DNA from: Oceanispirochaeta sp. | GTDB taxonomy: Bacteria; Spirochaetota; Spirochaetia; DSM-2461 | Assembly (NCBI GenBank): GCA_963663385.2 | Contig: CAXXXD010000004.1 | Location: forward strand, 896,001 to 960,000 | Length of the DNA stretch: 64,000 bases | Direction: 5' to 3' | In this document: positions 1-64,000 of the stretch, one piece after another | Layout of the letters: each line of letters begins with the position of its first letter | Position numbering within the stretch: position 1 is the first letter of the stretch | Program-made: the position numbers and the translations under genes | The notes under the pieces: generated by a model | Databases searched by the model: none | Seen by the model: only the letters and a program-made list of their open reading frames with translations | Told to the model about the DNA's origin: nothing

Positions 1-1489
1 CCGCCTCCCTGTCCGACCGCTACATCACTTCCCGCTTCCTGCCGGACAAGGCGATAGACCTGGTGGATGAAGCGGCCAGCCGTCTTAAAATGGAAATAGA
101 GAGCCAGCCTGTCGAACTGGACCGTCTGGAACGGAAAATCCTGCAGCTGGAAATCGAAAAACAGTCCCTTTCCCGGGAGAAGGACGAAGCTTCCGGGAAC
201 GCCTGGCTATCCTTTCGGAGGAACTGCGGAACCTTCAGGGTGACAGGGATTCCCTGCATCTGCAATGGAAGAACGAAAAAGGCATTATTGATAAAATCCG
301 GGAGCTGAATCAGAAAATAGAGGATCTACGCCGGCAGGAAGCCCAGTACGAACGGGAGGGGAATCTGGCAGGCGCCGCCGAGATAAAGCACGGCAGCATC
401 CCCGATACCCAGATAGAGCTGGCTGCCCGGACAAAACAGCTGCAGAGCATACAGGGGGAGCGCAGTCTTCTCCGGGAAGAGGTGGCCGAAGAGGACATCG
501 CCCGGGTTGTCTCCACCTGGACTGGAATCCCGGTAAGTAAAATGCTCTCTTCCGAGAGGGACAAATATCTGAAACTGGAGGAAATCCTCTCCAGGAGGGT
601 GGTCGGACAGGACAGCGCTGTTCAGGCGATTTCCGATGCCATCCGCCGTAACAAAAGCGGATTAAGCGATATAGGAAGGCCTCTGGGGTCCTTTATCTTC
701 CTCGGACCTACCGGAGTGGGAAAAACGGAACTGGCTAAAACTCTGGCAGATTTTCTGTTTAACGACGAAAAATCGCTGACCAGGATCGATATGAGCGAAT
801 ATATGGAGAAATTTGCGGTTTCCCGCCTTGTCGGAGCGCCTCCCGGTTATGTGGGATACGAAGAGGGCGGTCAGCTGACCGAAGCTGTCAGACGCCGTCC
901 CTATTCGGTTGTACTCTTTGATGAAATAGAGAAGGCCCATCCCGATGTGTTTAATATCCTGCTGCAGCTTCTGGACGACGGCAGACTGACGGACAGTCAG
1001 GGGCGGGTGGTGGACTTCCGCAACGCCATCATTATCATGACCAGTAATCTGGGAAGCGAGATTATACTTGAAAACGGCTCCGGAGAAGAGACCAATGCCC
1101 GTCTGATGGAACTGATGAAACGGACATTCAAGCCTGAGTTCCTGAACCGGGTTGATGATATTATCAGCTTCAACAGCCTGGGAGAAGAGCACATCAGAAG
1201 AATTGTCAATCTGCTGACCGCCCATCTGATCGAACGGCTGAAGGAGAAGAAGATGACATTGGCCGTTACGGATAACGCCGCGTCCTGGCTGGCTCATGAA
1301 GGCTATGATCCCGCTTTCGGAGCCCGTCCCTTAAGGAGGGCTATTCAGAATCTCCTGCAGAATCCCCTTTCCAGGCACCTGCTGGCGGGAGACTTTATGG
1401 AAGGTGATGAAATTCTCTGTGATCTGGAAGGTGACGGTCTTGTGTTCCGGAAAGCCGGAACAGCAGTGAATTCCGCAGCTGAAATTTAA
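1..1489 (+). CDS. clpB: ATP-dependent chaperone ClpB, 5' part outside window, with an apparent -1 frameshift at about 192-197
   Basis: Frame 3 reads [27 protein letters not shown]. After ~194 the middle domain continues in frame 2 into NBD2 ([41 protein letters not shown]). Confidence 0.93.
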
Positions 1490-3021
1490 CGGCGGAGATA
1501 GGAGAGGGTGAGAGGCAGAACAATATTGTTTCCGAACTTATCCTCTCCATAACCGTTTTCCGCAAGGATGCGGATATCCTGTAGAACCCGTTTGTCTCCC
1601 TTGAAGATGACTTTCGTATCGCTGACAATATCGATCCTTCCCATAGCCAGGTAAAGGGCGATGCCCCTTTTGGCAAATTCTCCAAGGGTTTCATTTTCCA
1701 GGGGCGTCAGATCATCAAAGGAAAAGTTGTTGTCGTAGATCATAATCCTCTGCTTTTCCAATAGGTCCAGGAAGACAATCCGCAGTATTTTTTTCATAAG
1801 AGGAACATCGTATGTTGCGTTTATATCCTGGGCAATAAGCTTATGCTTCACCAGGTGCTCCGCTACACTCTGACGCTTTACGTGATTAATCTCCTCGTTT
1901 GCCCGGAACAGTTCCAGGGGCATTGAGGCGTTGTAGTCATTCTGTCCCAGGGTCATGGTCACATCGCTTCCGTAGTGTACGACGATTTTTGCTATCAGTG
2001 TGGAGGGGCGGACATGAAATCCCCTGTAGTTGGGGATGGGAACCTGTATCTCTCCCATCTCGGCATAGTGTTTCAGAATATCCTTGCACAGAGCCTGGGA
2101 GGCAAGTATATACTGCTCGGGGAAAGCTATGAAATATTTCATCAGGTGGTTGAGCAGAACCTTGTCTTCTACAGGATTCTTAAGGATATCCTTCTCTCTG
2201 AAATAGAGGCTGTGCCGTTCGTAGTAGTGGATCAGTATGGTGGCGCATTCCAGCAGGTGGAAAACCACCGATATATGCCCCCTCAATACAGGGAGATTGG
2301 GGTCTTTCTGGGCTACGTCCGAACCGGAAAGGTAGGTATCGTAAAGGGACTGAAGGTTGTGGAATTTGTTTTCCAGAAGCCGCAGTTTCTCTTCGCTTAT
2401 CTCTTCAGGGATGGCTGATTCATATTCATCTTCGTTCAGTTTCTTATAGATTTTAAGAAGGATGCTCTCTTCCGCCAGATTCAGAAAGGATGTCGCCAGG
2501 TATACGGTGGTTTTCTCCGGGAACTCCGACTCTTTTCTTATCCTGTCTGCTGCCAGCCTTCCGGAAAAGGCGTTTTCCTGGAATTTATACTCACTCATGG
2601 GAGTTACTTCAACATTAAGGCCCAGATCGGTATTCAGACGGGTTATTTCACCCGAAGCATTTATCAGGGTTTGAAAGATGGTCTGGATTGTATCGGCAGT
2701 GGATTCCTGAAAATTATTATCAACCTGAAGCAGGTTATAGGAAGGAGCTGCGTTACGAATGTGTATCAGGCTGTAGGCTATGGTTGAAAAGGATTTGATT
2801 ACAGCTGTGATTTTCCGCAGGGGGCTCCATCGCTCGTTATGCTGTACTCCATAGGCATCAAGCAGCTCCTCGCAGCGGGCTGCTTCAAGATTTAACCGCC
2901 CCAGCAACGGCCGGGATACTTCATCTACTGTATAATCTTTCAGTCCCGAGGAAATGGACAGCAGATCTTTCAAATCCGCTCCTATAGAAGCTATAAATGT
3001 ATTATTATCTATTGTTTGCAT
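1486..3021 (-). CDS. 511-aa protein with a C-terminal HPr-like phosphocarrier domain split by an insertion
   Basis: HPr His15 motif GFHVRPSTLIAKIV; HPr-like C-terminal strand and helix KVIFKGDKRVLQDIRILAENGYGE; large unassigned N-terminal region. Confidence 0.75.
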   Translation of the reverse strand: MQTIDNNTFIASIGADLKDLLSISSGLKDYTVDEVSRPLLGRLNLEAARCEELLDAYGVQHNERWSPLRKITAVIKSFSTIAYSLIHIRNAAPSYNLLQVDNNFQESTADTIQTIFQTLINASGEITRLNTDLGLNVEVTPMSEYKFQENAFSGRLAADRIRKESEFPEKTTVYLATSFLNLAEESILLKIYKKLNEDEYESAIPEEISEEKLRLLENKFHNLQSLYDTYLSGSDVAQKDPNLPVLRGHISVVFHLLECATILIHYYERHSLYFREKDILKNPVEDKVLLNHLMKYFIAFPEQYILASQALCKDILKHYAEMGEIQVPIPNYRGFHVRPSTLIAKIVVHYGSDVTMTLGQNDYNASMPLELFRANEEINHVKRQSVAEHLVKHKLIAQDINATYDVPLMKKILRIVFLDLLEKQRIMIYDNNFSFDDLTPLENETLGEFAKRGIALYLAMGRIDIVSDTKVIFKGDKRVLQDIRILAENGYGEDKFGNNIVLPLTLSYLRR

Positions 3022-3103
3022 GAGAACCTGTATTAATAATTAAATTAAATTAGACAATTCTGCAATGGTTTTGGCATTCTTTCTGAATTTCTTTGGCATA
3101 AAT

Positions 3104-4216
3104 TCACAATTTCTCCCGCAGAAGTTTTATTCTGGTAAATATATAGTCCAGGGAATCGCTTTTCAGTACGACCTTTCGTATCCAGGGCGCTTCAGGAAAG
3201 GGAAGAGTGCTCTTCTCATAGTGGAAAATACGGCTTCTGGGATTATTTGAATCATACCAGGCGCAGAGGGATATTTTCCCTCTGGCTATTTCGATTCCCG
3301 TAGCGCCGAACTTATGGATTACTGTTCCGGCATTAAAGAGACAGGGGAGGGAGAGAGGATCATAAATGCTCCCGTGACTTTTGTAATCTTCGCTGTCTAT
3401 TACGGTCTGAAGGGTTACTGCTGTATCCCGGATAGCCTTGCGGAGAGTTTCCGCCGCTTCATCTTTCTTCATTTGCATATAATCCCGGATCATGGAATCC
3501 AGACGGAATTTCAGATACTCCACTTCGGAATGACCTTCAAAAAGGGCGCGGTGGGTATGACCGGTGATTACTACTATTCCCTGTTCCTTGGCGAATTCGA
3601 AGATCCTCTGTTCCGCCTTAAGGGGGCGGTTGCTGAGGTAGTCCCGTTTAATATTGTTGATATGAAGCGGGTGAGCGATAAAACGGAGGGCGAATCTATT
3701 TACCTTGTGCCTGAAGGGGGAGTTGTAGAGCGATGCCTGATGACCGTGCAGAATCAGCAGAGGGTCTCCTTTATACATCAGCCTGAGGGAGGGAAGGATG
3801 TCTGCGTTGACCTCTCTCTCTTCAATCGTCCGGCCTGTCTTCCAGTAAAATTGCGCCCCATGGTCATGGTTCCCGATTATTTTATATAGACCGGGACCGT
3901 GTTTGAAATCCCTGAAGACTGCGTACAGATCCCGCCAGGAATTGCTGACTTTTCTGAGGCTTACCCTGTGCAGTTCTTCGATATCACCGTTCAGAACCAG
4001 TTTGTAACCTTCGGGAAGGTACCACTCTTTCAGAGCTTTGATTACAAGGGGAGCATTTTTTAAGAACTCATCCCGTCTCCTGGCACCTCCGATATGAAAA
4101 TCGCTCAGGATTATATACTTGTCCCCGCTCTGGATTTCCAGTACTGGAGCATTGTGATAGGCTTTCTTCAGGTTTTCCTGAATAATGGAATTCGTTATAA
4201 TTGACTGGGACTGCAT
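3104..4216 (-). CDS. Calcineurin-like metallophosphoesterase
   Basis: Motifs SDFHIG, NGDIEE, GNHD, HGH and GHTH. Start moved to the ATG at 4216, directly downstream of a promoter. Confidence 0.85.
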   Translation of the reverse strand: MQSQSIITNSIIQENLKKAYHNAPVLEIQSGDKYIILSDFHIGGARRRDEFLKNAPLVIKALKEWYLPEGYKLVLNGDIEELHRVSLRKVSNSWRDLYAVFRDFKHGPGLYKIIGNHDHGAQFYWKTGRTIEEREVNADILPSLRLMYKGDPLLILHGHQASLYNSPFRHKVNRFALRFIAHPLHINNIKRDYLSNRPLKAEQRIFEFAKEQGIVVITGHTHRALFEGHSEVEYLKFRLDSMIRDYMQMKKDEAAETLRKAIRDTAVTLQTVIDSEDYKSHGSIYDPLSLPCLFNAGTVIHKFGATGIEIARGKISLCAWYDSNNPRSRIFHYEKSTLPFPEAPWIRKVVLKSDSLDYIFTRIKLLREKL

Positions 4217-4222
4217 ATTTAT

Positions 4223-4251
4223 ATTATAGGGCAAGAAGAATCCCTGTTCAA
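4223..4251 (-). promoter_or_regulatory. Sigma70-like promoter of the metallophosphoesterase gene, probably leaderless
   Basis: Minus strand reads TTGAAC-N17-TATAAT-N6-ATG. Confidence 0.65.
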
Positions 4252-4276
4252 TTTATGCCTGTTAAAGGAGCTTTTT

Positions 4277-5110
4277 ATGAACTTTCAACCTGAATTCTAC
4301 TCGTCCCTTCCCATGGGAAAGCAGCAATGGATTCTGTTTTCCCCCGGAGAAAGGCAGATCGCTTTTTGTCCTGAAAAAGAGACTCCTTTTATTTCCGGAG
4401 AGAATCTGGAATCGGAAGACCTGAACAGAAAGGAGAACCTGATCCGTTCTCTGGGGATCGGCCGGAGTGACGGGACATATATATGCTGCGGCGAGTGGCG
4501 GGAAAGCGCCGAACTGCCGGAAGGTCTGGAGTGGCAGGATTTCCGTGATGTCTATAGAATTCTGGATAAGCCCCTGCAGTTTCCTGTAAGCCGGGCCAGG
4601 CAGCTTCTGAACTGGGACCGCTCTCACCGTTTCTGCGGAGTCTGTGGTACCGAAACGGTTCCCGGCGACAGGGAACACTCCCGTGTCTGTCCTGCCTGCG
4701 GAGAATTGTTTTATCCGCGCCTCTCTCCGGCTGTCATTGTCAGGATTACCCGGGGGAAGGATAATATCATGCTGGCTCACAACAGGAACTTCCCCAAAGG
4801 GATATACTCCCATATCGCCGGTTTTGTCGAAGCCGGTGAGAGCCTGGAGCAGACCATCCGGAGAGAAATCAGGGAGGAAGTGGGGCTGGAAGTGGAGAAT
4901 ATCCGCTATTTCAGTTCCCAGCCGTGGCCTATGCCGCACTCCCTGATGGTGGCTTTTACAGCAGAGTGTCCGGAAGGGGAGCCCGAGCCGGATGGCGTTG
5001 AGATTCTGGATGCACAGTGGTTTACGAGAGAAAACCTGCCCCTGCCTCCCTCTTCGGGAAGCATTGCCATGGCCATGCTGAAGGACTTTCTGGAAAACAG
5101 ACAGAATTAA
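4277..5110 (+). CDS. nudC: NAD(+)/NADH pyrophosphatase NudC
   Basis: Zinc finger CGVCG..CPACG, Nudix box GFVEAGESLEQTIRREIREEVG, SQPWP signature; AAGGAG RBS. Confidence 0.93.
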   Translation: MNFQPEFYSSLPMGKQQWILFSPGERQIAFCPEKETPFISGENLESEDLNRKENLIRSLGIGRSDGTYICCGEWRESAELPEGLEWQDFRDVYRILDKPLQFPVSRARQLLNWDRSHRFCGVCGTETVPGDREHSRVCPACGELFYPRLSPAVIVRITRGKDNIMLAHNRNFPKGIYSHIAGFVEAGESLEQTIRREIREEVGLEVENIRYFSSQPWPMPHSLMVAFTAECPEGEPEPDGVEILDAQWFTRENLPLPPSSGSIAMAMLKDFLENRQN

Positions 5111-5781
5111 AGCCGGTATCCCACCCGGACGAAGGGTGCCAGCACATGGATGTACCTGGTATTGATGGGAATATATTTATAGGTAAATCCGCTGGAAAAG
5201 CGGAACCTGCCCAAATCCGGATAGCGCGATCCCATCTCCACTACCATCATGGGGCCTGTCGGTGAGTTCTTCTCCTCTTCGGTTTCGAATATATCCCTGT
5301 TGGATATTGTGGCAATTCCGATACCGGCTTTAAAATAGTAGTCCATAAACCGTTTGGTATCCTCAAAGTAGTAAAGATAGTTGTAGAACTGGAAAAGGGT
5401 CAGTTCGTTATCTCCCATATTATAGGAATCCATGATATTCCATTCCAGAGCTGTTCCCACGCCCATGTTCTTCAGAACCCGCTTGGAACTGCCGAAATCC
5501 ATATCCAGTCCTACACAGATATTGATAAAACTGATATTGACGGCGGGAATGGAAAAGCTTGATTCTCCGGTTTTTATCTTTTTGGTATCATAGAACAGCC
5601 CCGGTATAAAGAGGGGAACCGGGTAGAAAATATAGGGCTCGATTCCGGTCTTTTCATGTTCGGCGGCTATCAGCTTCTGTCTTTCCGTTTCGGTCATTTC
5701 CTCAGAGTTCAGGGAGGCAAGAGGGAAGGAGATAAAAAGCAGAAGCAGCAGTACTGTTTTTTGAAATATTGTTCCCTTCAT
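5107..5781 (-). CDS. Putative small outer-membrane beta-barrel protein
   Basis: Signal peptide; alternating aromatic/Gly strands; C-terminus FVRVGYRL; start overlaps the upstream stop (TGATG). Confidence 0.6.
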   Translation of the reverse strand: MKGTIFQKTVLLLLLFISFPLASLNSEEMTETERQKLIAAEHEKTGIEPYIFYPVPLFIPGLFYDTKKIKTGESSFSIPAVNISFINICVGLDMDFGSSKRVLKNMGVGTALEWNIMDSYNMGDNELTLFQFYNYLYYFEDTKRFMDYYFKAGIGIATISNRDIFETEEEKNSPTGPMMVVEMGSRYPDLGRFRFSSGFTYKYIPINTRYIHVLAPFVRVGYRL

Positions 5782-7214
5782 CAGAAGCGGTAACCTCCCA
5801 TCATCCAGGGGTGAATACTGTCCAGATCCCCTCCCGTATATTTACTCATCCGTACATCCAGTCCGAACTCCAGGAGAATCCCGTTCCGGAACTCTTTCTG
5901 AGCACTGAAGGCCAGGGTAAAGGCATACCCGATCTCGCCCTGCAGGACTTCTCCGAAAAGTTCAGTCTCATGGATCTCAAGGTTTGTAATACCTCCGCCG
6001 AAACGGGGGAGCAGGGTCCAGTTCCTCAGCAGAGGAACTTTGTAATAGGCATGCAGCCCCGTATAGAACTGATTGTAGTAAAACTCTGCATTCTCATAAT
6101 AGAGGGATGTGAAATCCATGCCCAGTTCAATTCCCAGTGGACGCAGGCCGGGGACCCTCCAGAATACCTTGTTGGACATATCCTGACGGATTTTCAGACC
6201 GAATCCATAGGGCACGGAGCTGTAATCTCCGTATTCGGAGGATGCGCCTGATGCAAAGGTGTAGCCTCCCAGTATGGACAGCGAGTCCGATGGGGGCACT
6301 TCATGGATAATTTCCTTAAGGGGCGCTTTTTCAATTATAAAAGCCTTCTCTTTTTTCGCAACGACCCCGGAGGGATTGGTTATTTCCAGATCATAACGGC
6401 CGGGAGCCACCTCTCCCGTAATCAGGGCCAGACGGACTTCCTCTTCGCTGATCCACTCGGTCTCGTAAGGTGCTATCAGCTGATCATCCATAAAGATCCT
6501 GGCCGAAAACCCTTCTTCAAACTGCTTCCCCTTAACAATAATCTCAGGGTATACCTCTTTCTGTTCCAGTCTTTTGTAACTGACAGAACGAATCTCCGGT
6601 TCAATAACTTCCAGTACGGTAAGGACATTTATCTCCGAGGTATCCTCCAGCCCGGAGGAGTCTACAGCGCTCAGGGTGTAAACGCCGGGAGGCAGTTTGT
6701 TCATCGGGAATACCAGGGTGACCGATTCTTCCTTCAGTTCCGATTGTCTGCCCTCTGTCTTTTCTCCGCTTTCATCGGTCAGAAAAAACTTTGTATCCGG
6801 TTTTACCTGATATACTTCGGCCTGTATGGATAAAGAGCCCCCGGCTGCTTCAAATACCTCATCCGGTGTAAAGCGGCGGACAACGGGCTGAAAAGCTTCC
6901 TTGATTATCAGAGGTTTCCAGGGGGTTTCGCCTACCACTTTTTTGAATTTGTTAAGAACCACGATACTGAATTCGTACTCTCCCGGATTAAGGGAGAAGG
7001 TCAGCTCCGATTCATTTGTCTGCTGACGGAGAATCTCTTCATTTCCGCTGCGGATTATAACCTCATACCCCCAGGCGCCTTCCACATTTTCCCAGCTCAG
7101 TTCCTGTTCCACGAGTTCGTCCCTGCGGTTCTGGCTGGTTAACTGAAAAAGAGGGAAAAGGAAAAGTAAAAGGATCAGCAGCGTTATGCTTCGTTTTGTA
7201 TCTTTATCGCGCAT
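5781..7214 (-). CDS. Exported protein with FN3-like and IPT/TIG-like domains and a C-terminal beta-barrel
   Basis: Signal peptide; LSWENVEGAWGYEV..PGEYEFSI; PGRYDLEITNPSG; C-terminus WMMGGYRF resembles a BamA beta-signal. Confidence 0.7.
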   Translation of the reverse strand: MRDKDTKRSITLLILLLFLFPLFQLTSQNRRDELVEQELSWENVEGAWGYEVIIRSGNEEILRQQTNESELTFSLNPGEYEFSIVVLNKFKKVVGETPWKPLIIKEAFQPVVRRFTPDEVFEAAGGSLSIQAEVYQVKPDTKFFLTDESGEKTEGRQSELKEESVTLVFPMNKLPPGVYTLSAVDSSGLEDTSEINVLTVLEVIEPEIRSVSYKRLEQKEVYPEIIVKGKQFEEGFSARIFMDDQLIAPYETEWISEEEVRLALITGEVAPGRYDLEITNPSGVVAKKEKAFIIEKAPLKEIIHEVPPSDSLSILGGYTFASGASSEYGDYSSVPYGFGLKIRQDMSNKVFWRVPGLRPLGIELGMDFTSLYYENAEFYYNQFYTGLHAYYKVPLLRNWTLLPRFGGGITNLEIHETELFGEVLQGEIGYAFTLAFSAQKEFRNGILLEFGLDVRMSKYTGGDLDSIHPWMMGGYRF

Positions 7215-9942
7215 ATTGCAGCTCCGGAGATAAAATTTCAGGCAGCACAGTTATTTCCGGCAGAGTAAGCTCAAAAGGTACGGTATGAAGTTCACTCTGC
7301 TGGAAAATCTCACCGTCTTTCTCTCTGAAAGCCTGGATCTCAAGGGTGTATCCTCCCACGTCCAGGTCTTCCAGCCTACTAAAAGTATACCCCGTTGCGG
7401 CAAGTTTTTCCTGATGAAAGACGAGTGAGCCGTTATCATTTCTTTTAAGTTTCAGGTCATAGTATTCCGCACGGTTGACGGGGGTCCAGCGAAAGTTCAG
7501 CTCATCTTTCTCCTGCATATCAATGACAGCTCCCGATACCGGTTCGCTTACTCCGGGGGGGGGCAGGGCGGGAATGGCTGTGATATGAAATGTGTAAAGG
7601 GATGAGGGCGGACTGTCATTGCCCTCGCTGTCCTGAGAAAGGATCTGCAGGTAGTAGGTTCCTATGGGTAGATCCGGAATCGCTCTGCTGAGCACGCCGA
7701 GCTGTTCATCCAGTACGGTCGTGGCAAATTCAGGATCCCTGGATACCCTTATCTGCTGAATCGGCAAAGGCGGTGACTGGGTCCAGCGGAAAAAGGGTTT
7801 CTGTTCCAGAATGTTAAGACGGGAAAGATCCTGTTCCTGTGCCGGGTATACCAGAACGGGTTTCGAATACCCCTGCACTTTGGAGAGGGAAAAACGTCTC
7901 AGGGCGGGATCACTGCTGTTCAGGTATTCCTCATCGATTCTGTTGAAGGCCTGAATTTTCAGGGTATAGTCGCCAACCCGCAGGCTGGATTTGTCATCAA
8001 TAATCCAGCTGGTTCCGGTGGTCTCTGTTTTCCGCAGGGTCGGAAAGTTCCTGTTGGCGGGAATCAGTTCGGCATTGTAGTATTCTCCGCCCGGTACGGG
8101 AAGCCACTGTATTTCAAGCGCATTATCCCCCACCACCGAGAGGCTGGCATCCGCCTGGGGGAGCCGGATTTCAGGCTGGTTCAGTTTATCCGCCATACGG
8201 AAAGGGGTTTGTTCGCTTTTTATCACCGTATTGCCATCCCTGTCCAGAACCCCGACCTGCCAGTAATAGTTACCGGCTCCCGGGAGGGGAAGAGAAGAGG
8301 GGGTACTGAGGACCTGCTGGGTCATAAGGGGAACCAGTGCATTATCCTCGCGGAATATCTGAATCTCGTAGGGACCTTCCAGGCTGCTGTCCCAGGAAAA
8401 GGGGGTACGGTCATAGGACTCCACAATCAGCATACTGTCTCTTGCCGGTTTTTCCGGTTCTATATAGATCCGGGCGGCAAGGATATCGAAATCCCTGATT
8501 TCGGAGGGAGGGACGGCTTTATTCTCTTTATCCAGCCCATCTACCTGCCAGTAGTAGCGACCCTGTTCCGGCAGGGTATTCATCAGATAAGTGTTTTTGT
8601 TAAGCCATTGGTCAACAATCAGATTGGTTAGTTCGGGATCCCCGGCAATCATCAGGTGATAACTGCCTATCTCCCTGTCCGTCTTCCAGCTGAAACGGAG
8701 TCCTTCCCTGGATTTCAGGGGATTAATCTGTTCCCTGTCCGCCGGAAGAATCAGAGTCGGCGGTTCCACGGTTTCATTCAGTTCTACCCGAAACCGCCTG
8801 ATATCAGCTTGCGCATAGGCTATCTTGGTTGCCGTATTGTACTCGGGAATAACCCTCCAGTAATACTCTCCGGCGGGGACTTCCCGTACGGTCTGAAAGT
8901 TGTTGCCGCTGACCAGGTCTGTCAGCATATCTGTAAATCCCGCATCCCGTGCAACCTGAAGACGGGATGAGTTGGAAAGGCCGGACGATTCCCAGGAGAA
9001 GGCCATATCCGGAAGGGTTTTTCTGTATTGAAACACTTCATCCATCTGCGGAACCTGCAGAGACGGAGCGCTGTCCCGAATCAGGACCACCCTGTTGGCC
9101 GGGCTGAAGTAGGGGGTGCCGTCTCCGTAATTACCCTTGATTCGCCAGAAGTAGGTTCCGGGAAGGACCGCCCTGCTGAATTCGGAACGGCCGGGATCCG
9201 GTGTCAGCCTTTCTGCAGAGCGGAAATCGCTCTGTTCTGCGATTTCCAGTACAAGATTCTCAAGCGGGAGAATTTGCTCCCACTTAAAATTGACGGGGAC
9301 GGAAGCGGATGTGGTCATTAATAGCCTGTTGTTGGCCGGGTACTTCAGTGTTACAGCTTCCTGTTCCACCGTGATTTCATCTTCGATGCTGGCACGGTAA
9401 TTTTCTTTGATGCTTTGGGTTTTATTCCCTACGGTTACATCGATAGCTCCCTCATCCACCGAAAGGTTTATAGCCTCGCCTTTACTCTTATCCAGGGTTA
9501 CGCTGGCACTATCCAGAGAAATCACTGTATCCTCTGCTTTAATATTAAGGGTGGAATCTCCTTTTCCGCTCCTTTCGGCGGAAATGTTACCTCCAAGGAA
9601 TTCAATGCTCTTTTCTTCCTCACCCCATTCCAGAACAATATAGGTATTGGCTGCCAGGGTGATTTCCGTTCCGTCAATCAGTTTGATGACCGCTTCGGAG
9701 TCTTCAATTGTCCGGAGGCTGTCATAATTGTAGAGGGGGGCGCTTGTTTCCAGCTCTCCCCAAACAGCCCTGTCCGAAAATTTCCTCTGGGCGCTGTTGC
9801 TGATAAATGTAATCTCTCCGATTACTTCGCCGCCTTCGTTGGATATCTGGCTGTTCAGATCCCTGTAAAATTCCAGACCGGCCCAGGCAAAGGCGTAGAG
9901 AAGAAGGCCCGTTATGAAAAAATCCCTAATCCATGATTTCAT
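7204..9942 (-). CDS. Membrane-anchored FecR-domain protein with about 7 FN3/Ig-like repeats
   Basis: N-terminal TM; FecR-like YDSLRTIEDSEAVIKLIDGTEITLAANT; seven G-x-Y-x-(W/L)-x-(V/I) motifs. Start at ATG 9942 is inferred. Confidence 0.8.
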   Translation of the reverse strand: MKSWIRDFFITGLLLYAFAWAGLEFYRDLNSQISNEGGEVIGEITFISNSAQRKFSDRAVWGELETSAPLYNYDSLRTIEDSEAVIKLIDGTEITLAANTYIVLEWGEEEKSIEFLGGNISAERSGKGDSTLNIKAEDTVISLDSASVTLDKSKGEAINLSVDEGAIDVTVGNKTQSIKENYRASIEDEITVEQEAVTLKYPANNRLLMTTSASVPVNFKWEQILPLENLVLEIAEQSDFRSAERLTPDPGRSEFSRAVLPGTYFWRIKGNYGDGTPYFSPANRVVLIRDSAPSLQVPQMDEVFQYRKTLPDMAFSWESSGLSNSSRLQVARDAGFTDMLTDLVSGNNFQTVREVPAGEYYWRVIPEYNTATKIAYAQADIRRFRVELNETVEPPTLILPADREQINPLKSREGLRFSWKTDREIGSYHLMIAGDPELTNLIVDQWLNKNTYLMNTLPEQGRYYWQVDGLDKENKAVPPSEIRDFDILAARIYIEPEKPARDSMLIVESYDRTPFSWDSSLEGPYEIQIFREDNALVPLMTQQVLSTPSSLPLPGAGNYYWQVGVLDRDGNTVIKSEQTPFRMADKLNQPEIRLPQADASLSVVGDNALEIQWLPVPGGEYYNAELIPANRNFPTLRKTETTGTSWIIDDKSSLRVGDYTLKIQAFNRIDEEYLNSSDPALRRFSLSKVQGYSKPVLVYPAQEQDLSRLNILEQKPFFRWTQSPPLPIQQIRVSRDPEFATTVLDEQLGVLSRAIPDLPIGTYYLQILSQDSEGNDSPPSSLYTFHITAIPALPPPGVSEPVSGAVIDMQEKDELNFRWTPVNRAEYYDLKLKRNDNGSLVFHQEKLAATGYTFSRLEDLDVGGYTLEIQAFREKDGEIFQQSELHTVPFELTLPEITVLPEILSPELQYAR

Positions 9943-12778
9943 ACTTAACTTCTTCTTTCTCCGTATTAACATCAGCGATATTGTCGAAATTTCCTGTTAT
10001 TCCAACCCTTTCCCGCAGTTCTTTCAGTGATTTGGGGCGGTCCGGATCATCCAGCCGTCCCAGAACCGCGTAGATCTGCTGAGGTTCCGACTTCCCTTTA
10101 ACCTTGATCTTGTTCATGGGAACCAGGTCGAATATCCCTTCGACCACGTCCGCAGTTCCCTGGGAAATAAGCAGATCCGTACCCATGGGTTTATTCAGGG
10201 CTTCAATTCGGGAAGCCAGGTTTACGGCATCTCCAATTACAGTATACTCCATCCTTTCATTTGAACCGATCTGGCCGGCCAGAACGTCCCCGCTGTTCAG
10301 TCCGCATCCAACCTTGATTATCGGTTTCCTGTCGCCTCCGCGGCCCTGGTTGAATTTCCTCAGGGCCGTCCGCATCATAAGAGCGCCGTTTATCGCATTT
10401 TCCGCATCGTTCCCATGGGAAATGGGAGTCCCCCATACAGCCATAATAGCATCGCCGATATACTTGTCCACCACGCCGTGCGTCCGGTTGACGCAGTCAA
10501 CCATAAGGGTCATATACTCATTCAGGAATGTAACCACTTCGCTTGGAGTCAGTTTTTCCGATATGGCTGTAAATGAACGGATATCTGAAAAGAATATGGT
10601 GGCCGGTTTGATCTCCCCGCCCAGCTGGATCTCACCCCGTTCAGCCAGTTCGGCCATCTCCCTGTTAACGAAACGGCCAAAGGCATCCTTGATCCTCTCT
10701 TTTTCTTCCAGCCCCATCCCCATGTTGACAAAAGCCCTTGTGAGGACACCGATCTCATCCTGGGTTCTGGGTTTTAAGAGGAGATTGTAATCCCCGTCTT
10801 CGATTTTCTTTGTGGCCGATACCAGTTTTCTGATGGGATTGGAGAGTGATTTGGAGTAGAAGTAGATGATCAGTATGGCCATGGCCACAAACATGATCAT
10901 CAGCAGGATATTCCGCCGCTGGATCCTGTAAATCCCTTCAAAAGCCAGTTTCTCGGGAACCGTGGTAATTACACCCAGCCGGCCGAAAGCTATTTTCTTG
11001 TAGGAACCCAGATAGAATTCATCCTGCTCCTGTTCAAAACGGATCTGACCGTTATTTACGGCAGAGGAAAAAAGCTCCTGTACAATGGGAAGGTCACCCA
11101 TATTGATCCCGGAGGTTACAACTGTCGTATCAGGATGGGCAATAAGGTACCCCTCCGAGTCGACGATGAATGTGTCGGTGATGCCCCGGGACTGGACGGC
11201 TTTCTGAAGGGACTGCCTTATATCCGTCAGTATCAGAAGGGTTTTTATGCCCTTTTCCTGTTTATAGGGAATGGTCATACCCAGCATGGGGATGCCAAAG
11301 TAGGTGGAGACGTTAAATACCGACGGTGTTCCGCCTCCGGCCAGTCGTATCTGTTCGGGGTAGTCCTCCAGTATTCCCTTGATAAACTCTTCTGATATTC
11401 CCAGTTCTCCCATCAGGCTGCTGTTAAAGAACATTCGTTCTTCACCGGCTATACCTACAAAGAGGATATTTTTTTCGCTGCGGAAGAAGTAGTTCATATA
11501 GTTCTGTTCTTCCGGTGTTTCACCATAGCCGGCGCCCAGGAGCAGCAGGGAGGCGCTATTCCCTATTTTCAGCAAATTCTCTTCAGTCTGGGACGCTATG
11601 GTTTCAGACAGCTTCAGATTGCTTTCCTCCACTCGAACCTGGCTGTCCTGAAGGAAAAAGAGGGTCGCCAGCATAATCATCCCCATCAGGGCCGCCACAA
11701 TAATCAGTGATGTGATGATACTCATCTTTATCCCTATCGGGTAGCGGATAACAGTGCCCGGTTCCGGTTTTATCCGCTTATCAATCTCTATTTCTTCAGC
11801 AGATTCTTCTATCTGCGGTTCTATGGTTTTCCTGGGACTGCTTCTGTCTATCCCGAGATTTTCAATGGCCACAGCGGATTCCGGGTTAAACAGAATGGTG
11901 TCCGTTTCAATGCGTTTTTCCTCTTCCGGGTTGTAGGAGATGATCTTTTCGGGAGGTTCCGCCTGAGTTACCAGTGAAATGGTCTGGTCCGGAGCTGAGA
12001 GTACCGACAGAATCCGGACAGGTATCTTCTGGGAGGTCCAGAACTCCTCAGGGGTCTCCCGGGTTTTCATAATAAAGTAATAGGGTAGAAGCGGGCTCTT
12101 TTCTTCCTGATCCGTCGGGAATTCCAGGGCTCCGTGAAACTGCAGGATCCGATCGCTTTTCCACTGTCTGATATGGGCTATCAGGGCAAGGGGATCATCC
12201 ATTGCTGTCAGATCTACATAACTCAGGGAGAGATACTCGCCTCTTCCTGCCATACGGAGTACAGGATCGGGGATGGTAAAATCCAGCTGCCCCCCGACGG
12301 TTCTGTTCATGCTTATGGGTCGGATGGGGAAGCGTTCGGGAAGGACAAAACCGGCCCGGCCAAACAGGCCGGTAACCCACTGGACCGCTTTGTCATTGAT
12401 GTTTTCCACTGCCGGGTAGATAATCTGCCGGGAAGGGGTAACAAAAGATCCGAATTCATCGGCCAGGGAGATGTTGTCCCGGAGCTGACGGATCTGCTTC
12501 ATCAGAGTCAGGAGCAGGGATCTGTCATTTCTGTCGAATCCCCTGCTGGCTGTTCCCCGTTTGGATACCAGCTGTCCTCCCAGGTACGCCAGGCGTGCCA
12601 TGGTCATGAGATTCAGAAACCCCGCCATATGATAGAGACCGGAGAATTGATGAATCAATCCCGGTACGGCCTGGGACTTCTGATTGAGGGCGGATCTGGT
12701 CAGAGATTCAATCTCCTCTATTTGCTGATCCAGTACGTTCAGGTACTTTTTATAATAGTCAGTCGTATTCTGAGGCAT
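9926..12778 (-). CDS. Class III adenylate cyclase: N-terminal extension, TM, Cache-like sensor, TM, HAMP, catalytic domain
   Basis: Catalytic motifs FSDIRSFT, DKYIGDAIMA, EYTVIGDAVNLASRIE and KVKGK; HAMP PIRKLVSATKKIEDGDY..DEIGVLTRAF. Lys plus Thr at the specificity positions suggests ATP as substrate. Confidence 0.92.
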   Translation of the reverse strand: MPQNTTDYYKKYLNVLDQQIEEIESLTRSALNQKSQAVPGLIHQFSGLYHMAGFLNLMTMARLAYLGGQLVSKRGTASRGFDRNDRSLLLTLMKQIRQLRDNISLADEFGSFVTPSRQIIYPAVENINDKAVQWVTGLFGRAGFVLPERFPIRPISMNRTVGGQLDFTIPDPVLRMAGRGEYLSLSYVDLTAMDDPLALIAHIRQWKSDRILQFHGALEFPTDQEEKSPLLPYYFIMKTRETPEEFWTSQKIPVRILSVLSAPDQTISLVTQAEPPEKIISYNPEEEKRIETDTILFNPESAVAIENLGIDRSSPRKTIEPQIEESAEEIEIDKRIKPEPGTVIRYPIGIKMSIITSLIIVAALMGMIMLATLFFLQDSQVRVEESNLKLSETIASQTEENLLKIGNSASLLLLGAGYGETPEEQNYMNYFFRSEKNILFVGIAGEERMFFNSSLMGELGISEEFIKGILEDYPEQIRLAGGGTPSVFNVSTYFGIPMLGMTIPYKQEKGIKTLLILTDIRQSLQKAVQSRGITDTFIVDSEGYLIAHPDTTVVTSGINMGDLPIVQELFSSAVNNGQIRFEQEQDEFYLGSYKKIAFGRLGVITTVPEKLAFEGIYRIQRRNILLMIMFVAMAILIIYFYSKSLSNPIRKLVSATKKIEDGDYNLLLKPRTQDEIGVLTRAFVNMGMGLEEKERIKDAFGRFVNREMAELAERGEIQLGGEIKPATIFFSDIRSFTAISEKLTPSEVVTFLNEYMTLMVDCVNRTHGVVDKYIGDAIMAVWGTPISHGNDAENAINGALMMRTALRKFNQGRGGDRKPIIKVGCGLNSGDVLAGQIGSNERMEYTVIGDAVNLASRIEALNKPMGTDLLISQGTADVVEGIFDLVPMNKIKVKGKSEPQQIYAVLGRLDDPDRPKSLKELRERVGITGNFDNIADVNTEKEEVKYEIMD

Positions 12779-12826
12779 GCCTTTTCTCCGTTGGGGCTGC
12801 GGTTTCTCCCGGTTTCTCTCATCTTA

Positions 12827-12854
12827 TTATCTGCTTTTTTTAATGAAAGGATTA
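12827..12854 (-). promoter_or_regulatory. Sigma28-like promoter of the cyclase operon
   Basis: Minus strand reads TAAT-N16-GCAGATAA. Confidence 0.4.
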
Positions 12855-12937
12855 GCCTTTTCTGGGATGGAACGGGTTTTCAGGCTGAGAAATCGTCCCG
12901 GCGGGTTTATACTAGAAGTAAAGGCTTGTAAAAAAGC

Positions 12938-12965
12938 TGAACAGGATGACGGGCTCTGCCGATAA
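12938..12965 (+). promoter_or_regulatory. Sigma28-like promoter of the lipoprotein pair
   Basis: TGAA-N16-GCCGATAA, with a perfect FliA -10 box. Confidence 0.5.
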
Positions 12966-13031
12966 TCACCATAATGTATGGTATGCAGAGCGGCATACCA
13001 TACATCACAGACAGGGGGAGGTTTGAGAGGT

Positions 13032-13379
13032 TTGAAGTATTACGGGAAGATTCTGTTTCGCAGTTTGATCCTCTGTATTATTCTTACAGCGATTTCAGCC
13101 TGTTATGACCGCTATCCCTATTTTATACAGGTTCCCGAATTTTCCCTGTCCTATCCGGAAGACGGGTCGGCCGGGGTTGTGATCACTATTTCAACCCCCG
13201 ATGAAAAGAACCTGATCCGTTATACCACCGACGGCAGTATGCCTTCGGAATCAGAGGGATTCCTTTATGAAAATCCCGTCAGTTTAACAACGGCAACAAC
13301 CCTGCGGGCCGTTGCCTACCGGGAAGGGTATCCGGCAGGACCTGTAACAGAGTATTACTATGATCCCCAGAATGATTAA
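13032..13379 (+). CDS. Small lipoprotein with an FN3-associated/chitobiase C-terminal-like domain
   Basis: Lipobox-like ILTAISAC; IRYTTDGSMPS..YENPVSL..TLRAVAY. TTG start at 13032 is inferred. Confidence 0.7.
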   Translation: MKYYGKILFRSLILCIILTAISACYDRYPYFIQVPEFSLSYPEDGSAGVVITISTPDEKNLIRYTTDGSMPSESEGFLYENPVSLTTATTLRAVAYREGYPAGPVTEYYYDPQND

Positions 13380-14796
13380 GCGATTTTTTCTTTACATACT
13401 GGCAGCTCTGCTGCTTTTCTCCTGTCCCAGTCCTGTCAGTAAATCAGATGACAGCAGTGATGAGGATGATAAAACCGCAGACGCCATATTTGAATCCTTT
13501 TATCTGGCACCGCAATTCAACACAAGCCTGGATGAGACTGTTATCGGTGAGATAGGTGAGGATTCGATTCTCCTTGTCGTACCCGGATCGGCGGACAACA
13601 CCATGTTTATTGTCTCTTATGATACAGATGCCGTAACGGTTACAGTAGATGGAAATGTTCAGACAAGCGGAAACTCCTCTCAGGATTTTTCCGGTTCCGT
13701 CGAATATTCTCTGACATCCGAATCGGGTAATGTTCACACCTATACGGTTAGCATGATTCATACAGGAGAGTGGAACCATATGGAAGGTTCCCCCGTAGGC
13801 ATGGGTTCTCTGCCGCAGATTGGATTCCTGCACGGGATCTTCCCCGAATTAATCTATCTGGACAGCGTGTCCACCCAGCTGCGGAGTCTCTACTTCAATG
13901 CTTTTGACAGCAGTTTCTGGGTCCCCTTTTCGGGGACGGGGCATTTCGGGGTGCCCAGTATTACACAGTATTCAAGTCGTAACGCTGACGGACCGGTATG
14001 GGCCGCCTATATCAATAACGCCCTTCCGGATTCTCTTCAGCTCTACAAATTCGATTCAGGGAGCGGCTGGATGGATGTTGCGCCCATGCCTTTGGTTATC
14101 ACCGGTCCGGCTGACAGTCTGAACCTCTTTTCCGCCTATCATGATTCAGTCTGTCTGAGTCTGATAAACGGTGCGGATTCCCTGAAAAGGGCGGAACTCT
14201 GGCAGTTTAACGGAGCCTGGTCCCAGATCGGCGGGGGGGCCCTGTCCGATGATACGGCTGTTTCTCTGTGTGCCGCAGAACTGAACACCGGAATCTGGGC
14301 TGCCGCCACCTATGAAGAGTATCCGGACAGCCTCTATCTCTATCAGTACAATTATGGTACGGGAATCTGGTCATTCGAAACGGTCGCCCTGTCCTCCTAT
14401 CTGGTTCACAGCCTTTTTCAGAACGAAGACACGGGCCAGCCTCTGCTGGTTGCCAGCTGTGTGAACGGGGAGGATCCCTCTCAAGTTGATATCAAATGGT
14501 TATCCTGGGACCCTGAAAACAGCGGGTTTACCGACTTTGTCTCTCCTCTGACACTGCCTGCGGCATTAACTGATCCTCTGGATCCGGTTTTTTACGACAA
14601 TACCCCCCTTATCGCCACTTCAGGTTCTGTTTATGAGTATATTAACGAAGGGTGGCGCGAACTGGGCGGTGAAGCCTACTGTGACCCCCCCGCAAGTTCT
14701 TTTTCCGTTGCAGCAGCTTCCGAAGGAATCCGCTTTGTCTCATACCAGGATTCTGATACCTTAGAGATTAGAATAAAAATGGTTGAGTTGGAGTAG
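13372..14796 (+). CDS. Lipoprotein with an N-terminal Ig-like domain and a Trp-rich beta-propeller-like region
   Basis: Lipobox LLLFSC; QTSGNSSQDFSGSVEYSLTSESG..YTV; repeated strands ending in Trp. Confidence 0.65.
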   Translation: MIKRFFLYILAALLLFSCPSPVSKSDDSSDEDDKTADAIFESFYLAPQFNTSLDETVIGEIGEDSILLVVPGSADNTMFIVSYDTDAVTVTVDGNVQTSGNSSQDFSGSVEYSLTSESGNVHTYTVSMIHTGEWNHMEGSPVGMGSLPQIGFLHGIFPELIYLDSVSTQLRSLYFNAFDSSFWVPFSGTGHFGVPSITQYSSRNADGPVWAAYINNALPDSLQLYKFDSGSGWMDVAPMPLVITGPADSLNLFSAYHDSVCLSLINGADSLKRAELWQFNGAWSQIGGGALSDDTAVSLCAAELNTGIWAAATYEEYPDSLYLYQYNYGTGIWSFETVALSSYLVHSLFQNEDTGQPLLVASCVNGEDPSQVDIKWLSWDPENSGFTDFVSPLTLPAALTDPLDPVFYDNTPLIATSGSVYEYINEGWRELGGEAYCDPPASSFSVAAASEGIRFVSYQDSDTLEIRIKMVELE

Positions 14797-14851
14797 AGCA
14801 GGAAAGGGCTTTATGCTATCCTAGGCAAAACCCGTTCATCAGGAGATAATT

Positions 14852-16219
14852 ATGAGTAAACTCTGGCAGAAAAACTATGAGCTGAATGAGCTGATTGAAG
14901 AGTTTACCGTAGGGATTGATTATATTCTGGATCAGAAACTGATTCCCTCGGACTGTGTGGCCAGTCTGGCACACGCGACTATGCTTACATCCATAGGTAT
15001 CCTCACGGAGGATGAGAAATTGTCTCTTGCCGCAGGTCTGCGGCAGATCCTGAAAGAACACCGCAACGGGAACTTTCCCATCCTCCGGTCCGATGAGGAC
15101 GGTCATACGGCTATTGAAAACCGTCTGGTGGATCTGGCAGGGGAGGCCGGGAAAAAAATCCATACAGGCCGCAGCCGGAACGACCAGGTGGTTACAGCCA
15201 CCCGGGTATACGCCCGTTCCCGGGTCCTGCAGCTGATCCGTCAGGGAGGAATCCTGACCCGTTCCCTGCTGACTCTGGCCGAAACTCATAAAAACACACC
15301 CATGCCGGGCCGGACCCATATGCAGATTGCCATGCCCTCATCGGTTGGACTCTGGGCAGCCAGTTTTGCCGAAGAGATGCTGGACAGCCTGCGTCTGTTA
15401 ACCGCGGCCTGGGAGATCCTGGATCAGAATCCTCTGGGAGCCGCCGCCAGTTATGGAGTCCCCCTTAAGCTGGACCGGGCCATGACAGCCCGTCTTATGG
15501 GTTTCTCCCGGGTTCAGAATAACGTGCTGTATGTCAATAACTCCCGGGGCAGGATGGAGCTGATGGTTCTGGATATTCTGGACCAGATGGCTCTGGGCAT
15601 GAGCAAGATGGCCCAGGACCTGATCCTGTTTTCTCTCCCCGAATTCGGGTATTTCAGTCTCCCCATGGAGCTGTGCAGCGGGTCCAGTATTATGCCCCAG
15701 AAGAAGAATCCCGACGGTCTGGAGCTTATGAGAGCCAAAGCCGGAACAATCAGCGCCTGCGGGACTCAAATCAGAAATATCCTGCGCTCCCTCCCATCCG
15801 GCTATAACCGGGATTTTCAGGAAACAAAAGAGCCTTTTATAAAGGGATGCGATATAACCCTCCAGTGCCTGAGGGTTATGACCCTGACATTCGACAAGCT
15901 TCAGGTAAATCCCGAAAAACTGAAGGAAGGGTTTTCTACAGATATATACGCAACCGATGTCGCTTTGAATCTGGTGGCCGGCGGAATGAGCTTCCGGGAT
16001 GCCTACAGGGAAGTGGGGCTGAACCTTGATAAGCTGGGGCAGCAGAATCCGGATGAGTCCATCACATCCCGGACATACCCCGGGACAACGGGCAATCTGG
16101 CGCTGGAACAGGCGGAAGCTTCTCTGGAAGAGCTGATGAAAACCTGTGAGTCCAGAGAAGAGCATATTGCTGCTGCTGTGAAATCTCTTATGGGAGAGGA
16201 TGTCTCTCTTATTCTTTAG
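14852..16219 (+). CDS. argH: Argininosuccinate lyase
   Basis: KIHTGRSRNDQV, MPGRTHMQIA, GSSIMPQKKNPD, LPSGYNRDFQE. Confidence 0.95.
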   Translation: MSKLWQKNYELNELIEEFTVGIDYILDQKLIPSDCVASLAHATMLTSIGILTEDEKLSLAAGLRQILKEHRNGNFPILRSDEDGHTAIENRLVDLAGEAGKKIHTGRSRNDQVVTATRVYARSRVLQLIRQGGILTRSLLTLAETHKNTPMPGRTHMQIAMPSSVGLWAASFAEEMLDSLRLLTAAWEILDQNPLGAAASYGVPLKLDRAMTARLMGFSRVQNNVLYVNNSRGRMELMVLDILDQMALGMSKMAQDLILFSLPEFGYFSLPMELCSGSSIMPQKKNPDGLELMRAKAGTISACGTQIRNILRSLPSGYNRDFQETKEPFIKGCDITLQCLRVMTLTFDKLQVNPEKLKEGFSTDIYATDVALNLVAGGMSFRDAYREVGLNLDKLGQQNPDESITSRTYPGTTGNLALEQAEASLEELMKTCESREEHIAAAVKSLMGEDVSLIL

Positions 16220-17456
16220 GAGAAGAGACGGATGACTCCTGCTGATCGTCCGCCAGTTCCTGAATCTGTTTAATCAGTTCACGGAGTTTCCGGGTTTCTT
16301 CCCTGCTGTCTGCCAGTTCAGATTCCAGGTTCATGTTTTCCTGAGCAAGAAAGGTTTCCGATTTTTTCAGAGAATCAGACTGTTCCTGTGCTTCCGCCAG
16401 TTTCCGGGTAAAGCTGGTGCGCAGTTCGGTCAGCTCTTTCTGATGACGGAGTCTCATCTCTTCTACCGCAGGATCCGTTTTATTAAGGGCTTCCTCTTCT
16501 TCAAGGGTGTCTTCCCAGTCCAGTGGCTGCATTTCGACGATAAGACGTGAGTCTTCCAGCTCTCCCGGCAGCAGACGGAATGATTCGTCTCTATACCCCC
16601 GTTTTCTCAGGAGGATGGTCAGTTCCGTATCCGGCAGGAAGAGCCCCGATACTTCCGAATACCCGTTCAGGCGTCCATTGATATAGATCTGGGCGCCCTC
16701 CGGGCTGCTTAGAATCTGCAGGTAAACAAGATCCTCCCGTTCTACGGCCACATCATCGGGAGATTCGCTTCTGAAAACCTCTTCGTCATTCAAGGTGAAA
16801 GCCTGAACTTCCGGAATTTCAGTTTCGTCCTTCTTCAGCTCCAGTTTCTCCATAGGCTCAAGGGATTTCAGAAGGGTTTCCTTCTGGTTGTCATCCAGTG
16901 TCAGAACAGCCACCATCCCATCCAGAACGGAAACAACCGTACGTCCCCCCGGAAGGGCCTGTACCATAAATTCCGTTCCTTCCACGCGGTAGATCCTTTC
17001 CTGAGCAAGAATCTGAAGGTTTTCGCTGTTCATCAGCTCTTCCACTTTGTAAATCATGGATCCTGTCAGCAGTTCCGTCCTGATGTCCGCATCTTTGTTT
17101 CCGCTCAGGAGTTTTCTGATTTTTACCAGAGTATTGCTGCGGATTTTCAGGCTGGCTGTACCGGCAAAACTGACCTGACACAGGGAGTCGTCCACTACTT
17201 TGATAATATCCCCTTCCTGTACACGGTCTCCCGGCAGGGGGATAATCATCTTTTCGGCCCGGATTATATAGACTTCTCCGGAAATCCGTGTAATGACAGC
17301 TTCTCCTTCTTCGGCGGGTCTTATCTTTTCAGGTCCGGATGTACCGGATTCGGAATCCGGTCTGTTAAACAGAGTATCAGAGTAAAAATAGAGAAGCCCT
17401 GCCGCCAGCAGGACTCCCGATATAAAAAAGGATAAGGATTTCACAGCCTGTCTCAT
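16209..17456 (-). CDS. Membrane-anchored FecR-domain protein with a PEGA domain and C-terminal coiled coil
   Basis: TM; FecR-like GDIIKVVDDSLCQVSF..YRVEGTEFMV..VSVLDG; PEGA-like ILSSPEGAQIYING..RKRGY; heptad-rich tail. Confidence 0.75.
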   Translation of the reverse strand: MRQAVKSLSFFISGVLLAAGLLYFYSDTLFNRPDSESGTSGPEKIRPAEEGEAVITRISGEVYIIRAEKMIIPLPGDRVQEGDIIKVVDDSLCQVSFAGTASLKIRSNTLVKIRKLLSGNKDADIRTELLTGSMIYKVEELMNSENLQILAQERIYRVEGTEFMVQALPGGRTVVSVLDGMVAVLTLDDNQKETLLKSLEPMEKLELKKDETEIPEVQAFTLNDEEVFRSESPDDVAVEREDLVYLQILSSPEGAQIYINGRLNGYSEVSGLFLPDTELTILLRKRGYRDESFRLLPGELEDSRLIVEMQPLDWEDTLEEEEALNKTDPAVEEMRLRHQKELTELRTSFTRKLAEAQEQSDSLKKSETFLAQENMNLESELADSREETRKLRELIKQIQELADDQQESSVSSPKE

Positions 17457-17457
17457 C

Positions 17458-17781
17458 TCAGGGCCTCCATGTTTCTTTCAAACTCCTGAGGACAAGGTCG
17501 CACTCTTTCCGGGGCAGTTCCTGACAGGCTGATTCAAAAAGCCGGATGACCCGTTTCATACTGAAACGGCCATCTGTACTCATGGAGGAAGGGTTCCCTC
17601 CCTCTCCTTTCTGCCAGGTAAGACAGCGCTGGACTGATTTCTTGTCATAACAGAGCTGAAATCCCAGAATCGTCTCCAAGTCTGAATCATACCAGATAAT
17701 AAGGTCCATGTTTTCATCCACGAACCATCTTCTGGGGCCTTCTTCCGGGATCTGTCTTACACCTTCAATCTCAACCAGCAT
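17458..17781 (-). CDS. 107-aa hypothetical protein, probably of a conserved family
   Basis: GGAGGA RBS before ATG 17781; motif-like RRWF..DLIIWY..GFQLCYDK; tightly packed in an operon. Confidence 0.7.
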   Translation of the reverse strand: MLVEIEGVRQIPEEGPRRWFVDENMDLIIWYDSDLETILGFQLCYDKKSVQRCLTWQKGEGGNPSSMSTDGRFSMKRVIRLFESACQELPRKECDLVLRSLKETWRP

Positions 17782-17800
17782 GCATCCTCCGCAGGAGGAA

Positions 17801-19450
17801 TCAGCGAACTGTCCTAAGTGCCTGGGCAATATTCAGGCAGTAATCACCGATCCTCTCAATATGGCGTACAATATCAAGATACAGCAATTCGCCCTTAATA
17901 TCAGCACCGCTTTTAAGGTTTTTTCGTACTTCTTTCTTCAGGGATTTTCTGGTTTTGTCAATCTTGTTTTCCAGCTCGTAAGCTTCAGCCAGCTGGTCCT
18001 TTTCCAGGTGTTCATTCATATGCTCCTTGATAAAAGCAAGGAACTGCTGAACCATCCGTGTATAGGGAACAACTTCCTGGATTGCCGTATCATGCAGGGG
18101 AATCTGTTTTTTATACCGTCTCCGGGAGAGGAGTATCAGGCTGTAGCAGCAGTCTCCGATACTTTCCAGTTCGTTGACGATACGCATCATGGCGCTCACA
18201 TTGCCCCGTCCGGCTTCATTCAGGTTCTCGGCTGAACAGCTGATGAGGAATTTTGTAATCTCCTCCTGCATCTGATCGCTGTAATCCTCCAGGTCCTTGA
18301 TTTCTTCAACCTGGGCTCCCATTTTCTTGTCTGGGTGTTTAAATACATCTACATAGATATTGAACATGTCCTCCACCACTTTCGTCATGTGAACCACTTC
18401 ACTCTGGGCTTTCATTATATTGATTTCAGGAATGTTCTGTATGGTGGATTCAATATAGGGCAGGGTGTATTTTTCCAGCCCCGTTTCATTCTTCCCGGGG
18501 GGGACCATTTTCTTGACAAGGTCGGCAATCTGGTTGACAAACCCGATAAATACAACTGTATTAAGGATATTGAACAGGGTATGGAACATGGCCAGGTGTG
18601 TTGTCACCTCGTTTCCGGGAACAATCAGATCCACCATCTTCAGGAAGGGGTTGAAAATAACAGTAACTACCGCAACTCCAGCTATATTAAAGAGAATATG
18701 AACCCGGGCGGCTCTTCTGGCGTTTACATTTGCTCCGATCGATGCCAGGAAGGCGTCGATTGTTGTTCCAATATTTGATCCCATTACCATGGCCGCAGCG
18801 GCTTCAAGGGGAAGCAGGCCATTGTGAGCCATGGTCAGGGTGATGGCCATGGAGGCGCTTGAAGAGTGGACTATAATGGTTATCAGGGCTCCTGCAAGAG
18901 TGAAAATCAGAATGGACAGAAATCCCCTGCCGGTAAAATTGCTGAGGAAATGTACGTTCTCGGAATCAAATTCAGGCATGGAGTGCTTCATAAAAGAGAG
19001 CCCCAGAAAGAGCACGCCGAATCCGATCATGAATTCACCCCAGTCCCGGCGTTTGCTGGATTTGGAAAAGTAGAGGGGCATACCCACACCAATGATAGGC
19101 AGAGCCATGGCGCTGATTTTAAATTTGAATCCAAGGAGAGATACGATCCACCCCGTAACAGTAGTACCGATATTCGCACCCATTATGATTCCGATGGACT
19201 GGGTCAGGTTCAAAAGCCCTGCATTAACAAAACTGACAACCATTACTGTTGTAGCCGATGAAGACTGTATGATTGCCGTAATTAGGAACCCTGTGAGAAC
19301 AGCCATAAACCGGTTGGCTGTAATATGGTTCAGTGTTTTCTGCAGGCCTTCTCCAGCCGCCTTCTGAATCCCTTCGCTCATAATCTTCATTCCGAAAAGG
19401 AAGAGCCCGAGGGAGCCGATAATTTCCATAATTGTCGAGATATAGACCAT
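17801..19450 (-). CDS. Na+/Pi cotransporter family protein with a PhoU-like C-terminal domain
   Basis: IIQSSSATT, GANIGTT, VHSSSAS, GSNIGTT; PhoU-like ELESIGD and HIERIGDYCLNI. Confidence 0.92.
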   Translation of the reverse strand: MVYISTIMEIIGSLGLFLFGMKIMSEGIQKAAGEGLQKTLNHITANRFMAVLTGFLITAIIQSSSATTVMVVSFVNAGLLNLTQSIGIIMGANIGTTVTGWIVSLLGFKFKISAMALPIIGVGMPLYFSKSSKRRDWGEFMIGFGVLFLGLSFMKHSMPEFDSENVHFLSNFTGRGFLSILIFTLAGALITIIVHSSSASMAITLTMAHNGLLPLEAAAAMVMGSNIGTTIDAFLASIGANVNARRAARVHILFNIAGVAVVTVIFNPFLKMVDLIVPGNEVTTHLAMFHTLFNILNTVVFIGFVNQIADLVKKMVPPGKNETGLEKYTLPYIESTIQNIPEINIMKAQSEVVHMTKVVEDMFNIYVDVFKHPDKKMGAQVEEIKDLEDYSDQMQEEITKFLISCSAENLNEAGRGNVSAMMRIVNELESIGDCCYSLILLSRRRYKKQIPLHDTAIQEVVPYTRMVQQFLAFIKEHMNEHLEKDQLAEAYELENKIDKTRKSLKKEVRKNLKSGADIKGELLYLDIVRHIERIGDYCLNIAQALRTVR

Positions 19451-19595
19451 TCTTTGGTTTTCTCCTGATTAGTTGCTTTCTATTTGAAATTTGAGAATAG
19501 TTTACAAAATTGATCTCTATCTAAACAAGGATGATCAGACGAAAAAATAACAAAATAATAACAGAATCAAGTGAGAATCCTGATTTTGCACGACT

Positions 19596-20420
19596 TCACT
19601 TTTTTCTTTTCCGGAAAACTGCAAATATACCTAATCCCAATAGTGTAAAGAAATAGGGAAAACTGAGGATCAGGGATGAAGGGATGTGGAGGCTTCCCTG
19701 GGCTTTATTGGCCATAGCTTCCGCCGCAGTAAACAGCAGGCAGGCCGCAGTAATCCCCGGTACTTTCCTGTAGCCCAGATAGATAGCAACTAAAGCAATC
19801 CAGCCCTTCCCGGCAGACATGCCCGGGACATAGGCTCCCAGCCTGAGGGAAAGAGCGGCTCCCGCTGTTCCGGATAATACACCCGAAAGCAGAACCGTCA
19901 GGGTTTGGACTTTTACGGGGGATATCCCCCTGCTCCGAAGCAGGTCCGCCTGATCTCCGGAGGCACGGAGAGTTATCCCCGGATAGCTTCTGTAGAGAAA
20001 TATTATAACCAGAACGGCTGTAATAAGGGTTCCCGCCGTAAAAATGTCCAGTCCTCCCAGGTTCGGGAGAGAGAAATTCATATCCAGTCTCAGGATACCC
20101 TGATTCCCGTAGGCTTTCTGGGAAAACGAGGCAATCAGAGCGGGCATGAGGATGTTTATGCCCAATCCGGTTATAAAAATATTGCCTTTCAACCGGAAGC
20201 TGGTATAACTGAAGAGGGTCGCCGTGCACAGTCCGGCCAGGGCCGCGGCCAGGGTTCCGGACAGCAGGCTTCCCGTCGCATCTGCAACAGCCGTTGCTGT
20301 AAAGGCTCCGGTCAGTATCATCCCTTCCAGGGCGATATTCAGGACTCCCGCCAGTTCGGTCAGCAGGCCGCCTATGGCCGCCAGCAGGAGAGGCGCCGCC
20401 CCATTCAGTATATTAATCAC
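19596..20420 (-). CDS. ABC transporter permease, nucleoside/sugar (BMP-associated) type
   Basis: PLLLAAIGGLLTELAGVLNIALEG, AGKGWIALVA, FPYFFTL. Confidence 0.88.
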   Translation of the reverse strand: MINILNGAAPLLLAAIGGLLTELAGVLNIALEGMILTGAFTATAVADATGSLLSGTLAAALAGLCTATLFSYTSFRLKGNIFITGLGINILMPALIASFSQKAYGNQGILRLDMNFSLPNLGGLDIFTAGTLITAVLVIIFLYRSYPGITLRASGDQADLLRSRGISPVKVQTLTVLLSGVLSGTAGAALSLRLGAYVPGMSAGKGWIALVAIYLGYRKVPGITAACLLFTAAEAMANKAQGSLHIPSSLILSFPYFFTLLGLGIFAVFRKRKK

Positions 20421-21447
20421 GGCGGAGTCTCCTCTTTTTCAGAATCGTTCTCAGGGTTCCCGAGGATATAAGAAGAAACAGAATCCCCTGGATAATGCTT
20501 CCCAGTTCCAGTGAGAGGTCTGACTGAAGGGTGGCCAGTCTGGCCCCCTGGGTCATCCAGGAGAAAAACAGGACGGCGGGAATCAGAAAAAGAGGGTTCC
20601 GGGACGCAATAAGGGCCACGGCTATACCATTCCAGCCCAGTCCCCCGGTAAACCCCAGAATCCCGGCGAAGTAGGTTCCCGAAACAGCAACAGCCCCCGC
20701 CAATCCGTGAAGAGCTCCGCTTATGCTTAGGGGAAGGGTGTCATATATACCCAGGTTCAGCCCTCCAAAGCGTGCAAATTCCCTGTTGTAACCAATCATC
20801 CGCAGTTCGTACCCGCTGCGCGAGTGGTGCAGATAGAAGTAGCAGAGAGGGACCAGCAGAAGAACCAGAAGATAGGATATATTAAAATGGCTGGGCGGGA
20901 GCAGGGAAGGCAGCCTGTACTGTTCCGGGATTTCCATTGTTTTTATAAGATAACTGTCGGGATTGCTGAGGGGCCCCAGTATCAGATAATCCATTATTTT
21001 GCTGATTCCGGCAGACAGCAGAAACGTGCTGATCAGTTCATCCACCTGCCACCGGGATTTCATTACCCCTGATACGGCTGACAGGAGCGCACCTGTCAAG
21101 GCTCCCGTCAGGATCATCCAGCTGATACCGGCGGCTGCCGGAAGATGAGGGAACAGGCGGGCTGCCGCAATGGCCGACATGGCGCCGAGGTAAACCTGTC
21201 CTTCTCCTCCCAGATTGAAAGACCCCGCATTGAAGGCCATGATAATCCCAAGCCCCGTCAGGCTGAGCAGGACGGAATAGTTCAGGAAGTCTCCCAGATA
21301 AAGGCTGTTCCCGAATAATCCCGGGAAAAAATAGTAGAGGGTTTCTGCCGGTTCGGAACTGAAGAGGAGGATAAGGGTTGTGGCTGCGCACAGGCAGATA
21401 AACAGAATGACAAAAACGCCGGGTATCCCGTGTTTCATATTTTTCAT
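20413..21447 (-). CDS. ABC transporter permease, nucleoside/sugar type
   Basis: FNLGGEGQ, GYELRMIGYN..FARFGG, GLGWNGIAVAL; ATGA overlap with the ATPase stop. Confidence 0.88.
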   Translation of the reverse strand: MKNMKHGIPGVFVILFICLCAATTLILLFSSEPAETLYYFFPGLFGNSLYLGDFLNYSVLLSLTGLGIIMAFNAGSFNLGGEGQVYLGAMSAIAAARLFPHLPAAAGISWMILTGALTGALLSAVSGVMKSRWQVDELISTFLLSAGISKIMDYLILGPLSNPDSYLIKTMEIPEQYRLPSLLPPSHFNISYLLVLLLVPLCYFYLHHSRSGYELRMIGYNREFARFGGLNLGIYDTLPLSISGALHGLAGAVAVSGTYFAGILGFTGGLGWNGIAVALIASRNPLFLIPAVLFFSWMTQGARLATLQSDLSLELGSIIQGILFLLISSGTLRTILKKRRLRRD

Positions 21448-22940
21448 AGACGGTCCGCTCCGGTCATGCATTCACCGATTGTTTTTCTGGTCCATTCTTC
21501 TCCCGTGGAAGGTGTTTCCGTTAATTCTCCGGCTGTCAGTATGCCTATCCTGTCCGATAGAAGCAGCAGTTCGTCAATATCTGTTGTCAGAAGCAGGACC
21601 GCAGATCCTTCTTCTCTTGATTTGAGTATCTGCTGATGCAGTTTCTCCCGGCTGGCAAAATCCAGCCCCCAGCTCGGTTCGGAGATGATAAGAAGAGAGG
21701 GGGCTTCGTACATCTCTCTTGTCAGGATCATTTTCTGAATGTTCCCGCCCGACAGGGTACGGGCAGGTTGATCGGGATGCCCTTTTATGTCGCTTTTTCG
21801 TATAAGGTTTCCCGCCCATATGAGCAGGGCTTTTCTGTAGCTCCCGGATTTGCCGCTGAATTTCTTTTTTAACAGGATCAGGTTTTCTCCAAGAGTCGAG
21901 TCCAGGCTGGCGCCCCGGGTAAGGCGATCCGCCGGTATATAGGATATCCCGTGTCTGCGCAGGCGAAAAGGGGTCAGATACGGCATTGGCCTGCTGTTAA
22001 GCAGAATGCTGCCTCTGCGGGGCCGGATAGCTCCGGTAATAAGGTCTTCCAGGTGTTCCAGTCCGTTTTCCCGTATTCCTCCTATTCCCAATATCTCTCC
22101 GGAACGGAGCTCCAGGTTGAGATTTTTCAGTCTGGGACTTCCCTGTTCCGAGTAGGAAATATCCTGAAGCGCCAGTATGGGATTACTCTCCGGATCGGGA
22201 ACAGATCTCCTTCGTTTCAGGGGAACTCCCATCTCTCGGCCGCTGCCGATCATGGCAGCTGACAGCTCATTCGGCTGTATCTCCCCGATACCGCAGACTT
22301 TCACAAGAGATCCCTTTCTGATTACGGCAACCCTGTCGGCCAGAGCATAGGTCTCGCTGATTTTGTGTGTAATATAGATAATTGTACGGCCCTCTTTTTT
22401 TAAAAGCCGTATCAGATCTGAAAGTTCTTCTGTCTGCTGCTCCGATAAACTGGCGCTTGGTTCATCAAAAACAAGGATATCCCTGTTCAGGAGGAGGCTT
22501 TCCAGCAGTTCGGCACGCTGAATCTGAGCTCCCGTCAAATCGCCTGCTCTACTGTTTAAATCAAGGGGGAGATTGTACTGCTTCTGTATGTTCTGAATCT
22601 TCCCGATAATGCGCCGCGGGTTCAGAAAGAGATCGCCACTGGCATGTCCAAGGGCAATGTTTTCCCATACAGTAAGGTTTCTTGCCAGGATGGGTTTCTG
22701 ATGGATCATGCCGACAGAACTGCCTTCCCCCAGAGTAAACGTTCCGCCGTCAGGAGTCAGTAATCCGGATAGTATGTGCATAAGAGTCGATTTTCCTGCA
22801 CCATTCTCTCCCATCAGGGCCAGAATCTCCCCTGCATAAACAGAGAGGCTTATCCTGTTGCAGGCTTTAATTTTGTTATCCGCAAATTCCTTGCTGATCT
22901 CTTTTAGCTCAATGCGGCAGGGAGAGGATTGGAATGACAC
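21444..22940 (-). CDS. ABC transporter ATP-binding protein with two NBDs (CUT2 type)
   Basis: GENGAGKST, FDEPS, LSGGNIQK, EPSWGLD. Confidence 0.92.
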   Translation of the reverse strand: MSFQSSPCRIELKEISKEFADNKIKACNRISLSVYAGEILALMGENGAGKSTLMHILSGLLTPDGGTFTLGEGSSVGMIHQKPILARNLTVWENIALGHASGDLFLNPRRIIGKIQNIQKQYNLPLDLNSRAGDLTGAQIQRAELLESLLLNRDILVFDEPSASLSEQQTEELSDLIRLLKKEGRTIIYITHKISETYALADRVAVIRKGSLVKVCGIGEIQPNELSAAMIGSGREMGVPLKRRRSVPDPESNPILALQDISYSEQGSPRLKNLNLELRSGEILGIGGIRENGLEHLEDLITGAIRPRRGSILLNSRPMPYLTPFRLRRHGISYIPADRLTRGASLDSTLGENLILLKKKFSGKSGSYRKALLIWAGNLIRKSDIKGHPDQPARTLSGGNIQKMILTREMYEAPSLLIISEPSWGLDFASREKLHQQILKSREEGSAVLLLTTDIDELLLLSDRIGILTAGELTETPSTGEEWTRKTIGECMTGADRL

Positions 22941-22943
22941 TGA

Positions 22944-23969
22944 CTATCTCAGCTGCAGCTGTCCGTCTTTAAACTGATTGACCAGGGCATCCTGCTTTTT
23001 CCGAATCTCTTCAGGTACATTGTTTTTGTACAGGTCATCGTCGCTGATAAAATCGAGGAATCCCTCTCTGACACCGGCATAACTTGAGGATCCTGCCGGA
23101 AGTTCGCCTTTCAAAGCCAGAAGAGTCTGTTCGTATGCTGCCTTATCCTCTCTGATAAGACCGCTGCCGATGACTGTTCCGGGTTCCAGGGCATAACCGT
23201 TGGTATCGTACCATAAGACATATTTACCGGCATTTTTAGCTGCCGATATAACACCCTGATTGGCCCCTCCCGCAATTGTCAGAATAACATCAACTCCCGC
23301 CTCTATCATGCTTTCGGTCAGATCGGATGCTTTGGTCGCGTCGTACCAGTTCCCAATGACCCGGAAATCCAGTTCCGCTCCGGGAGCCGCAGCCGTCAAG
23401 CCCTGAATGAATCCGGGTCTGATCTTCTGATTCATCTCGGGATATTCCTGACCGGCTATCAGTCCGATCTTAAGATCAGCATTGGCTCCTTCCATGGTGG
23501 ATTGTGTGACCAGTCCGGCAAAGTAGCCAAGCATATAGGAAAGTTCCAGGTGGCTGAAAAGGAAGGTCGATACCGTGTCGTTTTCGATTCGGCTTCCTTC
23601 CAGGATCAGAAAATCCTGATCCGGGTATGTTTTCTTCACTTCCCGGCAGATTTCGGGCATGGCAGGATTGGATGTGATAATCAAATCGTATTTTTTCTCA
23701 GCGGCCAGAGCCAGTACCTGAGATCCCCATTCCGCCTGATTAAAACCGCCTTCTACAGTTTTTACAGTAGCGTCTTTTTCTTCCGCCGCCTTTCTGACAC
23801 CCTTGTCCATCATTTCATATGTGGGGCTGCCGGCCAGAACTCCGGGAACAAAAACAGCCAACCCTGATATTTCACTCTTTTCGGGGCCTTTCTGTTTTGA
23901 ACAGCCTGTTACAAACAATACGCTCCCTATTAGGATAAGGATAAGGGGAAGGGAAGATTTTCCTGACAT
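22944..23969 (-). CDS. BMP family ABC substrate-binding lipoprotein
   Basis: Lipobox FVTGC; IGNWYDATKA, GVDVILTIAGGANQGV. Confidence 0.88.
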   Translation of the reverse strand: MSGKSSLPLILILIGSVLFVTGCSKQKGPEKSEISGLAVFVPGVLAGSPTYEMMDKGVRKAAEEKDATVKTVEGGFNQAEWGSQVLALAAEKKYDLIITSNPAMPEICREVKKTYPDQDFLILEGSRIENDTVSTFLFSHLELSYMLGYFAGLVTQSTMEGANADLKIGLIAGQEYPEMNQKIRPGFIQGLTAAAPGAELDFRVIGNWYDATKASDLTESMIEAGVDVILTIAGGANQGVISAAKNAGKYVLWYDTNGYALEPGTVIGSGLIREDKAAYEQTLLALKGELPAGSSSYAGVREGFLDFISDDDLYKNNVPEEIRKKQDALVNQFKDGQLQLR

Positions 23970-24095
23970 GCTATTTCTCCTCGGCTTTTTTGCAGCCTTT
24001 ATTCTTTCTATTTAATAATAACGAAAACTGAATTAGTCGGCAAATTATGAATGATTCAATCCATAGGGTAAAGTCCTTATCCGTCTCTATTCTTA

Positions 24096-24125
24096 TTGAC
24101 CCCGCGAAAAAGGGTGTGATATGTT
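24096..24125 (+). promoter_or_regulatory. Sigma70-like promoter of prs
   Basis: TTGACC-N18-TATGTT with a TGn extension. Confidence 0.45.
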
Positions 24126-24161
24126 TTTAGAAAATTAAAATTAAACTTATAAGGATGTTAA

Positions 24162-25397
24162 ATGAGCTTTTCAAAACCGACCTCTCTCGGTGTGATAGCA
24201 TGTCCCGGTGGCGAATCCTTCGCAAATGAGATTACCTCTCATCTGAAGACAATTTACCGGAGAAGGTTTGATAAAAAAGTAAGTTACATTTCCCGTCTCT
24301 ACAATATGGATAGAGAGGAGGTGTATAAGCAGGCGAATTTTTCAAGTGATATTATTTCTCACAGGGTTACGGGAGTTGGCGATGGGGCCAGTTACCGCAG
24401 CCCTTCGTTTAAAATCCCCTGCAAGACTACACGTTTTGCAAATGGCGAAATTAAAACAGAAATTCTGAGATCCATCAGAGGGATGGATATCTATATAGTT
24501 CAGGATGTTGCCAATAATAATCCTGTTCGTTTTTTCGGGTCCGATGAAGAGGTTGTCTGTTCTGTCAACGATCACCTGATGAATCTGTTTGTTACCATTG
24601 ACGCGGCTTTTCAGTCAGGAGCCAGAAGGGTTTCTCTTGTTACCCCCACTTATCCCTACAGCCGGCAGCATAAATCAAAAGGCAGGGAAGGGCTTACCGC
24701 TTCAACTCTTGGACGTATTTTTGAAAATATGGGAATCGAACGGATTATCACACTGGATATCCATTCCAAGGAAATCTCACACAGTTTTCAGAAGCTCTCT
24801 CTCGAAAATCTTCATGCCTCCTATCAGATTCTCCGTCAGTTAAGCGGGAATATCAATCTTATTGAAGAAGATCTGGTGGTCGTGTCTCCCGATACGGGGG
24901 CCATCGAACGGAACAAATTCTACGCTAATTCACTGAAGAAGCCCCTGGCTCTTCTCTATAAGGAGCGGGACTACTCCAAGTTGACCCGCAGCGCATCCGA
25001 TTCCAATATTACGTCTGCCAGGTTACTGGGAGATGTAAAAGACAAAACGGTCTTTATTGCTGATGATATGCTGGGAACCGGCGGAACCCTGATCAAGGCC
25101 ATGAAGCTGATCAGGGAGATGGGTGCCAGAAAGATAATCTGTTCAGTCTCTCTTCCCATGTTCTCGGGCGATGCTGTACAGCACTTTGATGAGGCCTACA
25201 ACGAAGGGTACTTCGATTATATTGTCGGAACCAACGCTGTGACTCTTCCCGATGAGATACTGGATAAAGAATGGTTTTTCTCAGCCAGTGTTTCCAATCT
25301 TTTTGCCCGTGCCATCTCCCGGGTTCATCATAACAGATCGGTTTCTCCTCTTCTGGATAATAGTAAAATGATTCAGAGGATGCTGAAAAAGAGGTAG
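24162..25397 (+). CDS. prs: Ribose-phosphate pyrophosphokinase, long form
   Basis: RFANGEIK, YPYSRQ, LDIHS, VSPDTGA, DDMLGTGGT. Confidence 0.92.
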   Translation: MSFSKPTSLGVIACPGGESFANEITSHLKTIYRRRFDKKVSYISRLYNMDREEVYKQANFSSDIISHRVTGVGDGASYRSPSFKIPCKTTRFANGEIKTEILRSIRGMDIYIVQDVANNNPVRFFGSDEEVVCSVNDHLMNLFVTIDAAFQSGARRVSLVTPTYPYSRQHKSKGREGLTASTLGRIFENMGIERIITLDIHSKEISHSFQKLSLENLHASYQILRQLSGNINLIEEDLVVVSPDTGAIERNKFYANSLKKPLALLYKERDYSKLTRSASDSNITSARLLGDVKDKTVFIADDMLGTGGTLIKAMKLIREMGARKIICSVSLPMFSGDAVQHFDEAYNEGYFDYIVGTNAVTLPDEILDKEWFFSASVSNLFARAISRVHHNRSVSPLLDNSKMIQRMLKKR

Positions 25398-25400
25398 TCC

Positions 25401-26780
25401 TTGATTCTAGCTGTAGATGTCGGCACCTCTTCCATGAAGGGCGGCCTGATAAGTGATGAGGGATACCTTTTTTCCTATCACAGAGTGAAATTCCCTTCCG
25501 AATCCCTGGCTGAGCCGGGGATTTTTCAGGCCAGGCTCTGGTTGGAGGGGTTCCTTGAGATTCTGGAAGCGGTCGGTACGGATAAAGTGAGCGCTGTCGC
25601 CATAAGCGGAAACGGCCCGACCATGGTTCCGGTAGGAGCCGATGGCAAAGCCCTGGGGTCTGTTCTCATGTGGCATTTCAATCAGAGTGAATATGTAGAG
25701 CAGACATCTTCCTATTATCTGCCCAAAGTGTGCTGGCTTAAAAAGAACGAACCGGAGATCTATGATTCGGCTTCCCTTTTTCTGTCCTGTCCGGAATTCC
25801 TTATGTACCAGATCACCGGAAAAGCCGTTATGGTCACCCCTCACGACGGATTCCTTCCTTTTGTATGGGATGATGCCGTTCTCGGGCGTCTGGATCTGAA
25901 AAAGGAGGCTTTCCCGGAAATTGTTAGAATGGGGTCCCTGGCCGGAAGGGTTTCCTCCTCCTCTCTTTTGAAAACCCCTCTGAAAAACGGTACACCGGTG
26001 GTTGCCTGCGGTTCGGATTTTATGGCATCCCTGATAGGTACGGGTGCGGTTTATCCGGGTCGGATATGCGACAGAGCCGGAACATCCGAGGGAATAAACT
26101 ACTGTTCTTCAGCCCCCCTCAAAAGCCCCTATCTGCGGGAGCTGCCCCATGCTGTTGAGGGTCTGGTCAATATTTCGGCAATTCTCTCCTCCACCGGCAG
26201 CCTTTTTGAGTGGTACAGGCAGCTGACAGGACAGGAAAATTTTCAGTACCATCAAACGATGGAGGGTGTCCGCCGTATCTCTCCCCTGCAGGATCATCCC
26301 GTGTTTTATCCGAATATAAAAGAGGGACTGCTGTGGGAGTTTTCCAACGGGATGATAACAGGTCTGGATCCCGGACAGGGGAAGTATGAACTGGGGCGGG
26401 CTGTAATGGAAGCGATCGGTTTTGCAGTCCGGCGGAGTCTGGATATTTTCGAGTCCCTTGCGTTGCCTGTGAATGAACTGAGAATCTCGGGCGGCCAGGG
26501 TAAGAGTCGGGTGTGGAATCAGATGAAGGCGGATATTACGGGTAAAACCATATTGATACCCGAAGTGGAGGATGCGGAACTGCTGGGCAATGCCTGTCTG
26601 GCTTCCGTAGCGCTGGGGCGTTACCGAAGTATTGTTTCCGCCTCTGATGCGCTGGTACAGATTAAGCATGAGATCAGACCGAGCAAAAAAAATCATCAGA
26701 TTTATGATGAAAAATATAAACGGTACAGAGATCATTGCACTGCTGTTTTATCTTTTTATCATAATTCTCCCGGTGTTTGA
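25401..26780 (+). CDS. FGGY-family carbohydrate kinase (xylulokinase-like)
   Basis: LAVDVGTSSMKG, GSDF, AGTS, RAVMEAIGF, SGGQGKSRVWNQMKADITG. Confidence 0.85.
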   Translation: MILAVDVGTSSMKGGLISDEGYLFSYHRVKFPSESLAEPGIFQARLWLEGFLEILEAVGTDKVSAVAISGNGPTMVPVGADGKALGSVLMWHFNQSEYVEQTSSYYLPKVCWLKKNEPEIYDSASLFLSCPEFLMYQITGKAVMVTPHDGFLPFVWDDAVLGRLDLKKEAFPEIVRMGSLAGRVSSSSLLKTPLKNGTPVVACGSDFMASLIGTGAVYPGRICDRAGTSEGINYCSSAPLKSPYLRELPHAVEGLVNISAILSSTGSLFEWYRQLTGQENFQYHQTMEGVRRISPLQDHPVFYPNIKEGLLWEFSNGMITGLDPGQGKYELGRAVMEAIGFAVRRSLDIFESLALPVNELRISGGQGKSRVWNQMKADITGKTILIPEVEDAELLGNACLASVALGRYRSIVSASDALVQIKHEIRPSKKNHQIYDEKYKRYRDHCTAVLSFYHNSPGV

Positions 26781-26892
26781 AGACCCGATTAATTGCAAGT
26801 CCTTCAGTGACAATGAAAATGGTATAAATGTTTGATGTATAGTGAAATATTATTTGGTATAAATATTGCGTACCTTTTTTTGAAAAAAGCTG

Positions 26893-26921
26893 TTGACAAA
26901 AAAAAAGCATTTTGGTATTTT
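26893..26921 (+). promoter_or_regulatory. Sigma70 promoter of the tRNA/ribosomal supercluster
   Basis: TTGACA-N17-TATTTT with a TGn extended -10 and an A/T-rich upstream region. Confidence 0.75.
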
Positions 26922-26941
26922 ACATGAGCATTTCGCACAGT

Positions 26942-27014
26942 GCCTCTGTAGCTCAGTCGGTAGAGTACGACCATGGTAAGGTTGGGGTCACCGGTTCAAG
27001 TCCGGTCGGAGGCT
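26942..27014 (+). tRNA. tRNA-Thr(GGT)
   Basis: Acceptor GCCTCTG/CGGAGGC; anticodon arm CGACC-ATGGTAA-GGTTG; T loop GGTTCAAGTCC; CCA not encoded. Confidence 0.95.
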
Positions 27015-27073
27015 GTAATAACATTTTTCTAAGACGGCTTTTTGAATAGAGCTTTTTCAGGTGGGAGTTTAGG

Positions 27074-27250
27074 ATGGCTAAAAGTAAAAAAGGTGCAGTT
27101 GAATTGGTAGCTCTTCAGTGCACAACTTGCAAGAGAAAAAATTATACAACTACAAAAAACAGAAGGAATGTTCAGGGGAAACTTGAGTTTAAAAAATACT
27201 GCAAGTGGTGTAAAACCTCTACTGAACACAAAGAGACAAAGATTAAATAG
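27074..27250 (+). CDS. rpmG: 50S ribosomal protein L33, zinc-binding form (not in ORF track)
   Basis: MAKSKKGAVELVALQCTTCKRKNYTTTKN..KKYCKWCK..HKETKIK. Confidence 0.95.
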   Translation: MAKSKKGAVELVALQCTTCKRKNYTTTKNRRNVQGKLEFKKYCKWCKTSTEHKETKIK

Positions 27251-27259
27251 GTATTTTAC

Positions 27260-27333
27260 AGGCCAGTAGCTCCAATGGCTAGAGCGCCGGTCTCCAAAAC
27301 CGGATGTTGTAGGTTCGAGTCCTACCTGGCCTG
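27260..27333 (+). tRNA. tRNA-Trp(CCA)
   Basis: Acceptor AGGCCAG/CTGGCCT; anticodon arm CCGGT-CTCCAAA-ACCGG; GGTTCGAGTCC. Confidence 0.95.
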
Positions 27334-27408
27334 TATTTTTATATTTTAAAGCAGAAAGCAAGATTCTCCGACCCCTGGTCGGAGTTTGTTCGTCTTTCTG
27401 GAAAGTAG

Positions 27409-27440
27409 AAAAGCATCGGTAAAAGAACCGGTGTTTTTTT
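27409..27440 (+). terminator. Terminator-like hairpin upstream of secE
   Basis: AAAAGCATCGGT-AAAAGA-ACCGGTG followed by a T7 run. Confidence 0.55.
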
Positions 27441-27456
27441 AAACCGGGAGCTTATT

Positions 27457-27636
27457 ATGAAAAAAATAAAGGCTTTTTTCACGGAAAGCTACGGAGAGTT
27501 GAGAAAAGTTGTTTGGCCCAGCAGAGATTCTGTTGCTTCTTCAACCAAGGTTGTTTTGGTTTCGACTGTTCTTTTTGCTCTCTTTTTTGGTGTTGTTGAC
27601 TTCCTGCTGGTGAAAGGACTCTTCTTTATTTTTTAA
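27457..27636 (+). CDS. secE: Preprotein translocase subunit SecE (not in ORF track)
   Basis: ELRKVVWPSR plus a single TM ending VD; located before nusG. Confidence 0.93.
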   Translation: MKKIKAFFTESYGELRKVVWPSRDSVASSTKVVLVSTVLFALFFGVVDFLLVKGLFFIF

Positions 27637-27663
27637 TCAGTCTGAATTGGCAAAGGAATAATT

Positions 27664-28218
27664 ATGGCGAAAGGGTGGTATGTGCTTCATACTTATTCGG
27701 GGTATGAAAACAAAGTAGAGAAATATATCCGGCTTTATATGGAGGATGGAACTCTTTCCGGTGCTGTTCTGGATGTAAAAGTTCCTGCCGAAGATGTAAT
27801 AGAAGTCAAAAACGGTAAAAAGCGAACTGTTTCCAAGAAATTTTTACCTGGATATGTTTTACTGGAAATGGATCTTCCTGATCGCGGCTGGAAACAGATC
27901 TGTTCTCAAATCAAAAAAATTCAAAGTGTTGTAGGCTTTGTCGGTTATGCTTCCGGAGCGAAGCCGCAGCCGATCAGTCAGGATGAAGCAAAGGCTATTT
28001 TGCAGAAAACCGGTGCTATCAAGGCTGAGAAGCGTTTTCAGTCCAAGCAGGATTTTGCGGTTGGTGAAGAAGTGCGTGTGACTGACGGTCCTTTTGAATC
28101 CTTTTCCGGAAACATCGAAGTGGTGAATCTTGAGAAAGGTAAACTTCGTGTTATGGTTGGAATATTTGGAAGAAGTACCCCTGTTGAGGTTGATTTCTCA
28201 CAGGTGGAGAAAATTTAA
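27664..28218 (+). CDS. nusG: Transcription factor NusG
   Basis: WYVLHTYSGYENKV, FLPGYV, KOW DGPFESF..IFGRSTPVE. Confidence 0.97.
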   Translation: MAKGWYVLHTYSGYENKVEKYIRLYMEDGTLSGAVLDVKVPAEDVIEVKNGKKRTVSKKFLPGYVLLEMDLPDRGWKQICSQIKKIQSVVGFVGYASGAKPQPISQDEAKAILQKTGAIKAEKRFQSKQDFAVGEEVRVTDGPFESFSGNIEVVNLEKGKLRVMVGIFGRSTPVEVDFSQVEKI

Positions 28219-28223
28219 AGATT

Positions 28224-28247
28224 GCCGGAATTGTTCCGGTTTTCTTT
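28224..28247 (+). terminator. Short terminator-like hairpin after nusG
   Basis: GCCGGAA-TTG-TTCCGGT followed by TTTCTTT. Confidence 0.45.
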
Positions 28248-28255
28248 GTTGATAA

Positions 28256-28291
28256 ATGGGAGTCCGTATTTTAAGCGGATGTTAGAACCAT
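28256..28291 (+). promoter_or_regulatory. Putative L1-binding autoregulatory leader of rplK-rplA
   Basis: Stems ATGG/CCAT and TCCG/CGGA flank an asymmetric GAG / TGTTAGAA loop, just before the AAGGAG RBS. Confidence 0.55.
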
Positions 28292-28303
28292 AAGGAGATT
28301 TAA

Positions 28304-28735
28304 ATGGCTAAAAAAAAGGTAACAGCTTTTATTAAGCTGCAAGTACCTGCGGGTAAAGCAACCCCCGCTCCTCCAGTAGGTCCGGCTCTCGGTCCTCACG
28401 GAGTTCCTGCGCCTCAGTTTGTTCAGCAGTTCAACGATAGAACCAAGAACTTTGAGCCGGGACTGACAATTCCCGTTGTTATAACTGTTTATAGCGACAG
28501 AAGTTTTACGTTTGTAACAAAGACTCCTCCTGCGGCTGTTCTTCTCAAGAAAGCCGCCAAGATCGACAGGGGATCTGCAGAGCCTCACAAGGTTAAAGTT
28601 GCAACTGTCACCCGTAAACAGGTACAGGAAATTGCCGAAACGAAGATGCCCGACCTGAATGCTAACGATATTGATGCTGCAATCAATATTATTTCCGGTA
28701 CTGCCCGCAGTATGGGAATAAAGGTAGAGGGTTAA
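28304..28735 (+). CDS. rplK: 50S ribosomal protein L11
   Basis: [27 protein letters not shown]. Confidence 0.98.
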
Positions 28736-28738
28736 GAG

Positions 28739-29413
28739 ATGAAGAGAAGTAAGAACTATAAAGCAGCTGTTGCGAAGATTGAAGCAGAAAAGCTGTACGA
28801 CAGTGCAGCTGCTATCGGTCTTGTTAAAGATATGGCTTTTGCGAAGTTTGATGAGACTGTCGAAGTTTCTGTTAAACTGAATATCAAAAAGAGTCATTCT
28901 ATCCGTGATACCGTTAGCCTGCCCAATCAGTTTACAGCAGAGAAGAAAATCCTTGTATTTGCCAAGGGCGATAAGGCTAAAGAAGCTCAGGAAGCCGGTG
29001 CGGCATATGTTGGAGATGACGATCTTGTAGCCAAGATTAAAGACGGCTGGCTGGACTTCGATATATGTGTTGCCACTCCCGATATGATGAGGGAGGTAGG
29101 TAAGCTCGGTCCTGTTCTGGGTCGTAGAGGTCTGATGCCCAACCCTAAAACAAGAACTGTAACAATGGATATTAAAGGTGCAATCGCCGAGCTGAAACAG
29201 GGACGCGTTGAATACCGGGCTGATAAAACCGGTGTTGTTCACCTGGCTGTCGGCAAAGTATCCATGGATGTTTCTAGAATCAAAGAAAATTACGATGTTT
29301 TTATTGATGACCTGACCAAAAAGAGACCTAGTGATGTTAAGGGTGATTTTGTAAGATCAGTTGCTCTTTCTTCTACCATGGGACCTGGTGTCAAGGTTAT
29401 GGTGAAGGAGTAA
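28739..29413 (+). CDS. rplA: 50S ribosomal protein L1
   Basis: [26 protein letters not shown]. Confidence 0.98.
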
Positions 29414-29416
29414 AAG

Positions 29417-29947
29417 ATGGCAGAAAAGAAAGTACAGCAAGTAAAAATTGATGCCGTTGCAGCTCTTCGCGAGCAGTTCGAAGGTGTTGGCAGCTTTATC
29501 TTTACTGATTACAGAGGTTTGACTGTAGAGCAGGTAACAGAGCTTCGTGCAAAACTCCGCGCTCAGAATGCTGAATATCATGTAATTAAGAATAATCTTG
29601 CCAAGATTGCTTTTAAGGATCTTGGAAAAGAAGGTCTTGATGAGTATCTGGTAGGGCCTACTGCCGTGGCTATGGCTCATGATGAAGCCGGTCCAGTTGC
29701 CAAAACTCTGATCGATTTTGCCAAAGATACTTCTGTTGAGTTAAAAGCAGGGTATTTTGATGGTGCCGTATTTGATCAGGCTGGTGTTGTGGCGTTCTCC
29801 AAACTGCCTACAAGAATCGAACTTATCGCAAAACTTATGGGTACGATGAATGCTCCGGTTCAGAATGTTGCTTATGTTCTGAATGGCGTTACAGAAAAAC
29901 TGGTTAGAACCCTGGCTGCTGTAGCAGAAAAAAAGGGTAACGAATAG
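29417..29947 (+). CDS. rplJ: 50S ribosomal protein L10
   Basis: DYRGLTV..LR..KNNL, GPTA. Confidence 0.97.
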   Translation: MAEKKVQQVKIDAVAALREQFEGVGSFIFTDYRGLTVEQVTELRAKLRAQNAEYHVIKNNLAKIAFKDLGKEGLDEYLVGPTAVAMAHDEAGPVAKTLIDFAKDTSVELKAGYFDGAVFDQAGVVAFSKLPTRIELIAKLMGTMNAPVQNVAYVLNGVTEKLVRTLAAVAEKKGNE

Positions 29948-30019
29948 TAAAATTTCGGCGTTAGTCTTCTGATAGTTGTATGCTATCGCCGTGAAAAAAA
30001 ATATTAAGGAGAAGATAAT

Positions 30020-30400
30020 ATGACAACTGAAGAAATGCTTGATGCAATTGCAAACATGACTGTATTGGAAGTTTCCGAGCTGGTAAAAGCTATGGAAGAG
30101 AAATTTGGTGTAACCGCTGCTGCTCCTGTAGCTGTAGCTGCTGCTCCCGTAGCTGGTGGAGATGCTGGCGCTGCTGTTGAAGAACAGTCAGAGTTTGACG
30201 TAGTACTGAAAGGTTTTGCCGATGGCAAGAAAATCGGTGTAATCAAAGAAGTAAGAGGAATTACCGGTCTTGGTCTTAAGGAAGCAAAAGAGATTGTTGA
30301 AGGGACTGACTCTGTGATCAAAGAAGGCGTTTCAAAAGAAGATGCTGACAAGATCAAAGAACAGCTCGAAGCTGTCGGCGCAACTGTTGAGATCAAATAG
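30020..30400 (+). CDS. rplL: 50S ribosomal protein L7/L12
   Basis: [30 protein letters not shown]. Confidence 0.98.
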
Positions 30401-30434
30401 TAGTACTTTTTATATCTGAATTGATTTTTCTCAT

Positions 30435-30467
30435 TTTACCACAGGAGCATTGTGCCCCTGTGGTAAA
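30435..30467 (+). promoter_or_regulatory. Stable hairpin in the rplL-rpoB spacer (attenuator or processing site?)
   Basis: TTTACCACAGG...CCTGTGGTAAA inverted repeat with no downstream U-tract. Confidence 0.45.
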
Positions 30468-30487
30468 GTGTTATCAGGGGGTTATGA

Positions 30488-33400
30488 GTGTTTGTTAGGG
30501 ATAAGTTGGATCGCCGGTGTTATATCGGCAAAGAGTATGAAGAAGCTATAGAGTTGCCTGATCTCATCGATATACAGTTGTCTTCCTACGAAAAATTTCT
30601 CCAGACTACGGCTCTTAAAAGGGTAGATGAATTAAATGATCAGGGTCTGGAAGAAGTGTTTCGAGCTACTTTTCCCATAGAGAGTACCAATGGTGAGTTG
30701 GTTCTTGACTATGACTACTATACCCTTGATTACGATGGCGTAAAAATGACAGAGGCCGAATGCAAAAGAAAAGGCCTGTCTTATGCCGTTCCAATTAAAG
30801 CTCGTATTAATCTGATTTTCCAGACTACCGGTGAAATCCGGCAGAAAGAAATCTATATGGGTGACATTCCGCTGATGACAGACCGCGGAACATTTATTAT
30901 AAACGGCGCCGAACGTGTTGTTGTATCGCAGATACACAGATCGCCCGGTGTAATTTTCTCGGAAGAGAAAGGAGTCTATTCTTCAAGGATTATTCCTTAT
31001 AGAGGTTCCTGGCTTGAATTCGAAATTGATCATAAAAAGGAACTGATTTATACAAAAATTGACAGGAAAAAACGCATCCTTGGTTCCCTGTTCCTGAGAG
31101 CATTGGGACTGGACACCCGGGAGAAAATCATAGATGAATTTTATAAAATCAAGACTGTAAAAGTTAATAATAAGAGAGAGGGCAAAGGGTCTCTGGTCGG
31201 GATGGTATTTGCCCGCGCCGTCTATCATGAAGTTGACGGCGTAAGGAAGAAGCTGTACCGCGCCGGGGAGAAAATTCACCCCCATGATACGGATGAGCTG
31301 ATGCACTCCGGAATTGAAACTGTAGAAGTAGTTGATTTCAGTCATCCCGATTCTCTTAATTCAACTCTCATACTGAACTGTTTTGAAAGGGAAGAAGCAA
31401 AGTATAATCAGGATGATCCCGACCAGGACGAACCTACAAAAGAGGATGCCCTGGCTTCAATATATTCTGTTTTGATGCCGGGAGAACCTATTACAGTTGA
31501 AAGCGCGGAGAAGGACCTGATTTCCATGTTCTTTTCCAGCAGACGATACGATCTGGGACGAGTGGGACGTTACAAGCTTAATAAGAAGTTTGACTATGCC
31601 AATCCTGAAGACTCGCATGTTTTAACAAGAGAAGATATCTGCAATACCATGGGATATCTGATCCGTGTTTTTGACGGTGAAGCTTCAATTGATGATATCG
31701 ACCACCTGGGAAACAGGCGTGTAAGGTCTGTTGGGGAGCTCCTCTCCAATGCGCTGAAGACGGCATTCTCAAGAATGGAAAGAATTGCCAAAGAAAGGAT
31801 GTCTCTCAAGGAAGTTGAATCGCTTAAGCCTCAGGATCTTGTATCAATCAAGCCGATTGTTGCAGCCGTAAAGGAGTTCTTTGGTTCTTCACAGCTTTCC
31901 CAGTTTATGGATCAGGTTAATCCCCTTTCCGAGTTGACTCATAAAAGAAGGCTTAATGCATTGGGTCCGGGAGGGCTTTCAAGAGACCGAGCCGGTTTTG
32001 AGGTACGGGATGTACACTACACCCATTACGGAAGAATGTGTCCCATTGAAACACCGGAAGGTCCGAATATCGGTCTTATAGTTTCCCTGGCAAACTTCAC
32101 CCGCGTGAATGATTACGGTTTTCTTGAAACACCTTTCAGAAAGGTTGAGAACGGTAAGGTTTCAAGGGAAGTAGAATATCTGTCTGCCATGGATGAAGAG
32201 AAATATTTTATTGCCCAGGCAAGTGCGTCCATTGATGAGGACTGGAATCTTACGGATGATCTGGTAGCTGTAAGAAAATCAGGGGACTATACTATCAAAA
32301 GTCCCAGCGAAATCAAATATATGGACGTTTCACCACGGCAGATCATATCCACTGCTGCGTCTCTGATTCCTTTTCTGGAGCATGATGATGCCAACCGTGC
32401 CTTGATGGGTTGTAACATGCAGCGTCAGGCCGTTCCGCTGCTCTTTCCTGAAGCGCCGATTGTCGGTACGGGAATGGAAGGCAAGGCAGCCTACGATTCA
32501 GGGGTATGTATCAAAGCAAAGCGGGCCGGTACGGTCGTGCATGTAACTTCAGAAGAGGTTCTGATACAGCCTGCCGGTGAAGAGGCTGATATTCGCGATG
32601 TATATCCCATGATCAAGTACCAGCGTACTAACCAGGATACATGTTTTAATCAGAAGCCTATTGTAAAGGTTGGAGAGGAAGTCCCGGTGGGCGGTGTGTT
32701 GGCCGATGGACCTTCTACCAAAAACGGAGAGCTCTCTCTCGGACGGAACCTTCTTGTCGGGTTTGTGCCCTGGAACGGTTACAACTATGAGGACGCTGTC
32801 CTTATCTCGGAAAAAGTAGTTAAGGATGATTATTACACATCTATTCATATAAAAGAGTTTGTTACAGAGGTGCGGGAAACTAAACTCGGCCCTGAAAAGT
32901 TGACCAGGGATATTCCCAATACTTCGGAAAAAGCACTTGAGCAGCTGGATGAAGAGGGTATCGTTCGTATCGGTGCAAAAGTAAAATCCAGTTATATCCT
33001 TGTTGGTAAAGTGACGCCTAAGTCAGAAACAGAAACAACTCCTGAGTTCAAGCTCCTGAACTCTATATTCGGTGAGAAGGCCAAAGAGGTAAGGGATACT
33101 TCCCTTAAGCTGCCTCATGGTGTGGAAGGAACAGTAATTGATGTTCAGAGACTGAAACGCTCCGAGGGTGATGATCTCAGTCCCGGTGTGGATGAAGTCG
33201 TAAAAGTCCTGATTGCCACAAAGCGTAAACTGAAAGAAGGTGACAAGATGGCTGGTCGTCATGGAAACAAGGGTGTTGTCGCCCGTGTTCTTCCGGAAGA
33301 GGATATGCCGTATATGGAAGACGGAACTCCTCTTGAGGTCTGTCTGAACCCCCTTGGTGTACCGTCCCGTATGAATATCGGTCAGATCATGGAAACCATG

Positions 33401-33985
33401 CTCGGGATGGCCGGAGCACAGCTTGGGAAAATGTATGAGACGCCCGTTTTCAACTCGGCTTCAACCGAGGAAATCTCTGCTGAACTGGAAGCTGCCGGGC
33501 TGAACGGTGCTTCAAAGATCAAACTGTTTGACGGTTATACCGGAGAACCTTTTGAGAACAATGTTTTTGTAGGGTATATGTACTATCTGAAGCTTCATCA
33601 TCTTGTCGATGACAAGATGCACGCCCGTTCAACCGGTCCCTATTCGCTGGTTACACAGCAGCCTCTGGGCGGTAAAGCCCAGTTCGGTGGACAGAGACTG
33701 GGAGAGATGGAAGTCTGGGCTCTCGAGGCCTACGGCGCTGCAAATACACTGCAGGAGTTAATGACTATCAAATCGGATGATATGAATGGTCGGGCCAAGA
33801 TATATGAAAGTATTGTAAAGGGCGATGCCACTACGGCAGCGGGAATCCCGGAGTCCTTTAATGTTCTGGTCCAGGAATTGCGGGGTCTGGCTTTGGATGT
33901 ACGGATCTTTGATACGAAAGGAAAGCAGATTCCTTTCACCGAAAGGGACGAAGAGCTGATCAGCAGACAGGGAAGCCGATTCTAG
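30488..33985 (+). CDS. rpoB: RNA polymerase beta subunit
   Basis: [44 protein letters not shown] start. Confidence 0.99.
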
Positions 33986-33997
33986 CAGGGGGAACGA

Positions 33998-36900
33998 ATG
34001 AAAGATATTCAGGATTTTGACAGTCTAATGATAAAACTGGCTTCGCCGGAACAGATCAGGGCATGGTCTTACGGTGAGGTCAAAAAACCGGAAACGATTA
34101 ATTACAGGACCCTTCGGCCGGAAAAGGACGGATTGTTCTGCGAAAGAATATTCGGAACGACCAAGGAGTGGGAATGCTACTGCGGAAAATTTAAATCCAT
34201 CCGTTACAAGGGTGTAATTTGTGACCGTTGTGGTGTTGAAGTTACTCACTTTAAGGTTCGTCGTGAAAGAATGGGGCATATAGAGCTGGCTTCACCTGTT
34301 TCACACATATGGTATTACCGCTCTGTGCCTTCAAGAATGGGGCTGCTGCTGGATCTGTCCATCGCATCGCTCCGCTCGATTCTCTACTATGAGAAATATA
34401 TTGTAATTGAAGCTGGTGACACGGATCTAAAGAAGATGCAGCTCCTCTCGGAAGAGGAGTTTATGGAAGCTCAGGACCGGTACGGTATGTCTTTCACCGC
34501 CGGGATCGGAGCCGAGGCGGTAAGGAGTCTTCTGGAGAATCTGGATCTGGATGCTCTATCTGCCGATCTGCGAATAAAGATGGTGGAAAAGGGGCCGAAA
34601 GCCGACAAGAGGCTTCTGAAGAGGATCGAGATAGTAGAAAACTTCCGGGATTCCGGTAACCGGGCTGAATGGATGATTCTGGATGTTATTCCGGTGATTC
34701 CTCCCGAATTACGCCCGATGGTGCAGCTGGATGGAGGACGTTTTGCAACTTCTGATCTTAACGATCTCTACAGGCGTGTCATCAATAGAAATAACCGCTT
34801 GAAAAGGCTTATGGCTCTTAATGCGCCTGATATTATCATCCGGAATGAAAAGAGGATGCTTCAGGAGGCTGTTGATGCCCTTTTTGATAATTCAAAAAAG
34901 AAAAAAGTCGTTAAGGGCGCTTCCAATAGACCGCTCAAGTCACTTTCGGATCTTCTGAAGGGAAAACAGGGGCGTTTCAGGCAGAACCTGCTTGGAAAGC
35001 GTGTTGATTATTCCGGGCGTTCCGTAATCGTAGTAGGTCCCAATCTGAAACTTCATCAGTGCGGTCTTCCTGCCAAGATGGCTCTTGAGCTTTACAAGCC
35101 CTTTATTATGAAAAAACTGGTGGACAAGGATATTGTCTACAATATTAAAAAAGCCAAAACCCTGGTTGAGCAGGAAACGCCTGAAGTATGGTCTGTTCTT
35201 GATGAAGTTGTAAAAGAGCACCCTGTTCTTCTGAACCGCGCCCCGACTCTTCACAGGCTTGGTATTCAGGCTTTTGAGCCTGTTCTGGTAGAAGGTAAGG
35301 CTATTCGTCTTCATCCGCTTGTCTGTCATGCTTTTAATGCCGACTTTGACGGTGACCAGATGGCTGTGCATGTGCCTCTGACACATGCGGCGCAGATCGA
35401 GTGCTGGACTCTTATGCTGTCCGATACAAACCTGATGAACCCGGCAAACGGCCAACCTGTCGTATTCCCTTCACAGGATATGGTTCTCGGTCTTTATCAT
35501 CTGACTAAGCATAGACCCGGTGCAAAGGGAGAAGGTCGCTATTTTTCAAGTGTTGACGAAGTAATCCTTGCTCTGGATGCCCGTTCCGTTGCCTATCAGG
35601 CGATGATGAAGGTCCGGATGAACGGAGAATTCCTCGAAACGACACCTGGTCGTGTCATTTTCAATGAGCTCCTGCCGGAAGAAGTGGGATACGTAAATGA
35701 GACTCTCGGAGACAAGCAGATCCGTAATCTGATCACCAGGACTCATGAAATCCATGGTTCCTATACGACTGTCAGGATGCTGGATATCGTAAAGGATACC
35801 GGCTATAAGTATGCTACAAAGTTCGGTGCCTCTATTGGTATGGACGATATCATCGTTCCTGAACAGAAGAAGGATTTGATCGAATCAGCCAATAATGAAG
35901 TCCAGAAGATACAGAATCAGTATCTGGATGGGCATATCACTCAGGAAGAACGTTATAACCGCGTAGTTGAAGTTTGGAGTAAAACCAACGAAGAATTGAC
36001 TAATGTGATGATGGAAAAGCTCCAGAATGACAAGGGCGGTTTCAATAATGTTTATATGATGGCGGACTCCGGGGCCAGAGGTTCCAGAAACCAGATTCGT
36101 CAGCTCGCAGGTATGCGTGGTCTGATGGCGAAACCTTCCGGTGATATTATCGAGCTGCCAATCCGTTCTAACTTTAAAGAAGGCCTGTCGGTAATTGAGT
36201 TTTTTATCTCTACCAACGGTGCCCGTAAAGGTCTGGCGGATACGGCGTTGAAAACAGCGGATGCCGGATATCTGACAAGACGTCTTGTTGATATCGCTCA
36301 GGATGTTGTTGTTAATGAAGATGATTGCGGTACTATTAACGGTATCGAAACATATGCTCTGAAAGACGGAGAGGAAATAGTTGAATCTCTGGCTGACAGG
36401 ATTGCGGGAAGATTTACTCTTGAAAGAGTAAAACATCCTATTACCGGTGAAGTAATCATTGATGTAAATGAAGAGATAACCGATGAGATTGCCCGGGCAA
36501 TCGAAGAAATTGGTGTTGAATCCGTAAAAGTGCGTACTGTGTTAACCTGTGAGGCTAAACATGGTGTTTGTCGTAAGTGCTACGGCAGGGACCTTGCAAC
36601 AAAAAAGACGGTTAATATAGGTGAGGCTGTCGGTATTATTGCCGCTCAGTCTATCGGTCAGCCTGGTACCCAGCTGACTATGAGAACTTTCCATGTTGGT
36701 GGAACTGCCAGTACCGTAGCGGAAGATAACAGGATCTCCTTGCGTTATCCTGTCCTTGTCCGGTCTATGACCGGTACCCGAGTCGATCTGGATGGAGGAT
36801 CTCACCTCTTCACCAGAAAAGGTTCTCTTGTTGTTGCGAAAATTTTCGAATCAATAGAACTTGGTTCAGATGTTGAAGTTCTGGTCGAGGATGGTCAGAA

Positions 36901-38245
36901 GGTTCTTAAGGGTGAACCTATCCTTAAGAAGGGGGGCGAAGAGGTTTGTTCCGATGAGATTGCTGTTGTCAGTCTTATGGAGAGCAAGCTACTTCTGGTG
37001 GCTCAGGATCAGAAGCTGGAAATCAGAAACGGTTCAACCGTGAATGTTAATCCCGGTGATATGGTTGCTGCAGAAGACGCTCTGGCTTATTTTGACCCTT
37101 TCAGCGATCCCATTATTGCTGAGCAGGATGGTAAGGTCCGGTTTGAAGACATTATCATCGGTACTACCCTGAGAGAGGAAGTGAACGAAGATACCGGTAA
37201 TATTGAAAAGAAGATTACTGAGTTCTCTCTGGAATCCCTTCAGCCCCGTATTATTATTGAGGATGCTGACGGTGAGGAGATTGCAAACTACTATCTGCCT
37301 GGAAACTCCTACCTGAATGTGGAAGACGGTACTGTGGTTAAGGCCGGTAGAACCCTTGCCAAGATGCTGAAAGAAAGTGCCAAGACTCAGGATATCACTG
37401 GTGGTCTGCCCAGGGTTGGAGAGCTCTTTGAAGCCAGAAGACCCCGTGAAGGAGCCGTATTGGCCCGTATTGCAGGTACTGTCAGGTTTCAGGGAATCCT
37501 GAAAGGTAAGCGAATTATTGATGTTGTGGATCCCTATGGAGCAGAGTTGAAACACTTTGTTTCGATGGGTAAACACCTTCTGGTTCGGGATGGCGACCTG
37601 GTGGAAGCTGGTGAACCGCTCTGTGACGGTGCTAACGATCCTCACGATATTCTTGATATTTCAGGCGAAAATGCATTACAGCAGTTTCTTGTGGATGAAG
37701 TTCAGGAAGTCTACCGTATGCAGGGTGTAAATATCAACGATAAACATATCGGCGTAATTATCCGTCAGATGATGCGGAAGGTTGAGATTGTTGATGTGGG
37801 AGATACTCACTTCATTTACGGTCAGCAGATTGACAAGTATAATTTCCGTAAAGAGAATGAGAGGGTTATGCGTGAAGGTGGTGAGTCCGCCGTTGCAAGA
37901 CCTCTGCTCCTCGGTATTACAAGGGCTTCTCTGAATATCGACTCGTGGATTTCCGCTGCGTCTTTCCAGGAGACTACAAGGGTTCTGACAAATGCCGCCA
38001 TTGCCGGACAGTCGGATAACCTGAGAGGTCTGAAGGAAAATGTTGTAATCGGTCATATGATTCCTGCCGGTACAGGAATGAGAAAGTACCGTAATATGAA
38101 ACTGTTTAATCAGGAAAGTCAGGACCTGGATGCCCATGTTCAGATGATTCTGGAAAACAGGAAGCGTGAGCAGGAGCTTGCCAGTTTAAATCGGGAACCC
38201 TTTGACGAGAGTTACGATGAGAAGGCTGTCGAACTCCAGGATTGA
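33998..38245 (+). CDS. rpoC: RNA polymerase beta' subunit
   Basis: NADFDGDQM, zinc finger [17 protein letters not shown]. Confidence 0.99.
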
Positions 38246-38281
38246 GTACAAAACGGGGAATTATGCTGATCCCCGATAATG

Positions 38282-38327
38282 TTTTTCATAATAAACAGGC
38301 TTTTTAAGAGCTTTTTTATATGAAAAA
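38282..38327. terminator. AT-rich hairpin after rpoC, possible terminator
   Basis: TTTTTCATA...TATGAAAAA inverted repeat around an internal T-run. Confidence 0.4.
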
Positions 38328-38349
38328 TAAATATATATAATATGAGTGG

Positions 38350-38378
38350 TTGACTCTATCTTTGTAAATTGATAGAGT
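38350..38378 (+). promoter_or_regulatory. Sigma70-like promoter of rpsL
   Basis: TTGACT-N17-TAGAGT with TGn. Confidence 0.55.
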
Positions 38379-38424
38379 CCTCTTGCTTTTGAGTAAATGA
38401 TTGTAAAGGGAGATGGTATTTAGA

Positions 38425-38799
38425 ATGCCTACAGTAAACCAGTTAATCAGGAACGGACGGAAAGCTTCTGCTAGGAAGACAAATTCTCCGGCCCTTCAGT
38501 CCTGCCCTCAGAAAAGAGGTGTATGTACAAGAGTTATGACCATTACTCCTAAAAAGCCTAATTCCGCGCTTCGTAAAGTAGCGAGGGTTAGATTGACTAA
38601 TGGTATTGAAGTAACTGCATATATTCCCGGAATCGGGCACAATCTTCAGGAGCACAGTGTTGTTGTTCTGAGGGGAGGAAGGGTAAAAGACCTTCCTGGT
38701 GTACGGTACAGAATTATTCGGGGTGCGAAAGATACCCTTGGTGTAGATGGTCGTAAAAAAGCACGTTCCAAATACGGAACTAAGAAGCCAAAGGCGTAA
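38425..38799 (+). CDS. rpsL: 30S ribosomal protein S12
   Basis: [30 protein letters not shown]. Confidence 0.98.
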
Positions 38800-38811
38800 G
38801 GTGAGGTAGAG

Positions 38812-39288
38812 ATGGCAAGAAGAAGAGAGGCCCCGGTCAGACCGGTTATGCCCGATTCCAAGTACAACAACACTACCGTTGAAAAATTCATTAAAAGAAT
38901 GATGCTTGATGGTAAAAAATCCACCAGTGCCAGCTGCCTGTATGGCGCAATGGAAGTTGTGAAAAATAAAAAGTCCGGCGATGAAAGTGAGCTTGATATT
39001 TTTCTTAAAGCACTGGAGAATGTTAAGCCTGCGGTCGAGGTTAAATCCCGTAGAGTAGGTGGATCGACCTATCAGGTTCCCGTTGAGATCCGGGATTCCA
39101 GAAGGGAAGCACTGGCAATGCGCTGGATGATTGCAGCTGCAAGAAACCGGAGCGGAAGAAGCATGAGCGAAAAACTCAGTGCGGAAATTCTGGATGCTTT
39201 TAATTCTACAGGTTCTGCTTTCAAAAAGAAAGAAGATACCCATAGAATGGCTGAAGCTAATAAGGCTTTCTCCCACTATAAGTGGTAA
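38812..39288 (+). CDS. rpsG: 30S ribosomal protein S7
   Basis: [25 protein letters not shown]. Confidence 0.98.
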
Positions 39289-39300
39289 GAGTCTGATTAT

Positions 39301-39419
39301 AGGAGCCGGTTGATTGGAAAATTTTCCGGCTCTCCTCGGCAGAATGCCTCCTATCCGAAAAGTGACGGAGGCCGCTACTGTGACAGAGGTTTTCAAAATA
39401 GCAGCCGGCTTTTTTGCCG
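39301..39419 (+). ncRNA. Candidate structured RNA in the rpsG-tuf spacer
   Basis: A hairpin plus a three-helix junction, found by manual pairing only. Confidence 0.3.
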
Positions 39420-39663
39420 CAGTGTTGTTCATTATGCCAAACCGTTGTTTTTTTTCAATAGGTGGTAGAGTAAGCTGTTATGGAAACATTAAGGTTAAAA
39501 TCTCCTTTATTCTGTTGTTTAGTGTAAATTCTGCCAAAAAAATTCATCTTTGTTGCCTTGGGATGTTGAGCTGTTTTAACGTTTTTTGTTAATATCACGG
39601 CTGATGCCCTAATGTGGCATAACAAAAGAGTGTTGTTTTTTTTAAAATGCCTAGGAGGTAGAA

Positions 39664-40851
39664 ATGGCTAAAGACAAATTTCAGAGAACCAAACCGCATA
39701 TTAATGTTGGTACAATTGGTCACGTAGACCACGGTAAAACAACTCTTACTGCTGCGATCTCTATGTACTGTGCCGCTAAGCAGGGCGGTAAGATCATGAG
39801 CTATGAAGATATTGATAATGCTCCTGAAGAAAGAGAACGTGGTATTACCATCAATACAAGACACGTTGAGTACGAAACTGATGGGCGTCACTACGCTCAC
39901 GTAGACTGTCCCGGACATGCTGACTACATCAAGAACATGATTACTGGTGCAGCTCAGATGGACGGTGCTGTACTTCTCGTTGCGGCAGATTCCGGACCCG
40001 AACCCCAGACCAGAGAGCACATCCTGCTCGGTCGTCAGGTTGGAATTCCCAAAATGATTGTTTTTATGAACAAGCTTGACCTTGCTGACCCCGAACTGGT
40101 CGACCTGGTGGAAATGGAAGTTCGTGAACTTCTGGATGAGTACGGATACCCCGGAGATGATACTCCCATTATCAAAGGATCTGCTTTTGAAGCAATGTCC
40201 AACATTGAAGATGGTGAAAAGACCGCTTGTATCCAGGAGCTCCTGGATGCAATGGACTCTTATTTCCCCATCCCCGAAAGAGCTGTAGATCAGCCCTTCC
40301 TGATGCCCATCGAAGATGTATTCTCCATCTCCGGTCGTGGTACTGTAGTAACCGGACGTATCGAAAAAGGTGTTCTTCACGTTGGTGACAGCATCGAAAT
40401 CGTTGGTGTTAGGGATACTCAGACAACTACCTGTACAGGTGTTGAAATGTTCAACAAGCTGCTGGATGAAGGTCAGGCTGGTGATAATATCGGTGCTCTT
40501 CTCCGTGGTATCGACAAAAAAGAGGTTCAGAGAGGACAGGTTCTTTGTAAACCCGGTTCCATTCTTCCTCATACGAAATTCAAGGCTGCTCTGTACTGTC
40601 TGACCAAGGAAGAAGGTGGACGTCACAATCCGTTCTTCTCCGGTTACAGACCCCAGTTCTACTTCAGAACTACAGATATTACAGGTACAGTTACTCTGCC
40701 TGAAGATAAGCAGATGGTTATGCCCGGTGATAACACCGAGATTACTGCTGAACTGATTCACCCCATCGCCATGGACAAAGGTCTCCGCTTCGCTATTCGT
40801 GAAGGTGGTAGAACCGTAGCCAGTGGTCAGGTTGTTGAAATCGAAGAATAA
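39664..40851 (+). CDS. tuf: Elongation factor Tu
   Basis: [31 protein letters not shown]. Confidence 0.99.
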
Positions 40852-40859
40852 GATTATTA

Positions 40860-40894
40860 GAGGCACCCTGCTGATATGCGGCAGGGTGTTTTTC
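40860..40894 (+). terminator. Rho-independent terminator or attenuator between tuf and rpsJ
   Basis: GCACCCTGCTG-ATATG-CGGCAGGGTGT followed by a T-run. Confidence 0.7.
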
Positions 40895-40904
40895 TGGAGG
40901 AAGA

Positions 40905-41213
40905 ATGGGTAAGGAACGGATACGCGTCAGGCTAAGAGGATTTGACGTTGAATTGATTGACCAGAGTGCGAAAGCCATTGTTCAGGCTGTTCAGAAACAG
41001 GGTAGTAAAGTTTCTGGACCGATCCCTCTGCCTACGAGGATTAATAAGTTTACCGTTTTGAAGTCAACTTTTGTTAACAAGAAGTCCAGAGAGCAGTTTG
41101 AAATGCGGACTCACAAAAGATTGATAGATATTTTAGAGCCAACCTCTGCTGTAATGGATGCTCTCATGAAACTCGAGCTGCCCGCTGGAGTTGATGTAGA
41201 GATCAAACAGTAA
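40905..41213 (+). CDS. rpsJ: 30S ribosomal protein S10
   Basis: [20 protein letters not shown]. Confidence 0.98.
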
Positions 41214-41235
41214 GTAAAGATTGTTGAGGTATTAA

Positions 41236-41856
41236 ATGATTGGTTTGATTGGCAAAAAAGCTGGAATGACCCAGGTGTTTGATGCAGAAGGTATATTAAC
41301 ACCTGTTACTGTTATAAAAGTAGAACCAAATGTAGTTGTAGCTAACAGAACTGTTGATAAAGACGGCTACAATGCAGTTGTCCTTGGGTCCGTTGAGATG
41401 AAATCCAGCCATGTTTCAAAACCTTACGCAGGTCAGTTTAAAGATGATCTGTCCCCTAAAAAACACGTTATGGAGATTCGTGATTTCGAGAAAGAATGTA
41501 ATGTTGGCGATTCTTTCGGAGTGGAATTGATCGAAAATCTTGTTTATGTGGATGTTATCGGAACTTCCAAGGGTAAGGGTTTTCAGGGTGTAATGAAGCG
41601 CCACAACTTCAGTGGTGGACGTGCAACGCACGGTTCAAAATTTCATAGAGCAAACGGTTCTACCGGTATGGCTGCATGGCCTTCAAAGGTAATTAAAGGA
41701 ACCAAAATGGCCGGTCGCATGGGCGGCGAAAAAAAGACTGTTCAGAATCTTGAAGTAGTTCGTGTAGATGCTGAAAAGAATATAGTATTGGTTAAGGGTG
41801 CTATCCCCGGTACAAAAGACAGTATTGTTTTAGTACGTAAAGCCAAAAAGAAATAG
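41236..41856 (+). CDS. rplC: 50S ribosomal protein L3
   Basis: GKKAGMTQ, SKGKGFQG, KMAGRMG. Confidence 0.98.
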   Translation: MIGLIGKKAGMTQVFDAEGILTPVTVIKVEPNVVVANRTVDKDGYNAVVLGSVEMKSSHVSKPYAGQFKDDLSPKKHVMEIRDFEKECNVGDSFGVELIENLVYVDVIGTSKGKGFQGVMKRHNFSGGRATHGSKFHRANGSTGMAAWPSKVIKGTKMAGRMGGEKKTVQNLEVVRVDAEKNIVLVKGAIPGTKDSIVLVRKAKKK

Positions 41857-41869
41857 AGGATAGGTAATT

Positions 41870-42496
41870 ATGGACAAAAAAGTCTTTTCAATTGAAGGCA
41901 AAGAGCTTCGTACTATTACTCTTGACGATTCAGTATTCGCACGTGAAGTAAGCGAAGGATCAATATACAACGCTATCAAGAATGAGCTTGCAAATAAAAG
42001 AGTTGGTACTGCCAGCACAAAGACCAGGAGCGAAGTACGCGGTACGACAGCTAAACCCTGGCGTCAGAAAGGAACCGGACGTGCAAGAGCCGGTCGCAGA
42101 AGATCTCCCGTATGGGTAGGCGGAGGAATAACCTTCGGACCCAAACCCAGGGATTACAGCTATGTTCTGCCTAGAAAGGTAAAACAGCTTGCGATGAAGT
42201 CAATCCTGAGCCTTAAGGCACAGAGTGAAGATAGATTCAAAGTAGTAGAGGATTTCACTGTAGAATCCGGAAAAACCAAGGATATGAAAAATATCCTGGC
42301 TTCCCTGGTTGATGGTGAAAAAACCGTTATCGTTCTTAAGGATGATGACAAGATGATCAGAAGAGCCGGACGGAATCTGCCTAATGTACGTTTTCTTTCC
42401 TATAACAGATTGAGTGCACATACACTTTTCTACGGAAAAAACGTTCTTGTTATGGAAGGTGCGGCTTCAAAACTGAATGAATTTTATGGTGGATGA
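41870..42496 (+). CDS. rplD: 50S ribosomal protein L4
   Basis: KPWRQKGTGRARAG, FGPKPRDY. Confidence 0.98.
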   Translation: MDKKVFSIEGKELRTITLDDSVFAREVSEGSIYNAIKNELANKRVGTASTKTRSEVRGTTAKPWRQKGTGRARAGRRRSPVWVGGGITFGPKPRDYSYVLPRKVKQLAMKSILSLKAQSEDRFKVVEDFTVESGKTKDMKNILASLVDGEKTVIVLKDDDKMIRRAGRNLPNVRFLSYNRLSAHTLFYGKNVLVMEGAASKLNEFYGG

Positions 42497-42504
42497 GGTC
42501 TGAT

Positions 42505-42819
42505 ATGGATTCCTATAAAGTAATCATTGAACCTGTACTGACAGAGAAATCTAATATTCTCCGTGAAGGCGAATCTAAGAAGTATGTCTTTAAGGTTGAT
42601 AAAAAAGCGAACAAGATCCAGGTTATGAGTGCCGTTAAAGACCTCTTCTCTGTAAATCCTGTGAGCTGCAACATTGTGAATGTAAGCGGAAAGAAAAAAG
42701 CAAACGTTCCTGTTTCTGCCAACAGTTTCAAAAGAGGTTTCGGTAGAACAGCAAGCTGGAAGAAAGCAATCGTAACACTCGCTGCCGGCGAGAAAATCGA
42801 TGCTTTTGAAGGTGTATAA
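42505..42819 (+). CDS. rplW: 50S ribosomal protein L23
   Basis: PVLTEKS, ANKIQV, WKKAIVTL. Confidence 0.96.
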   Translation: MDSYKVIIEPVLTEKSNILREGESKKYVFKVDKKANKIQVMSAVKDLFSVNPVSCNIVNVSGKKKANVPVSANSFKRGFGRTASWKKAIVTLAAGEKIDAFEGV

Positions 42820-42833
42820 GGTAGGAGGATTCT

Positions 42834-43658
42834 GTGGCTATTAAAACATATAACCCAAGAACACCGTCCCAGAGATACAGGCAGAGTCTGACTTTTGATG
42901 ACATTACACGGAGTACTCCTGAGAAATCACTGTCTTCTGGTAAATCATCTAAAGCCGGCCGCGGTGCTGGTGGACGGATCAGTGTGCGTCGCCGTGGTGG
43001 TGGACATAAAAGAAAATACAGGGTCATCGATTTTAAAAGAGAAAAATTTGGTGTACCCGGAAAAGTCGCTCAGATTGAGTACGATCCCAACAGAAGTGCT
43101 AATATCGCTCTGATCCATTATCTGGACGGAGAGAAAAGGTATATCATTTGTCCGAAAGGGCTGAAAGTGGGAGACCAGATTGTCAGTGGAGCCGATGCAC
43201 CCATTGAAGTTGGTAACGCACTGCCTCTTGAGAATATTCCAGTAGGTCGTCTTGTACATGCTATTGAGCTTCAGCTCGGTAGAGGTGCTCAGATGGTAAG
43301 AACCGCCGGCGGCTCTGCTCTTATCGCCGCTAAGGAAGGAAAGTATGTTACTCTGAAAATGCCTTCCGGTGAAATGAGAATGGTTCTCAATAAATGTATG
43401 GCTACAATCGGAGAAGTCGGTAACGAAGATCACATGAATGTGAAAATCGGTAAAGCCGGTCGGTCCAGATGGATGGGTAAAAGACCCAAGGTCAGAGGTG
43501 TTGTAATGAACCCCGTAGACCATCCGCATGGTGGTGGTGAAGGTAAAACTTCCGGTGGTCGTCATCCAGTATCTCCCTGGGGTAAACCGACTAAAGGTTT
43601 TAAAACTAGAAAGAAACACAAAAGTTCTGGCAAATTTATTGTCAAGAGACGGAAGTAG
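42834..43658 (+). CDS. rplB: 50S ribosomal protein L2
   Basis: [22 protein letters not shown]. Confidence 0.99.
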
Positions 43659-43667
43659 GAGTAAAGC

Positions 43668-43946
43668 GTGTCAAGATCAATTAAAAAAGGACCGTTTATT
43701 GCTAAAAGTCTTTACAAGAAGGTTGTTGATCAGAATAAATCCGGTGCCAAGGGTATGATTAAAACCTTTTCCCGGACTTCAACAATTATTCCGGAGATGG
43801 TAGGTTTAACGGTTTCTGTATACAACGGAAAGACATGGGTTCCCGTTTATGTAACTGAGAACCTCGTTGGGCATAAACTCGGTGAATTTGCTCCGACCAG
43901 ACTGTTCAGAGGACATGCTGGTTCCGACAAAAAGTCAAAGAGGTAA
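43668..43946 (+). CDS. rpsS: 30S ribosomal protein S19
   Basis: [19 protein letters not shown]. Confidence 0.98.
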
Positions 43947-43954
43947 GGTGAGTT

Positions 43955-44314
43955 ATGGAAGCTAAAAAAGGATATAAAGCAATTGCTAAAAATCTGCCCA
44001 TGTCTCCCAGTAAAATCAGACCTATAGCTGATAACATCAGGAGAAAATCCTATACGGAAGCTGTAGCGATTCTGGAAAATCTTCCCAACAAGGGCGCCAT
44101 GTTCTTGAAGAAGGTTATTCAGTCTGCCGCTGCAAACGCTCTGAACCAGAACAACATGCTGGATGAAGAGTCTCTGTATATCAAAGAACTGCTGGTTGAT
44201 GGCGGACCCATTCAGAAACGGATGTGGCCCCGTTCAAGAGGTAGAGCTGATAGACTGCTGAAGAGATCCGCTCACATTTCTGTAGTTGTTGAAGAATTAG
44301 GTACGGGGGAATAA
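43955..44314 (+). CDS. rplV: 50S ribosomal protein L22
   Basis: SPSKIR, SAAANA, PRSRGRA. Confidence 0.97.
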   Translation: MEAKKGYKAIAKNLPMSPSKIRPIADNIRRKSYTEAVAILENLPNKGAMFLKKVIQSAAANALNQNNMLDEESLYIKELLVDGGPIQKRMWPRSRGRADRLLKRSAHISVVVEELGTGE

Positions 44315-45016
44315 ATGGGACAGAAAGTAAATCCTTACGGTCTCAGACTGGGAATTAATAAAACCTGGAAATCCAAGTGGTATGTGGATCCCAGAGACTA
44401 TGCTGATTCACTGCACGAAGATCTGGTTTTAAGAAAAGCTCTTATGGACAGCCCTGAAGCTAAGGGCGCCGAGATCGGAGATGTTGAGATTATCAGACAG
44501 CCTCAGAGAGTAACAATGATGATCTATACTGCAAGACCCGGTGTTATCATCGGAACAAAAGGAGCCAATATTGAAAAAATCGGTTCCAGACTGCAGAAAC
44601 TGACTGATAAAAAGATCCAGGTTAAGATCAAGGAAATTAAAAAACCTGAAACTGATGCGCAGATAATTGCTTTGAATATCGCTCGTCAGCTCAAGGGGAG
44701 AGCTGCATTCCGGAGAGTTCTGAAAATGACAGCCGGTAATGCCATGAAAGCTGGTGTTAAGGGAATCAAAATCAAGATTTCCGGTAGACTTGGCGGTGCT
44801 GAGATGGCTCGTACTCAGGAAGTGAAAGAGGGAAGAATTCCTCTTCATACTCTTAGAGCAGATATTGATTATGGTTTTGCTGAATCCAATACTACTTTCG
44901 GTGTAATCGGTGTTAAAGTATGGGTTTTCAAAGGCGAAGTTTTCGGTCATGAACAGAAAGATGACGCCGGTCTGCTTGTAAGTCGCAATCAGCGTGAAAA
45001 AGCTGCAAGGAGTTAG
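44315..45016 (+). CDS. rpsC: 30S ribosomal protein S3
   Basis: MGQKVNP.GLRLG, GRLGGAEMAR, PLHTLRADIDY. Confidence 0.98.
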   Translation: MGQKVNPYGLRLGINKTWKSKWYVDPRDYADSLHEDLVLRKALMDSPEAKGAEIGDVEIIRQPQRVTMMIYTARPGVIIGTKGANIEKIGSRLQKLTDKKIQVKIKEIKKPETDAQIIALNIARQLKGRAAFRRVLKMTAGNAMKAGVKGIKIKISGRLGGAEMARTQEVKEGRIPLHTLRADIDYGFAESNTTFGVIGVKVWVFKGEVFGHEQKDDAGLLVSRNQREKAARS

Positions 45017-45020
45017 GTAG

Positions 45021-45434
45021 ATGCTGAGTCCTAAGAAAACGAAGTACAGAAAACGCATGAGAGGCGTTATGAAAGGTGATGCCACCAGATGTAATTCTCT
45101 TAACTTTGGAGAGTGTGGTCTGGTAGCTTTGGATACCAAATGGATTACTGCGAGACAGATCGAAGCTGCCCGTATTGCTATGACTCGTCATATCAAGAGG
45201 GGTGGTAAGGTTTGGATCCGGATTTTCCCCGACATTCCTTATACCAAGAAACCCGCTGAAACCAGAATGGGTAAGGGTAAAGGTAGTCCTGAGAAATGGG
45301 TAGCAGCAGTTAAACCCGGTACGGTAATGTTTGAAATCGGTGGTGTTGACGTAGAACTTGCAAGAAGAGCTATGGAACTGGCCGGTCAGAAACTTCCTAT
45401 CAAAACAAAGTTTGTAGCAAAGGAAACGAGGTAG
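45021..45434 (+). CDS. rplP: 50S ribosomal protein L16
   Basis: [17 protein letters not shown]. Confidence 0.98.
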
Positions 45435-45438
45435 TTAG

Positions 45439-45639
45439 ATGAAAGAAAAATATAACGACCTGTCCGTTGAAGAACTGGTAGCAAAGCGTGATGAGCTGAA
45501 TAAAAAACTTCAGAAAATCAGATTTGATATGGTATTGGGACATGTAGAGAACCGTATGGAAAAGCGGAATCTCAGAAGAACTGTTGCCCGTTTGAATACT
45601 ATTATTCACGAGCACGAACTCGGTATCAGGAAAGCGTAG
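45439..45639 (+). CDS. rpmC: 50S ribosomal protein L29
   Basis: Operon position; LRRTVARLNT. Confidence 0.95.
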   Translation: MKEKYNDLSVEELVAKRDELNKKLQKIRFDMVLGHVENRMEKRNLRRTVARLNTIIHEHELGIRKA

Positions 45640-45647
45640 GGGAAATC

Positions 45648-45917
45648 ATGGAAAAAGATGCATCCAAGAAGACGAATAAGAAAGTCTTCACAGGAGTGGT
45701 AGTCAGTGACAAGATGGATAAGACCATCGTTGTTAAGATTTCTACAAAGAAACTGCACCCCCTGTATAAAAAATACGTGAGTAGCTCTGTAAAATACAAG
45801 GCTCACGATGAGCAGAATGATGCTAATGTTGGTGATACTGTCCGCATTCAGGAATGCAGACCTGTAAGTAAAGATAAATGCTGGACTCTTCAGGAAGTTC
45901 TTGAAAGAGCAAAATAA
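45648..45917 (+). CDS. rpsQ: 30S ribosomal protein S17
   Basis: GVVVSDKMDKT, HPLYKK, ECRPVSK. Confidence 0.98.
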   Translation: MEKDASKKTNKKVFTGVVVSDKMDKTIVVKISTKKLHPLYKKYVSSSVKYKAHDEQNDANVGDTVRIQECRPVSKDKCWTLQEVLERAK

Positions 45918-45932
45918 CGCCGGAGGAAATAT

Positions 45933-46301
45933 ATGATTCAGGATAATACATATTTAAATGTAGCTGATAACTCTGGTGCAAAGAAAGTTCAGTGTATCAA
46001 AGTTCTCGGCGGAAGCAAGAGAAAGTATGCCAGTGTTGGTGATATCATTGTCGTGGCAGTAAAAGATGCCCTTCCTAATGCCCCCATAAAGAAAGGTGAT
46101 GTTAAGAAGGCAGTTATTGTAAGGACTCATAAAGAGTACAGAAGGCCGGATGGAACATATATCCGTTTCGATGATAACGCCTGTGTAATTATCGATGCCG
46201 CAAATAATCCCGTTGGAAAGAGAATCTTTGGTCCGGTTGCCCGTGAACTCAGAGATGCTGATTTCATGAAGATTGTTTCACTGGCACCTGAAGTACTCTA
46301 G
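45933..46301 (+). CDS. rplN: 50S ribosomal protein L14
   Basis: [25 protein letters not shown]. Confidence 0.98.
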
Positions 46302-46314
46302 GAGATATTGGAAG

Positions 46315-46632
46315 ATGGCAGAAGTGAAGTATAAAATTAAGAAGGGCGATCAGGTTAAGGTTATTGCTGGTAAAGATAGCGGAAAAACCGGAAGAGTCCT
46401 AAAGATCCAGAGAGATACCGGGCGAGTTATCGTTGAAGGTCTTAACATGGTTAAAAAGGCACAGAAGCCGAAAAGCCAGGGTGAAAAAGGCAGCATCATC
46501 GAATTGGAAGCTCCCCTCAATATCTCTAATGTTCAGGTTCTCTGCAAGAAATGCGGACCCACCCGGGTTGGTATCAAAGTTGACGGAGATAGCAAAGTTA
46601 GAATTTGTAAGAAGTGTGGGGAATCCTTATAA
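46315..46632 (+). CDS. rplX: 50S ribosomal protein L24
   Basis: [25 protein letters not shown]; two CKKC motifs. Confidence 0.97.
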
Positions 46633-47183
46633 TGGCTGGATACGTACCAAGATTAAAAACTGTTTATACAGATAAGATCGCCCAGGACTTGTTCTCTGAA
46701 TTTGGATATAAATCCAAGATGCAGATTCCCAAGATTGAGAAAATTGTTGTCAGCATGGGTGTTGGTGAAGCAATTACCAACAAAAAACTGCTGGACGCTG
46801 CGGTAGAGGAATTGTCTCTCATTACCGGTCAGAAGGTAATGAAAACTAAGGCAAGAAAATCCATCGCTGGATTTAAGATTCGTGAAGGACAGGAAATCGG
46901 TGCCAAAGTAACCCTTCGTGGTGAGAAAATGTATGAGTTTCTGGACCGTTTGATCAATATTTCTCTCCCTCGTGTTAAGGACTTTAGAGGAGTTAATCCC
47001 AAAGCCTTCGATGGAAGAGGGAATTACTCTCTCGGTATTACTGAACAGATCATTTTTCCTGAAATTGACTACGATAAGATTGAACAGATCAACGGTCTGA
47101 ATGTGGCCATTGTAACTACGGCGAAAACGGATGACGAAGCCAGATCTCTACTGGCTAAGTTCGGAATGCCTTTCAGTAAATAG
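46632..47183 (+). CDS. rplE: 50S ribosomal protein L5
   Basis: [26 protein letters not shown] overlap. Confidence 0.98.
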
Positions 47184-47193
47184 GAGTTTATAG

Positions 47194-47379
47194 ATGGCAA
47201 AGAAATCCATGATCGTTAAATCCCAGAGAAAACCGAAATATGGTGTTCGTCAGTACAATCGCTGCCGGATCTGTGGAAGACCTCGGGGTTATATGAGAAA
47301 ATTTCAGATGTGCAGAATCTGCTTTCGGAAACTTGCTAATGAAGGTATGATTCCCGGCGTAACTAAATCAAGCTGGTAG
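47194..47379 (+). CDS. rpsN: 30S ribosomal protein S14, type Z (zinc-binding)
   Basis: [24 protein letters not shown]. Confidence 0.97.
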
Positions 47380-47388
47380 GAGAGTGTA

Positions 47389-47787
47389 ATGAGTGTTTCA
47401 GATCCAGTAGCGGATATGCTCACAAAAATTAGAAATGCCAGCGCGGCAAAATTCGAGAAGGTCGATATTGCACCTTCCAAGCTCAAGCTGGAAATTATTA
47501 AAATCTTGAAGAATGAAGGTTTTGTCAAAAACTTTAAGAAAGTTACTCAGGATGACACTAGTGTAATCCGGGTTTTCCTTAAATATGATGAAAAAGAAAA
47601 TGCTATCATTCATGGTATTCAGTCCGTATCCACACCCGGTCGGCGTGTGTATACGGGATATCGGGAAATGCCCCGTGTACTGAATGGTTTCGGTACTTTG
47701 ATTGTCTCTACTTCAAATGGTGTAACAACCGGTAAGAAGGCTACTTTGAACAAAGTAGGCGGAGAAATCATCTGTAAAGTTTGGTAG
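47389..47787 (+). CDS. rpsH: 30S ribosomal protein S8
   Basis: [27 protein letters not shown]. Confidence 0.98.
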
Positions 47788-47801
47788 GGGAGGAGCATTA
47801 G

Positions 47802-48338
47802 ATGTCTCGTATAGGTTTAAAACCTGTAACAGTCCCCAAAGGTGTTACTGTTGCAGTAAAAGATAATCTGCTGACTGTAAAAGGTTCAAAGGGAGAACTG
47901 ACTCAGGACTTCCTGCCCGAAGTTAGTTTTGATATTAAAGACGGTGAAGTGGTTGTTAGTCGAAAAGATGATTCAAAACGATCCAAATCCATGCATGGTC
48001 TTTACAGAAAGCTTCTGGATAATATGGTTATCGGTGTTACAGATGGTTTCAGCAAAGCCCTGATTATCAACGGTGTCGGATACAGAGCAGAAGTTAAAGG
48101 AAAAAGTGTTCTTTTCAACCTGGGTTACTCTACTTCAATCGAGTATATGCTGCCCGAAGGTATTACGGCTGTCGTTGAAGGAAGCAAACTGACGGTTTCC
48201 GGAATCAGCAAAGAACAGGTTGGACTTGTTGCCAGTGAGATTCGCGGTCTGAGACCTCCCGAACCTTACAAAGGTAAAGGTATCAAATATGAAACTGAAA
48301 ATATCAGACGTAAAGTCGGTAAATCCGGTGTTAAGTAG
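47802..48338 (+). CDS. rplF: 50S ribosomal protein L6
   Basis: MSRIG, GVGYRA, RPPEPYKGKG. Confidence 0.98.
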   Translation: MSRIGLKPVTVPKGVTVAVKDNLLTVKGSKGELTQDFLPEVSFDIKDGEVVVSRKDDSKRSKSMHGLYRKLLDNMVIGVTDGFSKALIINGVGYRAEVKGKSVLFNLGYSTSIEYMLPEGITAVVEGSKLTVSGISKEQVGLVASEIRGLRPPEPYKGKGIKYETENIRRKVGKSGVK

Positions 48339-48348
48339 GTTGTAGAGT

Positions 48349-48708
48349 ATGGATAGGATTAAACAGAAGCAGGCTAAACGGCTGCAGAGAAAAAAACATG
48401 TCCGGAAAAAAATCTCCGGTACCGCTGAAAGACCTCGTCTGACTGTATTCAAGAGTAACAAAAACCTGAGTGTTCAGGTTATTGATGACATTAAAGGCCA
48501 TACTCTTGTCAGTGCATCAACCCTTGAAAAAGATCTTTCCGATATTAAAGTAAATGTCGAAGGCGGAGCAAAACTCGGCAAGGTTGTTGGTGAAAGGATG
48601 AAAGCTGCTAACATCAGTACTATTGTATTTGACAGAAACGGATATATGTATCATGGTGTTGTCAAGGCACTCGCCGATGCTACCAGGGAATCTGGCATTC
48701 AGTTTTAA
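48349..48708 (+). CDS. rplR: 50S ribosomal protein L18
   Basis: [20 protein letters not shown]. Confidence 0.98.
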
Positions 48709-48719
48709 GAGGTTTATGT

Positions 48720-49226
48720 ATGGCGTTTAAAGAAAGAAACAGAGAAGAAAAAGAATTTACAGAAAAGCTCATCAGACTGAACCGGGTATCAAAGGCTGTA
48801 AAGGGTGGACGGAAAATGTCTTTCTCTGCCCTGATGGTTGTTGGCGATGGTAAAGGACGTGTGGGGTACGGATTTGGTAAAGCCAATGATGTTGCTGAAG
48901 CGATCCGGAAGAGTGTTGAAAAGGCTAAAAAGAACCTGATTGTGGTTCCTATTAAGAAAAGCACGATTCCCCATGAAATCCTCGGTGAATACAAGAGCGC
49001 ATCTGTATTGCTGAAACCTGCTGCACCCGGTACCGGAATTATTGCCGGTGGACCAGTTCGTGCAGTTATGGAAGCAGCGGGAGTTCATGATATTCTTGCC
49101 AAGTCTTTAGGTTCAAAAAATACAATGAATATCGTTAAATGTGTTTTTAACGGTCTTGAAAATATTTTTGATGCCAGAGAACTTGCTGAAGGTCGTGGAA
49201 AATCCATAAAAGAGTTGTGGGGTTGA
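48720..49226 (+). CDS. rpsE: 30S ribosomal protein S5
   Basis: [21 protein letters not shown]. Confidence 0.98.
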
Positions 49227-49227
49227 T

Positions 49228-49422
49228 ATGGCAGCTAAAGCGAAAAGAATTCGGGTAAAGCTCGTTCGTAGTACAATCGGCCGTAAGCCGGAACAGAGAA
49301 AAACAGTCAAAGCTCTCGGGCTGGGAAAGTTGAACTCCGTAGTGGAGAAGGATGTAAATCCTGCTGTAATGGGAATGGTCGAGTCAGTTTCACACCTGGT
49401 TGAAGTTGAGGAGATTAGCTAG
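49228..49422 (+). CDS. rpmD: 50S ribosomal protein L30
   Basis: RSTIGR..TVKALGL, VSHLV. Confidence 0.96.
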
Positions 49423-49424
49423 TT

Positions 49425-49886
49425 ATGAGTAGTTTTGAATTGAGAGCACCTGTTGGTGCCAATCGTAATAAAAAAGTACTCGGACGCGGTCATGGGGCCG
49501 GAACAGGTAAAACATCCGGTAAGGGTCATAAAGGACAGAAAGCCAGATCCGGCGGAAACGTAAGACCCGGTTTTGAAGGTGGACAGATGCCTATCTATCG
49601 TCGTGTAGCGGCGAGAGGATTTTCAAACCATCCCTTTAAGAAAGTGTTCGTACCTGTAAATCTTTCCCTACTGGAGAAGAATTACAGTGATGGTGAAGTT
49701 GTTTCTCTTGAAACCTTAGTTGAAAAAGGATTGATCAAAAAATCTGAAACCAGTGTTAAAATACTTGGCAATGGTGAACTGACTAAGAAACTGGAAGTCC
49801 AGGTAAATAAGGTTTCTACCGGAGCAGTTGAGAAAATTGAAAAAGCCGGTGGTAAAGTAACAGTAAAAGAATCCGTACAGGAATAG
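49425..49886 (+). CDS. rplO: 50S ribosomal protein L15
   Basis: GKGHKGQKARSG, GFEGGQMP. Confidence 0.98.
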   Translation: MSSFELRAPVGANRNKKVLGRGHGAGTGKTSGKGHKGQKARSGGNVRPGFEGGQMPIYRRVAARGFSNHPFKKVFVPVNLSLLEKNYSDGEVVSLETLVEKGLIKKSETSVKILGNGELTKKLEVQVNKVSTGAVEKIEKAGGKVTVKESVQE

Positions 49887-49896
49887 TTGGTAATAT

Positions 49897-51228
49897 ATGG
49901 CAGGTAATCCACTTTACGACATGTTTAGAATCAGAGAGTTGAGGACGAAAATTTTCTTTACTCTCGGAATGCTGATTATTTTCAGGCTTGGTGCTATCTT
50001 GCCGATTCCCGGTATTGATGCCTCCGCTTTGAGTCTTTATTTCATGAATCAGGCAGCTACCGGATCCTCTATGGGTATTACGGAATATCTGGACTTCTTT
50101 GCCGGTGGGGCATTCAAGAACTTCTCAATTTTCATGTTGGGAATTATGCCCTATATTTCCATGTCTATTATCATGCAGCTTCTGCTGCTGGTATTCCCTG
50201 TCTTGAAAAAGATTTCGGAAGAAGACGGTGGAAAAAAGAAGATCCAGAAATTAATTCGTTATGGAACGGTAGTGGTCTGTGTGATTCAGTCCTATGCTGT
50301 AACTGTTTACGCGAGTAGAATTCCGGATGCGATTATTCCATCCATGGTTGGATGGAGATACACCGTTGTTGCCATGCTGACAGTTACAACAGGAACAATG
50401 TTTCTGATGTGGATTGGTGAGCAGATAAATGCCAGAGGGATTGGTAATGGAATATCCATGCTGATTTTTGCCGGTATTGTCGCTAGAATGCCTGGTGCAT
50501 TCAATGTATTGGGAAGAGAGATCCGTAGTGGAAATCTCAACCCTGTTTTTGTAATCTTTGCTTTGCTTATGTTTGTTGGTATCATTATGCTGGTGATCTA
50601 CGAACAGCAGGGTCAGAGAAAAATCCCTGTTAATTATGCTAAGAGAATTGTTGGAAGAAGAATCTATGGGGCGCAGAATACCTACATCCCTATCAAGATC
50701 AATCCCAGTGGAGTAATCCCTGTTATTTTTGCATCATCTATTCTGACTTTTCCATTGCAGATTGCAGGAACTTTAGGTAGCAGCAGTAAAACCTGGTCTC
50801 AGATTGCCAGCTGGCTTCGGCCCAACGGCGCCCCCTACCTCGTTTTATATACGTTGTTAATTGTCTTTTTTGCTTACTTTTATACTCAGGTTTCCATGAA
50901 TCCTATTGAAATTGCTAGGCAAATAAGAGAAAATGGCGGTTCAATACCTGGAATACGTTCGGAGAATATGGAGGGGTATTTAACTAAAGTACTTAACCGT
51001 ATAGTTTTCCCCGGAGCTATGTTTCTGGCATTGATTGCATTGATTCCTTCCTTTATCATAAACCTGTTCGGTTTTCCCCAGCAGGTAGCGTATTTAATGG
51101 GAGGTACCTCGCTTTTGATCATGGTTGGTGTTGACCTTGATACAATGAGTCAGATTGAAGGTCATCTTAAGATGCACCATCATGACGGGTTGGTAAAGCG
51201 CGGTAAACTGAGAACAAGAAACCTATAA
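49897..51228 (+). CDS. secY: Preprotein translocase subunit SecY
   Basis: LGIMPYI, GIGNGIS, GVIPVIFA, GGTSLLI. Confidence 0.98.
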   Translation: MAGNPLYDMFRIRELRTKIFFTLGMLIIFRLGAILPIPGIDASALSLYFMNQAATGSSMGITEYLDFFAGGAFKNFSIFMLGIMPYISMSIIMQLLLLVFPVLKKISEEDGGKKKIQKLIRYGTVVVCVIQSYAVTVYASRIPDAIIPSMVGWRYTVVAMLTVTTGTMFLMWIGEQINARGIGNGISMLIFAGIVARMPGAFNVLGREIRSGNLNPVFVIFALLMFVGIIMLVIYEQQGQRKIPVNYAKRIVGRRIYGAQNTYIPIKINPSGVIPVIFASSILTFPLQIAGTLGSSSKTWSQIASWLRPNGAPYLVLYTLLIVFFAYFYTQVSMNPIEIARQIRENGGSIPGIRSENMEGYLTKVLNRIVFPGAMFLALIALIPSFIINLFGFPQQVAYLMGGTSLLIMVGVDLDTMSQIEGHLKMHHHDGLVKRGKLRTRNL

Positions 51229-51241
51229 GAGGTGAATGAAA

Positions 51242-51355
51242 ATGAAAGTTAGAGCAAGTGTTAAACCAATTTGCGATAAGTGTAAGGTTATCAGGAGAAG
51301 GGGTGTCCTGAGAATCGTATGTGAAAACCCGAAACATAAACAGAGACAGAAGTAG
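51242..51355 (+). CDS. rpmJ: 50S ribosomal protein L36 (not in ORF track)
   Basis: [37 protein letters not shown]. Confidence 0.97.
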
Positions 51356-51366
51356 GAGGTCCATAA

Positions 51367-51732
51367 GTGGCTCGTATTGCAGGTATTGATCTGCCTAATA
51401 AGCATACAGATATTGCGCTGACCTATATTTTCGGTATAGGAAGAACTTCTGCGAAAACTATCTGTGCTAAAACAGGTGTTGATCCTGAAAAAAGAATTAA
51501 TGATCTTACAGCTGACGAGGTTAATGAACTGAGGAAGCTGATTGAAAATGAATATAAAGTTGAAGGTCGCCTGAGGTCCGAAGTTGCCTTGAATATCAAG
51601 AGACTTATGGATATCGGTTGTTACCGGGGTCTTCGCCATAGAAAAGGCTTGCCCGTTAACGGACAGAGAACCAAGACAAATGCCCGTACCAGAAAGGGAA
51701 AGGTTAAAACCGTCGCTAAAAAGAAAAAGTAG
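51367..51732 (+). CDS. rpsM: 30S ribosomal protein S13
   Basis: [24 protein letters not shown]. Confidence 0.98.
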
Positions 51733-51753
51733 AACGGTTGGAGGTTTTTGAAA

Positions 51754-52134
51754 TTGGCTAAGGCAAAAAAAAGAAAAGATAAGAAAAGTGTTTATGAAGG
51801 AAATGTCTACATTCAGGCAACTTTCAATAATACAATTGTAACTATTACTGATCTGAAGGGAAATGCCATTTCCTGGAGTAGCGCCGGTTCTCTTGGTTTC
51901 AAGGGTGCTAAAAAATCTACTCCCTATGCGGCTCAGACTACTGCTGAGACAGCAGCTAACAGAGCTCTGGATTTTGGTCTTCAGGAAGTTAATGTATACG
52001 TTAAGGGGCCCGGCGTCGGTAGAGAATCGGCAATACGTTCTCTTGGCGGACTTGGTCTGAGAGTAAGATCCATTAAGGATATAACTCCTATCCCCCACAA
52101 TGGATGCAGACCCAAGAAGAGTAGAAGAGTTTAA
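51754..52134 (+). CDS. rpsK: 30S ribosomal protein S11
   Basis: [28 protein letters not shown] start is inferred. Confidence 0.97.
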
Positions 52135-52219
52135 TTGTAACGAAGTGATAGCAGGATTGATTTACTGAATTAATCAGGTAATAACCAGCAGGATCGCTTA
52201 TTCTTAGTAAGGAGCAGAA

Positions 52220-53260
52220 ATGGCACGTAAAAACCTGTTGAAGGGATTTAAACGACCAAAGGGAATCACCTTTGAACATGGTGAGCAGGAATCAAATTAT
52301 GGAAAGTTTATGGCTTATCCTTTTGAGAGAGGGTACGGTGCGACTATAGGAAACTCCTTGCGTCGGATTCTGTTGTCTTCCATTCAGGGGTATGCTATTA
52401 CAGCAGTGAGGATAACCAGCTATAATAAAGATGGCAACGCTCATGTTATTACCAGTGAATTTGAATCAATTCCTGAGGTTGTTGAAGATACTCCCGAATT
52501 TATTAGTAATTTAAAATCACTGCAATTAAGCCTGCCGGAAGATATTGAAGAGAAAACTATACTGATCGAATGGAAAGGTGCCGGTAATTTGACCGGTGCC
52601 GATCTTGAAAAAGATGGTGTAGTGGTTACAAATAAAGATTTTCAACTTTGTACCATGATGGAAAATGCTGATCTGGAGTTTGAAATCCAGATCGATCTGG
52701 GACGCGGATATGTTCCTTCGGAACTCAATGAGAAATACATTGATGTTGTTGGAACCATTCCTGTTGACTCTATTTTCTCACCCATCAAAAAGGTCCGGTA
52801 TGAAGTAGAAAATACCCGTGTCGGTCAGAGATCTGACTATGATAAACTAATAATTGAAATCTGGACGGACGGGACTATTTCACCTGAAGATGCTCTGGCT
52901 GAATCTGCTAAGATTGCAAAAGATCATTTCACCATTTTTATTAACTTCGACGAAGATGATGTAATTGGTGATGATGAAGTTGATGAGGAAGAAGAGAGAG
53001 TTAAAGCTCTTCTGGACACACCGGTTGAAGAACTGGAGTTGTCTGTACGTTCAAGTAATTGTCTGAAAAATGCGAATATTAAAACCATCGGTGACCTTAC
53101 CAGGAGAACTGAAGAAGATATAGCGAAAACCAGAAATTTCGGTAAAAAATCCCTGATGGAAATCAAGGAGAAACTGAAGGAATGGAACCTGTCTCTCGGA
53201 ATGGTTGATTACAGTGTTTTGAAGAAAACAATTAAACTTGAGAATAATAAGGAAGAATAG
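52220..53260 (+). CDS. rpoA: RNA polymerase alpha subunit
   Basis: [33 protein letters not shown]. Confidence 0.98.
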
Positions 53261-53262
53261 TC

Positions 53263-53697
53263 ATGCATAATCGAATCGGTTTTAACAGACTGGGTCGTAA
53301 GGCCAGTCACAGAAAAGCCCTTCACAGAAACATGGTTACTTCTCTGTTCAAGCATGAGAGAATTAAAACCACAAAAACCAAAGCTATGGAAATCAGAAGA
53401 ACTGCAGAAAAAATGATTACCAGAGCAAAGGTTGATTCTGTGCACAATCGGAGGATTGTGGCAAAAGCAATACAGGATAAAGATGTTTTAAATAAGCTAT
53501 TTACTGAAATTGCACCCCGTTTTACTGAGAGACCTGGTGGATATACCAGAGTTCTTAAAATGGGTTTTCGTCAGGGAGATGCTGCAGAAGTAGTACTCCT
53601 GGAACTGGTTGAAAAAGCAGGAACCGAAGAGAAACCTGCAAAAGCAACTGCTAAAAAAACTGTAGAGAAGAAAGAAGCCGTAGAAAGCGATTCTTAA
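53263..53697 (+). CDS. rplQ: 50S ribosomal protein L17
   Basis: [21 protein letters not shown]. Confidence 0.98.
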
Positions 53698-53735
53698 ACT
53701 ATTCTCTAAGGTTCAACAAGTAATTTCACGATATT

Positions 53736-53782
53736 AGTAAGGAAGGTCTCCCTTTTTTAGGGGATATCTTCCTTATTTTTTT
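53736..53782 (+). terminator. Rho-independent terminator of the ribosomal supercluster
   Basis: AGTAAGGAAGGT..ATCTTCCTTATT long stem followed by a T-run. Confidence 0.8.
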
Positions 53783-53797
53783 GAGGAAATCGGCTGA

Positions 53798-56700
53798 ATG
53801 CGACAAATGAATAAAATATTAATAGCTCTGCTTGTCTCTCTGTTCGCTGTCAGCATGTTCAGCTTTTTTGCTTTTACGGGTTTTTTCTCTTTCCTTGAAT
53901 CTCAGTATTTCAGCCAGAAAATCATTAAGAACCAGCAGGACAGGTTGCAGACAAACTCTGATCTTGTTCAGGAATATCATCAGGCAAACTTTTCACGTCT
54001 TGAAAATATACTTCAGCTGAATTTCATAAGAAATGTCTATGATCCTTCTCAGGAAAGAAGGGATATTAATGACAGGGCTAATCTGTTTGGTCGTCTTAAA
54101 GATGAACTGATAGGCTTTCAGTCAGTAAAAATAATTGATGAAAAGGCGTTGTCCATTCTTTACAGTACAGATGGAAATGATATAAAACAGCGAAATACCG
54201 AAAGAATCTTATATAAGCTGTGGAAGGAATCCGGTGATTTTTCTAATGAGATTTCTATGATCGAATCAGAGGACTCACTTCCTGAATATTTTTATGACTA
54301 TGTGAATAGTCGGATCCTCTATCTCTTTCCAGCTATTGATCAGTACGGGCTTTTTAAGGGTACAGCTGTTTTTTACTTTTCTATAAATGGCATGCAGGAT
54401 TATCTATTCAGAAGAGGTGGCGTTTCCGATCCTGATCGCCTTCATATCATTAATGAAAATACTGTTCTATACAATCTATCAAGTTCTCAGATAGTTACCC
54501 TGTCGGATAACCTGAAGCGTTTTTTGGTAAACGCCGGGAAGAGTGAGTATATCCAAAAAGTCGCATTCGAAGGCGAGTCTGAATATTTCCTGATCCAGTG
54601 TATAGACGAGAATAATACAGCCGGGATAATGGCCATCCAGGGGGAAGAGCTTGTCTTATCAATAGAATATAAGATATTGCTTCTTGTTTCCCTTTTCGTA
54701 ACACTTTTTCTGGTTATTTTTCTTCTTTTAAATTTCAGACAGGATAAGGATCTAATCTTAAAGCAGAGGATACGTAAATTTCAGCTGACTTTTTTAAAGG
54801 AGCTGATGGATGTACAGGATCAACTGGATTGGGAAAGTTATGAAACCGAATTTAAAACCAGAAAGGATGAAGTTAAGAAAGAGATCCTGAAAGGATTTTC
54901 AGAGAAATACAGGGAATTAAATAAAGAGAAGATAGATGCTCTGATCGATAGTCGGTGGGAAGAAATTATACAGGTTCTGAAAAGCAAGATGATTCGGGAG
55001 CCCGAAGAACCACAATTTTCTGTAAGTGATCTGGAGAGGATGATCAAATCCGCGCTTGTTGATGCACATTTTACTATAGAAAATGCAGATGTCAGGAATC
55101 TGGCTCCACAGAAAGCAAAAGCTGTAAATGATTTCAGCGGTATGAAACCTGTTGAAGTGGAAGTACTGGATGATCTCGAAGAAGCGGAATCGATTGACGA
55201 AGCTGAAGAGATAGAAGAGCTTGATGAAGTTTCAGATCTATCCCCCCTAGGGAAGCCCGTTGAAGTCGAAGTCCTTGATGAGCTGGATGGTGTTGATGAA
55301 ATAGAAGAGCTGGATGATTTTGAGGAGATTGAAGAACTTGATACTCAATCCGCGACACAATACCTGGGGAAACCAGTTGACGTTGAAGTTCTGAATGATC
55401 AGGACAATGTTGATGATATTGAGGAACTGGATGAGCTTGAAGAGCTGAGTGAAGTAGAAGAGCTGAGTGAAGACGAGGAACTGAGTGAACTCGAAGAGCT
55501 GAGTGAACTCGAGGAACTGAGTGAACTCGAGGAAATTGGTGAAGTCGAGGAAATCGGTGAAGTCGAGGAAATCGGTGAAGTCGAGGAAATCGGTGAAGTC
55601 GAGGAAATCGGTGAAGTCGAGGAAATCGGTGAAGTCGAGGAAATCGGTGAAGTCGAGGAAATCGGTGAAGTCGAGGAAATCGGTGAAGTCGAGGAAATCG
55701 GTGAAGTCGAAGAAATCGGTGAAGTCGAAGAACTGGGAAAGGAAGATTTATATATAGATCTTGATGAAATGGGGACAGGTTCTAATATTGAGGGTCTTGT
55801 AGCTTCAATGAATGTTGATGAAATTTCAAAAGATCTTGAATCACGGTATAATACCTTTATCAGTAATGCTCCTTCACAGGCGGATGAGGATATTGAAGAA
55901 CTGTATGAATTTATTGGTGGATTTGTTGAGCTGGAAGATCTCCCTCAGGAAGAGCTTGGAACATTGCCACTGGTTCTGGATCAATCGAATATCTATCAGG
56001 ATTTGATTGAACTCGAAAATTCAGAAGATTTAAATATGGCCGATTCGGCATTCTTTAACGAATACACAATTAACTATAAAGCGATTAACAGAAAAAAACT
56101 TGAAATGAATAACGAAGATATTGTTCAAGAGGTTGGTTCTGTAGCTACTTTAGTCTCTCACGAAGAGAGAAAAGCAGTTTCTGAAGTATCAGACAACCTG
56201 ATCGAACTGGATATTGTTAGCCCGCGGGAGCACTATGGTGAGAGCGGTTTTCCTGTTAGATTTGATAACATCAGGTCGATAGATCTTGGAGATAAAGAGA
56301 GCGAGGTTGCAATGGGAGAAGATAAAAACGCTGAAATGGAAGCCTTTGGCAAGACCGAAGAGAATCTGCCCATGGACGATCGTGAAGATTTGGAAGAACT
56401 TGATGAAGTAGAAGAATTCGACGAATTGGAGACGCTTGACGAAGTGGATGAAACAGAAGAATTTGATGAGATAGAAGAACTGGATGAGATAGAAGAACTG
56501 GATGAGATAGAAGAACTGGATGAGATAGAAGAACTGGATGAGATAGAAGAACTGGATGAGATAGAAGAACTGGATGAGATAGAAGAACTGGATGAGATAG
56601 AAGAACTGGATGAGATAGAAGAACTCTCTCCTCAGCATTTAATTAGTTTTTCAGAATTTACTGAAATTACGGGTTTTAGAGAGAAGGAATCTACAGGAGG

Positions 56701-57286
56701 AGTCTCTCCGCATATATCGGCTGAAAAAGACGAATCTGACAAGGTGAGTGAAGCGTCCAGTATTGGGGATTTGATTCAGACTATGACAGATGACCTGCTT
56801 CCGTTTGGTGATGAGGAAGAGGAACTGCAGGAAGCCATATCAGAACATGGACAGATTGTTCTTGATGAAACAGGTCTGGATTTTGATTATTTCAGAGCTT
56901 CCTATAAAAAGGATTCTCTTGGATTGCTGAAAGCATTGAGGGATATTACCAGAGAATTCGATGCCTTGTGCGGTATTCTGTATAGAAAAGAGAATCAGAA
57001 GATTACTCCAGTACATTCTATTGGTATTAATGAAGAGGGTGTGGATTCTCTGAGGTCTCCTGTAAATGGAGAAAAACTGGCAGACCTTCTATCCGGTAAT
57101 GATGTATTTTATATTAGGAATAATCGGGAATCTGATTTCTCTGAATATTTTAATCACAGTGATTTCAGTTTATTCAATACGGGTGTTTTTATACCTCTTA
57201 AAAGTATCCAAAAATTTGATTACATTTATTTGGGATATAAGAATACAGCATCCTGTTTTATGGAAAAAATAACAGAAAAAAAATAG
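53798..57286 (+). CDS. Large membrane protein: TM, periplasmic sensor-like domain, TM, long acidic repeat region, GAF-like C-terminal domain
   Basis: Two hydrophobic segments; Glu/Asp-rich tandem repeats; folded-looking C-terminus. Start may be at 53807. Confidence 0.75.
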   Translation: MRQMNKILIALLVSLFAVSMFSFFAFTGFFSFLESQYFSQKIIKNQQDRLQTNSDLVQEYHQANFSRLENILQLNFIRNVYDPSQERRDINDRANLFGRLKDELIGFQSVKIIDEKALSILYSTDGNDIKQRNTERILYKLWKESGDFSNEISMIESEDSLPEYFYDYVNSRILYLFPAIDQYGLFKGTAVFYFSINGMQDYLFRRGGVSDPDRLHIINENTVLYNLSSSQIVTLSDNLKRFLVNAGKSEYIQKVAFEGESEYFLIQCIDENNTAGIMAIQGEELVLSIEYKILLLVSLFVTLFLVIFLLLNFRQDKDLILKQRIRKFQLTFLKELMDVQDQLDWESYETEFKTRKDEVKKEILKGFSEKYRELNKEKIDALIDSRWEEIIQVLKSKMIREPEEPQFSVSDLERMIKSALVDAHFTIENADVRNLAPQKAKAVNDFSGMKPVEVEVLDDLEEAESIDEAEEIEELDEVSDLSPLGKPVEVEVLDELDGVDEIEELDDFEEIEELDTQSATQYLGKPVDVEVLNDQDNVDDIEELDELEELSEVEELSEDEELSELEELSELEELSELEEIGEVEEIGEVEEIGEVEEIGEVEEIGEVEEIGEVEEIGEVEEIGEVEEIGEVEEIGEVEEIGEVEELGKEDLYIDLDEMGTGSNIEGLVASMNVDEISKDLESRYNTFISNAPSQADEDIEELYEFIGGFVELEDLPQEELGTLPLVLDQSNIYQDLIELENSEDLNMADSAFFNEYTINYKAINRKKLEMNNEDIVQEVGSVATLVSHEERKAVSEVSDNLIELDIVSPREHYGESGFPVRFDNIRSIDLGDKESEVAMGEDKNAEMEAFGKTEENLPMDDREDLEELDEVEEFDELETLDEVDETEEFDEIEELDEIEELDEIEELDEIEELDEIEELDEIEELDEIEELDEIEELDEIEELSPQHLISFSEFTEITGFREKESTGGVSPHISAEKDESDKVSEASSIGDLIQTMTDDLLPFGDEEEELQEAISEHGQIVLDETGLDFDYFRASYKKDSLGLLKALRDITREFDALCGILYRKENQKITPVHSIGINEEGVDSLRSPVNGEKLADLLSGNDVFYIRNNRESDFSEYFNHSDFSLFNTGVFIPLKSIQKFDYIYLGYKNTASCFMEKITEKK
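55529..55726 (+). repeat. In-frame 18-bp tandem repeat, 11 copies (GAGGAAATCGGTGAAGTC, EEIGEV)
   Basis: Counted directly; the first and last units each have one synonymous change. Confidence 0.95.
56465..56626 (+). repeat. In-frame 18-bp tandem repeat, 9 copies (GATGAGATAGAAGAACTG, DEIEEL)
   Basis: Counted directly; 8 identical units plus one differing at the last base. Confidence 0.95.
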
Positions 57287-57339
57287 AAATCCATAGTCTT
57301 GTCATGGTTTCTCCTGATTTTGTTTAAAAATGGTTTGAC

Positions 57340-57367
57340 TTGACAAATGGATAGTTACTTATATAAT
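57340..57367 (+). promoter_or_regulatory. Consensus sigma70 promoter of rny-ymdB-tlyA
   Basis: TTGACA-N16-TATAAT. Confidence 0.75.
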
Positions 57368-57397
57368 CATAAACATCTTGTAAATTTAGGGGGATAT

Positions 57398-58927
57398 ATG
57401 GCAACTGTCTATATGATAGCGCTTCCCCTCGTTGGAATTTTTCTAGGTTGGACAATTAGATGGCTTTATGCCAGATATCAGCTCTCATCGTCAGAGCAGA
57501 AATCTTTGAGACTGAAACAGGACGCAGTTAAAGAAGCAGAGCAGGAAAAGAAGAGTATTCTTCTTGATGCACAGAATCAGATTATGAAAGAACGTCGTCA
57601 GGTGGAGCGGGAAAGCCGTGACAGAAGAAACGAAGTTCAGAAGTACGAAAGAAGAGTGCAGCAGAAGGAAGATAATCTTGACAAGAAATCTGCCATTCTC
57701 GAGAAAAAGTTGTCCTCTATTTCAGATATTGAAAATTCTCTGGAAAAGAGAGAAGAAGCAGTAGCTGCAGAAGAGATCCGCTGGCAGGCGGAACTGGAGA
57801 AAATCTCAGGTCTAACCACAGACGAGGCGAAGAAATTAATAATTCAAAGTTTGGAGAACGAAGCCAAACATGATGCTCAGGCTCTGGTCAATAAAATTGA
57901 GCAGGAAGCTAACCTTACAGCTGAAAAAAAGGCTCGTGACATCATAATTACAACAATTCAGCGTTTGGCAACTGATGTAAGTACGGAGATCACTGTTACA
58001 TCTGTCAGTCTGCCTAATGATGAAATGAAGGGGCGAATAATTGGTCGGGAAGGCCGGAATATCCGTACTCTTGAAACACTGACAGGAGTAGATATTATTA
58101 TCGATGATACTCCCGAGGCTGTTGTAATATCTTGTTTTGATCCTATTCGAAAGGTGATAGCAAAGATCGCTCTGGAACGGCTTATTGCTGATGGACGGAT
58201 TCATCCGGCACGGATAGAGGAAGTTGTTCAGAAGGTAACGAAAGAGATCAGTCAGACGATTTATGAAGAAGGGGAGAAGATTCTCTTTGATCTGGGTATA
58301 CATAATATAAGACCAGAGGGAATTAGGGCCCTTGGACGGTTGCATTTCAGAACCAGCTACGGCCAGAATGTCCTTTCCCACTCTAAAGAAGTTGCGGTTA
58401 TAGCCGGTATGATAGCAGCGGAAGTGGGGGCTGACCGTGAAATTGCCAAACGAGGAGCACTTCTGCATGACATTGGTAAGGGACTGGAAACGGATGGTGA
58501 TGGAAATCATGCCGAACTTGGTGCTGAGCTGTGTAAGCGTATGGGAGAGGATCCCCGGATAATAAATGCTGTTGGTGCCCATCATAATGATATCGAGATA
58601 ACTTCTATAGAAGGTATTATTGTACAGGTAGCAGATGCCATTTCGGCTGCAAGACCAGGCGCCAGACGTGAAACTCTGGATAACTACATCAAGAGGCTGG
58701 AGAATCTTGAAAAGATTGCCATGAGTTTTGAGGGTGTGGAAAAAGTATTTGCTATTCAGGCAGGTAGAGAATTGAGAATTATGGTCAATAACGACAAGAT
58801 TGATGATCAGAAATCCCAGCTCCTTGCCAAGGATATTGCCAAGAAAATCGAGAATGAACTGAAGTACCCCGGACGTATCCGAGTTACAATTATTCGCGAA
58901 ACCAGGGCTGTCGAATACGCCCGTTAG
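57398..58927 (+). CDS. rny: Ribonuclease Y
   Basis: N-terminal TM, coiled coil, KH ([13 protein letters not shown]), HD (LLHDIGK). Start set at the ATG after the promoter and RBS. Confidence 0.97.
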
Positions 58928-58937
58928 GATGTAAATA

Positions 58938-59726
58938 TTGGCGGAAGCATTACGCGCCCTCATTCTGGGAGATGTTGTTGGCTCTCCCGGGAGCAGGGCG
59001 CTTTTCTTTGGACTAAAAAACTTAATTAAAGAATACAGAGCCGATCTTGTTGTTGTAAACGGCGAGAATGCGGCTGGTGGTTTCGGTCTGACTCATGAGG
59101 ATTCGGACCGTTTCTTTTCTGTTGGTACAGATGTAATTACGACAGGAAATCATATCTGGCAGAAAAGGGAGATCCTGGAGTCTCTGGATACGGAAGAACG
59201 TCTTCTGAGGCCTGCCAATTATCCCCCCGGTGTTCCGGGGCACGGGTATTGCATTATTCAGAAGAAGGGAATGAACGTCGCTGTAATCAACCTTCTGGGG
59301 CGGTCTCGTATGGGATTTAACGGGGAGTGCCCCTTCAGGACCGGAAAAAAGATCCTTCAGAAAATCGGTAGTGATTGTGATTACTCTCTGATCGATTTTC
59401 ACGCGGAAGATCCCATGGAAAAGGAAGCTCTGGCCTATTATCTGGATGGAACAGCTTCCCTTGTCTATGGAACTCATACTCATATCCAGACAGGGGATGA
59501 AAGAATCCTTCCTAAAGGCACCGGATATATTACGGATATCGGGATGGTCGGACCCGAGTACAGTGTCATCGGCTCTGATCCGGAGCAGTCAATCAAGCGG
59601 AGCATCTCTCAACTTCCCATTAAAATGGAAGTGATTGATCATACACCGCTTATATGCGGAATCCTTGTAGAATTGGACGAAGGCAGGACTAAAACGATCG
59701 AAAGGGTTAGAGTCAGGGGAATCTGA
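58938..59726 (+). CDS. ymdB: YmdB-family metallophosphoesterase
   Basis: GDVVG, NGENAAGG, TGNHIW, DFHAE, GTHTH; follows rny. Confidence 0.92.
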   Translation: MAEALRALILGDVVGSPGSRALFFGLKNLIKEYRADLVVVNGENAAGGFGLTHEDSDRFFSVGTDVITTGNHIWQKREILESLDTEERLLRPANYPPGVPGHGYCIIQKKGMNVAVINLLGRSRMGFNGECPFRTGKKILQKIGSDCDYSLIDFHAEDPMEKEALAYYLDGTASLVYGTHTHIQTGDERILPKGTGYITDIGMVGPEYSVIGSDPEQSIKRSISQLPIKMEVIDHTPLICGILVELDEGRTKTIERVRVRGI

Positions 59727-59729
59727 GTA

Positions 59730-60509
59730 ATGAAGAAAATTACTCTCTATCAGAAACTGAAGAAGGATTTTCCTGCAGTGCCTGAGAAAGAGCTCTATGC
59801 ACAGATACTCTGCGGAGAGGTCCTTGTGGATGAGCAGATCATAAGGGATCCCAAATTCCCGGTAGACACTGAAACCGGGATTATCCTTAATCCAAAAAAG
59901 TATGTTTCACGGGGTGGTTTTAAGCTCGAAAAAGCGATTGAGCTGTGGAAGCCCTCTCTTGAGGGCAGAATTGTGCTGGATGCAGGGTGTTCAACCGGAG
60001 GTTTTACTGACTGCCTTTTGAAGAATGGCGCAGCATCGGTCTATGCGGTAGATGTCGGGTATAATCAGCTGGACTATTCTCTGCGTACCAATCCCTCTGT
60101 CGTTGTAATGGAAAAAACCAATATTATGCATGTTCAGGATCTGGATCCCAGGCCGGACTGGGCTGTGGCAGACCTTTCTTTCAGGAGTATCCGTTCGGCA
60201 GCTTCTCATATTCTGTCCCTGACAAAAGAGAAGTTTCTTATCGCTCTGGTAAAACCTCAGTTTGAATGGCAGAACCCGGATGAGGATTTTTCCGGAGTTG
60301 TTTCGGATAAGGATCAGATACTGGAAATAGCTGCAGAGGTAATGGATGAGTTAAAGGAGGAATCTGCCTATGTGCTCAAGGCGGGAACTTCTCCTGTTTC
60401 CGGCCGTAAAGGCAACCGTGAACTCCTCTTCTGGATTTCCTCCGATGAAAATCTTGTATATCCCGAGAAAGAGGAGCTCCTTCTTTCCCTGTCAAGGGAG
60501 TTGAAATAG
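59730..60509 (+). CDS. tlyA: TlyA-family rRNA methyltransferase
   Basis: YVSRGGFKL, LDAGCSTGGFTD, VDVGYNQL, LVKPQFE, GRKGNRE. Confidence 0.93.
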   Translation: MKKITLYQKLKKDFPAVPEKELYAQILCGEVLVDEQIIRDPKFPVDTETGIILNPKKYVSRGGFKLEKAIELWKPSLEGRIVLDAGCSTGGFTDCLLKNGAASVYAVDVGYNQLDYSLRTNPSVVVMEKTNIMHVQDLDPRPDWAVADLSFRSIRSAASHILSLTKEKFLIALVKPQFEWQNPDEDFSGVVSDKDQILEIAAEVMDELKEESAYVLKAGTSPVSGRKGNRELLFWISSDENLVYPEKEELLLSLSRELK

Positions 60510-60528
60510 GCTCCCTGTTCTGAGAACT

Positions 60529-61386
60529 TCAGGGTGACCTCTGGAAAGTTTCTCTTGTAAGGGGTTCTCCAACAAAGATCCCTTCCCCGCCGAGATACTC
60601 CTTTATCCCTCCGTCGATCATGATTTGAACGGCACTAACATTACTGAATTCAGTAGCTGTATAGACAATCTGTTTAAGCTGGGCGGTATAACCCTCTCGT
60701 CCCAGAGAGTTGAAACGGAATGCTTCGTTGAAATTCAGATACGCCGTATTTGCTTCCACACGGGCAGAGAGCAGCCTTGTACCGTCCGGTATCAGGGTCA
60801 GGAACCCTTTGTTTATCTCGTCAGAGCTGGGACCCTTCAGTAAACTGTTCATGGTTTCTGTAAGGGGGGATCCGTTATATTCTACAGCTCTGATATTGCT
60901 CTTCAGGGCAATTTGACCCTCCGTATTGACCTTAACATAAAACAGGCGGGCATTCCGGGTCTGCTTCTCCGGTTCTTCCTGAGAAGCAGGGGAGGCCGGG
61001 ACAACCTTTTCTTCGGGAGGGGCCGGGAGTTCGGTTATGTTCAAAACCTCTTCTTTCATTGCCGGGAGAAGGCGTTTTACCGCAGGGAGTTCCGATACTG
61101 TCTGACCCGGGGGGATCAGCTGTTCCTGCCAGAGCTGAACCCTGTCCGGCTGAAAAAACATAAATACAACCAGAGAAAGGATCAAGACTATAAAAACCAG
61201 CAGGACTATTATAACAATCTGAGGCGATTTCATCGCTTGATCCCGGGCAGGCGCCTTTTGAGCATTTCTTTTTGGGGTATTGGATTGGCTGGAACTTTTT
61301 TGCGTTGTTTTTCTTCTATTTTCAATTGTGTCTTTAGAAGAGGACATCTTTTTATACTGTTTGCGGGAGTTTTCCTGGTTTTTCAT
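60529..61386 (-). CDS. Membrane-anchored GerMN-domain protein
   Basis: Basic N-terminus, one TM, LLKGPS..TLIPDGTRLLS..QIVYTATEFSNV. Confidence 0.88.
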   Translation of the reverse strand: MKNQENSRKQYKKMSSSKDTIENRRKTTQKSSSQSNTPKRNAQKAPARDQAMKSPQIVIIVLLVFIVLILSLVVFMFFQPDRVQLWQEQLIPPGQTVSELPAVKRLLPAMKEEVLNITELPAPPEEKVVPASPASQEEPEKQTRNARLFYVKVNTEGQIALKSNIRAVEYNGSPLTETMNSLLKGPSSDEINKGFLTLIPDGTRLLSARVEANTAYLNFNEAFRFNSLGREGYTAQLKQIVYTATEFSNVSAVQIMIDGGIKEYLGGEGIFVGEPLTRETFQRSP

Positions 61387-61395
61387 ATAGATTGA

Positions 61396-61423
61396 TTATC
61401 GGCTCCGATCTCTTCCCGTTATA
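61396..61423 (-). promoter_or_regulatory. Sigma28-like promoter of the GerMN gene
   Basis: Minus strand reads TATA-N16-GCCGATAA, 9 nt before the ATG. Confidence 0.5.
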
Positions 61424-61448
61424 GAAAAAACACCATTAATATACGAGT

Positions 61449-61477
61449 TTGACAGTAATCACAAAGTTGCTTATTAT
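61449..61477 (+). promoter_or_regulatory. Sigma70 promoter of ptsI, probably leaderless
   Basis: TTGACA-N17-TATTAT-N8-ATG with no SD. Confidence 0.7.
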
Positions 61478-61485
61478 TATATTCA

Positions 61486-63228
61486 ATGAAAGAGTTTCAC
61501 GGAATATCCGCTTCTCCGGGAATCGTAATATCCAAAGCATTTCTTTATAACGAAGAAAGTATTTCCGTACCACGGTACAAGGTGAAAGAAGAGGATATTG
61601 AACACGAAATAATCCGGTACAAACAGGCTACTCAGATTGCCGCAGATGAATTGAAGGAACTAAAACGCCGGATTACCATCGAGCACAGTGAAGATGAAGC
61701 CCGTTTTCTGGATACCCATATACTTATGCTGTTTGATCCCATGTTTACAGATCAGATCTATGACAAGCTGAGAAAAGACCGTAATAATATAGAATGGGTA
61801 ATTCAGAATGTTGTAGAGGATCTGATAGAAAAACTGAATGCCTCTCCCGATCTGTATCTGCGTGAACGATCCATGGATATAAACGATATCTCCAAAAGGA
61901 TCATCAACCACTTAATGTTCCGTGAAAGGATCTCTCTGTCTGATCTTTCTACAGAAGTTATCCTGGTTACCCCCGATCTCCTTCCTTCTGATACCCTATT
62001 GATGAACAAGAGAATGGTAAAAGGCATTATTATGGATGCAGGGGGAAGAACATCCCATACAGCCATTCTGGCCAGGTCTTTCGGTATACCCGCGGTCCTG
62101 GGGTTGCGGAGCATTACCCGGGAGGTCAAGAATAACGATACAGTTATTATTGACGGGCACAGGGGAAAGGTCATTCTGAATCCTGACGAAGAGACCAAGG
62201 AGCGGTATATCCGCCTGCAGATGGAGTCTCTTAAAAGGGAATCTGAGTTAATAAACCTGAACAATCTTCCCTCGGAAACTCAGGACGGAAAGAAGATTCT
62301 CCTTAAGGCGAATATTGAGGTTTTTGAAGAGCTGGAATCGGTTCATGCCTATAATGCGGAAGGAATCGGTTTGTTTCGAAGCGAGTTTCTTGTCATGCAG
62401 CCCGGACAGGAGAAGGATGAGGATGCCCAGTTCTCTGTATATAAAAAAGTCCTGGAAGGGATGAAAGGAGCTCCTGTTACAATCAGGACCCTTGATGTGG
62501 GGGGCGATAAACTTATTAATGAAATTGCCCAGAAAGAAGAGAAAAATCCGCTTCTGGGATGGCGGGCAATCCGTTTCTGTCTGGAAAGGACGGATATTTT
62601 TAAAGTTCAGCTGAGAGCCCTTTTGAGAGCTTCCGTATACGGGCAGCTGAGGATAATGTTTCCCATGATTTCGGGAATCGAAGAATTGGAAAGGGCTCAT
62701 GCCATATTGGATGAGGTAAAACTGGAATTGAAGGGGGAAGGTATTGCCTATGCGGATCATATTCCTGTAGGATGCATGATCGAAGTTCCTTCCGCCGCCA
62801 TGACTTCCGATATCCTGGCCAGGAAAGCTGACTTCTTTTCCATTGGAACGAATGATCTGATCCAGTATACAATAGCTGTCGACCGCGGGAATGAGAAAAT
62901 AACCAGTATGTATGAACCTTTTCATCCTGCTGTACTGCGTTTGATAAAAATGATAGTGAATAACGGACATAAAGAGGGTATCCCCGTGGGGATGTGCGGA
63001 GAAATGGCCGGAGATCCGGCTGCTACTGTTATTCTGTTGGGATTGGGGCTGGACGAGTTCAGTATGAGTGCTTTCAGCCTTCCGGAAATTAAAAGAATCA
63101 TCCGTTCGGAAACAATAATTGAAGCGGAAGAATTCCTGGGAACCATTATGGAGATGAGGAGTTTTAAAGAAATTGACCGCTATGTCCGGGAATGGATGGA
63201 GGATAGATTTGACATCATCACAGGATAA
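61486..63228 (+). CDS. ptsI: Phosphoenolpyruvate-protein phosphotransferase (PTS enzyme I), no GAF domain
   Basis: [39 protein letters not shown]. Confidence 0.96.
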
Positions 63229-64000
63229 GATTGCCCGTTTGCCGCGGGTTGTCATCGCAGGAAGACCCAATGTAGGGAAATCTACCCTGTTTAACCGCAT
63301 TCTGAAAAAAAGAATTGCCATAACCGACCCCACTCCCGGTGTAACCCGGGACACCATCAGGCAGCGCTGTTTTTTAAAAGGGCAGGAAATCATGCTTATG
63401 GATACGGGTGGATTCAAACTGGAGCGGGATGACGATTTTGACGAACTGGTTTCTGAAAAGAGTCTGAATATGCTGAAAGAGGGGGATCTGATCCTCTTTC
63501 TGATGGATGTAAACGATATTACCAGCGAGGATGAAACTTTTATTGAACATCTAAGGCCCCATCGGGAGAAAGTCCTTCTGGTTGTTAATAAAATTGATTT
63601 TCCCGAGAAGGAAAACGAGATCTGGAATCTTTACTCTCTGGGGTTTGAGCATATAATAGGGATCTCCGCCACTCATGGCCGTAATGTGGAAGAACTCTAT
63701 GACAAAGTGCTTTCCATGATCGACTTTTCCCGTTTTGACGGTTCTCTGGAAACAGAGATAGACCCGGATATCAGTGTAGCCATTCTGGGAAAACCCAATT
63801 CGGGGAAATCCACCCTGACCAATAAACTGAGCGGTACAGATCATGCCATTGTATCCCCTATAGCCGGAACAACCCGGGATGTGATTGAGGGGCGGTTTAA
63901 GTACAAAGGGCAGAAATTCAGAGTTCTCGATACAGCGGGAATTCGAAAAAAGAAAAAAGTTATCGAGGATGTAGAGTATTACTCCGTGAACAGGGCGTTT
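63209..64000 (+). CDS. der: Ribosome biogenesis GTPase Der/EngA, truncated by the window end (not in ORF track)
   Basis: [25 protein letters not shown]; second G domain [17 protein letters not shown] in the same frame; TTG start after GGAGG. Confidence 0.95.

Follow-up and report, generated by a model that had tools for sequence, protein, structure and literature searches.

In Sinorhizobium meliloti, the NsrA barrel acts on the CHASE2 cyclase CyaK (PMC7529298), and published accounts of NsrA with the CHASE2 cyclases CyaK and CyaD1/D2 (PMC7529298, PMC13001267) put an outer-membrane barrel upstream of a class III cyclase in the inner membrane; the output is cAMP, and no sigma factor is involved. 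As predicted from its genes, the set described here would share these traits. NsrA has FecR and TPR domains of its own, whereas here the FecR domain belongs to a distinct protein of the inner membrane that has an FN3 rod. As far as the NsrA accounts go, that barrel corresponds to residues 600-1200, and the barrel of the present module is small (8 strands, ~165 aa). The S. meliloti FecR-domain protein SMc02177 was dispensable for signal perception (PMC5498481), which counts against the role proposed below for the FecR protein. A Campylobacterota cluster encodes a CHASE2 adenylate cyclase, a phosphodiesterase, a FecR-domain protein of the outer membrane and a TPR protein, and its pairing of a FecR protein with a receptor cyclase, proposed there as one pathway, recurs in our module; in that cluster, however, FecR belongs to a protein of the outer membrane and CHASE2 serves as sensor, and the passages describing it mention no FN3 rod, anchor or HAMP domain (PMC9239204). 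FecA-FecR-FecI and PupB-PupR-PupI offer another likeness, namely a single-pass inner-membrane protein with a juxta-membrane FecR fold and a link to an outer-membrane protein (PMC7186176). Finally, TPANIC_0485/0484/0483 of Treponema pallidum and LIC11437/11436/11435 of Leptospira form a homologous three-gene set, which the literature, in the parts bearing on it, treats gene by gene (adhesin, antigen, unknown function); no description of the three-gene module was found in the literature searched.

The window, that is the whole 64,000-nucleotide stretch of Oceanispirochaeta sp. DNA analysed, contains four minus-strand ORFs with successive overlaps of 17, 11 and 1 nt, which confirms the four co-directional, overlapping genes of the first-pass annotation. 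Scanning for promoters and terminators yielded no usable result. The features are:

9926..12778, minus strand: class III adenylate cyclase of the receptor type, 950 aa long (an extension at the N-terminus, TM1, a Cache-like domain in the periplasm, TM2, HAMP and the catalytic domain)
11984..12778, minus strand: cytoplasmic N-terminal extension of the cyclase, residues 1-265, predicted CheA P1 (Hpt)-like bundle, then CheA P2-like domain
10841..10915, minus strand: cyclase TM2, residues ~622-646, containing L626 (coupled to rod F25)
10070..10609, minus strand: cyclase catalytic domain, residues 724-903 (PF00211, E 1.2e-25)
7204..9942, minus strand: rod protein with a FecR domain and an inner-membrane anchor, 912 aa, start ATG at 9942 (overlapping the cyclase by 17 nt)
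9865..9924, minus strand: rod membrane helix, residues ~7-26, F25 at its periplasmic end
9442..9720, minus strand: FecR domain, residues 75-167 (PF04773; profile match to 6ovk_R 21-141, E 0.0045)
7288..9366, minus strand: seven FN3-like repeats, residues 193-885
7207..7275, minus strand: rod C-terminal tail, resembling an FN3 first (A) strand, candidate donor strand (8.9 bits, A-strand profile)
5781..7214, minus strand: barrel protein 1, which has 477 aa (signal peptide, an FN3 of six strands at residues 37-104 without strand A, two IPT/Ig domains, barrel at residues 311-476)
5107..5781, minus strand: barrel protein 2, which has 224 aa (consisting of a signal peptide and a barrel, no FN3; accessory, close kin only)

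The cyclase had rightly been read as a Cache-HAMP class III enzyme. It has two TM helices, a weak dCache_1 match (E 0.006), a HAMP domain (residues 640-691) and a Guanylate_cyc domain (724-903); CHASE2 gave no Pfam match in it at E ≤ 0.1, and its Cache-HAMP sensor thus differs from the CHASE2 sensor given for NsrA-CyaK. Residues D732, K772, D776, T846, N853 and R857 are present, a pattern found in 130 of 133 aligned sequences. We take the class IIIb scheme to consist of two metal-binding Asp, an ATP-selecting Lys and Thr, and a catalytic Asn and Arg. With the full class III adenylate cyclase residue set, the window enzyme is a predicted cAMP maker. With regard to a possible CRP-family read-out as in the NsrA-CyaK relay, the genome holds 19 cNMP-binding matches above cut-off, none of them in the window.

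The claim that the FecR protein has ~7 cytoplasmic residues and ~7 FN3-like repeats holds, the repeats numbering exactly seven. The window anchor is weakly hydrophobic, below the 1.6 hydropathy cut, and values of 1.6-3.2 are found in 95 of 96 homologues; the helix begins by residue 13 in 60 of the 96, even when the first start is called. PF04773 was found in 87 of 89 members, and the FecR domain resembles the juxta-membrane (CJM) subdomain of PupR. No STN family was matched after it at E ≤ 0.1 in Pfam, FN3 repeats occupying residues 193-885. As had been noted at first pass, the usual partners of FecR, a TonB-dependent receptor and an ECF sigma factor, are absent from the window; elsewhere in the same genome there are one TonB-dependent receptor match and several ECF-type sigmas. 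Judged by its genes, the module is not FecA-FecR-FecI signalling: it differs from that system and from PupB-PupR-PupI in lacking an anti-sigma domain, STN, TonB receptor and sigma, in whose place it has an FN3 rod together with a cyclase.

A gene-neighbourhood survey of 301 Spirochaetota genomes supports the proposed co-location of cyclase and rod. Rod homologues occur in 116 of the 301 at E ≤ 1e-21 (of an initial 133 genomes, the 17 whose rod match was weak, E > 1e-12, were dropped), and the cyclase occurs in the same 116; outside the phylum, one Bdellovibrionia locus (L167) was included. The cyclase gene lies directly upstream of the rod in 96/96 rod-seeded loci, 94 by the gap rule and two by inspection (L073, with the cyclase in two frames, and L115, with an over-called start). 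Among cyclase-seeded loci, leaving out L172-L176 (short HAMP-region matches), the rod is adjacent in 41/41, directly downstream in 40 and divergently in the other one. A barrel follows directly in 69/96 rod-seeded and 13/41 cyclase-seeded loci, several of the latter ending at a contig edge, and all five tested genomes whose tailed rod has no barrel neighbour carry a barrel-1 relative elsewhere. The conserved core is three genes: cyclase, rod and one barrel. The one fusion of cyclase and FecR protein, at L042, was considered as a Rosetta-stone argument and dropped as a probable sequence error, because its A run counts six bases and the reading frame of near relatives calls for seven.

Of the two barrels originally assigned to the system, barrel 1 belongs to the core and barrel 2 is a local addition: the latter matches the profile of barrel-1 barrels (E 7.7e-11) and was found at 3/41 loci (L131, L132, L134), with no match at E 1e-3 in 96 more distant loci. 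The description of barrel protein 1 as an FN3/TIG protein ending in a barrel agrees with its signal peptide, its FN3 domain and pair of IPT/Ig domains, and its modelled 8-stranded outer-membrane barrel (pLDDT 88.8); Foldseek with the whole model returned multi-Ig chains only and no fold match for the barrel itself. It scores 64.6 bits (E 7e-18) against the LIC11435 family NF047756, below the curated cut-off of 380 bits, and by these profile scores it is a distant relative of that family and of Tp0483.

The gene order given at first pass for the surroundings of tp0483 is correct: the set matches tp0485-0483. At L111, the 614-aa cyclase and the 671-aa FecR protein have the lengths given for TPANIC_0485 and TPANIC_0484, and the barrel protein contains the loop sequence listed for TPANIC_0483. 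We infer that the module also matches Leptospira LIC11437-35. It is present in 45/45 genomes of family f17 (LIC11435-bearing where tested), whose barrel proteins exceed the LIC11435 family cut-off in 4/4 tested cases (486-525 bits), and LIC11437 is listed as a cyclase in the annotation given in PMC3798601. Compared with the T. pallidum and Leptospira sets, in so far as these are described, the window copy is richer in Ig-type repeats and has, besides, a second barrel and a CheA-like extension. In the selection test of PMC8789261 (Table 4), tp0483 was positive and tp0484 was not, which fits with the barrel being exposed and the rod hidden. The reported binding of fibronectin by LIC11436, the presumptive rod, which also raised the adhesion of a saprophyte (PMC11350617), is awkward for a periplasmic protein, and, also against the proposal, one study obtained no evidence that Tp0483 is located in the outer membrane (PMC10118025).

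Covariation between cyclase and rod points to a direct contact. It was computed over 306 x 191 column pairs from 130 rows with Meff 100 (L042, L073, L103, L116, L118, L139 and L167 left out); cyclase L626 and rod F25 reach z 16.6, the next best pair 7.3. In the controls, the true pairing gave z 15.3, and over 30 random re-pairings no pair scored above 9.2; when each cyclase was given the rod of its nearest kin, the value fell to 5.9-6.8, and on 65 non-redundant rows it was still 15.3. Over 257 branches, 8 of the 17 changes at position 626 coincide with the 19 at rod position 25, where we calculate that ~1.3 would be expected. In same-genome paralogues differing at 626, a rule pairing I with L/M and L with F/Y fits 22/24 cognate and 2/24 swapped pairings (12 pairs counted both ways, the rule being derived from the same data). 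The weaker pairs 622-28, 625-25 and 629-22 fall on the same antiparallel register. The alignment is shallow, its best intra-cyclase pair having z 7.7, and just one inter-protein pair is individually significant. Because of the L626-F25 covariation, we consider it very probable that the rod helix packs on cyclase TM2, the helix that feeds HAMP. The relay from rod to cyclase first proposed for this locus would stand as a direct contact, but the coupling is between membrane helices and not between the FecR and Cache domains. A complex prediction with two cyclase TM-Cache-TM chains and rod residues 1-200 scored 0.24 against a mark of 0.32, with the controls unfolded, and speaks neither for nor against the contact.

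At the other end of the rod, a donor-strand clip is suggested by the FN3 domain of the barrel proteins. The FN3 profile was matched from column 12 or earlier in 0/69 barrel proteins as against 447/502 rod repeats, and the model of barrel 1 shows six FN3 strands. At least 5 bits on the A-strand profile were scored by 28 of 70 barrel-linked tails (L125, at a contig edge, left out), by 7.7% of shuffles and by 2/15 propeller rods (see below); the other 42 tails fall below 5 bits. Covariation between tail and barrel FN3 was at background (top z 5.4, mean random-pairing maximum 5.4, 83 rows). On balance, these profile comparisons favour a rod tail that supplies the first FN3 strand absent from the barrel protein.

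The rod itself varies. It has 4, 5 or 7 FN3 repeats in 92/97 cases, so that it is no fixed ruler, and 15/96 rods finish in PEGA and a BamB-like PQQ propeller that replaces the tail, with no barrel neighbour. An earlier idea that long rods end in a fused barrel was wrong, since they end in this propeller. Since these 15 rods have no barrel neighbour, a barrel is not obligatory for the module; the tip of the rod would be an exchangeable input, either a barrel or a propeller.

We think it reasonably likely, from the gene sequences, that cyclase, rod and barrel form one envelope-spanning receptor cyclase that turns surface events into cAMP. The rod membrane helix would pack against the second membrane helix of the cyclase, and the rod tail would make up for the missing strand in the first FN3 domain of the barrel protein in the outer membrane; an event at the barrel, be it binding, pull or displacement, would then travel down the rod and tune cAMP synthesis via HAMP. 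Such outside-in control of cyclase activity is probable to a similar degree, and the module likely works by analogy with NsrA-CyaK, with different parts. As stimulus, surface contact or a ligand at the barrel loops and a mechanical change in intermembrane spacing seem about equally likely.

The same binding could also serve an envelope-assembly monitor, which would read barrel insertion and availability to capture the tail (occupancy) and not a loop signal. The propeller rods point this way, since they imply that the input can be entirely periplasmic, as do the weak conservation of the barrels (mean column identity 13%) and the loci with a second FN3-barrel gene (four) or tandem barrels (three). 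Low conservation, together with positive selection on tp0483, suits ligand-binding loops equally, however, and Tp0483 was reported to bind fibronectin, a peptide (316-333) of its barrel half blocking the binding (PMC10118025); we regard the monitor as unlikely. Equally low is the probability that rod and barrel are a tether or scaffold, joining the membranes or placing the cyclase, which would answer to its own Cache ligand and to its cytoplasmic extension. In favour of this, the enzyme is itself equipped with a full sensor architecture and a lineage-specific extension, and covariation indicates contact, not regulation. Against this, the coupled site lies on the helix driving HAMP, paralogous cyclases retain their own matching rod, and a tether could not be barrel-free as the propeller form is. 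Classical FecR logic (proteolysis or a distant sigma), or surface adhesins merely co-regulated with the cyclase, would accord with the FecR fold, the sigmas and TonB receptor elsewhere in the genome and the published fibronectin binding, but is the least probable, as ~7 residues are too few to accommodate an anti-sigma domain (PupR has 82 according to PMC7186176), STN is lacking, TonB receptors (PF00593) gave no match in 3/5 complete module-bearing genomes, and coupling at the level of residues calls for more than co-regulation.

The original gene list called the cyclase correctly and overlooked its ~340-residue cytoplasmic N-terminal extension. The model of this extension (pLDDT 81.9) has CheA P1-P2 (2lp4) as top Foldseek match (E 3.5e-3). 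Residues 1-145 match the CheA P1 fold with Z 14.8 and an rmsd of 2.2 over 123 residues (3kyj_A; 14.4 to 1i5n_A, also over 123 residues), although a designed bundle ties at 14.3, and the second domain is beta-alpha-beta-beta-alpha-beta, resembling CheA P2. The likeness is one of fold, sequence searches having given no link (no Pfam match, a CheA ORF at E 5, nothing in the PDB under E 0.6). Among 14 aligned extensions, no invariant or near-invariant His was found in the phospho-acceptor helix; Ser46 stands at the phospho-His position when aligned by eye. As modelled, the extension is a previously unnoticed, His-less CheA-P1-like fold, and in the window's lineage it probably serves as a second site of input or docking, on the cytoplasmic side.

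A bolder reading, which we put forward tentatively, is that of a widespread, undescribed class of mechanical receptor cyclases: a strut of three proteins, clipped by an FN3 donor strand in the periplasm and by a helix in the inner membrane, would report surface contact to HAMP without sigma, protease or soluble ligand, with Tp0483 as its sensing end and, in the window's lineage, a His-less CheA P1-P2 module coupling the cyclase to chemotaxis proteins. On what activates cAMP synthesis in spirochaetes, the literature found concerns a light-activated cyclase and a virulence-linked one only. In the T. pallidum-like genome G102, the module holds the sole class III cyclase match and the sole FecR match, and no TonB-receptor match was found. 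On the bolder reading, the fibronectin-binding Tp0483 would therefore be the sensing end of that organism's cAMP signal. If the receptor-cyclase reading is true, a FecR-fold protein would act as a cyclase subunit, not as an anti-sigma factor. Two reported 'adhesins' of the agents of syphilis and leptospirosis would become sensor parts, and genes filed as adhesins or unknowns would gain a testable role, for which one residue pair and one tail peptide can be named.

Four genes on the reverse strand of the window encode a cyclase, a FecR-FN3 protein (the rod) and two barrel proteins. The reading frames predicted in a first-pass annotation were all recovered, together with the overlaps it had described, which measure 17, 11 and 1 nt, and the following features were delimited:

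9926-12778, minus strand: cyclase, 950 residues
11984-12778, minus strand: N-terminal extension of the cyclase, a CheA P1-like fold without the His, then a P2-like alpha/beta domain (model, Foldseek)
7204-9942, minus strand: rod, 912 residues
5781-7214, minus strand: barrel 1, 477 residues
5107-5781, minus strand: barrel 2, 224 residues
12978-14796, plus strand: two lipoprotein-like genes that diverge from the region of the cyclase promoter, with Fn3_assoc in the first (domain search)
16209-17456, minus strand: second FecR-domain protein, LipL45-like, with PEGA and a coiled coil (domain search)
1486-3021, minus strand: 511-residue protein enclosing an HPr-like segment (PF00381, E 0.002; domain search)

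The LipL45-like protein, encoded 3.4 kb upstream of the module, is present too in loci L131, L132 and L134; it is not one of the seven FecR matches that set the minimum for this genome (at least 7). The same genome carries a second cyclase-FecR arrangement (L129 6405-12304; G000:C4 ~331400-337300), in which a 903-residue membrane cyclase, CHASE2-like by eye, is divergent from genes for a small secreted protein, a barrel-like protein and a soluble FecR protein.

Rod matches occur in 133 of 301 Spirochaetota genomes, 116 strong (E <= 1e-21) and 17 weak. A cyclase TM-Cache-HAMP profile, built from rod-adjacent cyclases, matches in 116 of the same 301 genomes (E <= 1e-30), and these are the identical 116, related genomes not being independent in either count. 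In 96 rod loci, picked among the listed matches to cover families and paralogues, the cyclase gene is always directly upstream of the rod (94 by rule, L073 and L115 by inspection), while barrel 1 is directly downstream in 69 and inside the locus in 71. With the window's cyclase as the sole query, 46 loci were obtained, of which 41 remained once five short HAMP-region matches were left out; the rod is directly downstream in 40 and divergent in one, a Bdellovibrionia record. Of these 41 loci, 13 have barrel 1 directly next, and barrel 2 follows in 3. These neighbour counts show that the co-location expected of all four homologues is invariant for cyclase and rod and usual for barrel 1, but that barrel 2 is local. 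The module was not found in several sampled families, e.g. f22 (0/38) and f5 (0/6). Fifteen rods (L068, L074, L080, L085, L086, L090, L094, L096, L098, L101, L107, L108, L110, L123, L124) end in PEGA and a BamB-like PQQ propeller, identified by Pfam on two and read from the sequence on 13; they retain the cyclase but lack a neighbouring barrel. A single 1596-residue frame joining cyclase and rod through a short A run (L042 4101-8891) was rejected as a probable sequencing error.

By domain search, the cyclase has a Cache-like periplasmic part (its dCache_1 match, E 0.006, misses the cut-off) between TM1 and TM2, and HAMP and a class III domain after TM2. All six residues of the scheme for ATP-specific class III cyclases are present, in a pattern identical in 130 of 133 sequences. 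The first ~340 residues had been overlooked. The predicted structure of residues 1-268 resembles CheA P1 (Z 14.8 at an rmsd of 2.2, with a designed bundle on a par), and Foldseek ranks a P1-P2 chain first (E 3.5e-3). Sequence comparison gave no link to CheA, and no conserved His was seen among the aligned extensions. This extension is common to 13 related loci (L131-L137, L145, L151, L152, L156, L166, L168). Elsewhere (L056, L072, L076, L079 and further loci, with cyclases of 800-1080 residues) a different extension is dual-specificity-phosphatase-like by eye, without the catalytic Cys; a weak CDKN3 match (E 8e-4) came from a single one of the 25 that were scanned. The extension of L112 is GGDEF-like. 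Disabled signalling domains seem to accumulate on this cyclase.

The rod starts at 9942 with the ~7 cytoplasmic residues originally described, followed by an anchor, a FecR domain and seven FN3-like repeats, again as anticipated; repeat number differs among lineages. In the barrel 1 model (pLDDT 88.8), a signal helix is followed by an FN3 of six strands, two Ig/IPT domains and a barrel of eight strands. Barrel 2 is a barrel-only relative (E 7.7e-11). At ~3.5-4 nm per Ig-type domain, ten such domains could bridge a periplasm.

Covariation over 130 paired rows (leaving out L042, L073, L103, L116, L118, L139 and L167) gave a single outstanding inter-protein pair, L626 in cyclase TM2 and F25 in the rod membrane helix (z 16.6; runner-up 7.3), both lying where the inner membrane borders the periplasm. 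The rows fall mainly into Ile-Leu/Met (67) and Leu-Phe/Tyr (53) combinations. In a narrower analysis the pair scored 15.3, against a maximum of 9.2 for any pair over 30 random re-pairings, and again 15.3 on 65 non-redundant rows; it fell to 5.9-6.8 after nearest-kin swaps, so that part of the signal is shared ancestry. On the tree, 8 of 17 changes at cyclase 626 share a branch with a change at rod 25, and among same-genome paralogues the pairing rule, formulated post hoc, fits 22/24 cognate versus 2/24 swapped pairings. Pairs 622-28, 625-25 and 629-22 agree with an antiparallel helix pair, yet lie inside the random range. These sequence patterns make it likely that the rod helix packs against TM2, a helix continuous with HAMP. 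The rod-cyclase contact envisaged earlier would thereby move into the membrane from the periplasm, where it had been proposed; a FecR-Cache contact may exist as well.

At the other end, rod repeats open with a Pro-x-Leu/Ile-x-x-Pro strand, and the first FN3 of barrel 1 starts one strand later. Against a profile trained on complete FN3 repeats, matches start at column 12 or before in 0/69 barrel-1 proteins versus 447/502 rod repeats, and at column 25 or beyond in 57 of the 69. A short tail at the rod C-terminus resembles the missing strand, scoring at least 5 bits in 28/70 barrel-linked rods (8.9 bits in the window) versus 7.7% of shuffles and 2/15 propeller rods. Where a tailed rod has no adjacent barrel, 5/5 tested genomes carry a barrel-1 relative elsewhere. 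Counter to this, most barrel-linked tails score under 5 bits, and no covariation was seen between tail and barrel-1 FN3. On balance, the tail likely completes the barrel 1 FN3 as a donor strand, judging from sequence likeness; barrel 2, having no FN3, could not be attached so. Two barrels stand in tandem within the barrel proteins of L097, L100 and L105, and a second FN3-barrel gene exists in L145, L152, L156 and L168; these could be competitors for one rod tail.

More likely than not, barrel, rod and cyclase are assembled as a single strut: an event at the outer membrane (binding, a pull or a displacement) would move the rod helix against TM2, and the shift would alter HAMP and hence cAMP output. 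Counting against a strut are the reported surface activity of LIC11436 (PMC11350617), one study that did not locate Tp0483 to the outer membrane (PMC10118025) and the dispensability of a FecR-domain protein in S. meliloti (PMC5498481). That the module instead monitors barrel assembly is unlikely, and it is equally doubtful that it is a tether with the cyclase controlled independently. Classical FecR or adhesin roles are the least probable. The module has no TonB receptor, ECF sigma or anti-sigma domain, as first claimed, and no STN subdomain either, and is not a FecA-FecR-FecI system (PMC7186176).

The module would work like the NsrA-CyaK system (PMC7529298, PMC13001267), but it has no CHASE2 and is built from different parts. 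FecR-cyclase clusters are recorded in Campylobacterota (PMC9239204). No description of the three-gene set as a system was found in full-text literature, a body outside which most subscription papers fall.

The T. pallidum-like genome G102 carries a 614-residue cyclase, a 671-residue FecR protein and a barrel protein (L111). The supplements of PMC13749626 list TPANIC_0485 as a cyclase (614 residues), TPANIC_0484 as a PupR-like FecR family protein (671 residues) and TPANIC_0483 as a validated fibronectin adhesin that combines FN3 with an OmpA-like barrel; the loop sequence stated for the last occurs in the L111 barrel protein. The gene order first suggested around tp0483 is matched by these lengths and this loop. 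Searches of G102 for class III cyclases and FecR proteins matched nothing beyond the module's own two, and no TonB receptor match was found there. LIC11436, also called MFn7, would by inference from gene numbering be the Leptospira rod, since 4/4 tested f17 barrel proteins belong to the LIC11435 family and LIC11437 carries a cyclase annotation (PMC3798601); LIC11436 is reported to bind fibronectin (PMC11350617).

This is a real, widely conserved module, a variant of the barrel-to-cyclase kind for which the full-text searches gave no earlier description. It gives residue-level tests and recasts studied pathogen proteins, its functional role being predicted.
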